Notes under the pieces: model-generated
What the model saw: only the letters and a program-made list of their open reading frames with translations
Databases searched by the model: none
Told to the model about the DNA's origin: nothing
Assembly: GCA_037440105.1 (NCBI GenBank)
Contig: JBBIUS010000001.1
Coordinates: 28,945 to 92,944 of the forward strand
From: Candidatus Falkowbacteria bacterium
GTDB taxonomy: Bacteria; Patescibacteriota; Patescibacteriia; XYB2-FULL-38-15
Reading direction: 5' to 3'
Length of the DNA: 64,000 nucleotides
Made by a program: the position numbers and the translations under genes
Shown: positions 1 through 64,000 of the stretch, in pieces
How the letters are laid out: each line of letters begins with the position of its first letter
Position numbering within the stretch: position 1 is the stretch's first letter

Positions 1-2263
1 TCCAAGTAGTTGTTGAAGCAGTTTTATCCTGCCAAAATTTGACCAATCCAGCTGCTCCTAATCTTTCGCCATAAAGATTAACTTGCAAATTTTCTGGACC
101 ATTGTCTGGTTCTAACAAACAAAGGCCTGGCTTTGGCGAGCCGGCGGTTATTTCAAACTGCGATGGACTTAAATCAGAAGTATCATCGCTTAAACCAACT
201 GAAGTTACCAATTTCAAAACCCCGCTTATTGCTCCGGTTGGAACCTTAACAACTACTGAGTCATTCTTCCACCAATTTGCCCTGCAAAGGGCTGGAAAAT
301 CTGTGGCTGCTAAAATATCTCTGCCTTCTGCATCTTTAAAAAAGACCTGCCCTATTGCTGTGCCAAAATTTGAACCATAGATTGTCACATATTCTCCAGG
401 CGGCCCTGACTCTGGCTCAAAACGCAAAATTTTTGGTCCTTCGGCAACCGGCGTTACTTGAAAATTAACTGGATTGCTTGTTTCGCCTGCTTTTGAAACT
501 TGAAGAGAAACAAGGCCAGGAACAATGTTTGGCACGGTTGATAAAATTGAAGTATTCGTCCAATTTATAATTCGTTCGGCTCTTGTTCCGCCAAAGGTTA
601 CTTCGCCGTCGCCTCGTTCAGAACCAAAATTTATACCAGTCAAAGTAACTTCAGCCTTAAAGGGAGCGCTTGCTGGCTCTGCAGAACAAAGACCAGGTCT
701 AACTGTTTCATTGACATTAAAATCTGGCAAAAATGGTCCGCGACCGTCGTTTGTTTGGTCAGTGTAATGATTTTGCGTTGTTCCCTCTTCAATTTTAATT
801 GGCCCGCTGACCGCGCCTTCTGGAACAGCAACAACAATTTGATTGTCTTGCCATGGCAGTCGACAGCTGGCAAGCGGAGCAACTTTGTCATCTCCTTCGC
901 CTTCACCGCCTAAAAAAACAACCTTTCCAGGGTTGCTCCCAAAATATTGACCAAAAATTGTAATATAATTTCCTGGCGCACCATTATCTGGCTGGACGCT
1001 TGTAATGACCGGCAAATTTGTGCAAACACCGTTCTCGCAGTGACCGCCGGCGCAATCAAAATCAGAAGTGCAACTTGCTCCTTGGCAGGCGCCGCAGTCA
1101 GCTCCGCCGCAGTCGCGGCCAGTTTCATCAGCATCCTGCAAATTATTAAAACAATGAGCTGCCCGAACTACTACTTCTACGCCAGATGAAGTAGCGCTGT
1201 TTGCGTCAACATCGTATGCTTTCACTGCCAGGGTATGCCGCGAACCAAGCGTTATGCCGGTTGTATCCCAGTCGGCTTTTCCGCTGAATTCGCGGGGTGA
1301 ACCAGTTGGCGAATCAGTGGCAAACCGATTTCCATCAACCATAAACTCTAAATAAGAAATACCTGCATCATCAGTTGCTCGCCCTCCAACTTCAACGACT
1401 GCATCAGCACTGACCGATTGACCAGAATCAGGTTGAGTAATTTCAACTTCAGGTCCTCTGACATCAACCAAACTGCCGGTTGTAAAAGAAGTCTGGCAGG
1501 AAGGCGCCAAGCCGCCACAAACTAAAGCTCGACCGTCGGAGCTTCGTACCTCAGTAGTTAGTTCAACAATATATTCTGTATTTTCTTCAAAACATTTTTT
1601 ATCATCATTTGGCGGCGGACAGAGAGCAACTGGAGAAAACTCTGCAACATTGTCTGAAACAGAAATTAAACCATCGACCAAACTTTGGTCAGCAGATTTT
1701 TTAACTGTGAAATTGCCAGGCGCTTCTAAACTTGCTAAATCAACATTTCGATTAAAAACAACTCTAACTGTAACATTGCGAATTGGAAGGCTGCCAGACG
1801 GACTAATGCTCCTGACAACAAAAGCCTCAACCGGCAGGCCTGGCTCACCTCCTGGAGGAATCCCTGGGCCGACCTCACCTCCGGGCGACGCGCCAGTCGC
1901 CTCCATTAATCTATTTAAAACAAATTGAGTAATACTAAAAGCAAAAATAATAATTACAAGACCAATTACTGCGCTTGTTAAAACCTTTTTAGCTTTTGCG
2001 ATTCGTTCTTCATTGCCGGCGGCTGTCATCCAAACAAAACCGCCGTACAAAACAATGGCAAAAGCAACAATTCCTAAAAATCCTAAAGCAACCCGGATAA
2101 TTCGGGCAGCAACAATCCTTGGATCTTGAGTCGGCAGAGCAATTTCCTCGCCAATTTCGTTAATACCAAGTTCTTGAGCAAAAACGGATTGGACAAATAC
2201 AAAACCAACCGCAGATAAAAACAGCACCAAGAGAATTTTTAAAATTTTCTTTTTCTTCTCCAT
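1..2263 (-). CDS. Large surface/secreted protein, partial (C-terminus lies beyond window start): signal/TM, TrbC/VirB2-like pilin membrane hairpin, Ig-like region, Cys-rich module, at least 4 IPT/TIG-like repeats
   Basis: Own translation of the minus strand from ATG (complement of 2261-2263): MEKKKKILKILLVLFLSAVGF...LYGGFVWMTAAGNEERIAKAKKVL... The frame stays open down to position 2. It is missing from the ORF track only because there is no in-window stop. Recurrent GxPGxY[IV]TIxGxxFG modules are present. The small plus-strand ORFs at 102-1928 are shadows of this gene. Confidence 0.8.
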   Translation of the reverse strand, partial: MEKKKKILKILLVLFLSAVGFVFVQSVFAQELGINEIGEEIALPTQDPRIVAARIIRVALGFLGIVAFAIVLYGGFVWMTAAGNEERIAKAKKVLTSAVIGLVIIIFAFSITQFVLNRLMEATGASPGGEVGPGIPPGGEPGLPVEAFVVRSISPSGSLPIRNVTVRVVFNRNVDLASLEAPGNFTVKKSADQSLVDGLISVSDNVAEFSPVALCPPPNDDKKCFEENTEYIVELTTEVRSSDGRALVCGGLAPSCQTSFTTGSLVDVRGPEVEITQPDSGQSVSADAVVEVGGRATDDAGISYLEFMVDGNRFATDSPTGSPREFSGKADWDTTGITLGSRHTLAVKAYDVDANSATSSGVEVVVRAAHCFNNLQDADETGRDCGGADCGACQGASCTSDFDCAGGHCENGVCTNLPVITSVQPDNGAPGNYITIFGQYFGSNPGKVVFLGGEGEGDDKVAPLASCRLPWQDNQIVVAVPEGAVSGPIKIEEGTTQNHYTDQTNDGRGPFLPDFNVNETVRPGLCSAEPASAPFKAEVTLTGINFGSERGDGEVTFGGTRAERIINWTNTSILSTVPNIVPGLVSLQVSKAGETSNPVNFQVTPVAEGPKILRFEPESGPPGEYVTIYGSNFGTAIGQVFFKDAEGRDILAATDFPALCRANWWKNDSVVVKVPTGAISGVLKLVTSVGLSDDTSDLSPSQFEITAGSPKPGLCLLEPDNGPENLQVNLYGERLGAAGLVKFWQDKTASTTTW

Positions 2264-2273
2264 GGATAATTTT

Positions 2274-2346
2274 GAATCAGGAATTATGAATCATGAATCA
2301 GGATTTTCAAAAATTACCCTGATTCCAAATTCCAGATTCATAATTC
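2274..2346. repeat. Word-hairpin spacer, family A (GAATTATGAAT / ATTCATAATTC words), copy 1
   Basis: Left arm gaatcaggaattatgaatcatgaatcagg, AT loop, right arm cctgattccaaattccagattcataattc. It lies between the stop of the 2354-4156 gene and the start of the 1-2263 gene. Confidence 0.7.
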
Positions 2347-2353
2347 AATAACT

Positions 2354-4156
2354 TTATTTCCACGGCTCGCATCCCGGCGGAAGATTCCCATCTGGTCCAA
2401 CAATACACTTTTTTCCCCCTCCTGGCCCTTCCGGCTCAAAAAAACAGTTTTGATAAACATCTTTTACGCCATGGGTAACGCGAGGATAATACATGACTGT
2501 TTCTGGACTAACCAAATTACCATCAGCACAAGTTCCGCCGGTTGGAATAAAATTCCCATGATAAATCGCGGCCTTTGTTTTGGCTGCCACATCGTCAGGA
2601 GAATCTACCGGCGTACCATCTTCTTTCAAATTTATTCCACCTAAATAAAACCAAACAGCGCATTCGTCCCTTTGATTATCCTCCAAAATTATGTTTTCTG
2701 AATTAAAACTACCAATGCTCATTATCTTCGAAAAAAACATTTCAACCGGCACATTAAAGGCCGCACCTGATGTGTTTGGAGAAGGACTGACATTTTCAAT
2801 TTCTGGCGGGGCTAAATCAATTGTGTTGTTAGTGCTAAAAGAAAGGCCAAAGTTATCAACTCCTGAAATTTCATCCAAATCTGACCCTTGCGCTGTACCA
2901 TCTTTGTTGCCGTCCAAAGAATTGCCAGCTGCATCAGTAACCCCATCATAAGGCCAAAGAGCCTCTGGCGGCGACTCACTCAAGGTTGCGGCCAAAATCA
3001 AAACGTCAATTCTTTCATCACCCGGCAAACAAAAAACATCTCCACCGCATGAATTTGTTCCGCATTTATCATTAGTTATAAATTCCACTGTCTTGTATTG
3101 ATTAGCGATTGACCATCGCCCAGAAATTGGACTGCCATCGGCTTTTTTAACTTCAATCTTATCAAAAAATGTTGGCCATTCTCCGGTAACTGTTGTCGGG
3201 TCCATTGCCTCGTCAAAATTAATTTGAATTAGGGCATTTCGCGCCACTGTATCTCCTTCATTTGGCCAGACGCTCTCAACTTGCGGCGGGGTTGTGTCAA
3301 CAAAAGTGCTTACTTCAAAATCCCAAAGGTAACCGCCGCGAAAAGCGCCGACAAAGGCGTCAGAACCATCGGATTTCCGAATACCTGGCTTCAGAGCCAC
3401 TGTATACCAAATGTTTTCTGAAGGACTGCCTAAAAGATCGTCTGGATCAAAAACAAAAGTTTTCAAGTCAGAAGTAAACATCACTTTAACTTGGTTATCT
3501 GCCAATGCGTTGATTTCTCCGTCAATTGATTTATAAATTTTTACATTCTCGCTGTTCAAACCACCCCAATCATCAGCCAAATTATCAGGTGTGCCGTTAT
3601 CATTATAATTGGTTATGATGCTTTCGCGCGTTACTGATTCTCTAAAAGTAACAATAATTTTTGTATTTCTGCTAACGCCAGTCGCGCCGCGGGCTGGCCA
3701 ATGACTTTCAATTATTCCATTACCTAAAGAACTAGAAAGTTGCTCAACAACTGATGGACCGCCGGGAATGCCGGGCCCAAGCACGCCTGTTACTTCTATT
3801 AGTTTATTTAAAACAAACTGAGTAATACCAAAAGAAAAGACAATAATAATTAAACCAATTAAACCATTAGTTAAAATCTTTTTCGCTTTTGCAATCCGTT
3901 CTTCATTGCCGGCTGAGGTCATCCAGGCAAAACCGCCGTACAAAACAATTATTAAGGCAATAATTCCTAAAAAACCTAAAGCTGCCCTAATAATTCGGGC
4001 AGCAATAATCCGCGGGTCCTCTCCGGGCAAAGTGATTTCTTCACCAACTGCATTAATACCAAGTTCTTGAGCGAAAATGGTTTGAATAAATAAAAAACTG
4101 GCCGTGAATAAAAACAGTACCAAGAAAATTTTCAAAATTTTCTTTTTCTTCTCCAT
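2354..4156 (-). CDS. Surface protein paralog: signal/TM + TrbC/VirB2-like pilin hairpin + Ig-like (SbsA/Big-like) domains, 600 aa
   Basis: ORF track. The first ~125 aa are about 75% identical to the neighbouring 1-2263 protein (DPRIIAARIIRAALGFLGIIALIIVLYGGFAWMTSAGNEERIAKAKKIL). The rest is beta-rich extracellular-type sequence. Confidence 0.85.
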   Translation of the reverse strand: MEKKKKILKIFLVLFLFTASFLFIQTIFAQELGINAVGEEITLPGEDPRIIAARIIRAALGFLGIIALIIVLYGGFAWMTSAGNEERIAKAKKILTNGLIGLIIIVFSFGITQFVLNKLIEVTGVLGPGIPGGPSVVEQLSSSLGNGIIESHWPARGATGVSRNTKIIVTFRESVTRESIITNYNDNGTPDNLADDWGGLNSENVKIYKSIDGEINALADNQVKVMFTSDLKTFVFDPDDLLGSPSENIWYTVALKPGIRKSDGSDAFVGAFRGGYLWDFEVSTFVDTTPPQVESVWPNEGDTVARNALIQINFDEAMDPTTVTGEWPTFFDKIEVKKADGSPISGRWSIANQYKTVEFITNDKCGTNSCGGDVFCLPGDERIDVLILAATLSESPPEALWPYDGVTDAAGNSLDGNKDGTAQGSDLDEISGVDNFGLSFSTNNTIDLAPPEIENVSPSPNTSGAAFNVPVEMFFSKIMSIGSFNSENIILEDNQRDECAVWFYLGGINLKEDGTPVDSPDDVAAKTKAAIYHGNFIPTGGTCADGNLVSPETVMYYPRVTHGVKDVYQNCFFEPEGPGGGKKCIVGPDGNLPPGCEPWK

Positions 4157-4166
4157 GGATAATTTT

Positions 4167-4240
4167 GAATCAGGAATTATGAATTAAGAATTATGGAAAT
4201 AATTTTAAAACCATAATTCCTAATTCCTGTTTCATGATTC
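4167..4240. repeat. Word-hairpin spacer, family A, copy 2
   Basis: gaatcaggaattatgaattaagaattatgg / loop / ccataattcctaattcctgtttcatgattc. The first ~30 nt upstream of the ATG are identical to copy 1 (catggataattttgaatcaggaattatgaat). Confidence 0.7.
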
Positions 4241-4248
4241 CACAAATT

Positions 4249-4695
4249 TTATTTCTTCAATATTTCTCTCACAATCTTCCCAACCACTGCTCCTCCTGCC
4301 CTTCGAGCCACTTCTTTCATCACCGCGCCCATCACTTTTCCAAAATCTTCGGGACCAGTCGCGCCTAATTCTTTTACCTTTTTTTCAACAATCATTTTAA
4401 TTTCTTCTTCGCTCAATTCTTTTGGCAGATATCTTTTTAAAATTTCGAGTTCAGCCTCCTCCCTTGCCACTAAATCTTCTCGCTTGCCTTTTTTATACTC
4501 CTCAATTGAATCTTTACGCTTTTTGACTTCTTGAGAGATAACTTTTAAAACATCTTCATCAGTGAACTCTTTTCGCATCGCGGCAATCTCTGCGTTTAAA
4601 ATAGCAGCATTAAGCAGCCGTAAAGTAGAAATTACGGCTTGGTTTTTCTCTTTCAAGGCTTGCTTTAAATCGCTTTCAATTTTTTCTTTGAGCAT
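4249..4695 (-). CDS. yqeY: GatB/YqeY-domain protein
   Basis: 148 aa. Typical YqeY pattern: DLKQALKEKNQ...LRLL.AAI.N..I, EI.ILK.YLP..LSEEEI, G..DFGKVMGAVMKE..RA.G..V. Confidence 0.85.
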   Translation of the reverse strand: MLKEKIESDLKQALKEKNQAVISTLRLLNAAILNAEIAAMRKEFTDEDVLKVISQEVKKRKDSIEEYKKGKREDLVAREEAELEILKRYLPKELSEEEIKMIVEKKVKELGATGPEDFGKVMGAVMKEVARRAGGAVVGKIVREILKK

Positions 4696-4728
4696 TAAAT
4701 TGCTTATGATTTGAATTTTAAATTTTGA

Positions 4729-4962
4729 TTATTCTTCTTTTAATTTGCCGATTTTCTTTAAATATTCTCTCTTGGCTCTTACTTTCAGCCGCCGCAGAGC
4801 ACTCTCGCGACACAAATTGCGGCTTTTTTGGCGTTCATGAAATCTTACTTTCTTGGCTTGGATTAGCCTGCCGCTTTTTAAAACCTTTCTCGAAAACCGG
4901 CGAAGCAAACTCTCAAAAGTTTCTCCTTGTTTTCGTTTAACTTCTTGTCCCAAGGTGGTCAC
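4729..4962 (-). CDS. rpsU: 30S ribosomal protein S21
   Basis: GETFESLLRRFSRKVLKSGRL...RFHERQKSRN...LRR.K. The start is uncertain: GTG at 4962, or TTG at 4953 preceded by GAGGTG. Confidence 0.85.
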   Translation of the reverse strand: MTTLGQEVKRKQGETFESLLRRFSRKVLKSGRLIQAKKVRFHERQKSRNLCRESALRRLKVRAKREYLKKIGKLKEE

Positions 4963-5094
4963 CTCACTTTCAAATTTTAAATTGAAAATTAATTATAATT
5001 ATAAAATTTTAACCTTTTTAAACGGCTCGGTCAACCTCATCACAACAGCGCAAGATGCTGTCATTTTGTTACACTCACCGCCTCGTGTGTTAAA

Positions 5095-6456
5095 TTAAAC
5101 ATTCGCTAACTTCTTTTTAATCTCAAAAGCCGCCTTTTTGAAATTAACAACCTCTTGCGCTCCGCTTTCCATATCTTTTATTATAGCAGTTCCATCAGTC
5201 ACTTCTTTTTGCCCCAAAAGCAGAACAAATTTTACTCCCAATTTGTTAGCAAATTCCAATTGCGGTTTAAGCCCATCTTTAGAAAGATTAGAAGCAGGAT
5301 AAATACCCTCTTTTCTTAACTCTTCAAAAAGCGTTAAAATTTTTCGCCGAGCGGCCTCCCCCAACTGAGCTAAAAAAACCATTGGTTTCTCAAGTTCAGG
5401 TATTGGCAAATTTTTTTTCTTTATTACTTGAAGTATTCTTTCTGCCCCAAAAGCAAATCCGCAAGCAGGGGTCGGCCTGCCCCCTAAAAATTTTATCAAA
5501 TCATCATAACGCCCTCCGCCGCCTAAAGAATCCTGTTTTTCCTCTTCTCTTTCTTCAGAAATAATTTCAAAAACAGTTCGAGTGTAATAATCAAGACCGC
5601 GGACCAAGTAAGGGTTTAAATTATAAGGAATGCCAATTTCATCTAAATATTCTAAAACCTTAACAAAATGGCTTTTGCATTCTTCGCACAGCCAATCAAC
5701 TATTTGAGGAGCCTCTTCTTTTACACTTTGGCACTTTTCTTCTTTACAGTCCAAAAGCCGTAAAGGATTTTTAGTCAATCTTTTTTTACAACTATCACAA
5801 ATTAACTTTTTCTTTGTCTGATAATAATCTATTAGTTCGGCAGTGTATTTAGACCGGCAGGAAGAACAGCCGATACTATTTATTGAGACAGAGGTATTTA
5901 GTCCCAATTCCTTACAAAAATTAAAAGCCAAAATAATTGTTTCTGCGTCAACCGCAGGATGGCCGTCGCCTAAAATTTCAAAACCTAACTGCCAAAATTG
6001 GCGAAGTCTGCCGGCCTGAGGCCGTTCGTGTCTAAACATTGGCCCATAGTAATAAAGTTTTACTGGCTGAGGCAAATTAATCATTCCGTGCTGAATGTAA
6101 GCCCGAGCAATAGAAGCAGTCGCTTCAGGTCTTAAGCAAACTTCTTCACCTCCTAAATCAACAAAAGAAAACATCTCTTTTTCCACAATGTCGGTATGGG
6201 TACCAACAGCCCTAACAAAAAGATTTTTTGCTTCTAAAATAGGGACATCAATTTTAGAAAAACCGCTCCCTATAAAAAATTTTTCGGCTTTTCTTTGGAG
6301 AAAGAACCAATATTTTTGCTCTCCAGGTAAAATATCTTTCATCCCGCGCAAAGTCTGGAGTTCTTTTTGAACAACTGGTTTTTTTGAAATTAAAGCTTTT
6401 GTTTTTTTTGCCTTTTTAACTTCCTTTGCTTTTTTAATTTTTGGTTTCCTTGCCAT
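5095..6456 (-). CDS. hisS: Histidine--tRNA ligase
   Basis: Class II HisRS signatures LRGMKDILP, CLRPEATASIARAY, GGGGRYD, and an anticodon-binding C-terminus. Lys-rich ~35-aa N-terminal extension. Confidence 0.95.
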   Translation of the reverse strand: MARKPKIKKAKEVKKAKKTKALISKKPVVQKELQTLRGMKDILPGEQKYWFFLQRKAEKFFIGSGFSKIDVPILEAKNLFVRAVGTHTDIVEKEMFSFVDLGGEEVCLRPEATASIARAYIQHGMINLPQPVKLYYYGPMFRHERPQAGRLRQFWQLGFEILGDGHPAVDAETIILAFNFCKELGLNTSVSINSIGCSSCRSKYTAELIDYYQTKKKLICDSCKKRLTKNPLRLLDCKEEKCQSVKEEAPQIVDWLCEECKSHFVKVLEYLDEIGIPYNLNPYLVRGLDYYTRTVFEIISEEREEEKQDSLGGGGRYDDLIKFLGGRPTPACGFAFGAERILQVIKKKNLPIPELEKPMVFLAQLGEAARRKILTLFEELRKEGIYPASNLSKDGLKPQLEFANKLGVKFVLLLGQKEVTDGTAIIKDMESGAQEVVNFKKAAFEIKKKLANV

Positions 6457-6524
6457 ATAAGATTAAGTAAAGTTTGTAGGGTTCGTGTCGTCTTATCAAA
6501 ATATAATTTACCTCATTACACACC

Positions 6525-7145
6525 TTAAAAATTATACTGCGGCGCCTCAAAAACCTTAATTTTATTAAATGGCCATCCCCTAATCCAAACCTTACCAACA
6601 ATTAATTTGCGCTGGATCGGACCAAAACTCCGCGAATCATAACTTGAGAGTCGATTGTCGCCCAAAACAAAATATTCCTCAGGGCCTAAATTAACTGTTT
6701 GATTCCCCAGCGTTTTTAAACCTTCTTCTAAGTAAGGTTCATCTATCACCATGCCTTTTGGATTTTCTTCATTGTAAATTATTATCTTTTCGTTTGAAAT
6801 TTCAATTTTTTCGTTTGGAAGTCCTATTATCCTTTTAATAAAATATTGGCTTTTATCTTTTGGATATTTGAAAACAATAATGTCTCCGCGCTTAGGCTCA
6901 TTAAATCGATAACTTATCTCGTCAATAATCAAATATTCATGGTCATAAAAATTTGGCTCCATAGAAGCGCCTTTAACATAAAACGGCTGGATCAAAAAAT
7001 AACGAATTGGAACAATGATTGCCAGAGAGACTAAAATAACCTTAACTATTTCTATAATATACGAAATAATTTTCTTTAATCGGTTTTCGCTTGTTAGTTC
7101 AAAACCAATTTGTCCTTTTTTGTCTTGAGAAAAAAATTTAGACAT
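6525..7145 (-). CDS. lepB: Signal peptidase I
   Basis: N-terminal TM, then S26 boxes GASMEPN, GDIIVFKYP, FIKRIIGLP, VLGDNRLSSYDSR. Confidence 0.93.
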   Translation of the reverse strand: MSKFFSQDKKGQIGFELTSENRLKKIISYIIEIVKVILVSLAIIVPIRYFLIQPFYVKGASMEPNFYDHEYLIIDEISYRFNEPKRGDIIVFKYPKDKSQYFIKRIIGLPNEKIEISNEKIIIYNEENPKGMVIDEPYLEEGLKTLGNQTVNLGPEEYFVLGDNRLSSYDSRSFGPIQRKLIVGKVWIRGWPFNKIKVFEAPQYNF

Positions 7146-7168
7146 AATTTAAAAAATTTTCTAATCAA

Positions 7169-7229
7169 TGGACAATGCTGGATTTGAACCAGCGACCCCT
7201 GCAATGCCCATGCCCCGCACCTTTTATCA
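7169..7229 (-). other. tRNA-like 3' half module (T arm + acceptor 3' strand) preceded by the helix strand TGATAAAAGGTGCGG
   Basis: Minus strand: TGATAAAAGGTGCGG GGCATGGGCATTGCAGGGGTC GCTGG-TTCAAAT-CCAGC ATTGTCC A. ATTGTCC pairs with GGACGAT of the 7304-7351 module. Confidence 0.45.
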
Positions 7230-7303
7230 TGGACGCGGTCCGATTCGAACGGACGACCTTTCGGATGTGAACCGAATGCTCTAACCAACTGAGCTACGCG
7301 TCC
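7230..7303 (-). tRNA. tRNA-Val (anticodon CAC)
   Basis: Hand-folded cloverleaf: GGACGCG TA GCTC AGTTGGTTA GAGC A TTCGG TTCACAT CCGAA AGGTC GTCCG TTCGAAT CGGAC CGCGTCC A. No encoded CCA. Confidence 0.92.
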
Positions 7304-7351
7304 TAATAAAAGGTGCGGAGTAAAAGTGCTCTTCCGCTGAGCTAATCGTCC
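7304..7351 (-). other. tRNA-like 5' half module (acceptor 5' strand + canonical D arm) followed by the helix strand CCGCACCTTTTATTA
   Basis: Minus strand: GGACGAT TA GCTC AGCGGAA GAGC A CTTTTACT CCGCACCTTTTATTA. The D loop has A14, G18G19 and A21. No anticodon arm could be assigned. Confidence 0.45.
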
Positions 7352-7774
7352 AATTGTAATATAAACAACGCGGCTAAAACAATTTTTATTATAATTTATT
7401 ATAACATAAAAAAATTATAAAATGCAACCTTTTATTCTAAAATAATCCGAGACACAAAATAGGGCGTCAAAAACAGAAAAACTAAAGAACCAAAAATCAA
7501 AAATAGAAAACTTGGATTACGCTCACCCTTTATGACTTTAAAACAATTTTGCGGACATATTTTATTTTAAAATAATGCGCCCTTATTTTTGAGTAATTTT
7601 TATTTTTGTTGTACAATTAAAAAATTAATGGATGATAATTGAATCAAAACCAAAAATCAAAAAATCGTTTGGTATTAAATATTAAAATTTTAATATCTGC
7701 CCATTTCGCATTTTCGTAATTTCGTAGGATTATTAATAATCTCATAAAACTAAACAGTTAAGGTCTAATCATTA

Positions 7775-9223
7775 ATGAAAATCAATCTTTTAGAGGAAAA
7801 AGAAAAGATAGAAAAACCAAGAAGAAAATTTTACGGCAGCGGATTTATTGCCGTGTTTTCTATTTTAACTCTTTTATTTTTCTATAATTTAATTTTTGCA
7901 AAAAGCTTTTTCAAAATTGGTGTCCCAACCTCAGGAGAAGAACTTACGCAATGGGTTGAGAAAAAAATAAATTTTTTTGGGAAAATCGGCCTCCTGATAA
8001 GAAGTTCTGACAAAGAAATCAGGGGCGAAAAAGAAGGACGCATAAATATTCTGCTTTTAGGAATGGGCGGCGTTGGGCATGAGGGTACTTACTTAACTGA
8101 CACCATCATTTTAGTCAGCGTCAAACCAAAAGAAAAAATAGCCATGCTTTCTATCCCCCGCGACATGGTTGTCCCTATCCCGGGCTATGGCTGGCGAAAA
8201 ATTAATAATGCAAACGTTTTTGGAGAGCTGGCAAACCGCGGCAGCGGCGGAGAATTTACTAAAAATATCATTAGCCAAGTTTTTGAGATTCCCATACATT
8301 ATTATGTCAGAGTTGATTTTGACGGATTTAAAAAACTCATCGATGATTTAGGAGGCGTAGGAATTTATGTCGAAAGAAGTTTTACTGATTATAGTTATCC
8401 AACTTCTGATTTTAAATATCAGACTGTTTCATTTCAAAAAGGCTGGCAAATTATGGACGGGGAAACTGCCTTAAAATTTGTCCGCTCAAGACACGGAACC
8501 AACGGCGAAAGTTCTGATTTCGCGAGAAGCAAAAGGCAGCAAAAAGTTATCTTGGCTTTAAAAGAAAAAATTTTGTCTTTAAGCACCTTAGCAAACCCGC
8601 AAAAAATTTACAAAATATATTCAGGATACCAAGAAAATGTAAAAACCGATTTTGAAATCTGGGAAGCGCTTCGCTTTGCCAAAATCATTAAAGATATTGA
8701 AAACAAAGAAATCATTAATCAGGTCTTAGATGACAGTCCTAACTCCCCTCTCTACGCAACCAATATTGACGGCGCTTATGTCCTTGTCACGCGAACTGGG
8801 GATTTTAGCGAACTTCAGTCTCTTGCCCAAAATATTTTTGAACTTAAAAACCAAACCGCTCTGCCTGAAGCAAAACCCCTTATAAGAGTAGAAATTCAAA
8901 ACGGAACAAAGAAAAATGGTCTTGCGGCAAATACTGCTAAAGAACTTGAAAAAATAGGTTATGAAGTTGTTAAAATCGGCAACGCCCAAAAACAAAACTA
9001 TCAAAAAACTCTAATCTACGACTTAACAAAAGGTCAGCGCCTTGACGAACTTACTTTTTTGAAGGAAAAGCTTGGTGCTGATATCTCAGTAAGTATTCCA
9101 ACTTGGCTTTTAAGTTCATTCACCCCTTCTGAAATAACTATTTTAGATAAAACAAATTTTATAGATTCAAAAACTAAAATTGATTTTCTCATTATTCTTG
9201 GAGAAAATGCCAATTATTTCTAA
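7775..9223 (+). CDS. LCP family (LytR/CpsA/Psr) cell-envelope phosphotransferase with LytR_C-like tail
   Basis: TM anchor, then NILLLGMGG, TDTIILVS, LSIPRD, VDFDGFKKLID, ALKFVRSRHG, SDFARSKRQQ. Confidence 0.9.
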   Translation: MKINLLEEKEKIEKPRRKFYGSGFIAVFSILTLLFFYNLIFAKSFFKIGVPTSGEELTQWVEKKINFFGKIGLLIRSSDKEIRGEKEGRINILLLGMGGVGHEGTYLTDTIILVSVKPKEKIAMLSIPRDMVVPIPGYGWRKINNANVFGELANRGSGGEFTKNIISQVFEIPIHYYVRVDFDGFKKLIDDLGGVGIYVERSFTDYSYPTSDFKYQTVSFQKGWQIMDGETALKFVRSRHGTNGESSDFARSKRQQKVILALKEKILSLSTLANPQKIYKIYSGYQENVKTDFEIWEALRFAKIIKDIENKEIINQVLDDSPNSPLYATNIDGAYVLVTRTGDFSELQSLAQNIFELKNQTALPEAKPLIRVEIQNGTKKNGLAANTAKELEKIGYEVVKIGNAQKQNYQKTLIYDLTKGQRLDELTFLKEKLGADISVSIPTWLLSSFTPSEITILDKTNFIDSKTKIDFLIILGENANYF

Positions 9224-10574
9224 AAAAACACCTTCTATTGCGATTGTCGGCAGAGCTAATGTAGGAAAATCTACCCTTTTTAACTGTTTGATTGAAAAAC
9301 CAAAAGCTTTGGTTTCCCCTATAGCTGGGACAACAAGGGATAGAAATTATGGCCACGCCATCTGGCGCGGCCAAGATTTAATTTTGGTTGACACCGGCGG
9401 CTTAGAAGACATCGCTATTGGAAAAATTATAGCCAGAGAAGTTAAAAAGCAAGTTGATATTGCTGTAGCAAAAGCGGATTTAATATTCTTTTTAGTTGAT
9501 TTAAAAGCCGGGCTTCTCCCAGACGATATAAAAATTTCTAAATTTTTAAAAAAATTGAAAAAACCAGTAATTTTAGTCGGCAATAAAGCAGACAACGCCG
9601 TCCTCCAAATAAAGGCAGAAGAGAAACAATGGCTTAGACTGAATTTTGGAAAACCGTTGCCGGTTTCGGCAGTAACCGGAGCCGGCGCAGGAGACCTCCT
9701 TGACCAAGCCACGGCTATTTTAAAAACGATTGAGATAAAAAAAACACCGCCTACCATCTCACGCCCGCCAATAAAAGTTGCGATTATCGGCAAACCAAAT
9801 GTTGGCAAGTCTTCTTTACTAAATTCGCTTTTGGGCGAAGAAAGAGTTTTGGTTAGCGAAATTCCTTTTACCACCCGCGAACCGCAAGACACATTGTTTA
9901 TATATAAAGATCAGCCGCTTCTTTTAATTGACACAGTCGGCATCAGAAAAAAAGCCAAGATAAAACCGGGTTTAGAAAAAATGGGTGTTAAAAGAAGCAT
10001 CGCAGCTATTGAACGTTCAGACATTGTTCTTTTTGTTACCGAAACGCAAGAACCGCTCACAGCCCAAGATAAACATTTGGCTGAATTAATTTTAAAAACA
10101 AATGCCAGTTTGATTATCCTGGCTAATAAATGGGATCTTGTTTCGCAAAAAGAATCTGCCACCATAAACAGATTCACATTGTACTATCGCCGTTTTTTCC
10201 CATTTCTTGACTGGGCGCCGATTTTATTCATTTCAGCCAAAACCGGAGAAAAAGTAAAAAAAATTTTAGATTTAATTTTAGAAATAAATAAAGAACGAAA
10301 TAAACTTTTAAAGCCAGAAGAATTAGAAAAATTTTTAAAAATAACTCTTGTCAAACACTGGGCTATTGTTCACCGCAAAAAGAAAATCAGCGAAAGACCA
10401 AAAATTATTGATTTAACACAAACTGCGACTGCTCCGCCAAAATTCCAATTAATCACCACATCTAAAGAAGCCATTCCAGATGCTTTTATAAAATTTATTG
10501 AAAAAAGATTGCGCGAACAGTTTGACTTTCTCGGCACGCCGATTAAGGTCGAAGTAAGACAGATTAAAAAATAG
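9207..10574 (+). CDS. der: Ribosome-associated GTPase Der/EngA
   Basis: Two G domains (GRANVGKST..DTGG..NKAD and GKPNVGKSS..DTVG..NKWD) plus a KH-like C-terminus. The start is moved to ATG 9207 (GGAG upstream); the ORF-track start at 9180 overlaps the LCP gene. Confidence 0.93.
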   Translation: MPIISKKTPSIAIVGRANVGKSTLFNCLIEKPKALVSPIAGTTRDRNYGHAIWRGQDLILVDTGGLEDIAIGKIIAREVKKQVDIAVAKADLIFFLVDLKAGLLPDDIKISKFLKKLKKPVILVGNKADNAVLQIKAEEKQWLRLNFGKPLPVSAVTGAGAGDLLDQATAILKTIEIKKTPPTISRPPIKVAIIGKPNVGKSSLLNSLLGEERVLVSEIPFTTREPQDTLFIYKDQPLLLIDTVGIRKKAKIKPGLEKMGVKRSIAAIERSDIVLFVTETQEPLTAQDKHLAELILKTNASLIILANKWDLVSQKESATINRFTLYYRRFFPFLDWAPILFISAKTGEKVKKILDLILEINKERNKLLKPEELEKFLKITLVKHWAIVHRKKKISERPKIIDLTQTATAPPKFQLITTSKEAIPDAFIKFIEKRLREQFDFLGTPIKVEVRQIKK

Positions 10575-10656
10575 GGTTGAGCAAGGTTTAGCAGGGTTCG
10601 GCAGGGGTTAAATCCCTTGCTATACTATGCTAATCCCTGCTACACCCTGCTATACC
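10574..10656. repeat. Word-hairpin spacer, family C (GCAAGG/GCAGGG vs CCTTGC/CCCTGC words), intergenic copy
   Basis: gggttgagcaaggtttagcagggttcggcagggg / ttaaat / cccttgctatactatgctaatccctgctacaccctgctatacc. Confidence 0.7.
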
Positions 10657-10664
10657 ATACAAAC

Positions 10665-11240
10665 ATGCGACTCATCGCCGGTCTCGGAAATCCAGGAAAA
10701 AAATATGAAAAAACGCGACATAATGCCGGTTTTTTAACTATTAACTATTTACAATTAACAATTAACAATTTTTCTGATTGGAAGTTTAATAAAAAATTCA
10801 ATGCTGAAATAGCAGAAGGAACAATAAATGATGAAAAAATTATTCTAGCAAAACCGCAAACATTTATGAACGATTCGGGCCAGGCTGTTAAAAAAATAAT
10901 CGGAAATCGGAAATTGGAAATTGGAAATTTAATTGTCATTCACGACGACATCGACCTTCCGCTCGGGAAAATCAGAATAAAAAAAGACGGCTCTTCCGGC
11001 GGCCATCAAGGCGTGCAGTCTATTATCACCGCGCTTGGCACACAAAATTTTGTTCGTTTGAAAATCGGTGTTGGACCGAAAACACGGCCGCCGCATTTTG
11101 ACGCGGCAAAGTACGTTTTGCAAAAATTTACCAAAAGCGAAGAAAAAATTCTAGCCGAGACAATAAAAAAAGCAACCGATGCGGTTGCCGTGATCCTGGA
11201 AGAAAGTGTGGAAAAAGCGATGAACCAGTTCAATCGATAG
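10665..11240 (+). CDS. pth: Peptidyl-tRNA hydrolase
   Basis: MRLIAGLGNPGKKYEKTRHNAGF, FMNDSG, IHDDIDLPLGKIR, GGHQGV. The start is set at ATG 10665; the longer ORF-track N-terminus is encoded by repeat C. Confidence 0.93.
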   Translation: MRLIAGLGNPGKKYEKTRHNAGFLTINYLQLTINNFSDWKFNKKFNAEIAEGTINDEKIILAKPQTFMNDSGQAVKKIIGNRKLEIGNLIVIHDDIDLPLGKIRIKKDGSSGGHQGVQSIITALGTQNFVRLKIGVGPKTRPPHFDAAKYVLQKFTKSEEKILAETIKKATDAVAVILEESVEKAMNQFNR

Positions 11241-11637
11241 AGTTTCTCAGTTTCTCAATTTTTCAGTTTATTGGTTTTTAAGTTTGTATTTTTGGTTTTT
11301 GGTTTTTAATTTTTGGTTTATGCCCATATCACTGCCCGCCAGCGTAAAGTCCGTTCCGAAAACGGAAAAAACTTTAACTTGTGGTTACTTACTAGGTCAG
11401 GAGGGGTGACCATCGTTTTCACCGCTGGCGAGCAGAGGCACGAACACAATCGTTGTTTTCTTAATACTACATCTTAACAAATTTAATTATCATCGTCAAG
11501 AATAATTTTCTCGGATGCCCGACTCCTAACTTCTTTTGACATTTAATCTATTAGAAATAGAAATTTGACATCAGGTGTTGTATTGCTTTATTCGCACCTT
11601 AATTTATTTCTTTTATCTTGATAACTTCTCTAAAAGT

Positions 11638-12738
11638 ATGGCAACTCAAAATGGTTTAAAATATTGGATAGCTTTTTCTCGGTTTCCTAAAATTGGCTCA
11701 GTAAGGCTTTTAAAACTTTTAAATTATTTCTCTTCAATGGAAGAAGCCTGGCAGGCTTCTTCCATTGATTTAATTAAAGCTGGTCTGGAAGAAAACGTAA
11801 TCCAGGAATTTTTTATCAAAAAGCAAGAAATTAATCCGGACCGAGAGTTAGAAGAATTAAAAAAAGAAAACATTAAAGTTGTCACAATAAAAGATGAAAA
11901 CTACCCCTCCCTACTCAAAGAAATTTGGAATCCGCCAGCCCTTCTTTATTATAAAGGGACTTTAGAAAAAGAAGAAAAATTTTCCATTGCCATAGTTGGG
12001 ACTCGAAAAATTACAAATTACGGCAAGCAAGTTACAGAAGACCTAGTGCGAGAACTCGCTTTAAATGGAATTACAATTGTAAGCGGTATGGCTTTGGGTA
12101 TTGATACAGTCGCCCATCAAACAGCTCTTGCCTCTGGTGCAAAAACAATCGCTGTTTTGGGCTCTGGTATTGATACAGCAAGTATTTACCCTTCTCAAAA
12201 TCGATATTTAGCTTCAAAAATCGCTGAAAATGGAGGAGCTATTATTTCAGAATATCCAATTGGCACTCTTGCCATGCCTCAATATTTCCCTCACCGCAAC
12301 AGAATCATTTCTGGGCTTTCACTTGGGACTTTAGTCGTTGAAGCAGCAGAAGAATCAGGCGCTTTAATTACCGCTAAATACGCCCTTGACCAAAACCGCG
12401 AAGTTTTTGCCGTTCCAGGCAGCATCTATAGCCCTGCCTCAATTGGTCCAAATAATTTAATAAAAATGGGAGCCAAACCGGTGACAAAAGCGACTGATAT
12501 TTTAGAAACTTTAAATCTTACTCAAGTAACAAATTTTATTCAATCTCAAAAAATTGTTCCAGAAAGCCAAGAAGAAGCAAAACTTCTACAATTTCTTTCT
12601 TTTGAGCCTGTCCATATTGACAAACTCATTGCCCTTTCAGGACTTGACGTCCAAAAAACAAATAGTACACTTACGATTATGGAAATGAAAGGGAAAGTAA
12701 AGAATCTTGGAGGGATGAACTATGTGCTAGCGAAGTAA
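11638..12738 (+). CDS. dprA: DNA-processing protein DprA
   Basis: VGTRKITNYG, SGMALGIDTVAHQ, GSGID, FPHRNRIISGLS, VVEAAEESGALITA, VFAVPG, C-terminal wHTH. Start ATG 11638. Confidence 0.92.
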   Translation: MATQNGLKYWIAFSRFPKIGSVRLLKLLNYFSSMEEAWQASSIDLIKAGLEENVIQEFFIKKQEINPDRELEELKKENIKVVTIKDENYPSLLKEIWNPPALLYYKGTLEKEEKFSIAIVGTRKITNYGKQVTEDLVRELALNGITIVSGMALGIDTVAHQTALASGAKTIAVLGSGIDTASIYPSQNRYLASKIAENGGAIISEYPIGTLAMPQYFPHRNRIISGLSLGTLVVEAAEESGALITAKYALDQNREVFAVPGSIYSPASIGPNNLIKMGAKPVTKATDILETLNLTQVTNFIQSQKIVPESQEEAKLLQFLSFEPVHIDKLIALSGLDVQKTNSTLTIMEMKGKVKNLGGMNYVLAK

Positions 12739-12808
12739 CCAGTAACGGGTAACGAGTAACGCGTACAATTTTAAAATTACGGGTTACTGGTTACGGGTTA
12801 CGCGTTAC
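12735..12808. repeat. Word-hairpin spacer, family B (GTAACG / CGTTAC words), copy 1
   Basis: gtaaccagtaacgggtaacgagtaacgcgtac / aattttaaaatta / cgggttactggttacgggttacgcgttac. The dprA stop TAA (12736-12738) lies in the first word. Confidence 0.75.
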
Positions 12809-12815
12809 TATATTT

Positions 12816-15122
12816 ATGAACCTCGTTATCGTCGAATCCCCTACAAAAGCAAAAACAATTTCAAAATTTTTAACAAAAGACTTTAAGGTTGAGTCTTCTT
12901 TTGGCCATGTCCGTGACCTGCCGGAGTATGAGATGGGGATTGATATTGAACATGATTTTAAGCCGCATTATGTCGTCCCGCGCAAAAATCAAAAAATCGT
13001 AAACAACCTTAAAAAAGCGTCTCAAAAAGCAAAAAATGTTTATTTTGCCACTGACGAAGACAGAGAGGGCGAAGCAATTGCCTGGCACCTTGCTCAAATT
13101 TTAAAACCAAAAGCAGAGCAAATCAAACGAATCGCCTTTCATGAGATCACGCGCGAAGCAGTCCTTGAAGCAATAAAAAATCCGCGCTCTATTGATTTAA
13201 ATTTAGTCAATGCTCAGCAAGCAAGGCGGATTTTGGATCGCTTGGTTGGTTATGAACTTTCCCCTTTTCTCTGGCGAAAAGTTGCTAAAGGCCTTTCAGC
13301 AGGGCGCGTTCAATCAGTGGCCGTCCGATTGATTGTCGAAAGGGAAAGAGAAATCCAAAATTTTAAACCGCAGGAATATTGGACTATTGAAGCAAGGTTA
13401 AGCAAGGTTAGGCAAGGAATGGCAAGGAGTAGCAATGGTGAAAAAACAACCCTGCTCAACCCCGCTAAACCCTACTCAACCCCACTAAACTCTGATACAT
13501 TCATTGCCAAGCTTTATAAAATTGATGGCGCGGTTTTGGATAAATTTGATATTGCCACCAAAGAAAAAGCAGAAAGAATTCTCAAGGACCTCGAGGGCCG
13601 AAGTTATACAGTAGTTGATGTCCAAAAAAAAGAAAAAAAGAGGACGCCATTGCCTCCTTTCACAACCTCTACTCTGCAGCAAGAAGCAAACCGTCAATTT
13701 GGCTTTTCTGCCAAGCAAACAATGGTAATTGCCCAACAGTTGTATGAAGGAATAAATCTCGGTCCAGAAGGTTCAATTGGCTTAATTACTTATATGCGAA
13801 CTGATTCAGTCAATCTGGCAGAAAAGTTTTTAAACGAAACGCGCAAGTTTATTTCGGTGTCCTTCGGCGATAAATATTTGCCCGCATCTAGTCGGCGTTT
13901 TGCCACAAAATCAAAATTAGCTCAAGAAGCCCATGAAGCAATCCGGCCAACCGATCCAAATCGAAAACCGGACGATATCAAACAACACTTAGACGATAGT
14001 CAATATAAACTTTATAATTTAATTTGGCAGCGGGCTATTGCTTCTCAAATGGCAGAAGCTTTGCTCATTAGCACAACTGCAGATATTGAAGCAAAAAAAA
14101 TGGAAATCAGTAATCAAAAATCTAAAATATCCTCCTATATTTTTCGAACCACCGGCTTAACAATTAAATTCGACGGCTTTTTAAAAGTTTACGGTTCAAG
14201 CCAGGAATTAATCCTCCCACCGCTCGAGGTCAATGAACCGTTGGACTTAATCAAATTAACTCCTATCCAACACTTTACTCAACCGCCAGCCAGGTATTCT
14301 GACGCATCACTAGTTAAGGCGCTTGAAGAACACGGCATTGGCCGCCCGTCAACCTACGCACCGACTATTTCAAATATTATTGAACGTGGCTATGTTGAAA
14401 GAATCGAAGGCCGCCGCCTGAAGCCAAAAGAAATTGCTTTTTTAGTAAACGATCTTTTAGTCCAGCACTTCCCGCAGATCGTTGACTATAAATTCACGGC
14501 TCGAATGGAGGACGATTTAGACGAAATTGCTCAAAGAAAAAAAGAATGGGTTCCAATAATTCGAGAATTTTATATTCCCTTTAAGGAAAATCTTAATAAA
14601 AAATATCAAGAAATCAGCAAAAAAGAACTTACTGAAGAAAAAACAGAAGAGATTTGCGAAAAATGCGGCGCTCCAATGGTTATAAAAACTGGACGCTACG
14701 GAAAGTTTTTAGCCTGCAGCGCTTTCCCAAAATGCAAAAATGTCAAACCGCTCGAAAAACCCACACCATCTGAGGCAGAAACCACTGACGAAAAATGCGA
14801 AAAATGCGGCGCTCCAATGGTTATAAAAACTGGACGCTACGGAAAGTTTTTAGCCTGCTCAAAATATCCGGAATGTAAAAATGTTAAACCGCTTATAAAA
14901 TCAACCGGGCTAACCTGCCCTCAGTGCGGCAAGGGAGAAATAGTTGAACGCCGTTCAAAACGCGGCCGCACCTTTTATTCCTGCAGCCGATACCCTAACT
15001 GCAAATTTGCCCTTTGGTCGCGCCCAACCGGCGAAAAATGCCCAAAATGCAATAGCCTTTTGGTCCACGGAAAAAAAGACATGGTTGTTTGTTCAAATAA
15101 AGAATGTGATTATAAAGAGTAA
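12816..15122 (+). CDS. topA: DNA topoisomerase I
   Basis: TOPRIM (LVIVESPTKAKTI, DEDREGEAIAWH), catalytic Tyr region TYMRTDS, four C-terminal Cys4 zinc ribbons. Confidence 0.96.
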   Translation: MNLVIVESPTKAKTISKFLTKDFKVESSFGHVRDLPEYEMGIDIEHDFKPHYVVPRKNQKIVNNLKKASQKAKNVYFATDEDREGEAIAWHLAQILKPKAEQIKRIAFHEITREAVLEAIKNPRSIDLNLVNAQQARRILDRLVGYELSPFLWRKVAKGLSAGRVQSVAVRLIVEREREIQNFKPQEYWTIEARLSKVRQGMARSSNGEKTTLLNPAKPYSTPLNSDTFIAKLYKIDGAVLDKFDIATKEKAERILKDLEGRSYTVVDVQKKEKKRTPLPPFTTSTLQQEANRQFGFSAKQTMVIAQQLYEGINLGPEGSIGLITYMRTDSVNLAEKFLNETRKFISVSFGDKYLPASSRRFATKSKLAQEAHEAIRPTDPNRKPDDIKQHLDDSQYKLYNLIWQRAIASQMAEALLISTTADIEAKKMEISNQKSKISSYIFRTTGLTIKFDGFLKVYGSSQELILPPLEVNEPLDLIKLTPIQHFTQPPARYSDASLVKALEEHGIGRPSTYAPTISNIIERGYVERIEGRRLKPKEIAFLVNDLLVQHFPQIVDYKFTARMEDDLDEIAQRKKEWVPIIREFYIPFKENLNKKYQEISKKELTEEKTEEICEKCGAPMVIKTGRYGKFLACSAFPKCKNVKPLEKPTPSEAETTDEKCEKCGAPMVIKTGRYGKFLACSKYPECKNVKPLIKSTGLTCPQCGKGEIVERRSKRGRTFYSCSRYPNCKFALWSRPTGEKCPKCNSLLVHGKKDMVVCSNKECDYKE
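13391..13490. repeat. Family-C-like word-hairpin element lying in frame inside topA
   Basis: agcaaggttaagcaaggttaggcaaggaatggcaaggagtagc ... ccctgctcaaccccgctaaaccctactcaaccccactaaac. It encodes ARLSKVRQGMARSSNGEKTTLLNPAKPYSTPLN. Confidence 0.65.
14655..14858 (+). repeat. Tandem duplication (141-nt period) of a topA zinc-ribbon module; 63 nt are identical
   Basis: tgcgaaaaatgcggcgctccaatggttataaaaactggacgctacggaaagtttttagcctgc occurs at 14655-14717 and again at 14796-14858. Confidence 0.9.
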
Positions 15123-15158
15123 AAACGCTGTACATCACTGTTACATGTTATAAAATGA

Positions 15159-15190
15159 CTGCCTCGCATCTTTGCGTAAGGCAGTTTTTA
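15159..15190 (+). terminator. Intrinsic terminator after topA
   Basis: ctgcctcgca-tctt-tgcgtaaggcag followed by TTTTT. Confidence 0.7.
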
Positions 15191-15327
15191 AAAATAATCG
15201 CATTTTAAAAAGTTGGACAATTATGCTATGGCATTTTGTACACTTTTTATTTTAACATTATTATTCATCGCAATTGATTCTTAAATTCTTTACAAAATAC
15301 CTTATTTGTTTTACACTTTTTAAGTGT

Positions 15328-16848
15328 ATGACAATCGACGAACTGCTTCAAAAAATCAAGTCTTACAATCCAAACGCTGATTTAGATTTAATCAGGTTGG
15401 CCTATGAATACGCTAAAAAAGCACACGGCGCCCAAAAGAGACTTTCTGGGAAACCATACATCGCTCACCCTCTAGCAACAGCTTTTAATCTGGCGGAAAT
15501 GAAATTAGATCAAGATGTTATTATTGCCGGACTTTTGCATGATGTTCCAGAAGAGACAAGCCCTCAAAATCCTGAATTGTCATTAAAAGATATCAAGCAC
15601 AACTTTGGCGAAGAGGTGGCTTTTTTAGTCCGCGGCATTACCAAACTCGGCAAGATTAAATACCGCGGTATGGAGCGCTACCTTGAAAACCTTCGTAAAA
15701 TGTTTATTGCCATGGCTGAGGACATTAGAGTAATTCTAATAAAATTTGCCGACCGGCTGCATAACCTTGAAACTTTAGAATTTTTACCGCCCAAAAAACA
15801 AAAACGCATTGCCCTTGAAACGCTTGAAATTTATGCTCCGATTGCCAACCGCTTAGGCATGGGAGAAATTAAAGGACGCCTTGAAGATGAATCTTTCAAG
15901 TATCTCTATCCAAAAGAATATGAATGGCTAAAAAAAGAAGTAACGCCAAAATATAAAGAAAAAGAAGAGTATTTAAAAAAAATAAAAGTAAAACTTTTAA
16001 AAACAATCACTCGGTCTCCTTTGGGCTACGACCTTTCAAGTCAGCCTCTTTCAAATGAAGGGTCAAGGGGAATAAAAATATATTCAATCCATGGTCGGAC
16101 AAAACGTCTTTGGAGCATTTACAAAAAATTAAAACAGCGCGGGAATAAGGATCTATCAAAAATTTATGATCTAGTCGCTCTTCGCGTTATTACTGAAACA
16201 GTTGCTGAATGCTACGCGATTTTAGGAATTATTCATCAACTCTGGAAACCGCTCAAAGGGAGAATTAAAGACTATATTGCTCAACCAAAACCAAATGGCT
16301 ATCAATCACTGCATACTACTGTCTTCTGCGATGACGGAGAAATTATTGAATTCCAAATCAGAACAAAAAAAATGCACGAAAAAGCAGAATACGGTATCGC
16401 CGCCCATTGGTATTACGAAGAACGCGGCTCAACAAAACCGGTAGATAAAAATTTAAAATGGGTAAACGAACTAACCAAATGGAAAAAAGAATTTGAAGAA
16501 AATAGACAATACCTCGAAACATTAAAAATTGATGTTTTTCAAAACAGGATATTTGTTTTTACCCCAAAAGGCGATGTCATTGACCTGCCGGAAAACTCAA
16601 CAGCCATTGATTTTGCTTATGCAGTACATACTGATCTCGGCAATAAATGTGTTGGCGCCAAAATTAACGATCAAATGGCCAGTTTAGACACAAAACTTTT
16701 AAACGGGGACATGGTTGAAATTTTGACTGACAAAAACCGAAAAGCGCCGTCTGTTGACTGGCTAAAATTTGCTAAAACAAGCAACGCTCGCCACAAAATA
16801 AGAAGTTGTCTTAGGAAATCAAAAATACAAATCGGCAATAAAAAATGA
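15328..16848 (+). CDS. RelA/SpoT homolog (HD hydrolase + synthetase + TGS; no ACT/RRM domain)
   Basis: HPLATA, LLHDVPEET, RTKRLWSIYKK, YDLVALRVI, YIAQPKPNGYQSLHTTV, EFQIRT, VFTPKGDVIDLP. Start ATG 15328. Confidence 0.93.
   Translation: MTIDELLQKIKSYNPNADLDLIRLAYEYAKKAHGAQKRLSGKPYIAHPLATAFNLAEMKLDQDVIIAGLLHDVPEETSPQNPELSLKDIKHNFGEEVAFLVRGITKLGKIKYRGMERYLENLRKMFIAMAEDIRVILIKFADRLHNLETLEFLPPKKQKRIALETLEIYAPIANRLGMGEIKGRLEDESFKYLYPKEYEWLKKEVTPKYKEKEEYLKKIKVKLLKTITRSPLGYDLSSQPLSNEGSRGIKIYSIHGRTKRLWSIYKKLKQRGNKDLSKIYDLVALRVITETVAECYAILGIIHQLWKPLKGRIKDYIAQPKPNGYQSLHTTVFCDDGEIIEFQIRTKKMHEKAEYGIAAHWYYEERGSTKPVDKNLKWVNELTKWKKEFEENRQYLETLKIDVFQNRIFVFTPKGDVIDLPENSTAIDFAYAVHTDLGNKCVGAKINDQMASLDTKLLNGDMVEILTDKNRKAPSVDWLKFAKTSNARHKIRSCLRKSKIQIGNKK
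16011..16072. repeat. GC-richer imperfect palindrome lying in frame inside the RelA/SpoT gene
   Basis: GACCTTTCA (16030-16038) pairs with TGAAGGGTC (16056-16064) over 9 bp including one G-U. It encodes TRSPLGYDLSSQPLSNEGSRG, at a spot where homologs I recall have only a short linker. Confidence 0.5.
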
Positions 16849-16986
16849 CGCAAAGCGTCAATAAATGAAAATAAACAACAAAATTTTAACTCGCTTCCTG
16901 GCGCAGTTAATAACAAATCGTTCTCCACTGTTACGGCATCACTTTTTTAAATTAATAAACGAAACCTAATTATCCTCAGCCAAAAA

Positions 16987-17862
16987 TTATCTTTTTAAAA
17001 TCTTCTTAATTATTCCATTAAATTCCTCTTCGCTAAAAAAATTGATTATAATTTTGCCGCAGCCGGCTCTTTTTTTTATTTCAACTTTAGTCCCTAAATG
17101 TTCGCGGAGAGCTTCTTCTTTCGACAAAATCAATGGGTCTGTTTTTATTTTGCCATGCCTTTCTTTTATTTTCTTGACCCCTCTTTCTATCTCTCTTACT
17201 GATAAATAATTACTTAAAATCTTTTTCAAGAATTTGAGTTGCGCTCTTTCATCTTTTAGGCCTAAAATGGCCCGCGCCTGCCCTTCATTAATCTCACGAT
17301 TTAGCAGCGCTTTTTTAACTTCTCCAGGCAGATTCTGTAAACGCAAAATATTTGAAACAGAAGATCGGCTCAGGCCTATTTTTTGCGCGATCTGTTCCTG
17401 CGTCAAATTAAACTCGTCGATTAATTTTTGAAAAGCGTAAGCTTTTTCCAAAGGATTCAAATCTTCTCGCTGAATATTTTCGATCAAAGCCATTTCTAAT
17501 TTTTCTTGTTCTCTTGCTTTTCTCACAATAACAGGAACGGTTCTCAAATTTAAAAGTCGAGCCGCCCTTAGCCGCCTTTCTCCAGCAATAAGTTCATAAT
17601 CATCTTCCCCTACTTTAGTAACTATCAAAGGTTGAATAATTCCGTACTCTCGGATTGATTTAACTAATTCTTCAAGGTTTTGAGCATTAAAATTTTGTCT
17701 AGGTTGTTTTGGATTTGACCGAATTCTGCCGGTTGGGAGATTAATGACTTTTTCAATAAAACTGTCGCCTAATCCTAAACCTCGCTCAATTTTTTGAGGA
17801 GAATCTTTTGAAATTTTTGACGGAATAAGAGAATTTAATCCCCGACCTAAACCAAAAGGCAT
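16987..17862 (-). CDS. parB: Chromosome partitioning protein ParB
   Basis: GIIQPLIV, YELIAGERRLRAA, HTH LTQEQIAQKIGLSRSSVSN. Confidence 0.93.
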   Translation of the reverse strand: MPFGLGRGLNSLIPSKISKDSPQKIERGLGLGDSFIEKVINLPTGRIRSNPKQPRQNFNAQNLEELVKSIREYGIIQPLIVTKVGEDDYELIAGERRLRAARLLNLRTVPVIVRKAREQEKLEMALIENIQREDLNPLEKAYAFQKLIDEFNLTQEQIAQKIGLSRSSVSNILRLQNLPGEVKKALLNREINEGQARAILGLKDERAQLKFLKKILSNYLSVREIERGVKKIKERHGKIKTDPLILSKEEALREHLGTKVEIKKRAGCGKIIINFFSEEEFNGIIKKILKR

Positions 17863-17880
17863 AAAATTACAAATTACAAA

Positions 17881-18648
17881 TTACAAATTTCCAGATTCTA
17901 ATATCTCCCAAGCTAATCTTTCGTAGGCTTTTGCCCCTTTGCTTTTCGCGTCATAATCCAAAATTGTTTTCCCAAAAGAAGGAGCCTCAGCCAGCCGAAC
18001 ATTTCGCGGAATAACTGAACGAAAGATTTTATTTGGGAAATATTGATATAGATCTTTGAAAACTGCTTCTGAAAGTCCTACTCGACCATCGTACATAGTT
18101 ACTACTGCTCCTAAAATTTTTAAATCCGCTTTTAAGTTTTCCTGAACTAAATTAATTGTGTTTAAAAGTTGCCCTAATCCCTCGAGCGCGTAATACTCTG
18201 CCTGAACAGGGATAATAACAAAATCAGCAGCCACTAAACCATTGATTGTCAAAAGACCAAGCGATGGAGGACAATCAATAATAATATAATCATAATCATT
18301 GCGAACCTCAAGCAATGCGTCATAAAGTTTGAATTCCCTTCTTTCTAAATTGACAAATTCAATGTTTGCTCCGGCAAGCGAGATTGTAGCAGGGGCAACT
18401 TTATAACCTTGGATTGACGTATTTTTAATTATACTCTTAAAAGGAACACTGCCGTTTAAGGCTTCATATATGCCTGCTTCAAGATTTTGATGGTCAATTC
18501 CAAAACCTGATGTTGCATTTGCTTGGGGGTCTAAATCAACTAAAAGAACAAATTTTCCTAAAAACGCTAAATAAGCGCCAAGATTTATGGCTGTTGTTGT
18601 TTTCCCTACCCCTCCCTTCTGATTTACTACTGCTATTATTTGCGCCAT
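17881..18648 (-). CDS. parA: Chromosome partitioning ATPase ParA/Soj
   Basis: Deviant Walker A NQKGGVGKTTT, DLDPQANAT, IIDCPPSLG. The stop and spacer consist of TTTGTAA repeated three times. Confidence 0.94.
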   Translation of the reverse strand: MAQIIAVVNQKGGVGKTTTAINLGAYLAFLGKFVLLVDLDPQANATSGFGIDHQNLEAGIYEALNGSVPFKSIIKNTSIQGYKVAPATISLAGANIEFVNLERREFKLYDALLEVRNDYDYIIIDCPPSLGLLTINGLVAADFVIIPVQAEYYALEGLGQLLNTINLVQENLKADLKILGAVVTMYDGRVGLSEAVFKDLYQYFPNKIFRSVIPRNVRLAEAPSFGKTILDYDAKSKGAKAYERLAWEILESGNL

Positions 18649-18685
18649 AAATTATAGAAATTCTTCAAATCAAGAGTAAAAAAAT

Positions 18686-18785
18686 TAGTTTCTATAAATT
18701 TCTATAAATTTCTATGAGTTTCAGAAACTCGTAAAAACTCGCTTCGCCACGCTTAGCGTGGTTTCGCGAAACTGATAGAAACTTA
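18686..18785. repeat. Word-hairpin spacer (GTTTC / GAAAC words) upstream of parA, with two short palindromes
   Basis: agtttctataaatttctataaatttctat ... GAGTTTCaGAAACTC (18716-18730) ... ccacgcttagcgtgg ... GTTTCGCGAAAC (18761-18772) ... atagaaact. Confidence 0.65.
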
Positions 18786-18870
18786 TTGCCCACTAAAAAG
18801 GTTAATTTATTGTATCAAAATATTGATTTTTTGACAATAATGTATTAAAATATAATTGAATTAAAATTAT

Positions 18871-18954
18871 GCCGCGGTGGCGGAATTGGTAGACGCGCAC
18901 GACTCAAAATCGTGTGGGGGAAACTCCATGAGAGTTCGATTCTCTCCCGCGGCA
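18871..18954 (+). tRNA. tRNA-Leu (anticodon CAA), class II with long variable arm
   Basis: GCCGCGG..CACGA CTCAAAA TCGTG, variable arm, GAGAG TTCGATT CTCTC CCGCGGC A. Confidence 0.9.
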
Positions 18955-18970
18955 TTTAAAAGAAGTTCAT

Positions 18971-19042
18971 CGCGGGGTGGAGAAGTAGCATCTCGCCTGG
19001 CTCATAACCAGGAGATCGCCGGTGCAAATCCGGCCCCCGCAA
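18971..19042 (+). tRNA. tRNA-Met, initiator-like (anticodon CAT), with atypical D and T loops
   Basis: CGCGGGG / CCCCGCA gives a C1xA72 mismatch, and A11:U24 is present; both are bacterial initiator marks. The D loop AGTAGCA lacks GG and the T loop is TGCAAAT (G at position 55). Confidence 0.75.
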
Positions 19043-19206
19043 TTAGTTGAACCTCGATCTTTAATGGTTTTGTTTTAACGCCGATTAACGCCGAGGCCTC
19101 CTGTACCGCAGTGGTAATAGCACAATTAACTTGTCGGCCTGACGCTGAAAAACGCAGACGATAGAAAGTGCCATTTCAGCATAATGCGTCGAGAACGTCG
19201 GGACGA

Positions 19207-19226
19207 CAAATCCGGCCCCCACAATT
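19207..19226 (+). repeat. Direct repeat of the initiator tRNA 3' end (19/20 identical to 19025-19044)
   Basis: caaatccggcccccRcaatt occurs at 19025-19044 and at 19207-19226. Weaker similarity extends ~15 nt further upstream. Confidence 0.8.
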
Positions 19227-19258
19227 TAACAAATCCGAATTCCGAAATCCGAAATAGA

Positions 19259-19332
19259 GCCTGGGTAGCTCAGTTGGTTAGAGCATGGGATTCATAAACC
19301 CAAGGTCGTCGGTTCGATCCCGACCCCAGGCA
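19259..19332 (+). tRNA. tRNA with CAT anticodon (elongator Met or lysidine-modified Ile2; not distinguishable by eye)
   Basis: GCCTGGG TA GCTC AGTTGGTTA GAGC A TGGGA TTCATAA ACCCA AGGTC GTCGG TTCGATC CCGAC CCCAGGC A. Confidence 0.85.
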
Positions 19333-19464
19333 TTTTAGCATGACTGCGAAACAGGTTATATAATTTGCAGCAAAAAGCAGAATATTTTAAAAATTTGATA
19401 ACAAACGGTTTTATTCTAAAAAACAAACTTTACATTACCGTTACATAACAAACAAATTTAAATT

Positions 19465-19926
19465 ATGCTTCTTACTGTCCATGCCGCGGCTGGCATTCTT
19501 ATAAGCCAACAAATTAATAATCCTCTAATAACCTTTCTCGCTGCTTTTGGTTCACATTTTCTTTTAGACATTATCCCCCATGGAGATAGTGATTGGATGG
19601 AAGAATATCAAAGCAAAAATAAAACATCCAAAATAAAAAGGATAATTACTATTATCATTGTTGATGTTTTTGCTTTGATGGCCTTGTTTTTTATAGCTTA
19701 TTTTCACTACAAAAAAATGGGCTCAGGTTTAAATGTTTTTGTCGGCATTTTAGGAGCTGTTCTGCCAGACATGATTGTCGGCCTTTACGAATCTACAAAA
19801 ACCATTGGCAAACGTTTTTGTCGACTTCATTTTCTTTTTCATGACCTTTTAAGATTCCATTTACCCTTGAACCAAGGGCTCTTTTTGCAAGTCGTTATTC
19901 TTGCTATTTTACTTTTATCTTTATAG
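19465..19926 (+). CDS. Small multi-pass membrane protein, possibly DUF457/YdjM-like metal-dependent hydrolase
   Basis: 153 aa, 4-5 hydrophobic helices, N-terminal H..G....SHFLLDIIPHGD pattern. The family assignment is tentative. Confidence 0.6.
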   Translation: MLLTVHAAAGILISQQINNPLITFLAAFGSHFLLDIIPHGDSDWMEEYQSKNKTSKIKRIITIIIVDVFALMALFFIAYFHYKKMGSGLNVFVGILGAVLPDMIVGLYESTKTIGKRFCRLHFLFHDLLRFHLPLNQGLFLQVVILAILLLSL

Positions 19927-19934
19927 AACTCAAA

Positions 19935-19970
19935 ATAAAAATACCCGGCAATTGCCGGGTATTTTTATTT
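19935..19970. terminator. Bidirectional intrinsic terminator between convergent genes
   Basis: Perfect palindrome atacccggcaattgccgggtat (19941-19962), flanked by an A run and a T run. Confidence 0.8.
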
Positions 19971-19983
19971 TAAAAAATTGTTA

Positions 19984-21180
19984 TTATAAAACTGATTCGT
20001 AAACTTTTATTGTTTCTTTTGCGCATTTCTCCCAACTAAACTTTTTAGCCTGCGCTAATCCCTTTTTGCTTAACTCCTTTCTTAAATTTTGGTCAGCCAA
20101 AACTTTTTTCAATGCTTTAGAAATTTCATCAATTTTATTAGGATTTATTAAAATCGCCGCTTCTCCTGCCACTTCAGGCAAAGAAGAAACATTTGAAGTA
20201 ATAGTTGGTACCCCTAAACTCAAAGCCTCGAGGACTGGCAAACCAAAACCTTCATAAAATGAGGGGAAAACAAAACAAGTCGCAAATCTTATTAGAGAAA
20301 ATTTATCTTTGGCTGGGACATAGCCAATATATTTTACAATTTCTTTAGATATTTTTTTAGTTCGGTTAATTTCTGCAAAAATATTTTCATATTTCCATCC
20401 TTTTGCTCCCGCAATAACTAATTGATAATTCTGTTTTATCTTTTTATCGCTCTTGGCTAAATCCAAAAAAGCCTTAATTAATGCGAGAATATTTTTTCGA
20501 GGTTCAATTGTCCCTAAAAATAAAATATAATCATCTCTTAACCCATATTTTGATTTTAAATCTATTTCACAAATTTGATTCTCGACACCGCATGTTTCCT
20601 CACCTCTTTGGGGAAAAATTCTTTTTTCCACGCCTTCATAAATAACCTTAATTTTTTCTCCAGGAATCTTAAAAATTTCTTGAATGTCTTTTTTTGTATT
20701 TTCCGAGACAGCAATGATTTTATTTGCCTTTTTTAAACTTTGCGGCACTGAAATTTTTGTTGAAAAAAATTGACTAACAAATTTCTTAGGAAACCATTCA
20801 GGATGTTTAAAAATTGCCAGGTCATGAACAGTTACCACAGTTTTGCCAGAATACATTAAAGGAAAAGAGTAAGCAGGAGAATGATAGACATCGAGTTTTT
20901 CTCTGCCAATCGCCGCAGCGACTAATATATGAGAATACCAAAATGGTAAATAATGTTTATAAAGATGAAATGGGAAAAATTTGACTGAGGCATTTTTATT
21001 TTCTTCAATCAATTTTTCTGCCGCTTCTTTTGAAATTAAATTATCAAAAAATAACACATACTCATTTTCTTTATCAACTTTTAATAAATTTTTAATTAAA
21101 AAATAAGTATAGTGGCCTATACCTGCTTGTTCTCCATAACCCGGATTTAAAATTGTCCGACAGTCAATTCCCACGCGCAT
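19984..21180 (-). CDS. Glycosyltransferase, GT-B fold (GT4-like)
   Basis: 398 aa. C-terminal EPRKN and FPSFYEGFGLPVLEALSLGVP motifs. Confidence 0.88.
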   Translation of the reverse strand: MRVGIDCRTILNPGYGEQAGIGHYTYFLIKNLLKVDKENEYVLFFDNLISKEAAEKLIEENKNASVKFFPFHLYKHYLPFWYSHILVAAAIGREKLDVYHSPAYSFPLMYSGKTVVTVHDLAIFKHPEWFPKKFVSQFFSTKISVPQSLKKANKIIAVSENTKKDIQEIFKIPGEKIKVIYEGVEKRIFPQRGEETCGVENQICEIDLKSKYGLRDDYILFLGTIEPRKNILALIKAFLDLAKSDKKIKQNYQLVIAGAKGWKYENIFAEINRTKKISKEIVKYIGYVPAKDKFSLIRFATCFVFPSFYEGFGLPVLEALSLGVPTITSNVSSLPEVAGEAAILINPNKIDEISKALKKVLADQNLRKELSKKGLAQAKKFSWEKCAKETIKVYESVL

Positions 21181-21186
21181 ATAAAT

Positions 21187-22146
21187 CTACCATTTATAAT
21201 TCTCAAACGTCCAAAATGTTAGACCCTTTGCTTCTTGAAACCTATCTTCTATTGTATTGCTTCCCAAAACTACAACAATTATTCTATGACCATTATTTTG
21301 AACCTCTATGGCTAAATTATATTTTGCTTCTTCTAAATAGCCAGTTTTGCCTCCAATAATTTTATACGGCGGCTCATTTAAAAAACTCCAAAGTAATTCA
21401 TTAGTATTTTTAACATAATATTTTTTTTCAATATTTTGTGGACTAAAAACATATTTCCTTTTAACAGTCGCCTCTCTAATCTCATCTTTATCTAATGCAA
21501 GAGAAAGTAACTTTGCTACTTCAAGAGCAGTAGAAACATTGGCAGGTTCTAAACCGGCTGGATCAACAAAAAAAGTATTTTTTAAACCTAATGCCTGCGC
21601 TTTTTGATTCATTTTTGCAACAAATTCTTCCTGGCTTAAACCAGTTGAACGAGCTAAAGCCAAAGCAGCATTATTTACTGAACCAACTAGCATCATATTG
21701 AATAAATCTTTTATTGTTAATTCTTCGCCAGCCCGCGCGTAAAAAATACCGCCTTCCTTTTCATCTTCCTTCAAGAGTTTAATCTTCTTTTCCCAGTTTG
21801 GATTTGTATCTAAAAAAACCAAGGCTGTCATTAATTTTGTTATACTGGCAATAGGAAGTTCATTCTCTATTTTTTTTTCGAATAAAACAGTGCCTGTTTC
21901 TTTGTCAAGCACAACCGCTGCTCTGGCAGTAGTTTCTATCCCTAAACTTCTGTTGCCTTCTATTTTCTCCGGCTCCTTTGCAGCCCCTCTAAGGGGGTCA
22001 GAAAAAATCTTGTCTCCTTCTATTTGCAAATCGACTTTCGCAATTTTTTCATTTTCTGAAAATAAATGCCACGCCGCAGTCTCCGGCGCCGAAACTATTT
22101 GCGGAATGATAAATATAATTAGGCTTAAAAATAATGAAAATATCAT
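21187..22146 (-). CDS. D-alanyl-D-alanine carboxypeptidase (peptidase S11 / low-MW PBP)
   Basis: Signal anchor, SxxK (ASITKLM), SxN (SVNNAA), KTG (GGKTGY). Confidence 0.88.
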   Translation of the reverse strand: MIFSLFLSLIIFIIPQIVSAPETAAWHLFSENEKIAKVDLQIEGDKIFSDPLRGAAKEPEKIEGNRSLGIETTARAAVVLDKETGTVLFEKKIENELPIASITKLMTALVFLDTNPNWEKKIKLLKEDEKEGGIFYARAGEELTIKDLFNMMLVGSVNNAALALARSTGLSQEEFVAKMNQKAQALGLKNTFFVDPAGLEPANVSTALEVAKLLSLALDKDEIREATVKRKYVFSPQNIEKKYYVKNTNELLWSFLNEPPYKIIGGKTGYLEEAKYNLAIEVQNNGHRIIVVVLGSNTIEDRFQEAKGLTFWTFENYKW

Positions 22147-22148
22147 AA

Positions 22149-22736
22149 TTAAATTTCATCCTTTTTTGATTCATTAGAAGAAGAGTTTTCTAAAATTTTT
22201 CTAAAGACATCGCTTTGAGAAAGTTTTTCATAGTCAGGCAATTCGCGGACATCTTTTATTCCTAGATAGCGCATAAAATTGAAAGTAATAATATAGCGCG
22301 GATTTTCATTATTTTTCTCTTCCACTTCCTCAATCAAACCTTTAATCATCAAATTTCTTAAAATTAAACTACAATTAACGCCACGGATCTGTTCGAGTTC
22401 TGGTTTAGAAATAGGCCCGCGGTAAGCAATGATTGTCAGCGTTTCAAGAGCAGGATGCGTTAATTCCCCTGTCATTTCGTCTTTTAGAAAAGACCGAACT
22501 AATTCAGCATTGCTCGGCGAAGTTGACATTTGGAAATTATTTGCTATTCTCATAATTTGAATTCCACCGCTTCTATTATCATACTCATCAATTAGTTCCT
22601 TAATAGCCTTCTCTACCTCATCAACTTTTTTACCAATAATTTGACTAATGTTTTTAAGGCTCAGCGGCCTTGAAGTAATAAAAAGTAAACTTTCAATTTG
22701 TGATTTTAGACTACGCATAGATAAAACCAAAGCCAA
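22149..22736 (-). CDS. scpB: Segregation and condensation protein B
   Basis: IESLLFITSRPLSL, LETLTIIAYRGPISKPELEQIRGV, tandem wHTH length. Confidence 0.9.
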   Translation of the reverse strand: MALVLSMRSLKSQIESLLFITSRPLSLKNISQIIGKKVDEVEKAIKELIDEYDNRSGGIQIMRIANNFQMSTSPSNAELVRSFLKDEMTGELTHPALETLTIIAYRGPISKPELEQIRGVNCSLILRNLMIKGLIEEVEEKNNENPRYIITFNFMRYLGIKDVRELPDYEKLSQSDVFRKILENSSSNESKKDEI

Positions 22737-22771
22737 AAAATAATTGGATTTTTTATTTTTGGTTTTAATTT

Positions 22772-23473
22772 TTAATTTAATTGCTCTCTCCTTTGTATAT
22801 TAATGTCTTTAAATACCCCGTCTTGTTGAACAGCAATGACTCTCTGTTTAACTAATTCTAATAATGCTAAAAAATTTACAATAACTTCAATTTTATCTTT
22901 TGCATTTTTAATTATTGAACTAAAACTCACCTCTATTTGCTTTTGAATCAAATTTTTAATTTGAGTAATACTTTCTTGGATTGAAATTGTTTTTTTCAAA
23001 ACCGCCTTAGGCAAATTAACGATCGGCTCTAAACTGACTAAAATTTCTCTTAAAGTCTTTTCAAGTTTGAATTTATTAAGCCATTTCGGCGGATTAAAAA
23101 TAATTTCTTTTCTTTGTATTGGCAGCCGATCATGAACATGGGTAAAATTTCTTTTCAAAATTATTTTATGAATTCTAGAAGAGGCCTCAAGATATTCTTT
23201 ATAAATTTTAAGCTGAGACTCAAGGTCACATCCTTCTCCCTCTTCTGGTCCAAGCATCGGTAAAAGTAATTTAGATTTAATCCATAAAAGTTTTGCCGCA
23301 ACTACTAAAAAATCAGCTAACTCGCCAGGGTCTTGAATTTCTTTTAAATGCTCAATATATTGATCGGTAACGCGGGCAAGAGAAATTTCTGAAATGTCAA
23401 GTTTTTGCTCCTCGATTAACCGAAGGAGCAAATCAAGGGGTCCTTCAAATTTTTCGAGTTTGACGGTGTACAT
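22772..23473 (-). CDS. scpA: Segregation and condensation protein A (kleisin)
   Basis: FEGPLDLLLRLIEEQKLDI. Start reassigned to ATG 23473, because the ORF-track start at 23623 overlaps the upstream gene. Confidence 0.88.
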   Translation of the reverse strand: MYTVKLEKFEGPLDLLLRLIEEQKLDISEISLARVTDQYIEHLKEIQDPGELADFLVVAAKLLWIKSKLLLPMLGPEEGEGCDLESQLKIYKEYLEASSRIHKIILKRNFTHVHDRLPIQRKEIIFNPPKWLNKFKLEKTLREILVSLEPIVNLPKAVLKKTISIQESITQIKNLIQKQIEVSFSSIIKNAKDKIEVIVNFLALLELVKQRVIAVQQDGVFKDINIQRREQLN

Positions 23474-23591
23474 TATTAGAGTAATTAGTGGGGCGAGCAT
23501 AGCGAGCCCATTGGTGAAATCCAAACCATGGATAGCGCTAATGGGCTTTGCACCGCGAATAACGCAAATGCCATAGAATACACGCTCTTTG

Positions 23592-24056
23592 CTATTTCTT
23601 TTTCCCAAAATCACCCAGCACACCCTTCACAGCCTTCAAAAAATTCTTTGCCGTCATTATTACTGAGTCTTCGTATGTCCCAGCATTGGCAATAATCTTC
23701 TTTGCCTTAAGAAGCGCCTTATCTATATAAACCGGCGTTTTATACAATTCGCCAAAAGGAGTAATAGCCCCCGGTTTAATTTTAAAAATTTTCTGCATCA
23801 CGTTTTCTTTAGCAATTTCTATTTTTTTAACTTTTAAAACTTTTTTCAATTTCCCTAAATCAAGTTTACGCGAGGCCGGTAAAATCACCAAAACATAAAT
23901 CTTATCAGCTTTTACTACTAATGTTTTAGCAACTTCGTTTAATTTTACTTTCAAAGTCTGCGCCAAATCGTAAGCAGTATAAACGGTTTTGTGCTTTATT
24001 GTTTTGTAGCCAACCTTTGCTTTGTCTAAATAGTTGAGAAGTTTTTTAGGAATCAT
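23592..24056 (-). CDS. YbaK/ProX-like aminoacyl-tRNA deacylase domain protein
   Basis: KTLVVKAD.IYVLVILPA..KLDL.KLKK, PGAITPFG. Start set at ATG 24056; the upstream ORF-track residues are encoded by repeat D. Confidence 0.8.
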   Translation of the reverse strand: MIPKKLLNYLDKAKVGYKTIKHKTVYTAYDLAQTLKVKLNEVAKTLVVKADKIYVLVILPASRKLDLGKLKKVLKVKKIEIAKENVMQKIFKIKPGAITPFGELYKTPVYIDKALLKAKKIIANAGTYEDSVIMTAKNFLKAVKGVLGDFGKKK

Positions 24057-24067
24057 ATTTATGTGAT

Positions 24068-24147
24068 ACGAATCAACGAATGAAATGCGAATCAACAAAT
24101 TCGCGAATTCGCATATTCGTAGATTCGTCTAAAATTATAGATTCGTA
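24068..24147. repeat. Word-hairpin spacer, family D (ACGAAT / ATTCGT words)
   Basis: acgaatcaacgaatgaaatgcgaatc / aacaa / attcgcgaattcgcatattcgtagattcgt. Confidence 0.7.
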
Positions 24148-25692
24148 TTATTTACTTTTTCTTTTAATTTGATAAAAAATCTGCCAGATCATGATGCCGA
24201 CCATACCTAGCAAGAGTAAAATCCAAGCCGTAAGTCCTGCAGCAAAAATACTCTTCCCATAAGTTACCTGCCCACCGTAAGGTGCCATGGAAACCCAGTA
24301 ATCAAAAACATGCTCGCGCGCCACTAACCACAAAATTCCTAAACCAAATGTTAGTAAAAATATTAAGCTCTGAAAAACCCAAGCAATAACACGAGTCACT
24401 TTTAACTTTGTGAAAAACTGTAAAATGGTGCAAATAATGAAGATCGCGCCCCCCGGTGAAATTAAACCAATAACCAAGAAAATACTAAACATTACAAGAA
24501 AAATCAGTACGGCAGCGAGCGCATTTGGCCATTCAAATCTTTTTACTCCAACTGATTTATTATCAGAAGCGTCTCGAGGATAAAGATCGTAAGTCATTTC
24601 TGACGGCTGCATATAGCGCGTAAGCTTTGTCAGGTAATATTTTCTAGCCGCGGTCTTAATCCACGGCTCGCCATTTGATTCTACAGCTAATTTTTCAATA
24701 TCTTTTGATTTTACCCAATTTGCCCATTCAGTGTTAAAGCCGGGCAAATCTTTTTTGTGGTCAGAAAAAATATAAAGCATAATTCCGATGCTTGGTCGCC
24801 AATAAGGCCTTGGCGGGATAGGGTAAATTTCGGGAGGCATAGGCGGAACTGTCGCGCGGCAATCGGATGGACCGCAAACGCATTTGCCGCCAATACAGCA
24901 TGGCGTGTCTTGACCAACTACCTGGGTACAAAAAAGTCCAGCGCATTCATCATGGCTTGTGCAGTAAATTGGGGTTGCGATACTTTCTTCTACCTCGTTC
25001 CATTTCCCCCTTTTTGGCTCTGACAAGGACTCAGGCTGCTTAAAATATTCTGCCATGCCAGAAATTTTTAGGGGATAAATAATCTTTGATGAGGTGAACG
25101 TAAATTTTAAAGGCACAGCATGACCTTCACGCAATTGAGATTCAATTCCTTCAGTTAAAACTTTTGTATCAATTTTTACAGCTGTAAAAAACCATTTGTT
25201 ATTTATATAATCGTCTAACAAATATTTTCCTTCCTCTGGAAATTGATATTTATTTTCTTTTAGCCATTTTATCAGCGCTTCTGGGTCATCTGCTTCTAAA
25301 ACAGCAATATCATAATATTCAACTTTTTTTGTTTCAATAATCGTAACACCCTTTTCGGTTGTAGTTTCTTCCACCATTCCAACCGAAAGTGGCATGGGGC
25401 GAGAAATAAATTTTGGCTGAGTCAATTTTTCTAAAGCAGTAAAAATTTCATCGGTTGACTTTTCCACCTCTGGTCTTGACGGTGTCGGAATAACCCAACT
25501 AAAATCCTCGGCATCACCGCGAAAAGCAATAGAAAGCACTAATGTTTCAACATTTTTTTCATGAAAAATCACTGCCTTTTGATCTGTCTCGTACATCCAA
25601 TAATCTGGCGGCGGGAAAATAACACCATCAGCCTTTGCTATAATCGGCGTAATCAACAAAATTAAACTGACCAATAAAAAGAGTTTTTTCAT
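24148..25692 (-). CDS. Secreted/membrane protein with DUF2330-like N-domain, Cys-rich insert, Pro-rich linker and C-terminal multi-TM region
   Basis: Signal peptide, then DGVIFPPP...ETDQKAVIFHEKNVETLVLSIAFRG...FSWVIPTPS.PEV....IF.AL..LT.P. Next comes CTSHDECAGLFCTQVVGQDTPCCIGGKCVCGPSDC, followed by 4-5 TM helices. The DUF2330 call is from memory. Confidence 0.7.
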   Translation of the reverse strand: MKKLFLLVSLILLITPIIAKADGVIFPPPDYWMYETDQKAVIFHEKNVETLVLSIAFRGDAEDFSWVIPTPSRPEVEKSTDEIFTALEKLTQPKFISRPMPLSVGMVEETTTEKGVTIIETKKVEYYDIAVLEADDPEALIKWLKENKYQFPEEGKYLLDDYINNKWFFTAVKIDTKVLTEGIESQLREGHAVPLKFTFTSSKIIYPLKISGMAEYFKQPESLSEPKRGKWNEVEESIATPIYCTSHDECAGLFCTQVVGQDTPCCIGGKCVCGPSDCRATVPPMPPEIYPIPPRPYWRPSIGIMLYIFSDHKKDLPGFNTEWANWVKSKDIEKLAVESNGEPWIKTAARKYYLTKLTRYMQPSEMTYDLYPRDASDNKSVGVKRFEWPNALAAVLIFLVMFSIFLVIGLISPGGAIFIICTILQFFTKLKVTRVIAWVFQSLIFLLTFGLGILWLVAREHVFDYWVSMAPYGGQVTYGKSIFAAGLTAWILLLLGMVGIMIWQIFYQIKRKSK

Positions 25693-25704
25693 GTTTTTGC
25701 ATCT

Positions 25705-25764
25705 CGTATTTGGTATTTAGTATTTAAAAATTTATACCAGATACCAGATACTATAACTAGATAC
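25705..25764. repeat. Word-hairpin spacer (TATTTGGTA / TACCAGATA words)
   Basis: cgtatttggtatttagtattt / aaaaattt / ataccagataccagatactataactagatac, between the lon stop and the start of the 24148-25692 gene. Confidence 0.65.
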
Positions 25765-28133
25765 TATTTTATACTATTTTTCCCTAGCGCCACTTTTAAC
25801 ACCTCATCCATATGCTCCACAAAAACAAACTTCAAATCTTTTCGCACATTTTTTGGGATATCTTCTAAATCTTTTTCATTGTCTTTTGGCAAAATTACTG
25901 TTTTAATTTCTGCACGATGGGCAGCTAAAACCTTTTCCTTGACCCCGCCAATTTCAAGAACTCGACCACGCAGAGTAATTTCGCCAGTCATGCCAACATC
26001 CTTTTTAACCGGTCGCCCAGTTAATACTGAAACAATAGCAGTTGCTATAGCAATACCGGCCGAAGGGCCGTCCTTTGGAATCGCCCCAGCTGGCACATGA
26101 ACATGCAAATCAGATTCTTTATAAAATTTTTCTTTGATGCCCAAAGTTTTTGCTTTTGCTCTGGCATAAGAAAAAGCAGCTTGAGCAGATTCCTGCATTA
26201 CTTTTCCAAGATGGCCGGTCATAATCAAAAGTCCTTTGCCAGGCATTTTAGTTGCTTCAATTAAAAGTATTTCTCCGCCGACCTGTGTCCAGGCAAGGCC
26301 AGTGGCAACACCGACTTCATCCCTTTTTTCGGCCATAGTTAAGCGATATTTTACTGGCCCTAAAAATTGATGAAGATCGGAAATGCCAATTTTATAAATT
26401 CTTTTATCCCCTTCTTCAGCAACTCGCCGAGCTACTTTTCGACAGATGGTAGCAATGCTCCGTTCTAATTCCCTGACGCCCGCTTCGCGCGTATACTCTC
26501 TAATGACCGCCCGAACAGCCGGCTCGGTAATAACTAATTTTTTTTCACTCAAACCATTATTTTTTAGCTGCTTTGGAATCAAAAATTTCAAAGCAATGTG
26601 AAATTTTTCTTCTTCTATATAACCAGGAAACTCAATCACTTCCATCCGATCCCGCAAAGCTGGCGGCACAGTATCTAAAATGTTCGCCGTGGTAATAAAC
26701 ATAACATCCGAAAGATCAAAAGGCACCTCTAAATAATGGTCTGAAAAAGCATAATTTTGCTCTGGATCCAAGGCCTCAAGAAGAGCGGCTGAAGGATCGC
26801 CGCGAAAATCTGCTCCAACTTTATCAATTTCATCGAGCATGAAGACAGGATTTTTTGTTCCAACGGTATTAATCCCTTGGATAATCCGACCGGGCAGAGC
26901 GCCAACATAAGTCCGCCGGTGCCCTCTAATTTCTGCTTCATCGCGAATCCCGCCAAGTGACATGCGAAAAAATTTTCGCCCTAAAGCCCGAGCAATAGAT
27001 TTACCGATCGAGGTTTTGCCTGTCCCTGGGGGTCCAACAAAACACAAAATAGGACCTTTAATTTTTCCTACCAATTTTTGTACTGCCAAATATTCCAGCA
27101 CCCTTTCTTTTGCTTTTTCTAAACCGTAGTGGTCTTCATCAAGAATCTTTTTTGCTTTACGAATGTCGACTTTCTCTTTAGTCTTTTTCGCCCATGGTAA
27201 AGAAATAAGCCAATCAAGGTAGGTTCTAATCCAACTAATCTCTGGGCTAAAGGAAGGCATCTTCTCTAATCGACCAAGCTCTTTTAGAGCCTGACTTTTG
27301 ACCTCTTTTGGCATGCCTGCTTTTTCAATTTTGTCTTTTAATTCTTCAATCTCTGTTCTGCCGCCAACAATCCCTAACTCTTTTTCAATAGATTTAAGCT
27401 GTTCTCTTAAAAAAACCTCCTTCTCCATTTTTCCTAACTCTTTGCCGGTTTCAACTTGAATTTTTTGCGCCATCTTTAAAACTTTAATTTGCCTGCCAAG
27501 CGCTTCGCCTACTTTTTGCAGTTTATCTTCAAGGCTGGTTGCTTCTAAAATTTTTTGTTTTTCTTCAACTTTAAAATCTAAATTTAGAGTAATCAAATCT
27601 GCCAGACTCCATGCGTCGCCAATATTTCGAGTATTTAAAATGATAAAAAGTACATCAAAAGGCACCGTCGTCCCTAAATTTATACATTCCTTAAATTGAT
27701 TAATAACACTGTACATCAATGCTTCGATGCGTTCAGTTTTGACAGGTTTTGGTTCGAGAAATGGTTCTGCTTTCACTCTCACAAATGCTTCGGTCTGCAT
27801 AAATCTAACAATTTTCACGCGCATTAGACCTTCAATTAAAATTCTAACTGAGCCATCTGGTTGCTTTACAACTTCTTTAACTTTTGAAACAACGCCGACA
27901 GAATAAACACCCTCTGGAATTTTTATTTTCTCTTCTTCCTCTCTTTTCTGAGTGACGAATACGGCTAAACGGTCATGATGCATAGCATAATCAAGGGCTT
28001 TCAAAGATTGCTGACGTTGGATAACCAAATGAATTGCAATGCGCGGAAAAACAACTACATCCCTTAAAACAATTAAAGGTAAATCTTTTTTAAATTTACC
28101 GCCAAAAAAACCAAACATTTTTTCTTCGTTCAT
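25764..28133 (-). CDS. lon: ATP-dependent Lon protease
   Basis: LON N-domain, Walker [10 protein letters not shown], catalytic Ser in [10 protein letters not shown], 789 aa. Confidence 0.97.
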
Positions 28134-28144
28134 AGATTGGAAAT

Positions 28145-28227
28145 GAATTATGAATCAAGAATCAAGAATCATGGATTCAAGAATATTTAATCTCTATTCC
28201 ATAATTCATAATTCATACCTCATAATT
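28145..28227. repeat. Word-hairpin spacer, family A, copy 3
   Basis: gaattatgaatcaagaatcaagaatcatgg ... ccataattcataattcatacctcataattc, immediately upstream of the lon start. Confidence 0.7.
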
Positions 28228-28524
28228 CTACTTCAATGGCAGCGCCTGCTGTTCGCCTAAAAGTTTTTTCGCCACTTGTCTCCCTTTAATCGTTAACTTT
28301 ATTTCTTTAATAAACCATTTATGCGGCGTTCTTACCCCATACCCAATTAATAATTCTTCGTCAATCAATCGTTCAAGAGATTTTGTGATTATCTTAACCT
28401 GATCTTCAGTTTTCGGCTTTTTCTTCTGCTTATCATAAAATTTTAATAATTTGTCACGATTAAATTTACCTTTTTCTTCATGACTAGAAAGCAAAATATA
28501 TTTCTGCAAATTAGATAACTTCAT
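28228..28524 (-). CDS. Small basic protein, probable winged-helix DNA-binding fold
   Basis: 98 aa from ATG 28524: MKLSNLQKYILLSS...ITKSLERLIDEELLIGYG. The fold call rests only on sequence pattern. Confidence 0.55.
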   Translation of the reverse strand: MKLSNLQKYILLSSHEEKGKFNRDKLLKFYDKQKKKPKTEDQVKIITKSLERLIDEELLIGYGVRTPHKWFIKEIKLTIKGRQVAKKLLGEQQALPLK

Positions 28525-28817
28525 AAATTTATGATAACAAAAAAATATCGTTTTGTAAATAAAAAAACGCCGATCTCTGAAAACAAAGTTCGACAACTAA
28601 AAATAATTAAAATAACCACTAAAACTTATTAAAAAATTACTCGGGCTAATTAAAGGCCTTGTTCTCATTTTTGGACGGCCGCACAAAAGTGAGGAAAGAA
28701 TTTTACAAAATCCGCAAAATTAAAAAATGTATTATCTTCGCCAAATTCACTATAAAACTAGATTTAAAAACCGCAACTCACAAAATACCAGTATCTTTAA
28801 GCGGTTCAACAATCTGT

Positions 28818-30212
28818 TTAACTATCTTGAACCTTAATATGGACTTCATTTAGCTGCTTAGATGGAAGCTCTGAAGGGGCGCCCATCATAAGATCTCTGG
28901 CATCAGAAGTTTTAGGGAAAGCAATGACTTCGCGGATATTTGGTTCGCCCGCCAAAATCATTAATAACCGATCAAACCCTAGAGCAATTCCGCCATGAGG
29001 CGGGGTACCGTAAGTAAAAGCCTCAAGCATGTGACCAAATCGCGCCTCCACCTCTTCTTTTTTCAAACCAAGAATCTCAAAAATCTTTGTCTGCAAAGCA
29101 CAATCATGAATTCTGATGCTCCCGCCGCCAATCTCATAACCATTTAAAACAAGGTCATAAGCATAGGCTCTAACATCAAGAGGTTTTTTTTCTAAATTTT
29201 TGATGTCATCTTTGTTAGGCATGGTAAAAGGATGATGCGCAGAAACTAACTTTTTTTCTACCTCTGACCACTCGAAAAGCGGGAAATCAATCACCCAACA
29301 AAAAGCTAATTCGTTCTGATCATTTTTATCCCTCCGCAAATCCGGCTTATCAGTTTTATATTTTTCCATTACTTCTTTATATTTTAGAACCGGGAAAGGT
29401 ATTTTTTGAATTTTCTTCTCCGGTGCAATGGCCTTTATCAAGTGAATCATCAATTCTTCTATTAACTTCATCACATCTTCTTGTTCAACAAAAGACATCT
29501 CTACATCAATTTGAGTAAATTCAGGCTGACGATCGCCACGCTGGTCTTCATCACGAAAACACCTAGCGATTTGAAAATATTTCTCTAGACCAGCAGCCAT
29601 TAACAATTGTTTAAACTGTTGGGGCGATTGCGGCAAAACATAAAATTTTCCTGGATAAAGTCTTGATGGAATAATGTACTCTCTTGCTCCTTCTGGCGTG
29701 CCTTTTGTAATATAAGGTGTTTCAACTTCAACAAAATCGTGGCCATAAAAAAATTTCCTTGTTTCGCCAGACACCTTGCTACGTAATAAAATATTTTCTT
29801 TCATCCGCTCACTCCGCAAATCTAAATAACGATATTTCATACGTAGTTCTTCGCTGATATTGCGCGTATCTTTATCAATCTCAAAAGGTAAAGTTTTGGC
29901 CTCATTTAAAATTTCTAATTTTTTCGCCTCAATTTCAACTGCCCCAGTAACAAGCTTTGGATTAATCATTTTTTCCGGCCTTGGTTTCACCGTGCCCAAT
30001 ATTGCCACAACAAACTCTGGCCGCAATTTATCGGCCATAGCCATAAATTCTTTATCTTTTGAAGCAAAGACCACTTGAATCAACCCAGTCCTATCGCGCA
30101 AATCAATAAAAATGATTTTGCCCATATCGCGGCGAACATGAACCCAACCCTTGAGGAGCACATCCTCGCCTATTTTGTTAGCAGTGTCTTTAATTAAAGT
30201 ACGTGCCATCAT
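28818..30212 (-). CDS. aspS: Aspartate--tRNA ligase, bacterial type but lacking the GAD insertion domain
   Basis: OB N-domain, FRDEDQRGDRQPEFTQID, GGIALGFDRL, bacterial-type tail IAFPKTSDARDLMMGAPSE. Only 464 aa: DKPDLR runs almost directly into WVIDFPLFEW. Confidence 0.93.
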   Translation of the reverse strand: MMARTLIKDTANKIGEDVLLKGWVHVRRDMGKIIFIDLRDRTGLIQVVFASKDKEFMAMADKLRPEFVVAILGTVKPRPEKMINPKLVTGAVEIEAKKLEILNEAKTLPFEIDKDTRNISEELRMKYRYLDLRSERMKENILLRSKVSGETRKFFYGHDFVEVETPYITKGTPEGAREYIIPSRLYPGKFYVLPQSPQQFKQLLMAAGLEKYFQIARCFRDEDQRGDRQPEFTQIDVEMSFVEQEDVMKLIEELMIHLIKAIAPEKKIQKIPFPVLKYKEVMEKYKTDKPDLRRDKNDQNELAFCWVIDFPLFEWSEVEKKLVSAHHPFTMPNKDDIKNLEKKPLDVRAYAYDLVLNGYEIGGGSIRIHDCALQTKIFEILGLKKEEVEARFGHMLEAFTYGTPPHGGIALGFDRLLMILAGEPNIREVIAFPKTSDARDLMMGAPSELPSKQLNEVHIKVQDS

Positions 30213-30220
30213 AAAAATTA

Positions 30221-30288
30221 ATCATGAATTATGAATCATAAATCAGGATTATCCAAAATTCCTAATTCATAATTCCTAATTCCTAATT
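30221..30288. repeat. Word-hairpin spacer, family A, copy 4
   Basis: atcatgaattatgaatcataaatcagg ... cctaattcataattcctaattcctaattc, between the asnS stop and the aspS start. Confidence 0.7.
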
Positions 30289-31578
30289 CTACGGTCTCAA
30301 CCGGTTAATCATTCTCGGGAAAGGAATCGTCTCTCTGACATGATGAACGCCACAAATCCAGCCGACAAGTCGTTCAAGACCATAGCCAAAACCGGAATGT
30401 GGTACTGAACCGTATCTTCTTAAATCTAAATACCATTCAAAATCTTGAAGAGGTAATTTTTCTTCTTTGATCCGTCTCAACAAAATCTCATAATCGTCCT
30501 CTCTTTCTGAACCGCCGATTATTTCTCCGTGCCCCTCCGGAGCAATTAAATCAGAGCCCAAAACCAAATCAGGGTTTTTCGGATCGCATTTCATATAAAA
30601 TGCCTTGATTTTCTTTGGCCACTTTTCTACGAAAATTGGTACATCAGAGTCTTGCGTCAATAAAGTCTCATCATCTGCACCCAAGTCATCTCCGTCTTTA
30701 ATGTTTGAACCCAGGGCTTTTAGTTTTTTAATCGCTTCATGATAAGTCATCCGACCAAACGGTTTATTGGCTTTTTCAAGTTTACCAATGTCGCGCTGCA
30801 AAATTTCTAATTCTTTTTTATTTTTTTCTAAAACTTCTTTAATAATGTAACGCATTAAATCTTCTTGAATCTTCATATTTTCTTCATGACCAACGAAAGC
30901 TGTTTCCGCATCCATCATCCAAAATTCGGTTAAATGGCGCCTGGTTTTTGATTTTTCGGCTCGAAAAACCGGACCAAAATCAAAACAACGCCCAAAACTA
31001 AAGACAGCCGCTTCAAGATAAAGTTGGCCGCTTTGTGAAAGATAAGCCTTACCCAAATCAAAATAGGGTACTTCAAACAATGTCGTTGTTCCCTCGCAAG
31101 AGGTTGGCGTCAAAATCGGCGTGTCAATTTTAATATAGCCGTTTTGATTAAAATAATTGAAAGTTGCATTAATGATTGAATTTCTTATTCGCTGGATTGC
31201 CCATTGTTTTGGAGAACGAAGCCAAAGATGCCGATTGTCTAACAAAAAATCAGGCCCGTGTTCTTTCTTTCCGATCGGATAATCTTTAGCAATTTGAACA
31301 AACTCTAAATTCTTAACTTGCAATTCATATTCTTCTTTTTTCGGATGTTTGCTTACTGTGCCAAAAATTTTTACTGAGGTCTCTATCGCAATTTTTTGAC
31401 ATGCCTGCCAAACTTCTGTTGCCACTTGATCTTTAGAAACAATTGCCTGAATAAATCCTGTTCCATCGCGCACTTGCAAAAAATAAATACTGCCTGATGA
31501 ACGCAGATTATAAACCCAGCCGCAAATGGCGACTTCCTTGCCTAAATATTTCCCAATATCTTTAAGTAGGATGTTCAT
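30289..31578 (-). CDS. asnS: Asparagine--tRNA ligase
   Basis: 429 aa class IIb enzyme: OB N-domain, FRAEKS.TRRHL.EFWM, GFGYGLERL, tail IPFPRMINRLRP. Confidence 0.88.
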   Translation of the reverse strand: MNILLKDIGKYLGKEVAICGWVYNLRSSGSIYFLQVRDGTGFIQAIVSKDQVATEVWQACQKIAIETSVKIFGTVSKHPKKEEYELQVKNLEFVQIAKDYPIGKKEHGPDFLLDNRHLWLRSPKQWAIQRIRNSIINATFNYFNQNGYIKIDTPILTPTSCEGTTTLFEVPYFDLGKAYLSQSGQLYLEAAVFSFGRCFDFGPVFRAEKSKTRRHLTEFWMMDAETAFVGHEENMKIQEDLMRYIIKEVLEKNKKELEILQRDIGKLEKANKPFGRMTYHEAIKKLKALGSNIKDGDDLGADDETLLTQDSDVPIFVEKWPKKIKAFYMKCDPKNPDLVLGSDLIAPEGHGEIIGGSEREDDYEILLRRIKEEKLPLQDFEWYLDLRRYGSVPHSGFGYGLERLVGWICGVHHVRETIPFPRMINRLRP

Positions 31579-31770
31579 AATTTTAATAATTATAGTTTAT
31601 TTTATTATTTTAGACAAATCCAAACCAAACCATGGCAAGAATTAAAAAAGTAAAAAATACCTTCTTTTGCCGTCCCTAGATAAAGGAACTGTTGACAAAT
31701 TATAGTTTTTTTGTAACTATAAAAGATTAACTGGCTCTTTAAAAAATAAAGAAATATAAGGAGGATAAAG

Positions 31771-32844
31771 ATGGAAAAAATAGGCTTAATCCCAAAAGAC
31801 TGCCGAGTTTTCCAACTCATGATTTGTGATAAAAAGCCTCTTTTCATCGCCCTGCAGGAGGGAAAATTTTTCGTTGTATACGGTACTGAAAAAGGAAAAC
31901 GATACGATGGTATTGAATCACTCTCTTTTGCCGACGGAAAACCGCTTTATATTGCCAAACGAGTAAACAGTAGTTTTATTGTTTACGGGGAAGAAGAAGG
32001 TAAAAAATACGAAGGAATCTGGTCTCTTTCTTTCTTTAACGGCAAACCAGCCTATGTTGCAAAACAAGGCACCAGCTGGTTTATAGTCTACGGGGAAGAA
32101 AAAGGGCCAAGGTGTGAAGGTATTTATTACTTCTCTCTCATTGACGGCAAACCGCTTTATGCAGCTATTCTCCGAGAAAAATGGTTTGTTGTTTACGAAG
32201 GAAAAACAGGGGCTCCCTATGACAGGATAGAATCTCTTTCTTTGGCAGCAGGCAAACCGCTCTACATTGCAAAAAAAGGACAAGGTTGGCACATTGTTTA
32301 CGGAAAAGAAGAAAGTCCTGCCCAAGAGGGAATTATTCTATATCCTTCATTAATAGGCGGAGAACTGCTTTATGCGCTCAAATTGAAAAATAACAAATGG
32401 TTTGTTGTCCACGGCAATAAAGGAGGAAAAGCTTATGACAACATTACAAAGCTTTCCTCTGCCGAGGGCAAACCGCTTTATGTCGCCAAACAAGATGGCC
32501 AACAGTTTGTTGTCTGGGGCGATGAAGAAGGGAAGAAATACAATGACATTGGAAATCTTCTTTTTGCCGACGGAAAACCGCTTTACACAGCCATACGCGA
32601 CGGAAAATGCTTTATTGTCCATGGTAACAAAGAAAAACGAAGACATGAGCACATCCGCGAATTCTTCTTAGCAAACGAAATGCCTCTTTATGTCGCTAGA
32701 AAAAAGAAAAAATGGTTCGTTGTTTTTGGGGGAAAAAAGAGCAAAAAGTTCGAGGAAGTTTTTGACCTCAAATTTGATCCAGATTCTAAACAGGCTATCT
32801 TCGGCGGACGAAATGGTCGGAAACTTTACTTAGTAACTATCTAG
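31771..32844 (+). CDS. Cytoplasmic repeat protein, ~9 copies of a ~37-aa WG-like unit (GKPLY.AK....WF.VYG.E.G..Y..I..L)
   Basis: ORF track. Strong SD (AAGGAGG) 6 nt before the ATG, no signal peptide, own terminator. Confidence 0.85.
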   Translation: MEKIGLIPKDCRVFQLMICDKKPLFIALQEGKFFVVYGTEKGKRYDGIESLSFADGKPLYIAKRVNSSFIVYGEEEGKKYEGIWSLSFFNGKPAYVAKQGTSWFIVYGEEKGPRCEGIYYFSLIDGKPLYAAILREKWFVVYEGKTGAPYDRIESLSLAAGKPLYIAKKGQGWHIVYGKEESPAQEGIILYPSLIGGELLYALKLKNNKWFVVHGNKGGKAYDNITKLSSAEGKPLYVAKQDGQQFVVWGDEEGKKYNDIGNLLFADGKPLYTAIRDGKCFIVHGNKEKRRHEHIREFFLANEMPLYVARKKKKWFVVFGGKKSKKFEEVFDLKFDPDSKQAIFGGRNGRKLYLVTI

Positions 32845-32849
32845 GTCTA

Positions 32850-32884
32850 CCCGGCATTTGCAAAATAGCATGCCGGGTTTTTAT
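32850..32884 (+). terminator. Intrinsic terminator after the repeat-protein gene
   Basis: cccggcat-n12-atgccggg followed by TTTTT. Confidence 0.8.
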
Positions 32885-33028
32885 TTATTTCTTCGCCTAT
32901 TTTTAATAAAATTTATCAGAAAATTGACAAATTATAAAAAATAAATCAATATTTTAAAATACTCTTGTTTGTTCTTTCCAATTTAGATTCAGACTGTGCA
33001 TTAACACAAGCAAAACAGGAGGTGCGCC

Positions 33029-34234
33029 TTGAAAAAACAGGTTCTTACTGCTTATGGCCAAGTATTGATTGAGGTCAGGTCGCTTGAGGAATCCAAAATT
33101 TACGCAGTCCGCGAACGTTACCTTTTTCCGGCCGGAACAAAAACTCAAAATGGAGAAATTCTAAAGAAAACGTTCGTCATTCCGCGTGGCGCAATTCTTA
33201 TTCCTCATTGGAATGACTTTGAGGGAAAAAATAAAAAAAAATTCCACCATATCTTTCCAGCCGGCGTCTATGAAGCAATGCGATCAATCTCACATGCCCT
33301 TTTTGGGTATGGTCTCAAGGGCCACTTTGGAGAAACGCAATTTCTCCGAGATATCTCTGACCGGCTTGCTAAAGACCTTGCCATTTTAATGGAGGGAAAA
33401 GCAGTTCAAAGTCACAAACTTGCCGAAGTCCGTACAGACCTCGCGGAAATTGCCGAAGAACTCAGCCAATCAATAAACAAATTAAAATCTGAAGCCGCAG
33501 AAAAACTGCACATGGCTGCAACACTAAAAGTAAAACACCATTCAGGCAAGGAAAGTCAGAATATTCCAGCAACTTGCCAGCGCGTCTTTGCTGGCAAGCG
33601 GCGGATTGACAAACGTCGTGACCAAATCTGCCGAATCGGACCGCGAATAAATTTTTTTGGTGAAATAATCGCCCAAACAATAGGCCGCATCTTTGATGAG
33701 CTGACGTCGCTTCGCCAAATACTTCTTAGCGAGCGTCGCCAAATCGAATGGGGTCTATCGCCTGAAGTCAAACGCATTCTTTGCCGACGGATTGATCTTG
33801 CCTTGGAACGAATTTTGCCGCGGCTCGATGTCTTGCCATTCTTAAAAACAGCTGATCTAATCCACCGCGACCTCACTTTAGCTAAACAAGCAAAAGGAAA
33901 AAAATTTGCTCTAGAAGCAATCGATCGAATTCTTGCCTCAATCCGTCTCAAAGAAGCGCAACGGGCTTTTGAAAATTTAATTATCTTGCCTCTCGCTATA
34001 AAAGATAATATGGACATCATAGAGCAAACCGACCTCAGCCACACTAAACAACGTCTCCAAAACTTTATGTATCGCTTCGAGCAAGAAATCGATGACACTG
34101 GATTCATTCAACCGGTCAAAAAGCGTGTTTTAAATGAACTTAGTATTATCTTAAAGGAGGAATTTGAGGCGAAGGCCAAAATTGATACTGACTCATTAAA
34201 AGAGCGCCTTAAAATGGTTTCGCGCATGCTCTAA
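33029..34234 (+). CDS. Hypothetical 401-aa protein: small beta-rich N-domain plus a long helical, Arg/Leu/Glu-rich region; no family recognised
   Basis: TTG start 7 nt after AGGAGG, locally higher GC, own terminator. The antisense Arg-rich ORF at 33556-34107 is treated as a shadow. Confidence 0.75.
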   Translation: MKKQVLTAYGQVLIEVRSLEESKIYAVRERYLFPAGTKTQNGEILKKTFVIPRGAILIPHWNDFEGKNKKKFHHIFPAGVYEAMRSISHALFGYGLKGHFGETQFLRDISDRLAKDLAILMEGKAVQSHKLAEVRTDLAEIAEELSQSINKLKSEAAEKLHMAATLKVKHHSGKESQNIPATCQRVFAGKRRIDKRRDQICRIGPRINFFGEIIAQTIGRIFDELTSLRQILLSERRQIEWGLSPEVKRILCRRIDLALERILPRLDVLPFLKTADLIHRDLTLAKQAKGKKFALEAIDRILASIRLKEAQRAFENLIILPLAIKDNMDIIEQTDLSHTKQRLQNFMYRFEQEIDDTGFIQPVKKRVLNELSIILKEEFEAKAKIDTDSLKERLKMVSRML

Positions 34235-34241
34235 CTAAACT

Positions 34242-34278
34242 GCGGCTAATTTTATTAGGTAAATTAGCCGCGTTTTTA
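34242..34278 (+). terminator. Intrinsic terminator after the 401-aa gene
   Basis: gcggctaattt-n8-aaattagccgc followed by GTTTTT. Confidence 0.8.
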
Positions 34279-34340
34279 TTTACAAAATTCATTTTTAATT
34301 TCTTAAAATCTACCTCTAATTCTATCTAGGGCGTTATTTA

Positions 34341-35099
34341 TTAAAGAATTAACTGCCTCAAATAATTTATCCATACCGCGCTTTTTAACTCCTTATCTTG
34401 ATGAAATGCTAAAAAATAATTAATAATTTTTACTACTTCATTAAACTGAGCTCTGTTTATTTTAAGCGCTAACAAACTTCTCAAATCTTTTTGTAAAGCA
34501 AAACGTAAAATTTTAAGCGCGGCTGATGAAACAGGAATGCCTCCGAAACCGCAGGCACCGCAAGTAAGGCTGCCTTTTGATACATTAAAATAATTCCCGC
34601 CCGATGTGATTTTCTTTTTGCATTTTATGCAAATGTAAAGTTCAGGGGCCCAGCCTAAAAGAGCAAGAAATTTTAAAATAAAAAATTGAGGAATCTCATA
34701 TAATTTTAAATAATTTTTTATTTTTTTGTCATTTAATAATGACATCGACTCTTTAACTAATTCATAAACTCGAACGTCAGGATATTCTGCCTTAGTAAAA
34801 TTGTCAGTCACTTCTAGAATATGACTGCCCAAAATTATCCTCTCCAAACTAGATTTCAAATTTGAAAAATTTTTTGCAATCTCAACACCGGCAACTTGAT
34901 AATAATTTTTTCCTGTAGCGATTAAAAAATCAATAACAGAAAAAAAATCAAGATGACCAGCCATCTTGCTCTGAATTTTCTTTACTCCACGAGCTACAGC
35001 TTCAATCTTGCCTAATTTATCAGTATAAATTACAAAAAGGCGATCGCTTTCGCGAAGGTCAACTTTCTTTAAAATTATTCCTTGCACTCTTTTGGTCAT
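34341..35099 (-). CDS. recO: DNA repair protein RecO
   Basis: OB N-domain (GIILKKVDLRESDRLFVIYT..GKIEAVARG), Cys4 CIKCKKK...CGACG. Confidence 0.9.
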   Translation of the reverse strand: MTKRVQGIILKKVDLRESDRLFVIYTDKLGKIEAVARGVKKIQSKMAGHLDFFSVIDFLIATGKNYYQVAGVEIAKNFSNLKSSLERIILGSHILEVTDNFTKAEYPDVRVYELVKESMSLLNDKKIKNYLKLYEIPQFFILKFLALLGWAPELYICIKCKKKITSGGNYFNVSKGSLTCGACGFGGIPVSSAALKILRFALQKDLRSLLALKINRAQFNEVVKIINYFLAFHQDKELKSAVWINYLRQLIL

Positions 35100-35177
35100 T
35101 GAAATTTACAAAAAATAGCATATAACATTCTAGTGCGGCCGCGCTAGAATGTTATTTGTGCTTCTCTCCCCTGTCTT

Positions 35178-35567
35178 TCAATTTAATTTATCTAAATGAC
35201 TCTGAAGGATCAGCATGGCTGCCACAGCATCGCGTTCAACTTTTTGTTCCTTAGCAAGTTTATCAACCATTGCGCTTGTCAATCGCTCATCCTCGGTCTT
35301 TACAGGAATTTTTAATTTTTCTTTTAGCAGTCTAACAAACTGAAGAACTTTTTCTGCCTGAGGTCCCAATTGACCACCAAGTGAAATAGGCAGGCCAACT
35401 ATAATTCTACCAATCTTTTCCGCCTTACAAACTTTCTTAATCTCATTAATTACGGCCTCAGTGCCTTTATTTTCTAAAACTTTATACGGCGTGGCAATTT
35501 TAGTTTCACAATTAGCTACTGCTAAACCGATTCTTTTTTCTCCGTAATCAATACCTAATAAGATCAT
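35178..35567 (-). CDS. ruvX: Holliday-junction resolvase-like nuclease RuvX/YqgF
   Basis: ILGIDYGEKRIGLAV, IVGLP, DERLTS. Confidence 0.9.
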   Translation of the reverse strand: MILLGIDYGEKRIGLAVANCETKIATPYKVLENKGTEAVINEIKKVCKAEKIGRIIVGLPISLGGQLGPQAEKVLQFVRLLKEKLKIPVKTEDERLTSAMVDKLAKEQKVERDAVAAMLILQSHLDKLN

Positions 35568-35621
35568 AAAAACATCAAAAAATAAATACTGCCGTATTTA
35601 TTTTTCTACTTAATATATTAA

Positions 35622-36410
35622 TTATAATCCTGTTAATATTTCACAGCCAACTTTTGTAACTGCTACTGTATGCTCAAAATGTGCTGAAAATTTACCATCT
35701 GCGGTAACAACTGTCCAGCCGTCTGAAAGTGTTTTTACCTGCCATGTTCCAACCGCAACCATTGGCTCAATGCAAATAGTCATCCCTTCTCTTAATCTTA
35801 TTCTCCCGAATTTGGGGTCAAAAAAATTTGGCACGCGCGGCGGTTCATGAACCTTGTGTCCTACCCCATGACCAACCAAATCACGGATAACAAAAAAACC
35901 CTGCCCTTCAACATATTCCTGAACGGCTTTACTAATATGATGAATGTAATTTCCTGGTTTAACTCTACTGATGCCAATATCCAGCGCTTTTTTTGTTACC
36001 GCAATTAGTTTTTCTAATCCTTTATTTATTTTTCCGACAGGAACAGTAACAGCTGCGTCTGTAAACAACCCATCCTTGCCAGCTGGATATTTTAAACCTA
36101 AATCTAAACAAATAATATCTCCTTCTCTTAAAATTCGTGAAGGCAAAGCCGGCGCATGCACAACTTCTTCATTAATTGAAGTGCAAAGTGTGGTTGGGAA
36201 AGGACGATCTTCTGGGCTAGAACGGTAATTTTTAAACGACGGCTCACCGCCGTATTCGGCAATTAGCTTTTCTGCCATCTCATTCAACTCACCTGTATTT
36301 ACGCCTGGCTTCACAGCGCGAGCTAACAAAGATAAAACAGCGGCCAGAATCTTACCGCCTCGCCGCATTATGTCTATTTCTTTTTGAGTCTTAATAATAA
36401 TCTGTTCCAT
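35622..36410 (-). CDS. map: Methionine aminopeptidase type I
   Basis: Metal-ligand context: ICLDLG, HGVGH.VHE, ICIEPM, FEHTV. Confidence 0.95.
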   Translation of the reverse strand: MEQIIIKTQKEIDIMRRGGKILAAVLSLLARAVKPGVNTGELNEMAEKLIAEYGGEPSFKNYRSSPEDRPFPTTLCTSINEEVVHAPALPSRILREGDIICLDLGLKYPAGKDGLFTDAAVTVPVGKINKGLEKLIAVTKKALDIGISRVKPGNYIHHISKAVQEYVEGQGFFVIRDLVGHGVGHKVHEPPRVPNFFDPKFGRIRLREGMTICIEPMVAVGTWQVKTLSDGWTVVTADGKFSAHFEHTVAVTKVGCEILTGL

Positions 36411-36479
36411 AATACAAAACTAACACGAAAATCGAGATTAAAGTTAGTTAGTTTATTAAATATCTTTCATTAAATAATA

Positions 36480-37148
36480 TTATTCCGTATTTTTCGTAGA
36501 TTTTTCGTAATTTCGTAGGCTACCCACAATATCCGTAAAAACTTTTTCAATCGGCTGTTCGCCATTTATTTTAATCAAAATTCCCTTTGTAAAATAATAA
36601 TCTAAAAGTGGTTCAGTCTCCTGATGATAAATCTCTAATCTTTTTCTTATCGCTTCTGGTTTGTCATCATCTCGGACAGATAATTTTTCACCACAAAAAT
36701 CACAAATCTCGTCCAATTTCGGCGGTTTGCTTTTTATGTGATAAATCGCGCCGCATTTTAAACAAATTAATCTACCGCTAAGACGCGAAATAACTTCTTT
36801 ATCACTGACTATTAATTCAAAAACATGGGTGATTTTTACTGATTTTTCTAAAATTTTAAGTTGGGCCAAATTTCTCGGATAGCCATCCAAAATAAAGCCG
36901 CCACTATATTTCTTACTCCTAAGTTCTCTAATAATAATTTTATTAACGATTTCATTGGGCACTAACTTACCCTGTTTAATATATGGTTCAACTAATTTTC
37001 CTACCTCAGTTTGATTTTTTACTTCTTTTCGAAAAATATCGCCAACTGCTAAAACTGGCAAATTATACTTTTGGGAAAGCATTTTAGCCTGTGTCCCCTT
37101 ACCTGAACCATGCGGACCAAATAAAATAATTTTAAAACTTTTAGACAT
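36480..37148 (-). CDS. adk: Adenylate kinase (Zn-lid type)
   Basis: GPHGSGKGTQ, LID Cys4 CLKCG...CDFCG. The last ~12 codons are encoded by TACGAAA-type words. Confidence 0.94.
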   Translation of the reverse strand: MSKSFKIILFGPHGSGKGTQAKMLSQKYNLPVLAVGDIFRKEVKNQTEVGKLVEPYIKQGKLVPNEIVNKIIIRELRSKKYSGGFILDGYPRNLAQLKILEKSVKITHVFELIVSDKEVISRLSGRLICLKCGAIYHIKSKPPKLDEICDFCGEKLSVRDDDKPEAIRKRLEIYHQETEPLLDYYFTKGILIKINGEQPIEKVFTDIVGSLRNYEKSTKNTE

Positions 37149-37212
37149 TTTATTTAACCAATAGACGCACTCAAAATTTCACGATTGCGCAATGCGAGTG
37201 CTATTGACATGC

Positions 37213-38142
37213 TTAAAACAAATTAAATAACTTAGCGACAAAAACAATGTAAATTAGCAAAAAAATGGCTCCTTCCCAATTGTGAATTTTCTTTGAAATA
37301 CCTGAAAAAATCATTAAAAGAGTGCTCGCAATCAGAAAAGGAATAGCAATTAACAAAACATCTTGTGCAATATCCAGCGGTTTTATTAAAACGCTCGCAC
37401 CCATAATAAAAGAACCATTAAAAATATTTGAGCCAATAATGTTTCCTAAAGAAATTTCAAATTTTTTCTTTAAAGCAGCTTGCAGAGAAACAGCTAACTC
37501 AGGTAAAGAAGTGCCTAAAGCAACAACTGTTGAGGCAATGGCTGATGTACCAATTTTAGTAATCTCTGAAATTTTAACCACGCTTTCAATCGTAAATTTA
37601 GCGCCAAGATAAAGAAATAATAAACTAAAAGTGAGGCCAAAAATAAGAGAAAATCTAACTTTTTCTTTTGGAGGCAGTTCATCAATTTCCCTTTCTCTAT
37701 CAACAATAGAATAATGAATGTAAACTAAAAAAGCAATTAAAGAAATTATTCCTTCAGCCAAAGTAAATTTACCATCAAAACAAGTAACAACCAAAAGGCC
37801 AGTGAAAGAAGCCAAAAGAGGCAAATCAATATTAATAAGGTCCCTTTCTAATTCTATTCTGCGAGAAAAAACTGCTGCTAGGCCAACAATTAATAAAATA
37901 TTAGCAATATTAGAGCCAACTATATTGCCGGCGACAATGTCCGTTGCCCCTTTCAAAACAGCAATAATTGAAGTAACTAATTCTGGCAGTGAAGTGCCAA
38001 CAGAGACAATGATAACCCCAACAATAAAAGCTGGTATTTTAAGAGCCAAACCTAATTTTTCACTGCAACTTGTGAAATAATCAGCTGACTTTATTAGAAC
38101 AACCAGACTAACTATAAAAATTAAAAACCAAAACAATAACAT
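37213..38142 (-). CDS. CaCA-family cation/Ca2+ exchanger (YrbG-like)
   Basis: ~10 TM, two alpha repeats GNIVGSNIANIL and GNIIGSNIFN. Confidence 0.88.
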   Translation of the reverse strand: MLLFWFLIFIVSLVVLIKSADYFTSCSEKLGLALKIPAFIVGVIIVSVGTSLPELVTSIIAVLKGATDIVAGNIVGSNIANILLIVGLAAVFSRRIELERDLINIDLPLLASFTGLLVVTCFDGKFTLAEGIISLIAFLVYIHYSIVDREREIDELPPKEKVRFSLIFGLTFSLLFLYLGAKFTIESVVKISEITKIGTSAIASTVVALGTSLPELAVSLQAALKKKFEISLGNIIGSNIFNGSFIMGASVLIKPLDIAQDVLLIAIPFLIASTLLMIFSGISKKIHNWEGAIFLLIYIVFVAKLFNLF

Positions 38143-38143
38143 T

Positions 38144-39145
38144 TTATTTCAAAAACATTGTTAAAAAAATTAAATAAATAAAATAAATAATTATTAAAAC
38201 AACGCCCTCATACCTCTCCAACTGATCCTTGCTTTTCAAAAAGATTGTCAAACATAAAGTGGTGAAAGCTAAAGCAATACCGATGAATAAAACCGGAAAC
38301 CAGTTGACCACAGAAAAAGGGGCTAAAATTCCAAGAACGCCAATAATGAAAATATTGCTCATTGCGCTGCCGAAAACATTGCCAACGGCAAAATCCCCAT
38401 AACTATGCCGGGCTCTTAAAGCAACGGTTATTTCAGGTAAGTTAGTGCCAAAAGAAAGAAGAATCATCCCAAAAATGATTGGGGTAATATTTATTGCGCT
38501 AATAATTTGATATGAAAACCAAACAATGAGTTGCGATAAACTAAAAAGACCAAACAGTCCAAAAATAATAAAAAAAATATTTTTTGCCCATCGGCTTTTT
38601 TCCAAAGAATCGTCTTTACTCATGCCAGTTCTCTCTACGCGAAGCGAGTGAACAACATAAAACAAGTAGGTTAAGATTGAAATTAATCCGTCAACCCGTG
38701 AAAATTTTTGATCGATTACTAAAATGAAAGGAACAAGAATTATAATAAATATTAAAATTAAATCATAGAACAAAAATTGCCGACGAAAAGGTAAACGCGC
38801 TGGCAGCAATTTTAAAATTGTAAAAATATCACGCTTATGGAAAATATCGCCAGTAAAAATTTTACCGCGAAAAACGGCTTGAAGGCCAATAATAAATGAA
38901 AAAAGAACAATAATCCCACCGAGAAGATTGCCGAAAGAAAGCTCTGGAATGCCTTGCATTGAAGAAGAAATGGCTATAAATAACTCAGGCGAAGAAGTCG
39001 CAAAACCCAAAATAATGAAGCCTAAAATAAATTTACTCAAACCTAGACGATCGCCTAATTGCGCCAAACCTTTAAGCAAAATATCAGCTGATTTTCCTAA
39101 CAAATAAAAAACAGGTATTAAAGCAAGGGCGTAAAGAAAAATCAT
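38144..39145 (-). CDS. CaCA-family cation/Ca2+ exchanger, divergent tandem paralog
   Basis: ~10 TM, alpha repeats GNLLGGIIV and GNVFGSAMSNIF. Confidence 0.82.
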   Translation of the reverse strand: MIFLYALALIPVFYLLGKSADILLKGLAQLGDRLGLSKFILGFIILGFATSSPELFIAISSSMQGIPELSFGNLLGGIIVLFSFIIGLQAVFRGKIFTGDIFHKRDIFTILKLLPARLPFRRQFLFYDLILIFIIILVPFILVIDQKFSRVDGLISILTYLFYVVHSLRVERTGMSKDDSLEKSRWAKNIFFIIFGLFGLFSLSQLIVWFSYQIISAINITPIIFGMILLSFGTNLPEITVALRARHSYGDFAVGNVFGSAMSNIFIIGVLGILAPFSVVNWFPVLFIGIALAFTTLCLTIFLKSKDQLERYEGVVLIIIYFIYLIFLTMFLK

Positions 39146-39241
39146 ACCATGGCAAATTTAAAACATTTCTTGTTAATAAATAAGAGACTAAGCCCGCTCT
39201 TTAATTGTCTAAATTTAAAAATAGAGAACTATTTAACGTTC

Positions 39242-39514
39242 TCAAATTATTTTTTTCAATTTTTGGTAATCAACAGAAGATATTTTTCCTTCTTTCACCA
39301 ATTTATAAAGTTCTGGCAAAACTCGCTTTTTGAATTCTTCTATACTGACTCCTCCTGACCCCATGTATTTAGCAATTACACTTTTAACTATCTCTCTTTG
39401 CGCTTGATTTAGTGTACCCAACTGAAATAACGCGCGCTCAATTTCGCGGGAGGTAATAAAAATTTTTCCCTGCCCCTTTTTACCCCGATTAAAAATTATG
39501 TCTAAAAAACCCAT
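39242..39514 (-). CDS. Hypothetical 90-aa protein
   Basis: ORF track only; no recognisable motif. It lies directly downstream of secY. Confidence 0.5.
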   Translation of the reverse strand: MGFLDIIFNRGKKGQGKIFITSREIERALFQLGTLNQAQREIVKSVIAKYMGSGGVSIEEFKKRVLPELYKLVKEGKISSVDYQKLKKII

Positions 39515-39545
39515 ACCAAAATTTTTACTTTTTACTTTTTAATTT

Positions 39546-40817
39546 TTAAAGTCCTTCGTACTCACGCATTGTTAACTGGGAATCGATTTGCCTAATCGTT
39601 TCGATTACAACTGAAACAACGATTAAGATGCTTGTTCCCCCAATAACCAAAGTCTGAAGCCCGGTAATCCATCTTACGCCCAAAGGAAGAACGGCGATAA
39701 CCGCTAGAAAAAGAGCTCCGATCAAAATAATTCTTGTGACTGTATATTGAAGATACTCGGCTGTTGGTCGGCCAGGCCTAATCCCTGGGATAAATCCTCC
39801 TTGCTTCTGCAAATTTTCAGCGATTTGATTTGGATGAAAAATAACCGCCGTGTAAAAATAAGTAAAACCGAACACTAAAAGAAAATAAGTTACAGCGTAA
39901 AAAATTTGATTTTGAAAAATTTGAATCACCCAGGTCGCGGCAGACGCAATCCAAGCTGTTTTAGCTTGAACAAAAAATTGAGCGATCATGGGCGGGAATA
40001 ATATAATAGAGATAGCAAAGATAATTGGAATAACACCTGCCATGTTTACTCTAAGAGGTAAATGGGTTGACATTCCGCCGTACATTCTCATTCCGCGGAC
40101 TCTTTTTGCATAAGAAACCGGGATATTTCGCTGGCCTTCAGTGATGATAACAATACCAACAATTGTAACTAAGGCAAGAACCGCGAATAAAATAAGATTA
40201 AATATTTGCGAAGGATCAAAAACAGCTAATGTGTGCTGAATAGTGCCAGGAATGCCTGCCACAATGCCGGCAAAAATCAAAAGAGAAATACCATTGCCAA
40301 TTTTCTTTTCTGAAATTAATTCCCCAAGCCACATTAAAAAAATCGTTCCAGCTGTAATTGTAATAATAGTGGTAAAAAGCCGAAAGGGAGAAACATCAGT
40401 AATAATTGGCTGAGCTGACTGGCGGAGCATTGCAATCATGCCATATGATTGCAGAACGGCTAAAGGAACTGTCAAAATCCGTGTGTACTGATTAATCTTT
40501 TGGCGACCATACTCTTCTTTGGAGAGTTCTTCCAAGCGCGGAATAATCATGATGAGCAATTGAAAAATAATTGAAGCAGTAATGTAAGGAGCCACGCCTA
40601 ACATGACAACAGAAAAATTTTCCATACTCCCGCCGGAAAAGATATTCAATAAACCTAAAATTTGATTTGATTCGAAAAATGCTTTTAAATTTTCAATATT
40701 AATGCCAGGAATTGGGATATGAGCCCCGAGCCTAAAAATAACAAGAACTCCCAAAACAAAAATAATACTTTTTCTTAAATCAGGGGTTTTCCAAATTTGA
40801 ATAATTTTTTGAAGCAT
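39546..40817 (-). CDS. secY: Preprotein translocase subunit SecY
   Basis: 423 aa, 10 TM, GVAPYITASIIFQLL, end of the spc cluster. Confidence 0.96.
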   Translation of the reverse strand: MLQKIIQIWKTPDLRKSIIFVLGVLVIFRLGAHIPIPGINIENLKAFFESNQILGLLNIFSGGSMENFSVVMLGVAPYITASIIFQLLIMIIPRLEELSKEEYGRQKINQYTRILTVPLAVLQSYGMIAMLRQSAQPIITDVSPFRLFTTIITITAGTIFLMWLGELISEKKIGNGISLLIFAGIVAGIPGTIQHTLAVFDPSQIFNLILFAVLALVTIVGIVIITEGQRNIPVSYAKRVRGMRMYGGMSTHLPLRVNMAGVIPIIFAISIILFPPMIAQFFVQAKTAWIASAATWVIQIFQNQIFYAVTYFLLVFGFTYFYTAVIFHPNQIAENLQKQGGFIPGIRPGRPTAEYLQYTVTRIILIGALFLAVIAVLPLGVRWITGLQTLVIGGTSILIVVSVVIETIRQIDSQLTMREYEGL

Positions 40818-40852
40818 AATAAATATAAGACTTATGCGACCTATTATTGGTC

Positions 40853-41293
40853 TTATTTTACTGTTCCACCTGCCTTTTCGATCTTCTCTTTAGCACTCTT
40901 TGAAACAGCACATCCTTTGATTACCAATTTCTTAGATATCTCCCCATCACCTAAAATTTTCACTCCCTCTTTAATTCTATCAACTAATTTCATTTTTAAC
41001 AAAGCCTGAGGATTAATAATGTCGCCCTCTTTAAATTTTTTATCCAGGTCTCCAACATTTACAACTTCCATTTTAGGATAATGGCTATGGAAACCTCGCA
41101 TTTTAGGAATGCCTAAAAGCATTCTCTTAACTCCCTTCAGTTTCAATCCCTTTTTCCCGCCTGATCTCGCTCTTTGGCCCTTTTGCCCCCGGCCGCTGTA
41201 GGTGCCATGACAACCAAAACCACGTCCAACTCTTTTGCGAGCTTTTTTAGAACCGCGAAATGACTTAATGGTATGTAATGTTAATTGCCCCAT
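40853..41293 (-). CDS. rplO: 50S ribosomal protein L15
   Basis: GRGFGCHGTYSGRGQKGQRARSG, cluster position. Confidence 0.95.
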   Translation of the reverse strand: MGQLTLHTIKSFRGSKKARKRVGRGFGCHGTYSGRGQKGQRARSGGKKGLKLKGVKRMLLGIPKMRGFHSHYPKMEVVNVGDLDKKFKEGDIINPQALLKMKLVDRIKEGVKILGDGEISKKLVIKGCAVSKSAKEKIEKAGGTVK

Positions 41294-41305
41294 AGCTTAA
41301 AACTA

Positions 41306-41788
41306 CTATTTTTTAATTTCTAATTTTTGCAGCGCATTAAAAACTGCTTTAACATTGTTTATTTTATTCTTTGAACCCAAAATTTTACTAACAACATTAG
41401 GAATACCGGCTAATTCAAAAACAATCCGTGGAGCGCCCCCCGCTTTAATTCCAGTCCCCTTTGGAGCGGGTTTGATTAAAACACAAGCCGCCCCAAATTT
41501 CTCCTTGATTTCGTGAGGAATTGTTTCGTTTGTTAACGGAACTTTTATTAATTTCTTTTTTGCTTTAGTCACTGCCTTTGCAACTGCTAGTGTTACATCA
41601 GCGCCTTTGCCAATCCCATAGCCAACCATTCCGTTTTTGTCTCCCAAAACAACGCAAGCACGAAATCTCATTCGCTTCCCGCCGGCCGTTACCCGAGTGA
41701 CACGAGCAATATCAACAATCTTCTGTTCGTATTCCTTTTCTTGTATAATTTCTCTTTCTTTTAATTTACCATGCTCTTTTTTCGCCAT
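41306..41788 (-). CDS. rpsE: 30S ribosomal protein S5
   Basis: RVTRVTAGGKRMRFRACVVLGDKNGMVGYGIGKG. It is directly followed by rplO with only a 12-nt spacer, so there is no L30 gene. Confidence 0.96.
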   Translation of the reverse strand: MAKKEHGKLKEREIIQEKEYEQKIVDIARVTRVTAGGKRMRFRACVVLGDKNGMVGYGIGKGADVTLAVAKAVTKAKKKLIKVPLTNETIPHEIKEKFGAACVLIKPAPKGTGIKAGGAPRIVFELAGIPNVVSKILGSKNKINNVKAVFNALQKLEIKK

Positions 41789-41830
41789 ATTTTATTTCAA
41801 AATTTTAAATTTTGTCTTTCAAATTAAAAA

Positions 41831-42247
41831 TTAAAATTCTAATCCTCCATCCCTCGCTCCTTTTGCGACTGCTTTTATCCGGCCGTGATATTTATAACCA
41901 GCTCTGTCAAAAACTATCTTGTTAATTCCGATTTCTTTAACCTTTTTTGCTATTAATTTGCCAACCTCGTAGGCCACGGCTTCTTTATTGCCTCTCTCTT
42001 TGGTCTCTTTTGGTATCTTAGAAACTACTCTTTTTCTTTTACCAACTCTTTTTATTAAACCTAATTCAATATCAGAAGCAGAAGTTAAAGTATGACCAGT
42101 TTCATCATTTATAAGTTGAACATAAAGATGTTTGATGCTCTTTGAAACACAAAGACGCGGGCGCTCGGCTGTCCCTTTTATTTTTGCCCTCAATCGCTTA
42201 ATTCTTTGCTCTCTAATCTTTTGTTTTCTTTTCTGCAAATTCCTCAT
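41831..42247 (-). CDS. rplR: 50S ribosomal protein L18
   Basis: RPRLCVSKSIKHLYVQLIND, FDRAGYKYHGRIKAVAKGARDGGLEF, with an internal basic insertion. Confidence 0.94.
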   Translation of the reverse strand: MRNLQKRKQKIREQRIKRLRAKIKGTAERPRLCVSKSIKHLYVQLINDETGHTLTSASDIELGLIKRVGKRKRVVSKIPKETKERGNKEAVAYEVGKLIAKKVKEIGINKIVFDRAGYKYHGRIKAVAKGARDGGLEF

Positions 42248-42265
42248 ATTTTAAAATTTTTTAAA

Positions 42266-42817
42266 CTATGCTTTGGCTGCTACCTTGGCAGCTTTGCCTG
42301 CCTTTTTTCTAATTATTTCATCAGTATATTTTATCCCGGTTCCTTTATACGGTTCCGGCGGTTTCACTTTTCTAATTCTTGCAGAGACTTCCCCAACTAA
42401 CTGCTTATCAGGTCCAACGACTGTAAGAACATTTTTATCAATATTAACAGAAATATCTTTTGGCAAATTAAATTCAACTGAATGAGAAAAACCAACATCT
42501 AAAATTAATTTATTTCCTGATAGAGAGGCTTTGTATCCTACGCCAATAATTTCTAATTTCTTTTCAAAACCTTTTGTTACCCCAACAATCATATTTTTAA
42601 TTAAACTTCCATAAAGCCCCCAAAGTGCTTTATCCTTTTTCAATTCTGGATTCTCAACCGTTATAAAAATCTGGCCGTTTTCTATTTTAATATTAACATG
42701 AGGGTGAATTTTTTGGCTTAATTCGCCCTTTGGACCTTTGATTTTTATCAACCCGTCTTGAATTTTTGCTTCAATTCCGCTGGGGATTGTTATTGGTTTT
42801 TTGCCTATCCTTGGCAT
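42266..42817 (-). CDS. rplF: 50S ribosomal protein L6
   Basis: PRIGKKPITIP, two-domain length, cluster position. Confidence 0.95.
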   Translation of the reverse strand: MPRIGKKPITIPSGIEAKIQDGLIKIKGPKGELSQKIHPHVNIKIENGQIFITVENPELKKDKALWGLYGSLIKNMIVGVTKGFEKKLEIIGVGYKASLSGNKLILDVGFSHSVEFNLPKDISVNIDKNVLTVVGPDKQLVGEVSARIRKVKPPEPYKGTGIKYTDEIIRKKAGKAAKVAAKA

Positions 42818-42931
42818 GTTTGTTTAATTTACTAATTTAATTTTACCGTTTTGTTTTGCTAATTTATCAGTTTTGAAAATTTTATTTGAATTATGCTCTT
42901 TTCATTTAAAGAAAAAGTATTCCATTTTAAA

Positions 42932-43318
42932 TCAATAAACTTCACAGATTACTTCACCGCCTAAGCCTCTTTTTCTTGCTTCCTTATTAGTCATTAAACC
43001 TTGGGAGGTCGAAATGATTGCAATGCCAAAATCACCTAAAACTTTTGGCAATTTATCTTTCGAAACGTAGATTCGACAACCCGGTTTGCTTATTCTTTTC
43101 AAATTTGAAATAACAGGCTCTTTATTTTCTTTATATTTTAAACTCACATTTATCTCGCCGTGATTTTTCCCAATTTTTTCTACATCATCTATGAATCCTT
43201 TCTCTTTTAAAATTTTTGCTATGTCAAATTTAATTTTTGAATAAGGAAAAACAACGTTAGGTTTTTTAACTTTTATCGCATTTCTTATTCTTGTTAGCAT
43301 ATCAGCTATTGGATCCAT
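42932..43318 (-). CDS. rpsH: 30S ribosomal protein S8
   Basis: [13 protein letters not shown]. Confidence 0.96.
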
Positions 43319-43359
43319 ATTGGTAAACTTTAAAACTTAAAAAATTTAAAAATTGTTAA

Positions 43360-43545
43360 CTACCAGCTTGATTTCATAACGCCAGGAATTTCACCTTTAT
43401 TTGCTAGTTCCCTAAAACAAATCCTACATAAATCAAATTGACGCATGTAGCCTCTTTTTCTTCCGCAGCGCCAACATCTCCTTACGATCCTAGTGCTGAA
43501 TTTTGGTTTTTTCTTTGATTTTGCTATTTGAGCTTCGGTTGCCAT
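43360..43545 (-). CDS. rpsN: 30S ribosomal protein S14, short zinc-binding type
   Basis: 61 aa, CWRCGR...CRIC. Confidence 0.95.
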
Positions 43546-43583
43546 CTCTTTTTAGTGTTAAATTTTTATTAAATAAAATAACT

Positions 43584-44126
43584 CTATTTTTGTCTAAAGG
43601 GAAATCCTAATAATCTCAGTAACTCAAGGCCCTCTTCTTTTGATTTAGCCGTTGTCTTGACAATTACTTGCAAACCATGAATTTTTTCGACCTCATCGGG
43701 TTTAATTTCAGGAAAACAAATATTCTCTCTAAAGCCAATGGACAAGTTACCATTTTGATCCATGGCTTTTTGCGAAAGCCCTCGAAAATCTCTTACTCGC
43801 GGCAAAGCAACATTTATTAACTTGTCAACGAAATCATACATTCTGTCTCCGCGAAGGGTAGCCATCATTCCAACAACCATCCCCTTTCTAATTTTAAAAT
43901 TAGAAATAGATTTTTTAGCCTTTGTTTTCAATGGGTATTGGCCAGTAATTTTTAAAACAGTCTCTTCTGCGATTTCTATAAATTTTGGATCCTTTAAATT
44001 TTGACTTAGGCCAATGTGAACAACTACCTTTTCCAACTTTGGCACAGCTAAATTATTTTTGTAGCCAAATTTTTCTTTTAAGGCAGGAACAATTTCTTTT
44101 AGATATTTTTCTTTTAAGCGAGACAT
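43584..44126 (-). CDS. rplE: 50S ribosomal protein L5
   Basis: RLKEKYLKEIVPALKEKFGYKN...VPKLEKVV. Confidence 0.96.
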   Translation of the reverse strand: MSRLKEKYLKEIVPALKEKFGYKNNLAVPKLEKVVVHIGLSQNLKDPKFIEIAEETVLKITGQYPLKTKAKKSISNFKIRKGMVVGMMATLRGDRMYDFVDKLINVALPRVRDFRGLSQKAMDQNGNLSIGFRENICFPEIKPDEVEKIHGLQVIVKTTAKSKEEGLELLRLLGFPFRQK

Positions 44127-44166
44127 GTATTTTAACTATTAACTATTAACAATTGACTATTGACTA

Positions 44167-44478
44167 TTAACTTATTATTTCTTTGCATTTTTTACAGAGA
44201 CGAACTTTTTTCTTGTTTTCTAAAATTTTATAACCAACCCTTGTTTGTTTGTTACATTTAGGACAAACTAACATTATGTTAGAAATATCCAAAGGAGCAG
44301 GAAATTGGATTCTTTGGCCTTTTTCTCCGGCTCGGCGGGGTTTTACGTGTTTTATCAAAAGATTTAGCCCTTCAACAACAACTTTATTCTTTTCTGGCAT
44401 AACTTGCAAAACTTTTCCCCCTTTTCCTTTGTCTTTTCCGGCAATTATTTTTACTTTGTCTCCTTTTTTAATTTTCAT
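44167..44478 (-). CDS. rplX: 50S ribosomal protein L24 (KOW plus CxxC..CxxC ribbon)
   Basis: KIKKGDKVKIIAGKDKGK, CPKC...CKKC. Confidence 0.94.
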   Translation of the reverse strand: MKIKKGDKVKIIAGKDKGKGGKVLQVMPEKNKVVVEGLNLLIKHVKPRRAGEKGQRIQFPAPLDISNIMLVCPKCNKQTRVGYKILENKKKVRLCKKCKEIIS

Positions 44479-44624
44479 ATAACACGAATTATTGTGAATT
44501 TTTGCTGCTTGTAAACAATTTTAAATTATTTTCATTACAATTAATCAATTACTGTTCCTCCAGCGCGCCCTCGCGAATTAAGGCGAATTTACTTTTATTC
44601 GTTTAAACGCTCATTGATTCGCGG

Positions 44625-44996
44625 TTACAGTACTTCTGGCGCTAAAGAAATTATTTTTGTAAAATTTTTATTTCGAAGCTCTCGAGCCACTGGTCCAAAA
44701 ATACGGCTTCCTTTTGGTTCTTTGCTTTTTTTATCAATAATTACTGCTGCATTATCATCAAATCGAATATATGTGCCATCCGGCCGCCGTAACTCCTTTT
44801 TGGTTCTAATAATAACAGCAGAGACAATATCACTTTTCTTAACTAAGCCGTGCGGGACAGCTTCTTTGACAACGCAAGTTATAATATCTCCGATTTTAGC
44901 ATATCTTTTCTTATAACCGCCTAAAACTCTAATACATTGGAGTTTTTTTGCTCCTGTATTATCTGCCACTTTTAACATTGTTCGATGTTGTATCAT
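44625..44996 (-). CDS. rplN: 50S ribosomal protein L14
   Basis: [17 protein letters not shown]. Confidence 0.97.
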
Positions 44997-45033
44997 ACTA
45001 GTCTTATTTACTTTGATAATCTCATCATTCTAT

Positions 45034-45291
45034 TTAAGCTTGTTTAACTATTTTAAGCAATCTCCATCTTTTAGTACGCGATAATGGTCTACATTCTTCA
45101 AAAAGCACGATATCGCCGACCTTACATTCGTTTTTCTCGTCGTGTATTTTATATCGTTTACTTACTTTATATCGTTTTTTATATTTTGGATGCGCCTTCA
45201 ACCGCTCAACTAATACCACAGCAGTTTTCTGAGGTTTATCAGACACCACTCTCCCTTTAAAAGTTCTTCTTATTTTAGATTCTTTTTCCAT
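45034..45291 (-). CDS. rpsQ: 30S ribosomal protein S17
   Basis: GRVVSDKPQKTAVVLVER. Confidence 0.95.
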   Translation of the reverse strand: MEKESKIRRTFKGRVVSDKPQKTAVVLVERLKAHPKYKKRYKVSKRYKIHDEKNECKVGDIVLFEECRPLSRTKRWRLLKIVKQA

Positions 45292-45293
45292 AA

Positions 45294-45488
45294 TTATTTT
45301 TTATTTTTAGACTCTTTTAAAACAGTTAAAATTTGGGCAATTAATCTTTTAATTTTGCGGACTTCTCTTACATTTTTAACTTGCTTTGCAAAAATTTTAA
45401 ATCTTAAATCTCTGAGCTTTTCACGAGAAGTGAAAAGAAGTCTATTTAATTCTTTTTCTGATTTTCCGCGCAGTTCTTTAATTTCCAT
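45294..45488 (-). CDS. rpmC: 50S ribosomal protein L29
   Basis: 64 aa, ELRGKSEKELNRLL..REKL..LRF, cluster position. Confidence 0.92.
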   Translation of the reverse strand: MEIKELRGKSEKELNRLLFTSREKLRDLRFKIFAKQVKNVREVRKIKRLIAQILTVLKESKNKK

Positions 45489-45494
45489 AATCGA

Positions 45495-45905
45495 TTATTT
45501 AATCACAAAAGTAGTTTTAACTGACAACTTATGCCCAGCTAACCTCATCGCCTCTCTTGCCGTCTCTTCGGAAACACCATCCATTTCAAATAAAATCATG
45601 CCAGGTTTTACAACGGCCACATAATGATCAACAGAACCTTTACCGCCACCCATTGGAACTTCAGCCCCCTTAGTGGTCACGGGTTTATCTGGAAAAATTC
45701 TAATCCAAATTTTCCCCCCTTTTTTAAGGAATTTTGTAATTGAACGTCTTGCTGCTTCTATCTGGCGAGAAGTAATCCAACCGTGCTCTTTTGATTTCAA
45801 ACCAAAACTGCCAAAACTAATTTCAATCTTCCCTGAGGCTTTTCCTAAACCCCGACGGCGCCCTTTAAACATTTTTCTATATTTAACTTTTTTCGGCATC
45901 AACAT
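45495..45905 (-). CDS. rplP: 50S ribosomal protein L16
   Basis: [19 protein letters not shown]. Confidence 0.97.
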
Positions 45906-45925
45906 AAAGTTTTATTTTACTTTTT

Positions 45926-46573
45926 TCACTTTTTAAAAATCTCTCCGCGATAAATCCAAATCTTTAAACCAACTGAACCATAAACAGTTTGTGCGGCTCC
46001 TCGGGCATAATCAATGTCAGCCCTTAAAGTATGAAGTGGAATTTTACCCCAAGAAAGCGTTTCTTCTCTCGCAATTTCAGCTCCGTCAAGCCTACCAGAA
46101 ATAGTCACTTTCACCCCCTGCGCCCCGGCTTTTTCAACGCGGCTTATAGCTTGCTTAATTACTCTTCGGAAAGGAACTCTTTTTTCAATATCAGCAATCA
46201 TATTTTGCAAAACTATCTCTGCGTTAAGACTTGGATTAGGCACTTCTAAAATATTTAAATTGAAATTTATTTTTTTATTTAAAAATTTTTGCTTAAGCTT
46301 CTTTTTTAATTCCTCTGCGCCAGCTCCTGCGCGACCAATAATAATACCTGGTTTTGAAGAATGAATAATTACCGTAAGGGAATTTCTAGATCGCTCAATT
46401 TCAACCTTAGCAACACCGCAATCCTTAAGTTCTCTTTTTATGAAATTTCTGATCTGAATATCCTGCTTTAGGTATTCCTTGAATTCTTTTTTAGTTGAAA
46501 ACCACTTCGAATTCCAGGTATAAATCTGGCTTTCCCCTGTTCTGAAAATTTTTGGATTAACTTTTTGTCCCAT
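45926..46573 (-). CDS. rpsC: 30S ribosomal protein S3
   Basis: MGQKVNPKIFR, KH domain, GRLDGAEIAR. Confidence 0.97.
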   Translation of the reverse strand: MGQKVNPKIFRTGESQIYTWNSKWFSTKKEFKEYLKQDIQIRNFIKRELKDCGVAKVEIERSRNSLTVIIHSSKPGIIIGRAGAGAEELKKKLKQKFLNKKINFNLNILEVPNPSLNAEIVLQNMIADIEKRVPFRRVIKQAISRVEKAGAQGVKVTISGRLDGAEIAREETLSWGKIPLHTLRADIDYARGAAQTVYGSVGLKIWIYRGEIFKK

Positions 46574-46619
46574 GTTACTTACAACCTATAATGGTTGAGA
46601 TTAATTGTTAATATTTTAT

Positions 46620-47159
46620 TTATCCTGTTTTCCGACTGAAAATTTTCTTAAAAAACCCTCTTGCTTTATATTGCTTTGGAATTTCCTTTTCTTCCGGCCT
46701 TTTAGCTTCTTCTAATTTTTCTAAAATTTTCTTTTCCTTTGCAAAAGATTTAAAAGTTGAAACAACCGGCAATTTTTCTTTTTCTTCACTTTTTGGCAAT
46801 TCACCTTTAAAAGAAACTTTGCTTTTCTTTCTCTCATCCAAAACTACAGCGATGTGAGACGATCTCTTACGAATAGGCGTCGCTCTCCCAAAGGCCTTTG
46901 GTTGCCATCGTTTCAAAGTTGGCCCACCATTTACTTGAATCTCTTTTATATATAAATTTTCTTTTTTTAACTTAAAATTATTTAAAGCATTAGCCACTGC
47001 TGATTTAAGCAACTTTAAAACAGGCTCCGCAGCAATTTTATTCATAAACCTTAATTGATTTTCAGCTTCTTCAACATCTAAACCGCGAATTAAATCCGCA
47101 ACCAATCTTACTTTCCTCGGCGACATTCGAATATATTTTACTTGCGCTTTTATTGCCAT
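46620..47159 (-). CDS. rplV: 50S ribosomal protein L22 with a ~60-aa Lys/Glu-rich C-terminal extension
   Basis: RMSPRKVRLVADLIRG. Confidence 0.94.
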   Translation of the reverse strand: MAIKAQVKYIRMSPRKVRLVADLIRGLDVEEAENQLRFMNKIAAEPVLKLLKSAVANALNNFKLKKENLYIKEIQVNGGPTLKRWQPKAFGRATPIRKRSSHIAVVLDERKKSKVSFKGELPKSEEKEKLPVVSTFKSFAKEKKILEKLEEAKRPEEKEIPKQYKARGFFKKIFSRKTG

Positions 47160-47179
47160 AAAAATTTTAGTTTAAATCA

Positions 47180-47518
47180 TTACTTCTTTTCAGTTGAAGT
47201 TTTTTCAGCACTGGCAGCGGCTTTAGCAGCTTCAGCCTGCTTTTGTTCGAGATCTCTTTGCATGCGACCTCCGTGTTTTATAAACTTTCGCGTAGGGGCA
47301 AACTCACCCAATTTATGTCCAATCATATCTTCGATAATAAATACGGGGACATGAATCTTTCCGTTGTGCACGCCAATTGTAAAACCAACCATTTCTGGCG
47401 TTATTGTCGAAGCCCGAGACCACGTCTTTATCACTGTCTTGTCTCCCGGTTTCAACTTTAAAATTTTTGCAAGTAATTTTTGGTCAACAAACGGACCTTT
47501 TTTAAGACTTCTTGGCAT
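47180..47518 (-). CDS. rpsS: 30S ribosomal protein S19 with an Ala/Lys-rich C-terminal extension
   Basis: [22 protein letters not shown]. Confidence 0.96.
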
Positions 47519-47548
47519 AAATTTTATAATCTGTCAATTTTATACTTT

Positions 47549-48376
47549 TTATTTTCTCCTTTTTAAAATAAGTTTATCGCTCCATTTATCTTTTTTTCTG
47601 GTCCTAACGCCAAGAGCATGTTTGCCCCAGAGAGTCTTAGGAAATTTAAGACCTATCGGAGAAACCCCTTCGCCTCCTCCGTGCGGATGATCTACCGGAT
47701 TCATTGCCTTCCCGCGCACAGACGGCCTTATACCCCTTAAGCGCATTCGACCAGCCTTTCCCCACCTTATCAAGCGCCTATCAGAAGCACTAACCTGACC
47801 AATCGTTGCCGCACAATTTTTAGGGACCAATCTGATTTCTCCAGAAGGAAGTTTTAGCTGAGCATAATTATTCTCAACCGCTATTAATTGTACTCCTAAA
47901 CCCGCTCCTCGAGCTATTTTTCCCCCTTCGCCTGGCTGAATTTCAACGTTGCAAACCATTGTCCCAATCGGAATGTGCTCTAAGGGCATTCTATTTCCTA
48001 ATTTGTATTCTATTTTAGATTTTGAAGAAATGATTTCGTCGCCTACCTTTAACCCAAGCGGCGCTAAAACATATCGTTTTTCCTCGTCAGGATACTGAAC
48101 TAAGGCAATACGAGCGCTGCGATTTGGATCATATTCTATGGCAACAACTTTAGCGGGCAAATCAAACTTGTCTTGTTTGAAATCAACAATTCTAATATAT
48201 CTTTTTACCCCGCCGCCTCGGTGGCGAACTGTAATTTTACCGCCTGATCGACCGGCTTTGTTTTTTTTAATAAAAATCAAATTTTTCTCAGGTTCAAATT
48301 TAGTAATATCTTCAAAATCATCAACTGATGATTTCCGGCGGCCGGCGCTTGTTGGCTTGTAAATTTTAATCGGCAT
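47549..48376 (-). CDS. rplB: 50S ribosomal protein L2
   Basis: [17 protein letters not shown]. Confidence 0.97.
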
Positions 48377-48422
48377 ACTTTTAAAATCTTTTGCGAAACG
48401 ATTTTAACAAGATTCGCAAAAA

Positions 48423-48836
48423 TTAGATCTTTTCTTTAACCCCCTCATAAACCTCAATTTTTTCTCCCGGCTTTAAGGTAATTATTGCTTTTTTCCAATT
48501 TTTAGTTCTGCCAGAAGACCTTCCATATCTAACTTTTTTACCTTTCACTTTTATAATATTGATACTTGCTGGCTTTATTTTATAAACACTCTCAAAGGCT
48601 TTAGCAACCTCGATCTTATTTGCTTTTTTAGCTATCTCAAAAATATATTGATTATATTGGCCAAGAAAAGAAGCTTTTTCAGTAATCAAAGGTTTAAGTA
48701 AAATATTTTGGACTCCCTTGAACTCTTTTCTTTCATAAACTTTTACTTTCTTAGCCTCCTCTTTCTTAACCTCTGCTTTTTCTTTTTTGGGCGTTAAAAT
48801 AACTTTTCTTTTTTTAAAAATATCAAACACTTTCAT
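48423..48836 (-). CDS. rplW: 50S ribosomal protein L23 with a ~40-aa Lys-rich N-terminal extension
   Basis: LLKPLITEKASF, cluster position. Confidence 0.92.
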   Translation of the reverse strand: MKVFDIFKKRKVILTPKKEKAEVKKEEAKKVKVYERKEFKGVQNILLKPLITEKASFLGQYNQYIFEIAKKANKIEVAKAFESVYKIKPASINIIKVKGKKVRYGRSSGRTKNWKKAIITLKPGEKIEVYEGVKEKI

Positions 48837-48850
48837 ATCTTAATAAATTC

Positions 48851-49486
48851 TTAATAACTTTTTAGTTTGGTTTCTATTGCTTTAACAACTTCAGGCGTTG
48901 TGAGAAGATAATCGTAATTTAACAAATCATAAATATTCAAATTCCTTGCCTCAATGGTAAAAACTTTGGGCAAATTCGCAGCTGATTTTATAATTTTAAA
49001 ATCCCTGTCTGTAATAGCGATCATCACTGATTTCTCTTTGCAAGGTAAGTTCTCTAAAATTTTTACTAACAGCTTGGTTTTTATTTGGGGCAACTTTAAC
49101 TGATCAAGGAGTAACAATTTCTCATTTGCCACTTTATCAGAAAGGCACATGATTAAAGCTTTCCTTTTCATTTTTTTATTTATTTTTTTCTTAAAATTTC
49201 TTTCCTTTGTCGGACCAAAAGTTACTCCGCCTCCGCGCCAAAGAGGAGAACGAATAGAGCCATGGCGAGCCCGGCCGGTTCCTTTCTGCCGCCATGGTTT
49301 CTTCCCCCCGCCTCTTACCTCACCTCGGTCTTTAGTATGAGCTAAAACCTGTCGTACATTCGCTTTATCTGTAACCAACACTTGATGGACTAAACCTGGC
49401 TTAATTTCAACGCCAAACACAGCTGGATCAAGATTTTCTTCTCCAACCACCTCCCCTTTCATATTGTAAACTTTCACTTTTAGCAT
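48851..49486 (-). CDS. rplD: 50S ribosomal protein L4
   Basis: [37 protein letters not shown]. Confidence 0.96.
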
Positions 49487-49508
49487 AATTAATTACATCT
49501 TTAAAATT

Positions 49509-50111
49509 TTACTGGACGATCAAAACTAAAGCGCCTTTTGCACCAGGGACTGCTCCTTTTAAAGCCAAAATATTTTTTCCCGCATCCACTTCAATCACTT
49601 CTAAATTTTTGACAGTCACGCGCTCACCGCCCATTCTTCCTGCCATCTTTAATCCTTTAAAAACGCGCTGAATTCCGCCTGAACCAATTGAGCCGGGCAT
49701 TCTTTCTGCATCTTTGTGTCCGTGACTCGGCGGATGGCCATGGAAACCGTGGCGTTTTACAACTCCAGCGAATCCCTTCCCCTTTGAAGTGCCAATAATT
49801 TTTACTTTATCGCCGGGCGAAAAAATATTTACCCCGATTTCTTGACCTTTTTTATATTCTCCCAATTCTTCCATCCTAATTTCTCTCAAATAACGAAAAT
49901 TGCCTAATTCTTTTAAATGCCCAGCAAGTGGTTTATTAACTTTACGTTTTAAACCAAAGCCTATTTGAACAGCATTATAGCCGTCTTTTTCTTTGGTTTT
50001 TATTTGGGTTATTTTACATGGCCCAGCTGCAACTAAAGTCACAGGAATAACTGTGCCGTTCTCCTTGAATCTTTGCGACATTTCTAATTTTTCTCCTAAA
50101 ATAAATTTCAT
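49509..50111 (-). CDS. rplC: 50S ribosomal protein L3
   Basis: GKGFAGVVKRHGF. Confidence 0.96.
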   Translation of the reverse strand: MKFILGEKLEMSQRFKENGTVIPVTLVAAGPCKITQIKTKEKDGYNAVQIGFGLKRKVNKPLAGHLKELGNFRYLREIRMEELGEYKKGQEIGVNIFSPGDKVKIIGTSKGKGFAGVVKRHGFHGHPPSHGHKDAERMPGSIGSGGIQRVFKGLKMAGRMGGERVTVKNLEVIEVDAGKNILALKGAVPGAKGALVLIVQ

Positions 50112-50179
50112 AGATAATAGAAATTTGAATTTGAGAGAAGGCTAAAACTGATTCTACCACTATCTACTCACTTCTGCAT

Positions 50180-50225
50180 TCTAAAAATAAAAACCAGAAG
50201 TTAAATTTTTTTTAAATTTAACTTC
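50180..50225 (-). terminator. Terminator-like AT-rich hairpin inside the rpsJ-rplC spacer
   Basis: gaagttaaattt-n5-aaatttaacttc (12 bp), followed on the minus strand by TGGTTTTTATTTTT. Confidence 0.45.
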
Positions 50226-50416
50226 CAGCCTTTAATTTTAATATTCAAATTAAGGCAGTTTAATCGTAATTAATTGTTAAATCTCCTCTGCAACTTTGGA
50301 AATCATAGAGGTTTTGTCCCCTTCCATCGCTTTTTTCGCTTAAAAAATCAACAACTCAATTATCTCTTTTTAAGAAAAGGAACATCTTTCTCTATTTTTC
50401 TTCAGTTGCTTTTATT

Positions 50417-50764
50417 TTACATTTTTATCTCTACATCAACCCCAGAAGGCAAACTTAAATTTGTCAGAGCATCAATAGTCTTTGCCGTAGGCTCTAAGAT
50501 ATCAACCAATCTCTTATGTATTCTGGTTTCGTACTGTTCGCGCGAATCTTTATGAACAAAAGTTGACCGGTTTACTGTATATTTCTTAATCTCAGTTGGC
50601 AAAGGGATCGGCCCAGAAATTTGAGCCCCAGTTCGTTCAGCAGTTTCAATAATCAGCCTTGTCGATTGGTCAATAATCTTATGGTCAAAGGCCTTGATTT
50701 TGATTCTGACCTTCTGCTTAACTTCCACCTGGCTTTCTTTTTCAGTCTTTTTAGAGTTTTCCAT
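50417..50764 (-). CDS. rpsJ: 30S ribosomal protein S10
   Basis: [31 protein letters not shown] at 50764 is preferred over TTG at 50770. Confidence 0.95.
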
Positions 50765-50785
50765 TTTCAATAAACGTTATTCATT

Positions 50786-51976
50786 TTATTTTATAATTTT
50801 AGTAACCACGCCTGCGCCAACTGTTTTCCCACCCTCTCTTATAGCGAATCTTTGTTTTTCCTCTAAAGCAACTGGGGTAATAAGTTTAATTTTCAGATTA
50901 ACTGTGTCACCTGGCATAACCATTTCTGTGCCGGCTGGCAATTCTATTTCACCAGTAACATCAGTGGTTCTGATATAAAATTGAGGTTTATAACCTTTGA
51001 AAAATGGTTTGTGGCGCCCCCCTTCTTCTTTTGTCAAAGCATAAACTTCTGCTTCAAATTCTTCATGGGGAGTCACTGTCCCTGGTTTTGCTAAAACTTG
51101 CCCGCGCTCAACATCTTCTTTTTTGGTGCCGCGTAAAAGAATTCCAGCATTATCGCCAGCCCTACCTTCGTCTAAGGCTTTATTAAACATTTCAATACCT
51201 GTTACTACTGTTTTTTGAGTCTGGCGCAATCCGACTATTTCTACTTCATCGTTCAATTTTACAACACCTCTTTCAATTCTCCCTGTAACAACAGTCCCCC
51301 TTCCTTCAATTGAAAAAATATCTTCGATTGGCATTAAGAATGGCTTATCGGTTTCGCGGGCCGGTTCTGGAATATATTCATCCAAAGTCTTTACTAATTC
51401 TAAAATCGGCTTGGCTGCCTCTTCATCAGAAGGATTTTGAACTGCCTTTAAGGCAGAGCCGCGAATGATTGGCGTTGTATCACCAGGAAATTGATATTTT
51501 TTAAGCAAATCTCTTATTTCTTCTTCTACCAAATCAATTAATTCTTTATCCTCAACCATGTCAACTTTATTTAGAAAAACAACAATATAAGGTACACCAA
51601 CCTGACGGGCTAAAAGAATATGCTCTCTAGTTTGAGGCATTGGGCCATCGGTTGCTGAGACAACCAAAATCGCTCCGTCCATCTGGGCCGCGCCAGTAAT
51701 CATATTTTTGATATAGTCAGCATGCCCTGGACAATCAACATGAGCATAGTGTCTTTTTTCTGACTCATACTCAACGTGAGCCGTGGCAATAGTAATGCCT
51801 CTTGCTTTTTCTTCAGGCGCATTGTCAATCTGATCAACATTTTTATCTTGGGCTTTCATACCTTTAGCCCGAAGAACCTGAAGAATCGCCGCAGTTAAAG
51901 TTGTTTTTCCATGGTCAACATGGCCAATTGTTCCCACATTAACATGTGGTTTAACTCTTTCAAATTTTTCTGCCAT
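50786..51976 (-). CDS. tuf: Elongation factor Tu
   Basis: [21 protein letters not shown], 396 aa. Confidence 0.98.
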
Positions 51977-52086
51977 AATATTTTTACTCCTTTTGCGATT
52001 TGTGTTTTATTTTTCACAATCGCTTTTTAACTAATTATTATTAATTTATTATTATAACACATTATTTATTTAAAAAACAATAATCT

Positions 52087-52419
52087 TTATTCTACTGGTT
52101 CAAAATAGAATTTTTCCCCACTTTCTTTGCCAGCATCTTCAACGGTTTCTTCTGGAATCTGCTCTAATAACTCTTTTTGATAAAACTCATCTTTTTCAAG
52201 CGCTTTTTCCTTAGAAACATTTAAAGCAATGTCACGATTTATTGTATCTATAAACTTATTTTCTGTCAATAACTTCTCAGATTTACTGAATTTATTTTCT
52301 AATAGTTCACCATATTCCTCAAAAGGCAAAATAACAAATACATCTTCGCTGTCTGGATTTATTATAATGACTTTTTCCTTTGTTTTTTTAATTAAATTTA
52401 TAATTTTTTCTAAAGACAT
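52087..52419 (-). CDS. Hypothetical 110-aa acidic protein; the N-terminal ~45 aa resemble a Phd/YefM-type antitoxin fold
   Basis: ORF track. KEKVIIINPDSEDVFVILPFEEYGELLE, then an acidic tail. It starts 8 nt after the fusA stop. The resemblance is pattern-level only. Confidence 0.55.
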   Translation of the reverse strand: MSLEKIINLIKKTKEKVIIINPDSEDVFVILPFEEYGELLENKFSKSEKLLTENKFIDTINRDIALNVSKEKALEKDEFYQKELLEQIPEETVEDAGKESGEKFYFEPVE

Positions 52420-52426
52420 AAATTTA

Positions 52427-54505
52427 TTATTTCGCTTTTCCTTCTATTATTGTTTGAGCAACATGGCTCGGCACCTCCGCGTAATGAGTAAACTCCATAT
52501 TATAGCTTGCCCTGCCTTGAGTCATAGACCGAAGAGATGTCGTATAGCCAAACATTTCTGCTAAAGGAACTTCAGCAGAAATAACTTTCATATTTCCGCG
52601 GTCATCCATTTCTTGAATTTTACCCCTCTTAGCATTTAAATCGCCGATTACTTCTCCCATAAATTCTTGGGGTGTAACTACCTCTACTTTCATTATCGGT
52701 TCAAGCAAAACTAAGCCGGCTTTTTTGGCTGCTTCCTGGAACGCTAATGAACCAGCGATTTTAAAAGCAGCCTCTGAAGAATCAACTTCATGATATGAAC
52801 CATCGTAAACCGTCACTTTAACATCAATAACCGGATAACCTGCCAAGATTCCCTTTTCTTTTGCTTCTTTCACGCCTTTTTGAATCGCCGGAATATACTC
52901 TTTTGGAATAATGCCACCCTTTATTTCATCAAAGAATTCAAAACCTCCACTGCGGGAAAGCGGTTCAACTCGAAGCCAACAGTGGCCGTATTGGCCGCGT
53001 CCGCCTGATTGACGAATATATTTCCCTTCTCCTTCAGCCGTTTTCTTAATTGTTTCTTTATAGGCGACTTGCGGCTTGCCCACATTTGCCTCGACTTTAA
53101 ACTCTCGCTTCATCCGATCAACAATAATTTCGAGATGAAGTTCCCCCATGCCAGAAATCAAAGTTTGAAGTGTTTCTTCATCGGTTTTTATCTTAAAAGT
53201 CGGGTCTTCCTCAGCCAATTTAGAAAGAGCGATACCCATTTTTTCCTGGTCAGCTTTTGTTTTCGGCTCAATGGCAACAGAGATAACCGGCTCTGGGAAA
53301 GTAATTGATTCTAAAACTATTGGATTTTCAACACTACAAAGCGTATGACCAGTAAAGGTATTTTTCAAACCAACGGCAGCAGCAATTTCACCTGCATAAA
53401 TTTCATCAACATCCTCCCGATGATTAGCATGTAATCTTACAATCCGACCAATTCTCTCTTTTTCCCCTGTTGATGTATTTAAAACATAAGAGCCGGCCTT
53501 CAGAACACCTGAATAAACTCTGAAAAAACAAAGTTTGCCAACATATGGATCAGTTGCGACTTTAAAAGCTAGAGCGGTAAATGGCTCTTCATCAGAAGCA
53601 GTTCGAAGAATCTTTTTTTCTTTCTCTTTAGGGTCAAAACCTTCAACAGGAGGAATATCAACTGGTGAAGGCAGATAATCATTAACAGCATCAAGTAAAA
53701 ATTGGACTCCTTTATTTTTTAATGCGCTACCGCACAAGACAGGGACTATGACAAAACTACAAGTGGCTTTTCGCAACACTTTTTTTAAATCGGCTACCTC
53801 TATTTTTTCTCCTGACAAATACTTGTTCATTAACTCTTCGTCATTTTCAACAATGGCTTCTACTAATTTTGAACGGTATTCTTTTACCTTTTCTTTCATA
53901 TCTTCCGGTATAGGTTCTTCTTTAATTTCTTTCCCCATTTCATCCATGTAAATAAAAGCTTTTTCTTCTAAAAGATCAACAACCCCACGGAAATTTTCTT
54001 CAATTCCGATTGGCAATTGAATCGGATAAGCTTTTGGCGTAAGACGGTTATGAATTGATTTTAAATCAGCATAAAAGTCTGCCCCAGTCCGGTCTAATTT
54101 ATTTATAAAACAAAGCCGAGGAACTTTAAATTTATCTGCTTGGTGCCAAACTGTTTCTGACTGAGGTTCAACGCCAGCCACACCATCAAAAACCACAATC
54201 CCGCCATCTAAAACTCGGAGTGACCTTTGTACTTCAGCGGTAAAATCAATATGCCCTGGCGTGTCAATAATATTAATACGGTTTCCCTTCCAAAAACAAG
54301 TTGTAGCTGCTGCAGTAATGGTTATACCTCTTTCGCGCTCTTGTTCCATCCAATCCATTTCTGCTTCGCCGTCATGGACTTCTCCGATTTTATGTTTTTT
54401 CCCAGTGTAATACAAAATCCGCTCAGAGACCGTTGTCTTACCCGCGTCAATGTGAGCGATGATTCCAATATTTCTTGTTTTTTCTAATGAATATTCTCTT
54501 GGCAT
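52427..54505 (-). CDS. fusA: Elongation factor G
   Basis: [21 protein letters not shown], 692 aa. Confidence 0.98.
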
Positions 54506-54591
54506 AAAATGTTTTTCTCTTGGTCGAATAAATATTTACTTAGGAACCGCATCAAGACCATAAGTCAGGATTCTTAATTCCTGATTTTAAA

Positions 54592-55062
54592 TCAATATCT
54601 CGCAAAATGAGCAAATGCACGATTTGCTTCTGCCATTCGATGCATATCTTGTTTCTTTTTAATTGCGTCACCTTCGTTATTATAAGCGGATAAAATTTCA
54701 GTTGCTAATTTTTCTTCCATTGGCTTGCCTTTTTTATTTCTTGATGCTTCTATAATCCAACGATAAGCTAAGGCTAACTTTCTTTCGCCACGAACCTGAA
54801 AAGGAATCTGATAATTTGCGCCACCGATTCGACGAGATTTAACTTCAAGCAATGGCGAAACATTTTTAACGGCTTGATTAAATATATCTAAAGGTTCTTG
54901 TTTGGTCTTTTCTTTCAAAATATCAAAAGCCCTATAGACAATTTTTTGAGCTACAGACTTTTTACCTTTCCGCATTATATAATTAATAAATTTAGCAATA
55001 TTAACATTTTTATACTTTGGATCAGGCAATATTTTTCTTTTTGAAGCTTTTTTCCCACGCAT
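54592..55062 (-). CDS. rpsG: 30S ribosomal protein S7
   Basis: 156 aa, [29 protein letters not shown]-type tail. Confidence 0.96.
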
Positions 55063-55112
55063 GATTTTAGTTGATTAGCAAAATAACTTGCTAATTCGAT
55101 TATTTTACTAAA

Positions 55113-55529
55113 TTACTTAGGTGCTTTTACGCCGTAAAGCGATCTGCCGCGCTTTCTTCCTTCAACCCCTTGTGTGTCATAAACACCCCGGACAATGTGA
55201 TATCTTACGCCTGGCAAATCTTTTACCCTCCCACCTCTGATTAAAACTATTGAATGTTCTTGCAAATTATGACCAACCCCAGGAATATAGGCCGTGATTT
55301 CTGTGCCATTGGAAAGTCTGACTCTAGCAATTTTTCGCAAAGCTGAATTCGGTTTCTTTGGAGTGGTTGTGGTTACTTTTAAACAAACCCCCCTCTTAAA
55401 AGAAGAGCCTTTGGGGATTTCTGTTTCTTTTCTTTGGAGAGTATTCAAAACAAATCTCAAAGCCGGGGCCTTGGTCTTCTTAACTGTCGGTTTTCTTTTT
55501 CTTTTTATTAATTGGTTAGTTGTTGGCAT
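55113..55529 (-). CDS. rpsL: 30S ribosomal protein S12
   Basis: [27 protein letters not shown]. Confidence 0.97.
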
Positions 55530-55711
55530 TTTATTTATTTAAATAAAAAATTTTAATTATAAAAAAACCTTATTAAGGTTCATTTTAAAGTATACATCTC
55601 TTAATTAAAATATCAAAGATGAGATATAAACAAGATATAAACAATACAATTTTATATGTTAAGATTATATTAAAATAAATTTATCGTCAAGTCAAGGTTT
55701 CCATATTAAAT

Positions 55712-56326
55712 TCAAAATAAAACATAACCAGTAATTAATTTGAATAATCCAGCAATAATCGGCGCAATTAATCTAAAGGCAAAAAAAATAAATAAAAATA
55801 AAATCACCAAACCATAACGTTCTAAGAAAATTCTAACATGATCCATTGATGATGGAATAAAGGCAAAGAAAATTTTTGAACCGTCAAGAGGAGGAATGGG
55901 GACTAAATTGAACACGGCTAAAAGTATATTAGCATAAACAATAATACTGAGCAGAAAAGTAAAATTGCTAAAAGGCAAAAAGCGCAAAGCTAATCCTAAA
56001 ACTAAAGCGATAAGTATATTGGCAGCTGGCCCAGCAAATCCAACTAGGGCAGGCCCATATTTTTGGTTACGGAGATTATATGGATTATAAGGAACTGGCT
56101 TAGCATAAGCGAAAATAAAACTTCCCCCAGAAAACAAAAACAAAAAAAGCGGCATCAAAATTGTCCCCCACATATCTATGTGAGCCAAAGGATTTAAAGT
56201 CAGCCTACCTGCATATTTTGCTGTTGGATCTCCTAAATAATTTGCCATCCATCCATGACAATATTCATGAATAATAGCCGAAGGAATAATGATTATAAAA
56301 AAGAATAATAGTTGAATCAAATCCAT
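55712..56326 (-). CDS. Peptidase M50 family (site-2 protease-like) membrane metalloprotease
   Basis: HEYCHGW (HExxH) in TM1, LNPLAHID, multi-TM, 204 aa. Confidence 0.88.
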   Translation of the reverse strand: MDLIQLLFFFIIIIPSAIIHEYCHGWMANYLGDPTAKYAGRLTLNPLAHIDMWGTILMPLFLFLFSGGSFIFAYAKPVPYNPYNLRNQKYGPALVGFAGPAANILIALVLGLALRFLPFSNFTFLLSIIVYANILLAVFNLVPIPPLDGSKIFFAFIPSSMDHVRIFLERYGLVILFLFIFFAFRLIAPIIAGLFKLITGYVLF

Positions 56327-56552
56327 ATATTTAAAAACAATTTACGCCGCTATTTGGCGCCAAGGCCTTGTAGAATTGATAACACGTATTTATTTTTTAC
56401 TTTGCATTTTTTTAATTTCATTTGTTTCATTGAAAGACTCAAAAGTGTTGTTGATGTACTCATCTTGGACAAGTGCTTGCCAATTTAAAATTAATTTGCT
56501 AATCTAATTAAATTAAAACTTGAAATCTTTAATCTTAAATCTCTAATCTAAT

Positions 56553-56726
56553 ATGTCAAGAAGATGCAGTATCTGCGATAAAGGACCACTTAAATCAGCT
56601 TCGCGAAGCCACTCTAATATTAAAACAAAGAGGCGGCTTTATTTGAATTTACAAACTAAAAAAATTGATGGAAAAAAAATAAAAATTTGTGCTAAATGCC
56701 TTAAAACAATGAATAAGAAAAAATAA
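56553..56726 (+). CDS. rpmB: 50S ribosomal protein L28
   Basis: 57-codon ORF below the track cutoff, translated by hand: MSRRCSICDKGPLKSASRSHSNIKTKRRLYLNLQTKKIDGKKIKICAKCLKTMNKKK. Confidence 0.85.
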   Translation: MSRRCSICDKGPLKSASRSHSNIKTKRRLYLNLQTKKIDGKKIKICAKCLKTMNKKK

Positions 56727-56758
56727 GCGCCTTTACTTATTATATTTCAAAAAACGCA

Positions 56759-56786
56759 TCCCGCCAAATGGCGGGGTTTTTTGTTT
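56759..56786 (+). terminator. Intrinsic terminator after rpmB
   Basis: cccgcc-aaat-ggcggg followed by GTTTTTTGTTTT. Confidence 0.8.
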
Positions 56787-56827
56787 TAAAAATTCAACGC
56801 AAAAAGCAACTTGACCCCGCACTTTTT

Positions 56828-56899
56828 TCGGGGTACGGAGAATCGAACTCCGGACTCACCCACCCCAAGGGTGTGCGTTACCATTACGCTATACCCCGA
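56828..56899 (-). tRNA. tRNA-Pro (anticodon GGG)
   Basis: Minus strand: TCGGGGT..CACCC TTGGGGT GGGTG..CGGAG TTCGATT CTCCG TACCCCGA. Confidence 0.85.
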
Positions 56900-57140
56900 A
56901 AAAAATGCGGGCTAAAAAGAATGTCAACCTTCTACCGCGTCTTGGAAAAAACAGATTCGAAATATTTCTTCCTCCTAAATTATGGCTAATAAAAGATTTT
57001 AAAATATTATTTCTACAAACATCAAAAACTACTATCACGCTTCTTTTAATTAATTATCAGTTTGACTATTATAATCAAAAATTTATAAAGAAGCAATTGC
57101 TAAAAATATCTAGAATGTACTAGAAAGTGCCATTTTTTAA

Positions 57141-57176
57141 TAATAAAAGGGTCTAAACAAAATGCGTTTAGACCCC
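57141..57176 (-). terminator. Intrinsic terminator after the 56-aa sORF
   Basis: gggtctaaac-n7-gtttagaccc followed on the minus strand by TTTTATTATT. Confidence 0.75.
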
Positions 57177-57198
57177 TGCCGGGTTAGTGGCATTGGAA

Positions 57199-57369
57199 TT
57201 AGCAGCCAATTTTTCCTACGAAGCAGAAAAGAAAATGCGCTTCTTTTTCTTTTTCTCTTGGCTCTGGTAAAAATGAACCGCCGTTTTCATTCGTCTTAGA
57301 TGTTTTTCTGATTTTTTCTTCGCTCTCATGAGGCTGCTGTCCATTGTTTCCTCGGTCCTCCTTCTTCAT
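57199..57369 (-). CDS. Unannotated 56-aa hydrophilic sORF
   Basis: Hand translation: MKKEDRGNNGQQPHESEEKIRKTSKTNENGGSFLPEPREKEKEAHFLFCFVGKIGC. GGAAGGAGGG lies 5 nt before the ATG. It falls below the 60-aa ORF-track cutoff. Confidence 0.55.
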   Translation of the reverse strand: MKKEDRGNNGQQPHESEEKIRKTSKTNENGGSFLPEPREKEKEAHFLFCFVGKIGC

Positions 57370-57398
57370 TTTTCCCTCCTTCCAATAAAAAATGGCCT

Positions 57399-57434
57399 AA
57401 AAAACAAGACCGCTCCGGATTTCGTCGGAGCGGT
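57399..57434 (-). promoter_or_regulatory. Leader terminator hairpin with an upstream antiterminator partner (57468-57477)
   Basis: ACCGCTCCG-n8-CGGAGCGGT + CTTGTTTTTT. TCGGAACGGT upstream pairs 9/10 with the 5' arm. Confidence 0.6.
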
Positions 57435-57542
57435 TTTAAAATTTCAATTTATTTTATAAACTTAAAAACCGTTCCGACAATTTCGGAGCAAAAAAGAAAA
57501 ATAAAAAATATTGTTTTTTAATTTCCTGCATATTGCATCTCT

Positions 57543-57570
57543 ATAATAACAAAACTAATCTTTTTGTCAA
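57543..57570 (-). promoter_or_regulatory. Sigma-70-like promoter TTGACA-16-TATTAT
   Basis: The minus strand reads cTTGACAaaaagattagttttgtTATTATag. Confidence 0.6.
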
Positions 57571-57624
57571 GCACATTCAAATTTGCTGCTAAACCAAAAA
57601 ATCGTAAACCAAAAATCCTCTCTG

Positions 57625-58239
57625 CTATTCTTTTATCCCGTCTAAATTAACATCGTATAAAATCTGATCATGAATTAGTCTGTAACTTAAAATTTCTTCT
57701 TTTTTAAACCAAATAGCAATTTCTTTTTCTGCTTCCTCAACACTGCCTGAGGCATGAATTAAATTGCGGATTGCCCGACCATCTAAATCACTCATATCGT
57801 ATGAATCAATCGTAAAATCCCCTCGAATTGTCCCAACGTCAGAAGTTAATGGTTCTGTACCGCCAGTAATTTTTCGAACAATGCCAACTGCTTTATTCCC
57901 TTGCCAAATCATTGCTACTACTGGACCAGTAGTCATATATTTTTTAAGCCGCGCTAAAACTGCCCGACCACATTCTTCAGGTTTCTCAAAAGGCGGCTTT
58001 AATCCTTTGCTTTCATAAGAAGCAATCGACTTCTCACCAACTTTTCTTATCCACTCAGGATCAACTGTATAGTGTTTTTCTATCGTCCCTTCTGAGGGAA
58101 TAAGCATTTTTAGAGCCGTAAGCTTTAAACCCGTTCTTTCATACCGGCGAATAATCTCCCCAATTAAGGCGCGCTGCACGCCGTCTGGTTTTATAATAAC
58201 CAATGTTCTTTCCTTTTTTGGATGATTTGGATTGTTCAT
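57625..58239 (-). CDS. ndk: Nucleoside diphosphate kinase (long form, 204 aa)
   Basis: ERTLVIIKPDGVQR, active-site NLIHASGS. Confidence 0.92.
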   Translation of the reverse strand: MNNPNHPKKERTLVIIKPDGVQRALIGEIIRRYERTGLKLTALKMLIPSEGTIEKHYTVDPEWIRKVGEKSIASYESKGLKPPFEKPEECGRAVLARLKKYMTTGPVVAMIWQGNKAVGIVRKITGGTEPLTSDVGTIRGDFTIDSYDMSDLDGRAIRNLIHASGSVEEAEKEIAIWFKKEEILSYRLIHDQILYDVNLDGIKE

Positions 58240-58305
58240 AAAAAATTTATTAATTTTTAAAAATTATAACAAAATTGATGGAAAAAGGCAAAGAATAAAA
58301 AAATA

Positions 58306-58335
58306 AAATAAAAAACTGCGCATATTTGCGCAGTC
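58306..58335 (-). terminator. Intrinsic terminator after the 63-aa sORF
   Basis: ctgcgca-n4-tgcgcag followed on the minus strand by a T run. Confidence 0.75.
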
Positions 58336-58353
58336 CATTTTTTCTGGTGCACC

Positions 58354-58545
58354 CTACCTTATCTTTCTGATAATTCCCAAAATTCTTGCTGGTTCGCCAA
58401 AAGGATTAGTAAGAAATTCCTCATCATAATCATCCTGACTGACGGCCCTCTGATGCTTAAAATCAGGTTCTTCATGTTCTTCGCAGTGCCATTCTCCTCT
58501 CTCCCATTCTGGTCTTCCGCGAGGCGCACCTAATTTTTTCTCCAT
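58354..58545 (-). CDS. 63-aa acidic sORF
   Basis: ORF track: MEKKLGAPRGRPEWERGEWHCEEHEEPDFKHQRAVSQDDYDEEFLTNPFGEPARILGIIRKIR. AAAGGAGGG lies 5 nt before the ATG. Confidence 0.6.
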   Translation of the reverse strand: MEKKLGAPRGRPEWERGEWHCEEHEEPDFKHQRAVSQDDYDEEFLTNPFGEPARILGIIRKIR

Positions 58546-58579
58546 GATTCCCTCCTTTCAAAAAATTTTTCTTCTTAAA

Positions 58580-58608
58580 ACAAAAACTGACCGTTTTATA
58601 GCGGTCAG
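58580..58608 (-). promoter_or_regulatory. Leader terminator hairpin with an upstream antiterminator partner (58630-58641)
   Basis: CTGACCG-n8-CGGTCAG + TTTTTGTTTT. AGCGGTTAGTTC upstream pairs 12/12 (one G-U) with GAACTGACCGCT, which contains the terminator 5' arm. Confidence 0.6.
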
Positions 58609-58706
58609 TTCAATCATTAAAATAAAAATGAACTAACCGCTTTGGTCAGCAATAATGCAAATTAAAACTATGCTGTCTCTTTTTACTGTGGAAAACATAC
58701 GCTAGA

Positions 58707-58735
58707 ATAATAGCAAAAAATATTTTTAAAGTCAA
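58707..58735 (-). promoter_or_regulatory. Sigma-70-like promoter TTGACT-17-TATTAT
   Basis: The minus strand reads TTGACTttaaaaatattttttgcTATTAT. Confidence 0.6.
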
Positions 58736-58781
58736 ATCACTCAACCGAAATACCAAGAAAACCAAAAATTGGCTCCACTTA

Positions 58782-59717
58782 CTAATTGTTAATTATCAAT
58801 TTTTCTCCATTGCTTAAAATTTTTATATCGCCATTTTTATCTGTGCGCAAAATCTTTACTCCCATTTTTTCTAGCCGATTCACAACCGTCTGGCTCGGGT
58901 GACCGAACTTGTTTTTTGCCCCCACCATAATAACTGTGATTTTTGGCTGGACTTTATCCAAAAATTTATAGCTGGTTGCGTCTTTGCTCCCATGATGCGC
59001 CACTTTCAAAACATCAACTTTTAAATCAACGCCCTCGCTAATTAATTTTTCCTCCACCTCACTTTCAGCATCGCCGACAAATAAAAATGAGGTTCTGCCA
59101 AAAATTAATTTACTGACAATTGAGGTATTATTTAAATTTTCTACTCTTCTCTCTGCTAAATTTTCCAATGGGTAGAGAATTTCTAATTTTAAATTTTCAT
59201 CAAAATTAATAACCTGGCCAGCCTGAGCAATTTCAATTGGCATATTCTGCTTACTAATTTCTCTTAACCATTCCAAATATTCTGGCGTTGTATGTATCAC
59301 ACCGGTTGTTAAGATTTTTTTTACTTTATATCTTTTTAAGACCTCAACCAATCCGGTCAGATGATCAGCGTGAGGATGAGTTAGAATTACAAGATCGATT
59401 TCTCTTTCAAAAAATGGAAGGTTTCGGCCGAGTTTATAAATTATTTTATTATCCGGACCACCGTCAATCAAAATCTTTTGCTGCTTCGGCGTTTTAATCA
59501 AAATTGCGTCTCCCTGCCCAACGTTAAAAAAATTTACTTCTAAATTGCTCGCCTCTCCCCACGAATAAAAAAACGCTATACCAAATAAAAATAAAACAAC
59601 TGCAAATAAACTGCCTACCCTTAAGAAAAATTTACTAGTTTTGAATTTTGAATTATAATTTTGCATTTTGTATCTTGAATTTTGAATTTTTCCTCTGCCA
59701 CCAAATGAATCCGCCAA
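58782..59717 (-). CDS. comEC: ComEC C-terminal part: TM anchor + metallo-beta-lactamase domain (separate ORF)
   Basis: VGQGDAILI, HPHADHLTG, VAHHGS. The likely start is ATG 59666 (MQNYNSKF...) rather than 59717. Confidence 0.85.
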   Translation of the reverse strand: MADSFGGRGKIQNSRYKMQNYNSKFKTSKFFLRVGSLFAVVLFLFGIAFFYSWGEASNLEVNFFNVGQGDAILIKTPKQQKILIDGGPDNKIIYKLGRNLPFFEREIDLVILTHPHADHLTGLVEVLKRYKVKKILTTGVIHTTPEYLEWLREISKQNMPIEIAQAGQVINFDENLKLEILYPLENLAERRVENLNNTSIVSKLIFGRTSFLFVGDAESEVEEKLISEGVDLKVDVLKVAHHGSKDATSYKFLDKVQPKITVIMVGAKNKFGHPSQTVVNRLEKMGVKILRTDKNGDIKILSNGEKLIINN

Positions 59718-61188
59718 TAATTAAATAGGCTATTGTAAGTAATACCCAATGAATCTTTCCTATTTGAACAGAGGCCCAAGGAATTTTTGAAAAAAACTCT
59801 GCTACTTTAATAATATAACTTAAAAGAAACCATGCCAACCAACCTAAAATTTGACCTAGACCAAGAGAAAGCATGCCGCAAAATACAGCGATAAATCCCA
59901 CAGCCATAGTAGTTGGGATAATAAATAAAATCAAAACATTAGCCAAGGGCGCAACAAAAGAAAGCCGGCCAAAATTATACAAAATCAAAGGCAAGGTTAA
60001 GATAATGGCAGACATCGTCGTAATAAAAGAATCTTTAATGCCAAGCGTTTGCGGCAATTTTCTAAAATATCTCTCAAAAATAGGCGATAAAAATATCAAA
60101 CCAATTGTTGCAGCAAAAGATAGTTGGAAAGCAATATCAAAAACTAAAATCTTTGAATTAAAAATAAGCATTGAGGCTCCGGCAAAAAGCAAAGCATTTG
60201 TTACTCGGCTTAGTCGACCTTCTCGTTCAGCCAAAAGAACTAAACCACCCATGATTGCAGCCCGTACTACTGATGGCTGCGCGCCGGCGATAATAACAAA
60301 AAACAAAATGCCTAAAAGGGAAATCCAAAAAGATTTTTTACGAGCAATTCCAAAACCGCAAGTAAGTTTGGAAATCAGAAGGGCGAGAATCGTAATATTA
60401 TATCCGGAAATAGCAATAATGTGGGTTGTTCCAGTGGCATTAAATTTATCCATTAAATCTTGAGGGATGCCGCGCCTTGCTCCGTAAAGCAAGCCGCCTA
60501 AAAATGATGCTTGGGGTTCTGGTAAAATTCTCCCTACCACTGAAACAAATTTAGTTTTAGCAGATAAAAGCACGCTGATTAATTTATTCCCCAATCCGCT
60601 GCTTAAAAATTTAATCTCTGGCCAATAACACAAAGAGTAAATATTTTCTTTGGCTAAATATTTATCGTAAGCAAAATCGTTTACCGGCTCAGGTTTTTTA
60701 AGCTTACATTTTATTTTCAATTCATCGCCGTAACGGTACTCTGGATATAATTTAGTAATAACCAAAACATTGCCACTTACTTTGCTCCAATTATCCCCAA
60801 TTTTTAATTTTTCATTTTTAATTTTTAATTTAACGTGGTCTGCCCTTATGTCTGGTTCAGCATTTATTATTCCAATAAAAGTTACTTCACTTTCGTTATA
60901 AAAATGAATCTCGCTTTGATCGCCAGCAGGCAAATCAAAGTCGTACCTTAAAATTCCCAAAAATAAAAAAATCCCTCCCAGCCCAGCAATTACCCAAATT
61001 TTTTTAGACCAACCGAACAAAAGTGCTGCACAACCTCCCAAAAAAATTAAAAAACTTACAAAAAGTGGAAGAGAAAAATATGAACCTGCTCCCACGCCTA
61101 AAATAAAAAAGAGACAGGAGTAGAAAAATATTTTGGACTTTGTCACGAAAGGAAGTAACGCGTAACGGGTAACGCGTAACGCGTACAA
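59653..61188 (-). CDS. comEC: ComEC N-terminal part: DUF4131-like + competence channel domain (separate ORF)
   Basis: Multi-TM. ISGYNITIL, AGAQPSVVRAAIMG. The ORF-track N-terminus MYALRVTRYALLPF is encoded by repeat B, so the true start may be GTG 61146. Confidence 0.85.
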   Translation of the reverse strand: MYALRVTRYALLPFVTKSKIFFYSCLFFILGVGAGSYFSLPLFVSFLIFLGGCAALLFGWSKKIWVIAGLGGIFLFLGILRYDFDLPAGDQSEIHFYNESEVTFIGIINAEPDIRADHVKLKIKNEKLKIGDNWSKVSGNVLVITKLYPEYRYGDELKIKCKLKKPEPVNDFAYDKYLAKENIYSLCYWPEIKFLSSGLGNKLISVLLSAKTKFVSVVGRILPEPQASFLGGLLYGARRGIPQDLMDKFNATGTTHIIAISGYNITILALLISKLTCGFGIARKKSFWISLLGILFFVIIAGAQPSVVRAAIMGGLVLLAEREGRLSRVTNALLFAGASMLIFNSKILVFDIAFQLSFAATIGLIFLSPIFERYFRKLPQTLGIKDSFITTMSAIILTLPLILYNFGRLSFVAPLANVLILFIIPTTMAVGFIAVFCGMLSLGLGQILGWLAWFLLSYIIKVAEFFSKIPWASVQIGKIHWVLLTIAYLIIGGFIWWQRKNSKFKIQNAKL

Positions 61189-61240
61189 TTGATTTCAGAA
61201 ATTACTAGTTACTGGTTACTCGTTACTGGTTACTCGTTAC
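61155..61240. repeat. Word-hairpin spacer, family B, copy 2
   Basis: gtaacgcgtaacgggtaacgcgtaacgcgtac / aattgatttcagaaatta / ctagttactggttactcgttactggttactcgttac. It overlaps the last 6 codons of leuS (IVTSNQ*). Confidence 0.75.
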
Positions 61241-63736
61241 TATATTTATCAACCTCCCCTTTACAAAAATAACCTTCTTAATTTCCTTACCCTCAATCCA
61301 TTTTTTAACCTTCTTGCTCTCCATTGCAACTTTTTTCGCTTCCTCTTCGCTAATATCTGCTTTTACTCTAATTGTATCCCTCAACTTACCATTCACTTGC
61401 ACTACTAAATCAATTTCTTCTTCCGCAATCAATAACGGGTCATAAACCGGCCATTTTTCCAAAATAATACTTCCCTTGCGCCCTAATTTTTCCCACAGCT
61501 CTTCAGCAATATGCGGCGCAAAAGGTGAAAGAAGTTTTAAAAATGTTTCAAACTGCCCTATTGTAAATGCCTGCACACTCATTTCATTGGCTAAAATCAT
61601 CAAGGCAGAAATCGCAGTATTAAATTTAAAATTTTCAATGTCTTCTGTGACTTTCTTAATGGTCTTATGAAGCAGTCTATCTAATTTTGAATTTTTAATT
61701 GTAGTTTTTAATTTCTCTAATCCCCAAACACGCTCCAAGAATCTTCTCACACCAACAATCCCCTTCGTGCTCCAGGGTTTTACATCTTCAAAAGGTCCCA
61801 TAAACATTTCATAGAGCCTCATTGTGTCTGCACCATAAGTTTTAATCACGTCATCAGGATTAATAACGTTACCTCGCGACTTTGACATTTTTTGCCCATC
61901 TTCGCCTAAAATGATTCCTTGATTTCTTAATTTTATGAACGGCTCTTTAGTTGATACCAAACCTTCGTCATGCAAAACTTTATGCCAAAAACGAGCGTAA
62001 AGAAGGTGAAGCACAGCGTGCTCTGCTCCGCCAACATAGAAATCAACCGGCATCCAATATTTTTCTTTTTTCTTATCAAAAATTTCTTTCTTGTTTTTTG
62101 AGTCAAGATAGCGCAGATAATACCAGCACGAGCCAGCCCATTGCGGCATGGTGTTTGTCTCGCGTTTTGCTGGTCCGCCACAAGCAGGGCACTTTGTATT
62201 TACCCATTTTGAAATGGCCGCGAGAGGTGATTCACCTGTGCCAGTTGGTTTATATTCTTTAATATCGGGCAACCTCACTGGCAAATCTTTTTCCGGCACT
62301 GGCACCCAACCACACTTATCACATTTTGCAAGCGGAATGGGTTCGCCCCAATATCTTTGTCTTGAAAAAACCCAGTCACGCAGTTTATAATTTACTGCCT
62401 TTTTCGCTAATCCTTTTTTTGCCAGCCGTTCAGTAATTTTTTCTCTTGCTTCACTGCTCGACATGCCATTAAATTGACCAGAGTTAATTAAAATTCCTTC
62501 TCCTTCGTACGCCTTCTCTAATTCTAAATCTTTAATTTTTAATTTGTGTTTTTGGTTTTTGGTTTTTGGTTTTTGATTTTGTTCTGCCGGCTGTATAACT
62601 TCCACTACTGGCAAGCCATACTTTACAGCAAAATCGTAGTCTCTTTGATCATGAGCTGGAACAGCCATAATTGCACCTGTACCATAGTGGGGTAAAACAT
62701 AATCCGCAACCCAAATCGGAATTTCCGAACCATTGACTGGATTTACTGCTTTAATACCTTTCAGCTCTACGCCAGTTTTTTCTTTTGTTAATTCCGCTCT
62801 TTCCAAATCACTTTTCTCTTTTGCTTGTTCCACATACTTTTTCACTTCTTCTAAATTCTTAATTCTAGATTCTAGATTCTGCAATATGGGGTGTTCCGGC
62901 GCCACAACCATATAAGTCGCACCAAAAAGTGTGTCAGGCCGAGTGGTGAACACTTCCAGAATTGTCATCCCCGACTTGAGCCCCGTTTTCACGAGGCCGG
63001 ATCCAGTTTTCTGGATTCCCGCTTCCGCGGGAATGACATTAAAACGCACTAGCGCCCCCTCTGATCTTCCAATCCAATTCCTCTGCATTTCTTTAATCTG
63101 CTCCGGCCAATCCAAATCTTTTAAATCTTCTAACAATCTATCCGCATAAGCCGTGATTTTTAGCATCCACTGCCTCATGTCTTTTTTTGTCACTTTTGTT
63201 TTGCATCGCTCGCATTTGCCGTCCACCACTTCTTCATTTGCCAAGCCAGTTTTGCAGGAGGGACACCAATTGATTGGCACTACCGCTTCATATGCCAAAC
63301 CTCGTTTGAATAATTTCAAAAAAATCCACTGAGTCCATTTGTAATAATTTGGATCAGTGGTATTAACTTCGCGCGACCAGTCATAAGAAAAACCCAAACT
63401 TTTTATTTGTTGCCTTATTCTTTTAATATTTTTAGCGGTACTTATAGCCGGATGAACACCGGTTTTAATGGCATAATTCTCTGCTGGTAAACCAAAAGCG
63501 TCAAAACCCATTGGGTGTAAGACATTCCACCCTTCCATCCGCCGTTTTCTGGCAATAATATCAGTGGCTGTGTATCCTTCAGGGTGTCCAACATGTAGTC
63601 CTTCAGCAGATGGATAAGGAAACATATCTAAGACATAAAACTTTCTCTTTTTTGGGTCTTCTTTAACTTCAAAAAGTTTTTCCCGCTCCCAGTACCCCTG
63701 CCACTTTTTCTCTATAATTTTATGATTATAAGTCAT
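61223..63736 (-). CDS. leuS: Leucine--tRNA ligase
   Basis: HVGHPEGY (HIGH), CP1 editing domain ([20 protein letters not shown]), KMSKS, 837 aa. Confidence 0.97.
62964..63037. mobile_element. 74-nt GC-rich palindromic (MITE/REP-like) element inside leuS, read through in frame
   Basis: Terminal inverted repeats GTCATCCCCGAC / GCGGGAATGAC. Internal hairpins ttcccgc-ggaa-gcgggaa, ccag-aaaa-ctgg, cctcg-tgaaaa-cgggg. It encodes [23 protein letters not shown]. Confidence 0.6.
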
Positions 63737-63858
63737 ATTTTCTGCTTACCCCATACAAAGCCTCTGTTTGAACTTTCATTAAACACCAACGAGAGCCGAA
63801 GGCGCTTCCGCGAGATGATGTTTTGTTAACTGCTAATGTTGTCGGGCTTTGTGTGGGG

Positions 63859-63894
63859 CTACTTAGATTCAATTTTTTTATGATCGTATGTCAT
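63859..63894 (-). other. 11-codon uORF that copies the leuS N-terminus (MTYDHKKIESK*)
   Basis: atgacatacgatcataaaaaaattgaatctaagtag versus the leuS start atgacttataatcataaaattatagagaaaaagtgg, 26/36 identical by my position-by-position count. GGAAGGA lies upstream. Confidence 0.4.
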
Positions 63895-64000
63895 ATTACT
63901 CAATCCTTCCTAGATTAGGGTCTCGCGCTTTTTCCTCATCTTAGATTAAGGGGAGGTAAGGAGTAGTTACAATTACAAACCTAACTTTTATACCTCCTAA

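Follow-up and report, generated by a model that had tools for sequence, protein, structure and literature searches.

We found that a resident tRNA-Val(CAC) gene of the window (the whole 64-kb stretch of DNA analysed here) is probably split in its anticodon arm by a hairpin-ended cassette, which carries a functional foreign tRNA-Val(CAC) gene. We estimate the probability of this reading at about 0.8. The cassette would have entered the resident gene between positions 27 and 36, and its 108 bp would comprise a complete foreign tRNA-Val(CAC) with an inverted-repeat arm on either side. These arms would be the ends of a MITE-like family of palindromic elements that is widespread in Patescibacteria. 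On the minus strand (7351->7169) the outer halves surround an intact tRNA-Val, and re-reading of the sequence gave the same layout as the initial annotation. One of the three explanations proposed there was that a tRNA-Val cassette had been inserted into another tRNA gene and had destroyed it. This explanation is supported by an intact orthologue in the relatives L326, L084 and L085 and by a multi-copy element family with target-site duplications.

Features of the nested tRNA-Val(CAC) locus and of the second member of the element family in the window
Feature	Position	Strand	Basis
Probable promoter of the whole nested unit	7398..7427	(-)	TTGCAT (7427-7422), 18-nt spacer, TGT-TATAAT (7406-7398); read from the sequence
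5' part of the disrupted resident tRNA-Val(CAC), GGACGATTAGCTCAGCGGAAGAGCAC	7351-7326	(-)	Acceptor strand, D arm and positions 26-27; 26/26 identical to L326
Junction filler TTTTA	7325-7321	(-)	Set against L326, which has TGCATTCA there
5' arm of the inserted element, CTCCGCACCTTTTATTA	7320-7304	(-)	Pairs with 7229-7213; fits the family pattern CCGCAYYTTTT...AAAARRTGCGGGG
Intact cargo tRNA-Val(CAC)	7303-7230	(-)	ARAGORN call; full-length match to Rfam RF00005 with 71.1 bits
3' arm of the inserted element, TGATAAAAGGTGCGGGG	7229-7213	(-)	Sequence, fold and match to the family pattern
Vestigial anticodon arm of the resident gene, CATGGGCATTGCAG (CAT GGG CAT TGCAG)	7212-7199	(-)	Comparison with L326; both halves joined and folded by ARAGORN
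3' part of the disrupted resident tRNA, GGGTCGCTGGTTCAAATCCAGCATTGTCCA	7198-7169	(-)	Variable loop, T arm, acceptor 3' strand and A73
tRNA-Pro(GGG) (56898-56828) in arms CCCGCATTTTTTT / AAAAAAGTGCGGGG	56815..56911	(-)	Inverted-repeat search and pattern match

The inner gene had already been described as a complete tRNA-Val(CAC), and both programs agreed with this. ARAGORN called tRNA-Val(cac), and the RF00005 score was far above the threshold of 29 bits and covered model positions 1-71. The gene has the full cloverleaf and the readable anticodon of a canonical bacterial tRNA and the discriminator A73, while CCA is not encoded. It is presumed to be the functional gene of the locus. Its identity was 68% to the native tRNA type, approximately 80% to the inner Val genes of the nested loci L328/L082 and 78-79% to un-nested Val genes of the more distant relatives L004, L017 and L078. 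Since it is nearer to other nested or distant Val genes than to the native type, it is not a local duplicate.

The outer halves were compared with the closest relatives. In L326, L084 and L085 an uninterrupted 72-nt tRNA-Val(CAC) was found upstream of lepB, at the orthologous position (LepB of L326 is 84% identical to that of the window); it is the uninterrupted outer tRNA that the initial annotation had suggested looking for. We used MAFFT to align the locus with its relatives, and the program placed the intact relatives on the inner gene and not on the outer one, so the breakpoints were read by eye against L326. The segment 7169-7198 together with 8 retained bases of the anticodon arm (CATTGCAG) was identical to L326 at 37/38 positions. 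The single difference in the outer halves, C68->T, retains the pair as G-U. The acceptor stem (7/7), the D stem (4/4), the T stem (5/5) and the canonical T loop are intact, as described in the initial annotation for the acceptor pairing and the T arm.

The anticodon arm of the outer gene is damaged. The initial annotation could not fold such an arm and saw in CTTTTAC a possible Lys-UUU loop. We observed a vestigial arm, GCA / UGGGCAU / UGC, with three pairs and a 7-nt loop, lying 3' of the helix, and CTTTTAC turned out to be junction sequence. The filler TTTTA may be either a decayed remnant of the anticodon stem or derived from the insertion. The loop reads UGGGCAU, compared with UUCACAU in L326. 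It has neither U33 nor CAC, and therefore the outer RNA cannot decode. When the halves were joined, as had been proposed, ARAGORN did fold a cloverleaf, but only as a distorted 'tRNA-Ala(ggc)' with an unusable anticodon arm. This fold lacks G3-U70, has G33 and contains an A-C mismatch in the stem. Judged from the comparison with relatives, the outer pieces are both ends of an ordinary tRNA-Val(CAC) gene that was damaged in the anticodon arm only, and they are a young pseudogene, a dead relic. The outer gene's own tRNA-Val(CAC) identity had been missed by the initial annotation. The perfect outer acceptor, D and T arms indicate either a recent event or some constraint. Further stages of decay were observed in relatives: the outer halves are decayed in L327, and the 3' half is lost in L328/L082.

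A closing helix of 15 bp with one G-U pair had been reported for this locus. The helix itself is present, but it is longer, with 17 consecutive pairs of which two are G-U. The minimum free energy of the 201-nt region was -81.3 kcal/mol (z = -6.1), and 0/200 shuffles were equally good. As background for helix length we used 106 tRNAs from CPR loci, in which the enclosing helix obtained with shuffled flanks was no longer than 11 bp in every case. A long perfect duplex around a stable RNA is one feature by which leader-trailer stems and intervening sequences cut by RNase III are recognised, and it amounts to 17 bp around the tRNA-Val and 13 bp around the tRNA-Pro(GGG). The RNase III signature motif was not found in the 64-kb window, which is only part of the genome.

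These features suggest how the locus may work. No promoter was evident inside the 108-bp cassette, and for this reason the whole unit would be transcribed from the resident promoter. The TTGCAT...TGTTATAAT arrangement, which probably drives the whole nest, was also found 5' of the uninterrupted tRNA in L084 and of the nested locus in L082/L328, while a consensus promoter scan chose a neighbouring TATAAT. In the transcript the arms would form a leader-trailer helix, which RNase III or another double-strand RNase may open. Completion of tRNA-Val would then fall to RNase P, the CCA-adding enzyme and a nuclease acting at the 3' end, and the outer fragments would be by-products. An insertion into a tRNA gene would survive because the element supplies a replacement of the same identity. 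Repeated rounds could produce the Russian-doll loci seen in relatives. The cassette may have been brought in by transposition, or else by recombination in which the conserved tRNA halves acted as homology arms, and in some lineages GIY-YIG nucleases could have aided such recombination.

In CYCCGCACCTTTT / AAAAGGTGCGGGG, the two arms of the helix, we recognised the ends of an inverted-repeat element that is widespread. Members of the family share 13-bp conserved terminal inverted repeats, (C)CCCGCACCTTTT ... AAAAGGTGCGGGG, which extend to 17 bp in the Val copy of the window. The arm pattern matched twice in the window and never in 100 shuffles; in a viral collection it gave 0 matches. A pattern scan of metagenomes returned at least 120 copies, and 95 unique copies were present among the matches listed. 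Among these listed unique copies, 30/95 had an exact 4-bp repeat at the junctions, compared with 0-2 in shifted controls. The consensus of this target-site duplication is TNNA (for example TCAA, TTGA, TAAA or TTTA), and the flanks of the elements have T at -4 and +1 and A at -1 and +4. The copies lie in intergenic DNA, including spacers of ribosomal-protein operons, and their flanks differ from copy to copy. In L231, L289 and L311 the element is present as a helix-closed insertion in 16S rRNA. The family has the terminal inverted repeats, the many unrelated sites and the family-level target-site duplication by which MITEs and palindromic elements are defined. At the Val copy of the window the two flanks, TTTA and CATG, do not form a clean target-site duplication, and none was seen in most of the tRNA-embedded copies. 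In a small sample of distant arm pairs (0.3-3.5 kb) no transposase was found; the enclosed genes were an uncharacterised ORF, a radical-SAM-like gene and genes for ribosomal proteins. Rfam gave no match inside the elements themselves at 15 element-bearing loci.

Two other interpretations of the arms, as halves of bidirectional terminators or as a DNA-uptake sequence, were rejected because the window shows no over-representation of the motif and because target-site duplications accompany the unit. A looser pattern, CCGCACC N75-105 GGTGCGGGG, gave 120 matches in the viral collection. None of them contained a tRNA, and we regard them as random matches in GC-rich phages.

Nested tRNA genes recur in many related genomes, with two- and three-deep nests at related loci. 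All copies that lie within reconstructable tRNA genes carry a tRNA, and the identity of the cargo equals that of the host wherever both could be read (Val, Thr, Pro, Ser, Arg). Some properties of these nests favour an explanation other than MITE transposition, although we consider it unlikely. It states that the helix is a host RNA-processing stem, as in rRNA operons, and that the nest arose by nuclease-triggered gene conversion or recombination of tRNA alleles. The tRNA-Pro(GGG) of the window has the same arms and no recognisable outer tRNA. In several independent nests the tRNA abuts the arms very precisely, within 0-4 nt, which is not explained by simple DNA capture. Internal non-Watson-Crick pairs in the tRNA-carrying helices were G-U on the tRNA-sense strand in 4/4 cases, with 0 C-A, and this hints at selection on the RNA helix besides, or instead of, the DNA ends. 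The core-containing elements had been preselected by the pattern for perfect arms, so the asymmetry cannot be read from them.

The same explanation is favoured by tRNA-embedded copies without target-site duplication, for example CTCG|...|TAA in L259, and by the native leader and trailer of the inner copy in L073; L073 and L053 are candidates for duplication in situ. Genes for GIY-YIG nucleases lie in or beside the nested tRNAs of L002 (Pfam PF01541, E = 1.4e-14), L318, L259 and L076. The middle and inner genes of L002 agree at all of positions 19-64, but their acceptor stems are distinguished by four compensatory pairs. However, the window locus has no nearby nuclease gene: we found no ORF of 65 aa or more in 7140-7780, and no GIY-YIG similarity there or elsewhere in the window. 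Further, the same arms also bound non-tRNA segments of approximately 100 nt with 4-bp duplications at many unrelated sites, including 16S rRNA. The arm sequence is conserved in many lineages and around many cargos, as would be expected if a mobility protein recognised it.

It is very improbable that the locus encodes a functional interrupted or split tRNA, from which the inner Val gene would be cut out while the outer halves, held by the helix or ligated, would form a second tRNA. The initial annotation had considered this arrangement by analogy with Nanoarchaeum. It agrees with the intact outer stems and T loop and with the cloverleaf that ARAGORN accepts for the joined halves; in some relatives (L020), exact excision of the insert would even restore a perfect tRNA-Val from the outer gene. 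Against it, G33 and the anticodon GGC provide neither Val (A35, C36) nor Ala (G3-U70) identity. There is no bulge-helix-bulge, as 17 uninterrupted pairs begin at the junction without 3-nt bulges. Relatives have a plain gene at this place, or outer halves that are decayed or lost (L327, L328, L082). The ancestral outer gene was Val(CAC), and this supposedly missing isoacceptor is already carried intact inside. None of the approximately 95 listed cargo-free copies was located inside an intact tRNA gene, which argues against splicing-out of the insert. A group I intron was rejected as well, since no intron family was detected in the window at E <= 1 and the insert has 108 nt, most of it tRNA. At a permissive threshold Rfam detected neither a broken tRNA nor an intron or a ribozyme in the window.

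Even less credible is the proposal that the outer pieces and the helix form a tRNA-like structural or regulatory RNA, for instance for the downstream lepB. A well-folded structure does lie directly 5' of lepB. However, conservation of the outer halves as a unit is not seen in relatives, in which this position is taken by an ordinary tRNA or by a version that is decayed or nested in another way, and no Rfam family other than tRNA matched. Assemblers can be misled by repeated tRNA sequence, but an assembly chimera of two tRNA-Val alleles is practically dismissed, since the nested tRNA region reads identically in a contig of an independent Logan assembly (L001, SRR11582170), which makes an artefact unlikely, dozens of analogous nests with different sequences exist in unrelated MAGs and metagenomes, and perfectly pairing arms would not be expected.

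The inserted cassette resembles bacterial MITEs and the palindromic elements of Rickettsia, which are small, non-coding and multi-copy and have hairpin-folding terminal repeats (reviews PMC3184786, PMC5896051). It also shares with them the short target-site duplication and the insertion into both intergenic DNA and RNA genes. Unlike them, some copies described here hold a complete functional tRNA inside a tRNA gene of the same identity, and we know of no described MITE that does so. No autonomous partner was found here in the small sample of distant arm pairs.

Free-standing GIY-YIG homing endonucleases such as SegB of phage T4 perform 'intronless homing' in tRNA gene clusters (PMC2330249). 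Common to both is that tRNA genes are the target of a selfish element, which supplies a version of the tRNA region itself, and GIY-YIG ORFs accompany the nests named above, in contrast to the window locus. In T4 the resident gene is converted, whereas here its two halves remain around the incoming copy. Integrative elements (phages, ICEs) that use tRNA genes as insertion sites make the gene complete again by means of a duplicated 3' segment. There, too, a replacement tRNA sequence makes the insertion harmless, but these elements, which encode an integrase and have a length of kilobases, supply the 3' part alone, while the present cassette has approximately 110 bp, carries a whole tRNA and leaves the old gene broken.

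Archaea have disrupted tRNA genes, namely the split tRNAs of Nanoarchaeum and the multiple and mobile introns of Thermoproteales (PMC4390854, PMC4033280). They share with the present loci the joining of two tRNA pieces by a GC-rich helix and the presence of insertions at several positions of tRNA genes, the anticodon loop among them. The window locus differs from archaeal split tRNAs in being bacterial, in having no bulge-helix-bulge and an unusable outer anticodon arm, and in that its intervening sequence is a presumably functional gene. Genes for rRNA carry intervening sequences and other insertions, also in CPR bacteria (reviews PMC9698310, PMC10221324). The helix-closed 16S rRNA copies of the present family are of this kind, although in the window the host is a tRNA gene and the cargo is a tRNA.

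Two further analogies concern the logic of the element. Pack-MULEs are eukaryotic, cargo-capturing, non-autonomous transposons, and cleave-and-rescue drives are engineered. The cassette is similar to the former in placing host gene sequence on a non-autonomous element and to the latter in that the resident copy is destroyed while a rescue copy is supplied. In the window no nuclease is linked to it, and any drive effect is putative.

We tentatively propose, as a possibility that we rate below even odds, that a class of selfish elements in Patescibacteria invades and destroys tRNA genes and at the same time delivers a functional version of the lost tRNA that has diverged in sequence. Such natural 'destroy-and-rescue' elements would be hairpin-ended cassettes, sometimes with GIY-YIG nucleases. 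The halves of the broken gene could serve as homology arms for spread between genomes, and with every new invasion, now of the rescue copy, the nest would become one layer deeper, which would account for the loci with two or three levels seen for Val, Thr, Pro, Ser and Arg. The closing helix would be both the DNA ends of the element and the RNA processing stem. The literature searched contained no account, for CPR bacteria, of MITEs that carry a tRNA or of tRNA genes nested in one another, which is not proof of absence, and the nested arrangement seems undescribed.

For annotation, the locus should not be entered as a bacterial split tRNA but as one functional tRNA-Val(CAC) and one pseudogene. 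In these small genomes, tRNA genes are recurrent targets of small palindromic elements and GIY-YIG nuclease genes. Those insertions persist that come with a spare tRNA, which would make them a compact natural case of a selfish element offsetting the damage it causes. This pattern would also account for 'missing' or duplicated tRNAs and for odd tRNA fragments in bins of CPR genomes, and it links tRNA-gene insertions to the long-known, poorly explained insertions in CPR rRNA. The nests may further serve as natural substrates for studying tRNA processing from fully base-paired precursors. In addition, we noted sister families of GC-rich hairpins, which occur as in-frame insertions in protein genes (yqeY, hisS).

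At the nested locus only the inner gene was recognised by ARAGORN and Rfam (71.1 bits). The initial annotation had described a tRNA-Val inside the halves of a second tRNA-like gene on the minus strand, and this was borne out: an intact inner gene sits within a broken resident one, and L001 (Logan contig, SRR11582170), an independent assembly, is identical to the window at the locus. The source genome is low-GC, of Patescibacteria/Parcubacteria type. The outer acceptor strands paired 7/7, as had been noted. The long closing helix was confirmed, but not its length, as we counted 17 consecutive pairs, two of them G-U, two more than the 15 bp described. RNAfold returned the same nested structure (-81.3 kcal/mol, z = -6.1).

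Features of the window and of related loci (L-numbers denote loci of relatives or metagenome contigs)
Locus	Feature	Position	Strand	Basis or context
Window	Resident tRNA 5' part, GGACGAT-TA-GCTC-AGCGGAA-GAGC-AC	7351-7326	minus	sequence
Window	TTTTA	7325-7321	minus	sequence
Window	5' arm CTCCGCACCTTTTATTA	7320-7304	minus	sequence
Window	Complete tRNA-Val(CAC)	7303-7230	minus	ARAGORN, Rfam
Window	3' arm TGATAAAAGGTGCGGGG	7229-7213	minus	sequence
Window	CATGGGCATTGCAG	7212-7199	minus	sequence
Window	GGGTC, T arm GCTGG-TTCAAAT-CCAGC, ATTGTCC-A	7198-7169	minus	sequence
Window	tRNA-Pro(GGG)	tRNA 56898-56828; unit 56815-56911	minus	enclosed by CCCGCATTTTTTT / AAAAAAGTGCGGGG (window arm family)
L259, L302, L317	Thr in Thr			L259 three deep
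L318	Pro in Pro			
L274/L310	Ser in Ser			
L211	Arg in Arg-like gene			
L235	Val in Val			
L002	GIY-YIG			inside nested Val
L318	GIY-YIG			abuts nested Pro
L259	GIY-YIG			~300 nt from nested Thr
L076	GIY-YIG			abuts tRNA-Ile, then broken Ile-looking tRNA
L308	GIY-YIG ORF	3762-4073		L308 and L320 ORFs end 43-45 nt upstream of tRNA-Gln(CTG)
L320	GIY-YIG ORF	7651-7970		as L308
L289	GIY-YIG ORF	2122-2361		inside another 16S rRNA insertion
L235, L272, L301	GIY-YIG			not adjoining a tRNA/rRNA gene (L235 ~3 kb from nested Val)

Since lepB lies directly downstream of the locus, we fetched lepB neighbourhoods of relatives for comparison. The uninterrupted outer tRNA that the initial annotation had proposed to look for was found upstream of lepB in L326, L084 and L085. 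The closest relative, L326 (LepB 84% identical), carries an ordinary 72-nt tRNA-Val(CAC), GGACGATTAGCTCAGCGGAAGAGCACTGCATTCACATTGCAGGGGTCGCTGGTTCAAATCCAGCATCGTCCA, 30 bases upstream of lepB; in L084 and L085 (73-74%) the same tRNA has compensatory differences in its stems. Compared with L326, the outer 5' part of the window locus is identical at 26/26 positions and the outer 3' part, from CATTGCAG on, at 37/38; the sole change (C68->T) leaves a G-U pair. Disturbance is confined to positions 28-35 (TGCATTCA in L326), in whose place the window has TTTTA 5' of the insert and CATGGG 3' of it. Judged by this comparison, the insertion breakpoint is somewhere between positions 27 and 36 of the resident tRNA. 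One reading would place it at 35/36 with a duplication of GGGCAT; several other nests use 35/36. Interruption between anticodon positions 35 and 36 was seen in the Thr-CGT (L259 twice, L302 once) and Pro-TGG nests and is possible for the Ser-CGA nest (relevant loci L259, rc 790-1110, L302, L318 and L279); arm sequences differ among these nests, and the window breakpoint is compatible with this position. The near-perfect outer acceptor, D and T arms would indicate either an event recent relative to the L326 split or some constraint there.

A group I intron was rejected for the window insert. We also rejected a bacterial split or interrupted functional tRNA of the archaeal type: unlike archaeal split tRNAs, the locus has neither a bulge-helix-bulge nor a usable anticodon, and no isoacceptor is missing. 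The outer pieces had been described as lacking a foldable anticodon arm; a usable anticodon is indeed absent, but a vestigial 3-bp stem with the loop UGGGCAU is present. When the element was removed exactly, ARAGORN read the joined halves as 'tRNA-Ala(ggc)'. This cloverleaf has G33, an A-C stem mismatch, a distorted D arm and no G3-U70, and therefore neither Val nor Ala identity. The outer gene is a pseudogene; the working gene of the locus is the inner one.

The arms belong to a mobile repeat family. The second window member encloses tRNA-Pro(GGG) in a helix of 13 pairs (one G-U), and no outer tRNA halves were recognisable around this unit. TTGACA lies just upstream of it and a hairpin with a T-run terminator just downstream. 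We scanned for the pattern CCGCAYYTTTT-N70-100-AAAARRTGCGGGG, which matched only the Val and Pro loci in the window (2 matches vs 0 in shuffles), nothing in the viral collection and at least 120 loci in the metagenome collection. Among the matches listed, interiors were mostly ~100-nt non-tRNA sequence, many with a common core (...AGAGCCG-NNAG-GCGGCTTCGCC...). An exact 4-bp direct repeat flanked 30/95 unique copies among these matches (TCAA 12, TTGA 7, TAAA 5, TTTA 2), compared with 0-2 in shifted controls, and the flanks showed T at -4, A at -1, T at +1 and A at +4. These repeats and flank bases have the signature of a transposable MITE-like element inserting at TNNA. No transposase was found between distant arm pairs. 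Among known systems, bacterial MITEs and palindromic elements of the Rickettsia type come closest.

Copies were located at promoter -35 boxes (TTGACA), in ribosomal-protein operon spacers (tuf-rpsJ-rplC in L250; the S8/L5/L24/L14 region in L322) and inside 16S rRNA (L231 by Rfam; L289 and L311 by flanks). The 16S copies lie at 1994-2101 in L231 and, in L289/L311, between ...GAGACTG and AGGAAGGAGGGGACGACGTCAAGTC as a CCCCGCACCTTTT-family element; from its flanks the site resembles a hairpin tip in the 3' domain (~ E. coli position 1170). A subfamily that shares the core and has its outer inverted repeats extended was seen repeatedly in the spacers tuf-rpsJ-rplC and rpsH-rplE-rplX-rplN (L250 651-757 and 1259-1365; L322 7952-9564), many of its loci having ...AAAACCTTTA 5' and TGCTCAATTTTGTAGCTAAAA... 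3' of the element. It had no match in Rfam; besides being a repeat, it might act as a processing site or a structured RNA. In related genomes, yqeY and hisS harbour sister GC-rich hairpins in frame (CCCGCCCG...CGGGCGGG and relatives; L004 5654-5720, L032 ~5860-5900, L031 4594-4626), which lengthen the products by 17-30 residues and resemble Rickettsia palindromic elements.

Among the matches listed, ARAGORN found a tRNA inside ~10 metagenome copies (Thr-CGT 3, Ser-CGA 2; Arg-CCG, Arg-TCT, Val-CAC, Glu-TTC and Pro-TGG 1 each). Most of these are flanked by tRNA halves, and the nests are same-identity wherever the outer gene was readable among these matches. The cargo tRNA lies 0-4 nt from the arms in independent cases. 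We deleted each element computationally and reran ARAGORN on the junction. A junction-spanning tRNA appeared at cargo-bearing copies only (0 of ~95 cargo-free copies among the matches listed), which argues against RNA-level splicing of the insert. The simplest reading is selection: insertions that inactivate a tRNA gene last only if a replacement tRNA arrives too. Across CPR loci, a helix of at least 11 bp enclosed 20/106 tRNAs vs 1/106 with shuffled flanks; the count includes the nested Ser(CGA) of L279/L284, enclosed by a second arm family (CCCCGTAAGAAAGC). The cargo is mostly of C34 isoacceptors (Val-CAC, Thr-CGT, Ser-CGA, Arg-CCG). These tend to rank as least essential in decoding, which may be why their genes tolerate turnover.

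Many of 80 species-level genomes carry tRNA-Val(CAC) in the lepB neighbourhood, about one third of these with nests or relics, and the locus is a hotspot across the whole group. In L002 (Falkowbacteria MAG JACRNW010000008, 2327-2930) three tRNA-Val genes are nested in three layers. The outermost has hairpin insertions in its D and T loops, the D loop of the middle one is broken up by GCTTGCCCGCCCACCTT[Val]...AAGGTGGGCGGGTGAA, and the innermost is intact; from position 19 to 64 the middle gene matches the innermost exactly, and their acceptor stems differ by four compensatory pairs. L025 and L235 have this D-loop element too, with arms that have changed in compensatory fashion (CCCTCCCGCC / GGCGGGAGGG; CCCTCCCAAC / GTTGGGAGGG). 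Other elements lie at position 37/38 (L020, L025, L074; conserved ends CCTGCCCGCC...GATGGCAGGCGGG) and at D-loop 21/22 (L053, L019; CCCGCCCG...CGGGCGGG). In L073, CCCCGCACCATTT...AAATGGTGCGGGG of the window's arm family replaces the whole anticodon arm and encloses Val with its native leader and trailer. Within L073 2480-2800, the leader and trailer of the native tRNA-Val form a stem (AATTCTC...GAGAATT), and a leader segment is complementary to the tRNA 3' end, CCA included; the nested inner copy retains both, with a compensatory change (AATTCAC...GTGAATT). Short perfect GC-rich palindromes occur in the T loop of relic tRNAs, e.g. CCTGCCTGCCGGCAGGCAGG between G53 and T54 (L074 ~2052-2071, L327 ~190-230, L002 ~2880-2911, L003 ~2858-2889). 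That insertion sites recur (T loop, D loop 21/22) suggests a preference for conserved tRNA motifs.

The window's own clade holds two independent events, that of the window and a D-loop nest in L327, L328 and L082/L083. The outer halves of the latter are visibly decayed in L327, and the 3' half is lost in L328 and L082, a decay series which shows that such halves do not last. The inner Val of the window shares only 68% identity with the native gene, against ~80% with the inner genes of L328/L082 and 78-79% with un-nested Val genes of more distant relatives, e.g. L004, so here the cargo came from elsewhere. Inner and outer genes are near-identical in L073, L053 and L002, which means that duplication in situ or gene conversion takes place as well.

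Since no promoter was evident within the 108-bp cassette (arms plus inner tRNA), transcription would start from the probable resident promoter (TTGCAT, 18 nt, TGT-TATAAT; 7427-7398). This arrangement is kept in L084, L082 and L328; a simple promoter scan picked a neighbouring hexamer instead. The 17-bp duplex stacks directly on the acceptor stem, leaving A73 alone unpaired. A double-strand-specific RNase would open the duplex first, RNase P and a 3' nuclease would act after, and CCA would have to be added because the inner gene does not encode it. The helix may also be selected as RNA, given the sense-strand G-U bias in helices (4 vs 0). The cassette may have arrived by transposition, against which tRNA-embedded copies have no target-site duplication, or by recombination via the tRNA halves.

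In 1.35 Mb of CPR loci we found 10 GIY-YIG matches. That in L002 is an 89-aa ORF (2410-2679; Pfam E = 1.4e-14) beginning in the anticodon region of the outermost tRNA. L308 and L320 are unrelated contigs, the former with a possible tRNA-like relic downstream. The overall pattern resembles that of homing endonucleases of the free-standing kind, e.g. T4 SegB, active in a cluster of tRNA genes (PMC2330249). No GIY-YIG gene was found in the 64-kb window, and therefore nuclease-assisted recombination is just a possible route for its copy.

The window element shares with tRNA-targeting elements the logic of repairing its own damage. The literature searched contained no account, for Patescibacteria, of palindromic elements that carry a tRNA or of tRNA-in-tRNA nests. 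It is the behaviour of the family, more than this single locus, that merits further study. Elsewhere in the window (19043-19225, plus strand), ~160 nt past an initiator-type tRNA-Met (18970-19043), we observed that its 3' end is repeated (ACAAATCCGGCCCCCACAA vs GCAAATCCGGCCCCCGCAA). The repeat resembles a remnant of an older tRNA-Met, the 3' part of which an insertion had displaced in the manner of integrative elements.

Follow-up and report, generated by a model that had tools for sequence, protein, structure and literature searches.

How does a tract with the layout of an intergenic hairpin come to lie, in frame, within a topoisomerase gene? This question is raised by topA (type IA DNA topoisomerase I, 768 aa; 12816-15122, + strand), a gene in the window, by which we mean the entire 64,000-nt stretch of Candidatus Falkowbacteria DNA analyzed here. 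Its reading frame runs through a 100-nt tract of two word-built arms (13391-13490), which the initial annotation had compared with the palindromic elements of Rickettsia. Based upon the evidence below, it is very probable that the tract is a family element tolerated in frame. As for its identity, we consider it likely that the tract is one copy of a hairpin element akin to the ORF-bearing rRNA intervening sequences, tolerated and translated in its host gene, and that it probably spread laterally.

The topA tract and its position in the enzyme

The host gene is present as a single copy, being the sole topA match in the window's own genome (G000), and its product matches TopA entries of the PDB at E values of 1e-154 to 1e-121. 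The tract lies 192 codons into topA, is translated in the gene's frame as ARLSKVRQGMARSSNGEKTTLLNPAKPYSTPLN and leaves the ORF intact. Its left arm (13391-13436, + strand) consists of 4.6 tandem 10-nt words, AGCAAGGTTA, AGCAAGGTTA, GGCAAGGAAT, GGCAAGGAGT and AGCAAT, translated as ARLSKVRQGMARSSN. The right arm (13450-13490, + strand) holds four complementary words, CCCTGCTCAA, CCCCGCTAAA, CCCTACTCAA and CCCCACTAAA, with a final C, and is translated as TLLNPAKPYSTPLN. Between them lies GGTGAAAAAACAA (13437-13449, + strand; translated GEKT), which forms the loop of the antisense hairpin in the minimum-free-energy structure of the minus strand and corresponds to GCTGAAGAAACAA in the orthologue of a second genome, L031. 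In both arms, Tandem Repeats Finder detects arrays with a period of 10, and because the unit measures 10 nt, the reading frame rotates from word to word. Thus, the sequence, the repeat finder and the ORF all agree with the two-arm, in-frame tract that had been proposed. When the flanks of all four family copies described below were inspected, we saw no target-site duplication, no common or defined termini and no discrete terminal inverted repeats.

Relative to its orthologues, this TopA carries a clear insertion, as had been supposed. Between the conserved IE and F.AKL segments there are 36 residues here vs 11 in same-family relatives, and the range at this point is 11-15 residues among the TopA of 40 relatives and the closest database homologues. 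The net gain is about 25 codons (75 nt), even though the element spans 100 nt. In database TopA, insertion size was judged by the distance between two flanking anchors in the 120 best of 8000 scored proteins; this distance is 94 residues here, whereas it is mostly 67-71 in those 120 matches, and none of them proved to be a further insert-bearing TopA.

The initial annotation had expected a surface loop of domain II/III, and the AlphaFold2 model (mean pLDDT 83.5) accords well with this expectation. Residues 201-225 are modeled with pLDDT <50 between strands 187-197 and 228-236, placing the extra residues in a predicted disordered loop at the tip of a β-hairpin on the TopA surface. In an alignment to E. 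coli TopA, the insert falls between residues 228 and 250, a region that we take to belong to domain II. The same TopA loop carries different repeats in other lineages.

A small family of word hairpins and its PF05635-bearing relatives

In this genome of 956 kb, the tract is one of four members of a sequence family, located at der/pth, topA, uvrB/uvrA and KH-protein/trmD; two of the four are within the window. The sister copy in the window (10574-10656, + strand) is built from the same family of 10-nt words, lies exactly in the gap that separates the stop codon of der from the start codon of pth and folds at -41.9 kcal/mol (z -5.25). Its word similarity to the topA tract, claimed at the outset, is well founded: the local alignment score of 50 was reached by 0 of 1000 dinucleotide shuffles (mean 15.3, sd 2.4, maximum 29). 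Scores between family copies in general range from 35 to 113 vs shuffle maxima of 26-31. Likewise, these four loci are the only ones in the genome where GC[AG][AG]GG words recur every 10 nt and then give way to the complementary words, and the six-word clusters found at both window loci were never reached in block-shuffled genomes. By blastn, the topA left arm has 88% identity over 43 nt to the uvrB/uvrA copy on contig C28. To call the family locally abundant is an overstatement, given four copies per genome. The word family is absent from the genomes of 40 relatives.

What sets the topA copy apart is its location. The other three family copies each occupy the space from one gene's stop codon to the next co-directional start codon, as do most of the 68 word-hairpin loci that we counted in the genome. 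Nearly all of the 68 are at junctions of co-directional genes, and the topA copy is the only one deep within a long ORF. It is open in one of six frames, whereas none of the six is free of stops in any intergenic family copy. When the frame that is open in topA is applied to the uvrB/uvrA copy, it provides UvrB with a C-terminal tail, TRLSKDKHGMARISKGINRAQP, which ends at the stop codon; the TopA counterpart is ARLSKVRQGMARSSNG, and the two peptides have RLSK...GMAR.S.G in common. Alignments with the UvrB of relatives end at about residue 695 of 715. Further in-frame word hairpins are found in UvrB and UvrC of this genome.

PF05635 is a family of small genes for a four-helix bundle, and intervening sequences of 23S rRNA were the place of its first discovery. 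In L031, the very word family of the topA insert brackets a PF05635 gene (137 aa; gene at 11628-12041, arms at 11563-11612 and 11994-12070 of that genome's sequence) located immediately after topA. The window's own genome has 14 PF05635 matches at 13 loci, of which 7 have complementary word arrays on both flanks according to the repeat listing and 10 have joined flanks that fold as a stem; these cassettes are built on other words than the topA insert. The topA element type belongs with the word hairpins that bracket PF05635 ("23S rRNA intervening sequence protein") genes. A transposase-bearing parent of the element was not found in the genome. As candidates for a cognate transposase, whether an IS parent or a RAYT as in REP-RAYT systems, contigs C6 and C14 have two weak matches to PF01797 (Y1 transposase; 29 and 26 bits, one including a stop codon), both of them away from the family copies.

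Folding is confined to the antisense strand

The hairpin described in the initial annotation turns out to be a property of one strand. Antisense RNA of the tract folds at -45.6 kcal/mol (z -4.84) into a long imperfect hairpin (13394-13489, - strand) with 26 Watson-Crick and 9 G.U pairs, which is the only significant fold; the topA mRNA strand does not fold beyond expectation (-21.5 kcal/mol, z +0.40), and DNA folding is not significant on either strand. Accordingly, both a sense-strand hairpin and a DNA-level hairpin were rejected on these fold statistics. Since every between-arm transition mismatch on the sense strand is an A.C mismatch, the topA message is left without a long stem.

We considered whether this asymmetry reflects selection against folding of the mRNA and rejected the idea, as the polarity is no different in the PF05635-bearing family member of L031 (0 G.U pairs sense, 11 antisense) and as the frame is open on one strand only. 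With polarity forced by the open frame, extra selection is unnecessary as an explanation. With G.U vs A.C counts of 10 to 2-3, the tract stands out only modestly from the 68 loci, and the notion that the mRNA must not fold is further weakened by the internal in-frame hairpin of UvrB, which folds on both strands (-42.3 kcal/mol sense, -48.6 antisense). A genome-wide tendency for the better-folding strand to track the direction of transcription was similarly rejected from the junction splits: the plus strand folds better, equally or worse than the minus strand at 8, 8 and 8 plus-strand junctions and at 11, 10 and 9 minus-strand junctions, respectively. Rfam returned nothing relevant among known RNA families in 10000-16000, and a search adjoining the element yielded no convincing antisense promoter or terminator.

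A second carrier and the age of the insert

The distant genome L031 (Der 44% identical) and L032, which are two independent assemblies (one an NCBI genome and the other from Logan) of another organism, have this insert too, in the same position and with the same length and word number. With the window's genome, this makes two known carriers. Close relatives and diverse TopA sequences do not generally share a homologous segment of this length; it was encountered only in this one distant TopA, where it is the same repetitive element. The exact 23-base pattern of the right arm is absent from GTDB species genomes and JGI metagenome contigs.

When the two orthologues are compared, the insert and its host gene tell different stories. 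DNA identity to L031 is 83% in the insert vs 68% in the rest of topA, and pS is 0.144 vs 0.76, while pN is nearly the same in both (0.18 and 0.20), yielding pN/pS of ~1.25 in the insert vs ~0.26 in the gene. The 35 codons of the insert contain 14.5 non-synonymous changes, while residues that are unchanged keep their codon; where an amino acid is shared, the codon is shared as well in 21/22 cases in the insert vs 224/473 elsewhere (Fisher p = 3e-6). Nowhere in the gene is the DNA more conserved against L031 than in the right arm, which has 91% nucleotide identity and zero synonymous differences over 15 codons (a 30-nt segment, 13446-13475, is 93% identical); the left arm is 75% identical.

Phylogeny is also discordant. 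When the insert columns are left out of the TopA tree, the window TopA pairs with that of L036 (support 99), and the sister of the L031 TopA is that of L035 (support 98); neither of these sisters has the insert, and forcing both carriers into a single clade is rejected (delta lnL 80.7, p-AU 0.005). The closer relatives L036, L037, L034 and L035 all lack the insert, and the neighboring genes are 44-58% identical to those of L031 vs 67-78% to those of the insert-free L036, L037 and L034. The immediate flanks of the insert have identities to L031 of 0.82 upstream and 0.72 downstream vs 0.78 and 0.69 to the sister L036, and no recombination tract is detectable in them. Taken together, the evidence tips toward an insert that is young or laterally acquired rather than ancient. 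The low synonymous divergence could alternatively result from selection on DNA or RNA, or from homogenization against other family copies; the left arm resembles the C28 copy no less closely than it does its own orthologue (88% over 43 nt vs 75%).

The alternative that survives best, albeit an unlikely one, is an ancient vertical insertion that preceded the split of the carriers and was maintained by selection on the nucleic acid, in which case the antisense hairpin or the word array (for example, as a binding site of the PF05635 protein) would be functional. Such a scenario would account for the conserved synonymous sites within the insert as well as for the strong antisense hairpins kept in both orthologues (-45.6 and -49.4 kcal/mol, 9 G.U pairs each) despite 17% divergence. 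However, these hairpins are in different registers, and 6 of the 10 changed pairs break the structure of the other orthologue; covariation between them is likewise uninformative, as each folds in a register of its own. At least four losses on the tree would be required in addition to very strong constraint. Palindromes are deletion-prone, which makes repeated loss plausible, but the near equality of pN and pS inside the insert resembles the neutral drift of a young sequence. A function of the antisense strand also sits poorly with the want of a convincing antisense promoter and with a better-folding strand that is unrelated to gene strand across the genome. The distribution of the family likewise speaks against this scenario: at der/pth, the one orthologous junction that could be checked, the copy found in the window is absent in L031, the dprA/topA junction has a different word in each of the two genomes, and the 40 relatives lack the family altogether.

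Other origins and roles

Rather than arriving from elsewhere, the tract might have arisen in place, with native codons slipping into tandem words and template switching then copying one arm to the other. We regard this as improbable. It would fit the net gain of 75 nt from a 100-nt span, the different repeats that occupy this loop in other lineages, the match of the hairpin loop GGTGAAAAA to native GGT GAA AAA at the same place in L002, and the loose resemblance of the outermost residues (EARL.., ..S.PLN..F) to the native loop of L035. The nucleotide match to the L035 loop, however, is ~44% by a manual position-by-position count, near chance for this composition, and GGTGAAAAA is absent at this place in the closest relatives (L036, L037, L034 and L035). 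The same 10-nt word, spacing and two-arm layout recur at three other loci of this genome and around the L031 PF05635 gene.

It is still harder to credit an adaptive loop, in which the basic, serine- and proline-rich insert alters TopA function, for example through a DNA or partner contact of domain II. The peptide of the left arm is indeed basic, and the insert has been kept in frame in two lineages and in the sole topA copy, but the insert's excess of pN over pS contrasts with the constraint on the rest of the gene, the segment is predicted to be disordered, closer relatives manage without it and the same peptide frame serves as an accidental tail on UvrB. An assembly artefact or chimeric join is scarcely credible, even for a draft metagenome-assembled genome of 85 contigs with 6% estimated contamination, since the ORF is intact and in frame and since two assemblies of another organism, one at NCBI and one made independently in Logan, have the insert at this site and of this length.

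Discussion

Having weighed these alternatives, we return to the tolerated family element and its probable history. The tract would be a copy, without a gene of its own, of a hairpin element in which 10-nt words form two arms as inverted arrays. Such word hairpins normally reside exactly at co-directional gene junctions in this genome, and larger versions hold a PF05635 gene in the loop. One copy presumably came into topA in its only stop-free frame of six, at the tip of a surface β-hairpin, and would now be transcribed and translated within TopA as ~25 residues of disordered loop, which the enzyme probably tolerates and from which TopA probably draws no benefit. Lacking a sense stem, the message may be spared stem-directed cleavage and ribosome stalling. 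The insert would have a single origin that is younger than the split of the two carrier genomes, and its movement between lineages would most likely have occurred by recombination via the conserved flanks EYWTIE and AKLYKI or else by site-directed insertion. Nearly unsaturated synonymous sites in an otherwise saturated gene would then represent a rare and datable trace of either a very short lateral transfer or a site-directed insertion. From a practical standpoint, inserts of this kind are a source of inflated and distorted alignments when marker proteins are taken from metagenome-assembled genomes.

Among known systems, the ORF-bearing 23S rRNA intervening sequences of Leptospira and Coxiella, with their S23p/PF05635 gene, share the long stem of inverted arms that optionally encloses a PF05635 gene, the existence of gene-less and gene-bearing forms and a patchy distribution in which distant lineages are affected at one and the same site. 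The differences are that the host here is a protein-coding gene, that the element is predicted to be translated rather than excised and that its sense stem is disabled, so that the sense strand does not form the structure that RNase III would cut out of a transcript; whereas elements of this type otherwise mostly occupy the gap from a stop codon to the next co-directional start codon, the topA copy lies within an ORF. The parallel links the word hairpins of operon junctions with the PF05635 "intervening sequence protein" gene family. One could go further and propose that PF05635/intervening sequence-type word hairpins are mobile between distant ultra-small bacteria, insert or are recombined site-specifically into protein genes and persist there as translated loops, their spread being driven by a PF05635 protein that recognizes its own 10-nt arrays. 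While this larger proposal is doubtful at present, it would, if true, provide a protein-gene counterpart of rRNA intervening sequences as well as a general source of loops in CPR/Patescibacteria proteins.

Other repeat classes offer more limited parallels. Bacterial MITEs, such as ERIC, BOX and others, can also be inserted in frame (PMC10969869), and the tract resembles them as a short, non-autonomous hairpin repeat able to fuse with host ORFs; unlike MITEs, it displays neither a target-site duplication nor discrete terminal inverted repeats, and no transposase-bearing parent came to light, the only Y1 transposase matches being weak and located elsewhere. The tandem repeats of Borgs are in-frame repeats that create disordered regions (PMC9879509), which is a similar conversion of repeat DNA into a disordered protein segment, but the present element differs in its frame-rotating 10-nt unit, its inverted-complement arms and the same copy number in both carriers. 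An in-frame microsatellite or VNTR was rejected on account of the 10-nt unit and the identical length and word number in both carriers.

The closest parallel in behavior is that drawn in the initial annotation. Rickettsia palindromic elements are dispersed palindromes that lie in frame in unrelated housekeeping genes without destroying them (PMC10969869). The topA tract is similarly part of a dispersed palindromic family, occupies a predicted fold-compatible surface position in an intact gene, uses one translated frame in common with a different host (RLSK...GMAR in TopA and UvrB) and belongs to a type of insert that recurs within the genome (TopA, UvrB and UvrC). However, its host is an unrelated, tiny-genome, Patescibacteria-like organism, its arms are tandem 10-nt words instead of a unique 100-150-bp consensus, and it has four copies, an unfolded mRNA strand, a larger PF05635-bearing relative and an insert common to two distant genomes. 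We liken the tract to these elements by its behavior, as distinct from a comparison with their RPE-1 to RPE-10 consensus sequences, and do not classify it among them. Our limited literature search found no paper on word hairpins or in-frame palindromic inserts in Patescibacteria. In-frame palindromic colonization of essential genes, so far a hallmark of Rickettsia, would thus extend to free-standing ultra-small bacteria, where a different kind of element has affected at least TopA, UvrB and UvrC.

Results

The tract at 13391-13490 (+ strand) lies in frame inside topA (12816-15122, + strand; 768 codons), an ORF whose matches among solved structures of bacterial topoisomerase I have E values of 1e-154 to 1e-121 and which is the single topA of this 956-kb, 85-contig genome. 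The tract consists of five AGCAAGGTTA-type words and, after the spacer GGTGAAAAAACAA, four CCCTGCTCAA / CCCCGCTAAA-type words, with a G+C content of 48% versus 41% for topA. Both the sequence itself and the period-10 arrays reported by Tandem Repeats Finder in the left and right arms agree with the two-arm word layout claimed in the initial annotation, and the extra residues it recognized relative to other TopA proteins are equally evident. Among the TopA sequences of 29 relatives, 11 residues separate "..IE" from "F.AKL" in same-family members versus 36 in the window TopA, and codon alignment yields a net gain of 75 nt (25 codons). Across the best 120 hits from a 5.8-billion-protein collection, the flanking anchors lie 67-71 residues apart in 83, versus 94 in the window TopA. 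Residues 196-245 face residues 229-249 of E. coli TopA (4RUL), a region that we take to be the start of domain II. The insert also maps to a loop, as had been anticipated: in an AlphaFold2 model (mean pLDDT 83.5), residues 201-225 have pLDDT below 50 and sit between strands 187-197 and 228-236, which suggests that the extra residues make a floppy tip on a beta-hairpin.

This loop, which follows EYW.IE, is evidently permissive and appears to be a target of repeated hits. A Kuenenbacteria TopA (L033) fills it with direct heptamer repeats (QQLTINNQQLTINN), relative G033 (L005) with a perfect GC hairpin of 9 bp (TCTCCCCCTAAAAAGGGGGAGA), L034 with a small hairpin of 7 bp, L036 with AT-rich words and relative G015 (L013) with a 40-residue insert. 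The hairpin loop of the window element, GGTGAAAAA (13437-13445), is identical to the GGT GAA AAA (G E K) that relative L002 has natively in this position and similar to GGT AAA GAA AAA of other same-family relatives, while the closest relatives lack it; the match to native codons may be a coincidence or a remnant of an ancestral loop.

According to blastn and a word census, the architecture, in which GC[AG][AG]GG words recur at 10-nt intervals and their complements come next, is limited to four loci of this genome: the der/pth junction (10574-10656), topA (13391-13490), the interval between uvrB and uvrA (C28:4463-4557), and that between a KH-domain protein gene and trmD (C5:24195-24265). Contrary to what had been proposed, the word family is therefore not locally abundant, and it was not found in the genomes of 40/40 relatives, nor was its right-arm pattern found in GTDB species genomes or JGI metagenome contigs. 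The proposed kinship with the der/pth hairpin is upheld, since local alignment to the topA copy scores 50 for der/pth, 80 for C28, 35 for C5 and 113 for the orthologous insert of a distant carrier (L031), all above the shuffle maxima of 26-31 (means about 15-16).

As a hairpin, the topA tract qualifies on one strand only. The antisense RNA folds strongly (-45.6 kcal/mol, z -4.84), with a stem of 26 Watson-Crick and 9 G.U pairs, whereas the mRNA strand does not (-21.5 kcal/mol, z +0.40); as DNA, the - strand gives -11.7 kcal/mol (z -0.66) and the + strand -9.7 kcal/mol (z 0.04). In an ungapped arm-to-arm comparison, transition mismatches on the minus strand are G.U 10 times and A.C 2-3 times. 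Selection against message structure is a disfavored cause of this asymmetry, as three results fit a simpler one: a gene-bearing L031 family member of equal polarity has 0 G.U in sense and 11 in antisense, the topA copy is open in 1/6 frames with stops in 3/3 complementary frames, and either strand of an in-frame hairpin inside UvrB folds (-42.3 and -48.6 kcal/mol). Genome-wide, no relation was found between the better-folding strand of word-hairpin loci and gene direction.

In total, 68 word-hairpin loci emerged when Tandem Repeats Finder arrays were matched by complementary units, mostly of 7-nt words and nearly all within a few bases of a co-directional gene boundary; the topA copy is the sole locus of this census deep in a long ORF. 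Another scan, done without gaps, together with comparison to homologues, located two further in-frame hairpins inside conserved enzymes outside the window, both on the minus strand. UvrB residues about 434-462 (C28:5242-5344) are an in-frame hairpin of CACGAA / TTCGTG words, translated as HKTKNHEYEHEKPRNISGASCYPSWSLASSK and missing from five relatives (G001, G002, G004, G005 and G013). UvrC residues about 324-348 (C28:about 676-752) are an in-frame hairpin of ATGAATT / AATTCAT heptamers, translated as ..RIRNYESRTRELKNHNSYFIIRDSK.. and missing from G001, G002, G004 and G005; UvrC of G006 may contain a similarly long segment in this position. Furthermore, the C-terminal ~20 residues of UvrB, TRLSKDKHGMARISKGINRAQP*, are encoded by the uvrB/uvrA family copy (C28:4490-4557, outside the window) in the identical frame of the word family used by the TopA insert, and alignments of relatives' UvrB stop at residue 694-696 of 715, about 20 residues short of the end. 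Together, the TopA, UvrB and UvrC cases argue that translated word-hairpins are a recurring feature of this genome.

Several other repeats were encountered in the window. The pth frame contains heptamer runs of TTAACAA x5.3 (10734-10770) and AATTGGA x4.6 (10898-10929), which by our own reading encode ..FLTINYLQLTINNF.., and their AACAATT word also builds the Kuenenbacteria loop insert. The dprA/topA junction (12734-12808) carries a heptamer word-hairpin, AGTAACG x4.6 / TTACGGG x4.6, while that of L031 has another word, AAAATTC x6.9, indicating that junction hairpins turn over between genomes. In leuS, both strands of a GC-rich palindromic tract (62964-63037) fold (-31.3 and -40.2 kcal/mol).

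Among the best 120 hits, one other TopA, P0002 (GCA_030694215.1, locus L031), bears the insert, and an independent Logan contig (L032) contains it as well. The P0002 insert, ARLSKDEQGVVGISKAEETTLLNPDKPCSTPINPDIF, equals that of the window TopA in length, site and frame. Between the two genes, nucleotide identity is 83% in the insert versus 68% elsewhere, pS is 0.144 versus 0.76 (saturated), pN is 0.18 versus 0.20, and identical codons at unchanged residues number 21/22 versus 224/473 (Fisher p = 3e-6); the right arm has 0 synonymous changes in 15 codons. Protein identity between the two loci is 44% for Der, 46% for LytR, 54% for DprA and 58% for RelA/SpoT, while the insert-free L036, L037 and L034 share 67-78% identity with the window in DprA and RelA/SpoT. 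A maximum-likelihood TopA tree, with insert columns left out, places the window with L036 (support 99) and L031 with L035 (support 98), and constraining both carriers to one clade costs 80.7 log-likelihood units (p-AU 0.005).

Directly after topA, L031 also encodes a 137-aa protein of PF05635, the "23S rRNA intervening sequence protein" family (23S_rRNA_IVP), flanked by two arms that belong to the 10-nt word family of the topA tract (11563-11612 and 11994-12070). The final three codons of topA, plus its stop, fall within the left arm, and the arms pair better in antisense (-66.4 versus -45.2 kcal/mol). The window's genome has 14 PF05635 matches (e.g., C5:5978-6289, C1:21407-21721, C19:9464-9772 and C35:883-1198). 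Of the 13 taken into flank analysis, 7 show complementary tandem-word arrays on both flanks among the repeats listed, with a different word per locus, and joined flanks form a stem at 10.

Discussion

The shared loop sequence and word order argue that the window and L031 inserts have a single origin, and, on the most economical view, the insert arose long after its hosts diverged. It would then have passed from one carrier lineage to the other, or to both from a third source, possibly by recombination through the conserved flanks (17/18 identical on the left; 15 identical bases shared on the right). No recombination tract is discernible in these flanks, whose shortness and conservation would mask one; site-directed insertion is an alternative route. 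An ancient insertion, a less probable alternative, would instead entail at least four losses and strong DNA or RNA constraint; in its favor is the strong antisense hairpin kept in both orthologues, though in differing registers. The left arm of the topA copy is also equally close to the C28 copy of its own genome and to the L031 orthologue, which hints at homogenization among copies.

These comparisons support the view that the tract is a predicted-translated, tolerated copy of a word-hairpin element, kin to PF05635/IVS-type cassettes. Three aspects are new: an ultra-small bacterium whose core genes harbor this word-hairpin element type, survival of copies apparently filtered by one frame in six, and one insert common to the window and a distant genome, against phylogeny.

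The initial annotation envisaged an in-frame, intergenic-type element resembling Rickettsia palindromic elements; its insertion, family and behavior stand, with the corrections that the mRNA strand does not fold and that the family is not locally abundant. In Rickettsia, translated in-frame palindromic inserts recur within a genome (PMC10969869), and the same is true of the predicted-translated word-hairpins in TopA, UvrB and UvrC here. By this analogy, the evidence supports a tract that acts like a Rickettsia palindromic element, yet is not assigned to that family.

Follow-up and report, generated by a model that had tools for sequence, protein, structure and literature searches.

A candidate leader-peptide transcription attenuator beside ndk in a Patescibacteria genome, with a probable diverged duplicate

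Results

The window (the whole 64-kb stretch of DNA that was analysed) carries ndk on its minus strand (57625–58239; PF00334, E = 1e-39), with a promoter of its own (58291–58263) and no terminator of its own before the promoter of the small module that follows. This module, module 1, lies on the same strand, and each part that an earlier note on this DNA had described (promoter, leader, terminator, Shine–Dalgarno (SD) sequence, 56-codon ORF and second terminator) is found where that note had placed it. The promoter (57543–57570) consists of TTGACA (57570–57565), a 16-nt spacer and a TG-extended TATTAT (57548–57543); it agrees with the consensus at 11 of 12 positions in addition to the TG extension and is the top promoter match within 56000–60000. 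The leader ends in an intrinsic terminator (57399–57434), ACCGCTCCG-ACGAAATC-CGGAGCGGT (57434–57409) followed by CTTGTTTTTT, with a stem of 9 bp, 7 of them GC pairs, and an energy of -17.7 kcal/mol. Beyond it come the SD GGAAGGAGGG (57374–57383), a hydrophilic ORF of 56 aa termed sORF1 (57199–57369, ATG at 57369) and a closing terminator of 13 pairs with a T-rich tail (57147–57177). The argument that the gap between the first terminator and the SD leaves no room for another promoter holds.

Each of the two leaders described here also contains a short ORF, which is missing from the earlier note. In module 1 it occupies 57454–57531 (25 codons and TAA, MQEIKKQYFLFFFFAPKLSERFLSL), has no SD and begins with an ATG 11 nt past the -10 box; in this copy an out-of-frame ATG (57537) lies nearer the expected transcription start. 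The ORF encodes MQEIKKQ-YFLFFFF-AP..., in which codons 8–14 of 25 form a run, TAT TTT TTA TTT TTC TTT TTT (Y F L F F F F; 57490–57510), that stops 2 nt 5' of the first of four RNA segments. Segments 1 and 2 form the hairpin TCCGA-AATTG-TCGGA (57473–57487; -7.2 kcal/mol for the 1:2 region); the Pro codon CCG belongs to segment 1, and the leader ORF stops a little 3' of segment 2. Segment 2 (TCGGAACGGTTTTTAAGTTTA...), which contains TCGGAACGG, can also pair with the 5' arm of the terminator together with sequence further upstream (...TTTTAAAACCGCTCCGA), forming an antiterminator, 2:3 (57424–57479), and the terminator itself is 3:4. The three-way alternative folding proposed earlier from the TCGGAACGGT segment (57477–57468) and the TCCGA-n5-TCGGA hairpin (57487–57473), both of which are present, is thus borne out as three mutually exclusive pairings, 1:2, 2:3 and 3:4.

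The same architecture recurs on the other side of ndk, again as had been claimed. The promoter of this module 2 (minus strand, 58735–58707) has TTGACT, 17 nt and a TG-extended TATTAT (10/12), and its leader ORF (58633–58698; 21 codons and TAG, MFSTVKRDSIVLICIIADQSG) starts with an ATG 8 nt past the -10 box. An Ile/Val/Leu run (58671–58651; S-I-V-L-I-C-I-I) abuts segment 1 on its 5' side, and the stop codon lies inside segment 2. Hairpin 1:2 (58632–58650) pairs GCTGACC with GGTTAGT; segment 2, GCGGTTAGTTCA, can instead form 12 bp with TGAACTGACCGC, the 5' arm of the terminator. The intrinsic terminator and its T-run span 58575–58611 (stem-loop 58611–58584; -14.5 kcal/mol) and are followed by the SD GAAAGGAGGG (58559–58550), the 63-codon sORF2 (58545–58354, the SD and ORF together covering 58354–58559) and a closing terminator (58336–58313). 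Module 2 is probably a diverged intragenomic duplicate of module 1 in which TTT codons have become ATT and all four stem segments have changed together. Module 2 is a single sequence, for which orthologues were not found: none lies between ComEC-MBL and ndk in three related loci (L001–L003), and blastn and a stem-pattern search returned only L014, which resembles module 2 in its stems only.

The leader of module 1 folds with z = -4.9 (0/200 shuffles fold as well) and that of module 2 with z = -3.8. Terminator-like sites number 14 in the region 56000–60000, compared with 3.0 +/- 2.2 in shuffles, and only two terminators in the 64-kb window, those of modules 1 and 2, precede an SD and an ORF of the size of sORF1 and sORF2. 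A third candidate on the plus strand (35123–35154) comes with a 42-codon frame and, at a distance of 50 nt, with no more than a weak SD-like match. Since a GGAG or GAGG core is missing from about 60% of the window's long ORFs, and the 5' UTR of ndk is also without an SD, SD-less initiation is plausible in this genome.

With segment 1 masked and segment 4 absent, the antiterminator of module 1 reaches -21.1 kcal/mol, compared with -6.8 +/- 2.4 in shuffles (0/200). Hairpin 2:3 of module 2 reaches -19.0 kcal/mol, compared with -4.7 +/- 2.0 in shuffles (0/200). When the window leader was folded with a ribosome placed at the FF codons the antiterminator formed, and with a ribosome at the stop codon the terminator formed; masked folds of module 2 gave the same two outcomes.

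Orthologous leaders were sought by four routes (ndk synteny, an ORF-free pattern, the neighbours of gene A described below and a covariance model), and 14 distinct ones were found in related Patescibacteria MAGs and contigs, all directly 3' of ndk. All 14 share the promoter, the ATG, seven variable codons with an aromatic motif, the antiterminator and the terminator. A scan of metagenomes for the pattern gave 11 matches, 9 of which were chance matches in unrelated, GC-richer contigs. The covariance model found no further copies over 54 ndk loci; the sub-threshold matches that were inspected (L038 and L002) proved to be plain terminators. The sole other contig with sORF1 is identical to the window, as a check on population variation showed; a contig that carries sORF1 derives from sequencing run SRR11582170.

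Among the eight leaders aligned together with their promoters, the TTGA of the -35 box and TAnnnT at 16-nt spacing are kept and the spacer sequence varies, the -35 box reading TTGAC throughout except in L062 (TTGATC). The ATG is 7–8 nt past the -10 box in orthologous leaders and 11 nt past it in the window copy. After exactly seven variable codons there follows the motif Y-F-x-F/L-[F/W/Y]-F-F-x-P, in which Pro is replaced by Leu in one leader of the 14 (L074). Codons 8, 9, 13 and 14 are invariant as amino acids, with TAT/TAC and TTT/TTC synonymous changes among the leaders; codon 12 is TTC, TGG, TAC or TAT, aromatic in every case; and in codons 10 and 15 each of the three nucleotides varies. 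Because a short ORF adjoins the promoter, varies in phase with its codons and keeps an aromatic run, the conserved part of the leader behaves as coding sequence, and conservation in codon phase speaks for translation of this ORF.

These observations bear on a riboswitch-type reading: a metabolite, tRNA or protein sensed by the leader RNA would stabilise one of the two competing structures, antiterminator or terminator, and the presence of a short ORF would be incidental. The three-way pairing is indeed present and conserved, and relatives carry a further long conserved hairpin downstream of the leader that could bind a factor. However, the conserved nucleotides outside the stems are in-frame aromatic codons, and the region 5' of segment 1, unstructured and freely variable, is nevertheless an open frame of fixed length whose ATG keeps a constant spacing to the promoter; the leader offers neither a conserved junction of several helices nor a conserved internal loop as a ligand pocket. 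We found neither a conserved aptamer nor a Stem I with specifier and T-box sequence: over the whole window no Rfam family reached its gathering threshold, and no T-box or riboswitch model matched even at E = 10. The earlier note had likewise recognised no known aptamer. Of its reading as a riboswitch or attenuator, the attenuator half stands and the riboswitch half does not, as no Rfam aptamer matches and the conserved part is coding-like; we regard a riboswitch-type element as highly improbable.

A second reading keeps the dependence on translation but changes the signal. Here the aromatic nascent peptide (YFxFWFFxP) would itself arrest the ribosome in response to something other than aminoacyl-tRNA, such as a small molecule in the exit tunnel (as for TnaC and free Trp), a ribosome-targeting antibiotic (as for erm or cat leaders) or general translation stress. 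What is constrained at position 12 is an aromatic residue (F, W or Y), not a Phe codon, while Tyr 8 never varies and 13 of 14 leaders have Pro 16, a pattern that resembles selection on the peptide beyond codon identity; the downstream genes, moreover, are unrelated to Phe metabolism. Conservation of the Pro nevertheless has an explanation at the RNA level, because its CCG codon belongs to segment 1 and the CTG of L074 retains a U-G pair. At the putative stall site the nascent chain would have only 16 residues, fewer than most known arrest peptides. Furthermore, module 2 has apparently exchanged Phe for Ile codons with its architecture kept, which fits sensing of codon supply better. We consider an arrest peptide unlikely.

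The alternative pairings are preserved in all 14 leaders, as the earlier note had required of homologous loci. A nascent 2:3 hairpin forms in every one (-13 to -22 kcal/mol, compared with about -6.5 +/- 2.4 in shuffles), and the terminators range from -16.5 to -23 kcal/mol. Across the alignment 89% of cells are paired for 1:2, 98% for 3:4, 96% for 1:2 and 3:4 together and 91% for 2:3, with slid controls at or below 57%. The distal 2:3 helix differs in sequence from subgroup to subgroup with its fold retained. Covariation is weak because the stems are almost invariant: two pairs of the 3:4 terminator have changes on both sides, and the signal for 2:3, with one double-sided change, is not significant (103 of 500 shuffles reach its score). 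In L002 a C-to-T change in segment 2 is matched by G-to-A in segment 3, so that 2:3 is kept and 3:4 is broken. Measured in eight leaders, the distance from the start of segment 2 to the start of the stop codon is 13–22 nt. In the window leader a 1-nt insertion past the Pro codon shifts the frame, yet the RNA segments are still conserved, which indicates that the tail of the peptide is dictated by RNA structure.

In relatives the leader precedes two tiny acidic proteins, A and B (50–100 aa), which are fused in three family members (P0002, P0008 and P0019). The A family is small, with only 15 representatives among 1.84 billion proteins. AlphaFold modelled the fused A-B protein as two helices and a disordered tail (mean pLDDT 64, pTM 0.25), too poorly for a fold search, and the A-family profile had no significant match in the PDB. 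When sORF1 and sORF2 were searched against 5.8 billion proteins, only the queries themselves came back, and Pfam, NCBIfam, PADLOC and PHROGs gave nothing for either ORF or for the representatives of A and B. Conservation of the sORF in frame, which the earlier note had made a test, therefore fails in its literal form, sORF1 having no homologue detectable in database searches. The family-A HMM is not significant for sORF1 (2.1 bits) or sORF2 (-0.6 bits), and hhalign gives both probabilities below 1% against family A. The summed local-alignment score of sORF1 against family A is 625, compared with 470 +/- 36 in shuffles (0/500), and is the one test in favour of its membership, so that sORF1 is at best a truncated, diverged member. 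The GGAAGGAGG box of the sORF1 SD also precedes gene A in L002, L062 and L067. For sORF2, family membership was rejected given its HMM score and the lack of similarity in the local-alignment test.

A third reading would treat the locus as two independent genes without regulation, namely an sRNA of about 135 nt and/or a hydrophobic micropeptide of 25 aa, with sORF1 either expressed by constitutive leakage or not a gene. The orphan status of sORF1 and sORF2 agrees with this, as does the loss from the window copy of the downstream hairpin and gene B seen in relatives. A terminated leader RNA is, in addition, expected under any reading and might have a role in trans like that described for rnTrpL of Sinorhizobium (PMC6614838); the free-standing sRNA that the earlier note had offered as its alternative thus survives as a possible by-product of termination. 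However, past the frame shift the C-terminus of the peptide is not conserved and the RNA is, which speaks against a micropeptide with a function; a simple sRNA terminator would not be expected to come with an equally stable antiterminator in 14/14 leaders; and in 13 related loci the leader is always followed, on its own strand and with no promoter visible in between, by a gene A that has an SD. Independent genes are, in our view, very unlikely. Because the leader is conserved before a small gene family in relatives, the regulatory element appears to be real though its cargo has diverged here.

Discussion

We consider module 1 likely to be a ribosome-mediated (leader-peptide) transcription attenuator of the trp/phe/ilv kind. 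Such attenuation would probably be leaderless and act on non-biosynthetic targets. We infer the transcription start from the promoter match; transcription would begin at, or a few nucleotides before, the ATG of the 25-codon leader ORF, and because this ORF lacks an SD, initiation would be leaderless or nearly so. A ribosome that reads smoothly through Y-F-L-F-F-F-F to the stop codon would cover segment 2 and allow terminator 3:4 to form, leaving a leader RNA of about 135 nt. When charged tRNA-Phe (and tRNA for Tyr or Trp) is scarce, the ribosome would stall in the aromatic codons and cover only segment 1, segment 2 would form the antiterminator (about -21 kcal/mol) with the 5' arm of the terminator, and RNA polymerase would continue into the strongly SD-led sORF1. 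Module 2 may operate in the same manner, with the Ile/Val/Leu run as its sensor. The model depends on co-transcriptional kinetics, since at equilibrium five of eight relatives (L065 left out) retain the terminator with segment 1 masked, and the default state in the absence of translation is uncertain because the 1:2 hairpin is weak (-4 to -12 kcal/mol). A conserved position that is aromatic, not strictly Phe, together with the Pro, fits a nascent-peptide effect as well as tRNA starvation.

Two hallmarks of amino-acid attenuators are found here. Codons are clustered in the leader ORF of both modules (Y-F-L-F-F-F-F in module 1 and I-V-L-I-C-I-I in module 2), and exclusive 1:2, 2:3 and 3:4 pairings occur with the codons 5' of segment 1 and the stop near segment 2; the regulated genes, by comparison, do not serve the supply of the sensed amino acid, and the cargo genes have no link to Phe or Ile metabolism. 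The pheL leader of E. coli is a short ORF with a run of Phe codons. Module 1 resembles this enterobacterial pheA leader in having such a run, here ending ...F-F-x-P, and shares with it and with the trp, his, leu and ilv attenuators the four segments and their exclusive pairings, a stop placed so that a terminating ribosome would mask segment 2, and an intrinsic terminator before the regulated gene. Groups of pheA-type leaders have been described (PMC3082878). The only informative sub-threshold Rfam match at E <= 10 was to Phe_leader (RF01859), which aligned over the full model length but, at 30.9 bits (E = 0.013 over 2.3 kb and 0.001 over 181 nt), fell short of the cutoff of 55 bits, so that module 1 is not a sequence member of that family. 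An unrelated snoRNA model scored marginally above it and was taken as a chance match. Unlike pheL-type leaders, the leader ORF of module 1 and its relatives has no SD and starts 7–11 nt past the -10 box, one position of its run is Trp, Tyr or Phe, its host is a Patescibacterium and not a proteobacterium, and its cargo consists of acidic proteins of 50–100 aa instead of biosynthetic, tRNA-synthetase or transporter genes.

Leaderless short ORFs with runs of an amino acid act as attenuators in mycobacteria (10.1101/834739). Like the polycysteine sORFs of this 'Cys ribulon', the leader ORF of module 1 is unannotated, has a run of one amino acid and is predicted to be the leaderless first cistron of its transcript, in which stalling would remodel the downstream RNA and switch on the next genes. 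The spacing of promoter and ATG is compatible with a leaderless start of that type, the start itself being predicted. The two differ in that the mycobacterial sORFs regulate cysteine-metabolism loci, whereas the targets of module 1 are unrelated to the sensed amino acid, and in that stalling would act against an intrinsic terminator and its T-run in module 1 but against a helix sequestering the ribosome-binding site in the Cys ribulon. Judged by its anatomy, module 2 is similar to the ilvBNC and ilv-leu leaders of C. glutamicum (PMC11857589) and S. aureus (PMC5794164) in its Ile/Val/Leu-rich peptide, three alternative hairpins and terminator, but has no ilv or leu genes downstream. With riboswitches and T-box leaders, module 1 shares a terminator/antiterminator expression platform in a 5' leader; it differs in having no aptamer, specifier loop or T-box sequence, the predicted translated ORF serving as the sensor domain.

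The lineage of the host is assumed to be an amino-acid auxotroph, and Patescibacteria of this group are, to our knowledge, without amino-acid biosynthesis. A wider reading can be offered on this basis, which we put forward as possible but doubtful. An auxotrophic lineage may use leaderless leader-peptide attenuators to sense its aromatic and branched-chain supply and to switch on lineage-specific microproteins (A, B, sORF1 and sORF2) as a minimal response to starvation, which might be aimed at the host or at dormancy. The sensor would have been duplicated and re-specified from Phe to Ile through first-base T-to-A changes, with concerted replacement of the four stem segments.

Conclusions

The Candidate Phyla Radiation has hardly been explored for cis-regulatory RNA, and among the top matches of a full-text literature search no paper linked Patescibacteria with attenuators or leader peptides. 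For annotation, promoter-adjacent ORFs of 20–25 codons are worth checking before a leader is called a riboswitch candidate. If the proposed mechanism is true, the oldest known RNA-based sensing mechanism would work in reduced genomes in a leaderless form, with an attenuator wired to tiny orphan proteins and not to biosynthesis, and the two modules would provide a natural case of an attenuator re-targeted between amino acids via codon substitution. It would also assign an expression condition to an otherwise uninterpretable microprotein family, and would give a testable handle on how these bacteria sense an amino-acid supply that is presumably derived from their hosts.

Organization of module 1

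Module 1, the promoter–leader–terminator unit downstream of ndk on the minus strand, contains every part described in the earlier note: a promoter TTGACA-16-TATTAT with a TG extension (57570-57543; 11/12 positions match, the top match within 56000-60000), a small hairpin TCCGA-n5-TCGGA (57487-57473) overlapping the segment TCGGAACGGT (57477-57468), a terminator hairpin ACCGCTCCG/CGGAGCGGT (57434-57409) followed by CTTGTTTTTT, the SD GGAAGGAGGG (57383-57374), the 56-codon sORF1 (57369-57199) and a second terminator (57177-57147). Overlooked there was a short ORF in each leader, next to the promoter. The module 1 leader ORF (57531-57454, minus strand) encodes MQEIKKQYFLFFFFAPKLSERFLSL and its start adjoins the promoter. 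Its codon run TAT TTT TTA TTT TTC TTT TTT ends 2 nt 5' of segment 1, the first of four arms that pair as a 1:2 hairpin, a 2:3 antiterminator or a 3:4 intrinsic terminator; the Pro codon after the run is inside segment 1, and the stop codon comes just after segment 2. Against dinucleotide shuffles the leader folds with z = -4.9 (-3.8 for module 2, the look-alike across ndk), and the equilibrium fold of both leaders is a nested 1:4 plus 2:3, indicating that all four segments are mutually complementary.

Under the mechanism that we propose, transcription would start at the leader ATG or just before it. Smooth translation to the stop codon would place the ribosome over segment 2, allowing the terminator to form and a leader RNA of ~135 nt to be released, and stalling on the Phe/aromatic codons would mask segment 1 only, so that the 2:3 antiterminator would form first and polymerase would proceed into the SD-led gene. 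Initiation of the leader ORF without an SD is plausible because in ~60% of the long ORFs in the window (n=61) none of the candidate starts has a GGAG or GAGG core nearby and because the ndk 5' UTR (58262-58240) is AU-rich and SD-less, in contrast to sORF1 and sORF2 with their near-perfect GGAGG boxes; SD-independent initiation seems to be common in this genome. The window copy also carries an out-of-frame ATG 4 nt past the -10 box, opening a 6-codon ORF (MQYAGN; 57537-57517) that overlaps the leader ORF start. A 3-nt insertion at this place sets the window copy apart, and only this copy has the ATG, which could compete with the leader ORF if transcription begins at it.

Coding conservation among orthologous leaders

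The ndk relatives of the window are Patescibacteria MAGs, the nearest being 80-83% identical and one labelled Candidatus Falkowbacteria, and in the three closest genomes blastn located the module 1 leader, though not sORF1, immediately behind ndk. A metagenome pattern scan with segment 2 and the terminator only as query yielded two further leaders, the remaining leaders were recovered via neighbours of the downstream gene family, and 14 distinct full-length leaders were extracted with a covariance model. All 14 have an ATG, exactly seven variable codons and then Y-F-x-F/L-[F/W/Y]-F-F-x-P (Leu replaces Pro in locus L074). For eight leaders the alignment included the promoter, a conserved TTGAC(A)-16-TAnnnT, and in these the ATG lies 7-8 nt past it; the spacing is 11 nt in the window. 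Variability is codon-phased: every position of codons 10 and 15 varies, codons 8, 9, 13 and 14 each keep a single amino acid, with TAT/TAC synonymous changes, codon 11 is Phe with TTT/TTC synonymous changes in all leaders but that of L002 (Leu), and codon 12 is TTC, TGG, TAC or TAT, thus aromatic in every leader. In the window, a 1-nt insertion past the Pro codon alters the tail of the peptide without disturbing the RNA segments; it follows that RNA structure shapes the tail, and coding constraint the run.

The earlier note had left open an attenuator or a riboswitch. ORF geometry and conserved pairings favour the attenuator, whereas a riboswitch, T-box or protein-dependent antiterminator is highly improbable given that no aptamer was matched in Rfam and that conservation is of coding type. 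The chief alternative concerns the signal: a nascent-peptide arrest sensor would fit the aromatic-constrained position and the invariant Tyr, and we consider it unlikely.

RNA structures and proposed switching

The alternative pairings, for which the earlier note had proposed a check in relatives, are retained in all 14 leaders. With segment 1 masked and segment 4 unmade, every leader folds segments 2 and 3 into a long antiterminator (-13 to -22 kcal/mol; shuffles about -6.5 +/- 2.4), and the terminators fold at -16.5 to -23 kcal/mol. Across leaders, 91% of cells are paired in the proximal 12 bp of 2:3 and 96% in 1:2 plus 3:4 (slid controls <=57%); the distal part of 2:3 differs in sequence per subgroup with folding retained. 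Two pairs of 3:4 are changed on both sides and 0/500 shuffles match the score, although the tool warns that relatedness alone can give such counts. The single double-sided pair of 2:3, in L002, preserves 2:3 and disrupts 3:4, and the 2:3 covariation score is not significant for the 14 leaders. The stems are nearly constant, which leaves true covariation sparse.

The freestanding ~135-nt sRNA of the earlier note, or a micropeptide, without any regulation is a poor candidate, as the antiterminator is conserved and an SD-led gene invariably lies downstream; the terminated leader RNA may nevertheless function in trans. Returning to attenuation, a ribosome mask at the FF codons of the window gave the antiterminator as minimum-energy fold, and a mask at the stop codon gave the terminator. 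Among eight relatives with a correctly placed mask (L065, where it was misplaced, was left out), five keep the terminator at equilibrium despite segment 1 being masked. As for the trp operon, the switch must therefore be kinetic. At -4 to -12 kcal/mol, the 1:2 hairpin is weak.

Both modules match the geometry of classical trp, phe and ilv attenuators in the positions of run, segment 1 and stop relative to segment 2. The closest informative Rfam match of module 1 was Phe_leader, which aligned over the full model at 30.9 bits against a cutoff of 55, and module 1 is therefore not a member by sequence. A Tetrahymena snoRNA model scored slightly higher, at 31.8 with a cutoff of 100, which we attribute to chance. 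In mycobacteria, leaderless short ORFs carrying amino-acid runs are proven attenuators; their target there is the RBS of the next gene (10.1101/834739), whereas the putative target in module 1 is an intrinsic terminator.

Putatively regulated genes and downstream elements

In relatives the leader is followed by a long covarying hairpin and by genes A and B, encoding tiny acidic proteins. Gene A encodes 55-79 aa with the motif IPxGREMTxEEQxxFLxxLFAxxIG, and gene B an acidic protein of ~53 aa ending ...ERVGYGF (...GYGP in some). The two are fused in three recovered family proteins, P0002 (L002), P0008 (L067) and P0019; the fusions at L002 3834-4142 and L067 2501-2815 are 102-104 aa long and end ...GWGKVTGHGC. 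Fusion in some genomes suggests joint action of A and B. Among 1.84 billion protein clusters, just 15 represent family A; Pfam, NCBIfam, PADLOC and PHROGs gave no match for it, and the family profile gave nothing significant against the PDB. AlphaFold models the fused A-B, at low confidence, as two helices and a disordered tail.

The ~20-bp hairpin, located 3' of the leader terminator and 5' of the gene A SD, is present in 13/13 relatives (spacer folds of -22 to -36 kcal/mol), including L001 2292-2350, L003 3768-3815, L068 358-408, L062, L065, L067, L071, L074, L078, L079, L081 and L083. Its sequence varies by subgroup with pairing retained, and it may be a second regulatory or stabilising element. 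In several relatives the gene A SD is in the loop of a small CCC...GGG hairpin. A conserved terminator follows A/B, with tRNA-Pro(GGG) in at least seven loci examined. At L068 930-1130 an intact tRNA-Pro(GGG) sits between the halves of a second tRNA-Pro-like sequence, and at L069 685-730 a GC-rich hairpin interrupts the tRNA-Pro D-arm and no tRNA is detected by ARAGORN; these could be insertions into a tRNA gene or an assembly artefact.

The window copy lacks both the long hairpin and gene B. The in-frame conservation of sORF1 on which the earlier note had set a check was not borne out, sORF1 being an orphan by database search and by HMM. It is probably a truncated, diverged A, since its summed local alignment with family A scored above 500/500 shuffles (NENGGSFL-PEPREK--EKEAHFL-FCFVGKIG aligned with DENGDEILIPEGREMTVEEQVRFLAWLFADSIG).

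No separate ndk terminator precedes the leader promoter in leader-bearing loci, and in a more distant relative (L038 3655-3692) all that follows ndk is the terminator AAACCGCCCCGATGAAAATCGGGGCGGTTT, near-identical to that of the module 1 leader. These arrangements indicate that the leader terminator probably also ends ndk transcripts; the attenuator may have been built on this terminator.

Module 2 and its relation to module 1

As the earlier note had recognized, the same architecture recurs across ndk (58735-58313), with the parts in the same order and with stems of its own. The leader ORF (58698-58633, minus strand) encodes MFSTVKRDSIVLICIIADQSG and its start adjoins the promoter; the run ATA GTT TTA ATT TGC ATT ATT abuts segment 1 (GCTGACC), and the stop TAG falls within segment 2 (GCGGTTAGT); this segment forms 12 bp with the terminator 5' arm. 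The same scheme would apply, with stalling on Ile/Val/Leu codons. Within the 64-kb window, the leader terminators of modules 1 and 2 are the only ones with an SD and an ORF of such a size behind them; another terminator (35123-35154, plus strand) has a weak SD-like match 50 nt off and a 42-codon frame only.

No module 2 orthologue was found by blastn or inspection of relatives' loci, and sORF2 (63 aa) is an orphan in database search with no similarity to family A. The two leaders align with a score of 19, against 3.6 +/- 4.4 for random genomic segments, of which 3/2000 scored as high, their 142-point maximum implying that at least one overlaps a module; module 2 scores lower against relatives' leaders (2-11.5) than against module 1. 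The runs align in frame (TAT TTT TTA TTT TTC TTT TTT GCT with ATA GTT TTA ATT TGC ATT ATT GCT), which is suggestive, but not proof, of duplication followed by Phe-to-Ile re-specification and concerted stem replacement. Near ndk of a 70% identical relative (L014 3562-3957) is another attenuator-like unit, in which a short ORF with an aromatic run (NFWFSLYF) and GGTCGGTCT, pairing with the terminator 5' arm AGACTGACC, precede an SD, a 61-aa hydrophilic ORF and a terminator. Its stems are like those of module 2; overall sequence similarity is weak.

Judged by sequence, the element is a new sequence family of known mechanism, not a new principle. Unusual would be its leader peptide, which is likely leaderless, its Patescibacterial host, and its targets, orphan microproteins in place of amino-acid supply genes. 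The finding may give work on starvation sensing in the Candidate Phyla Radiation a concrete place to start.
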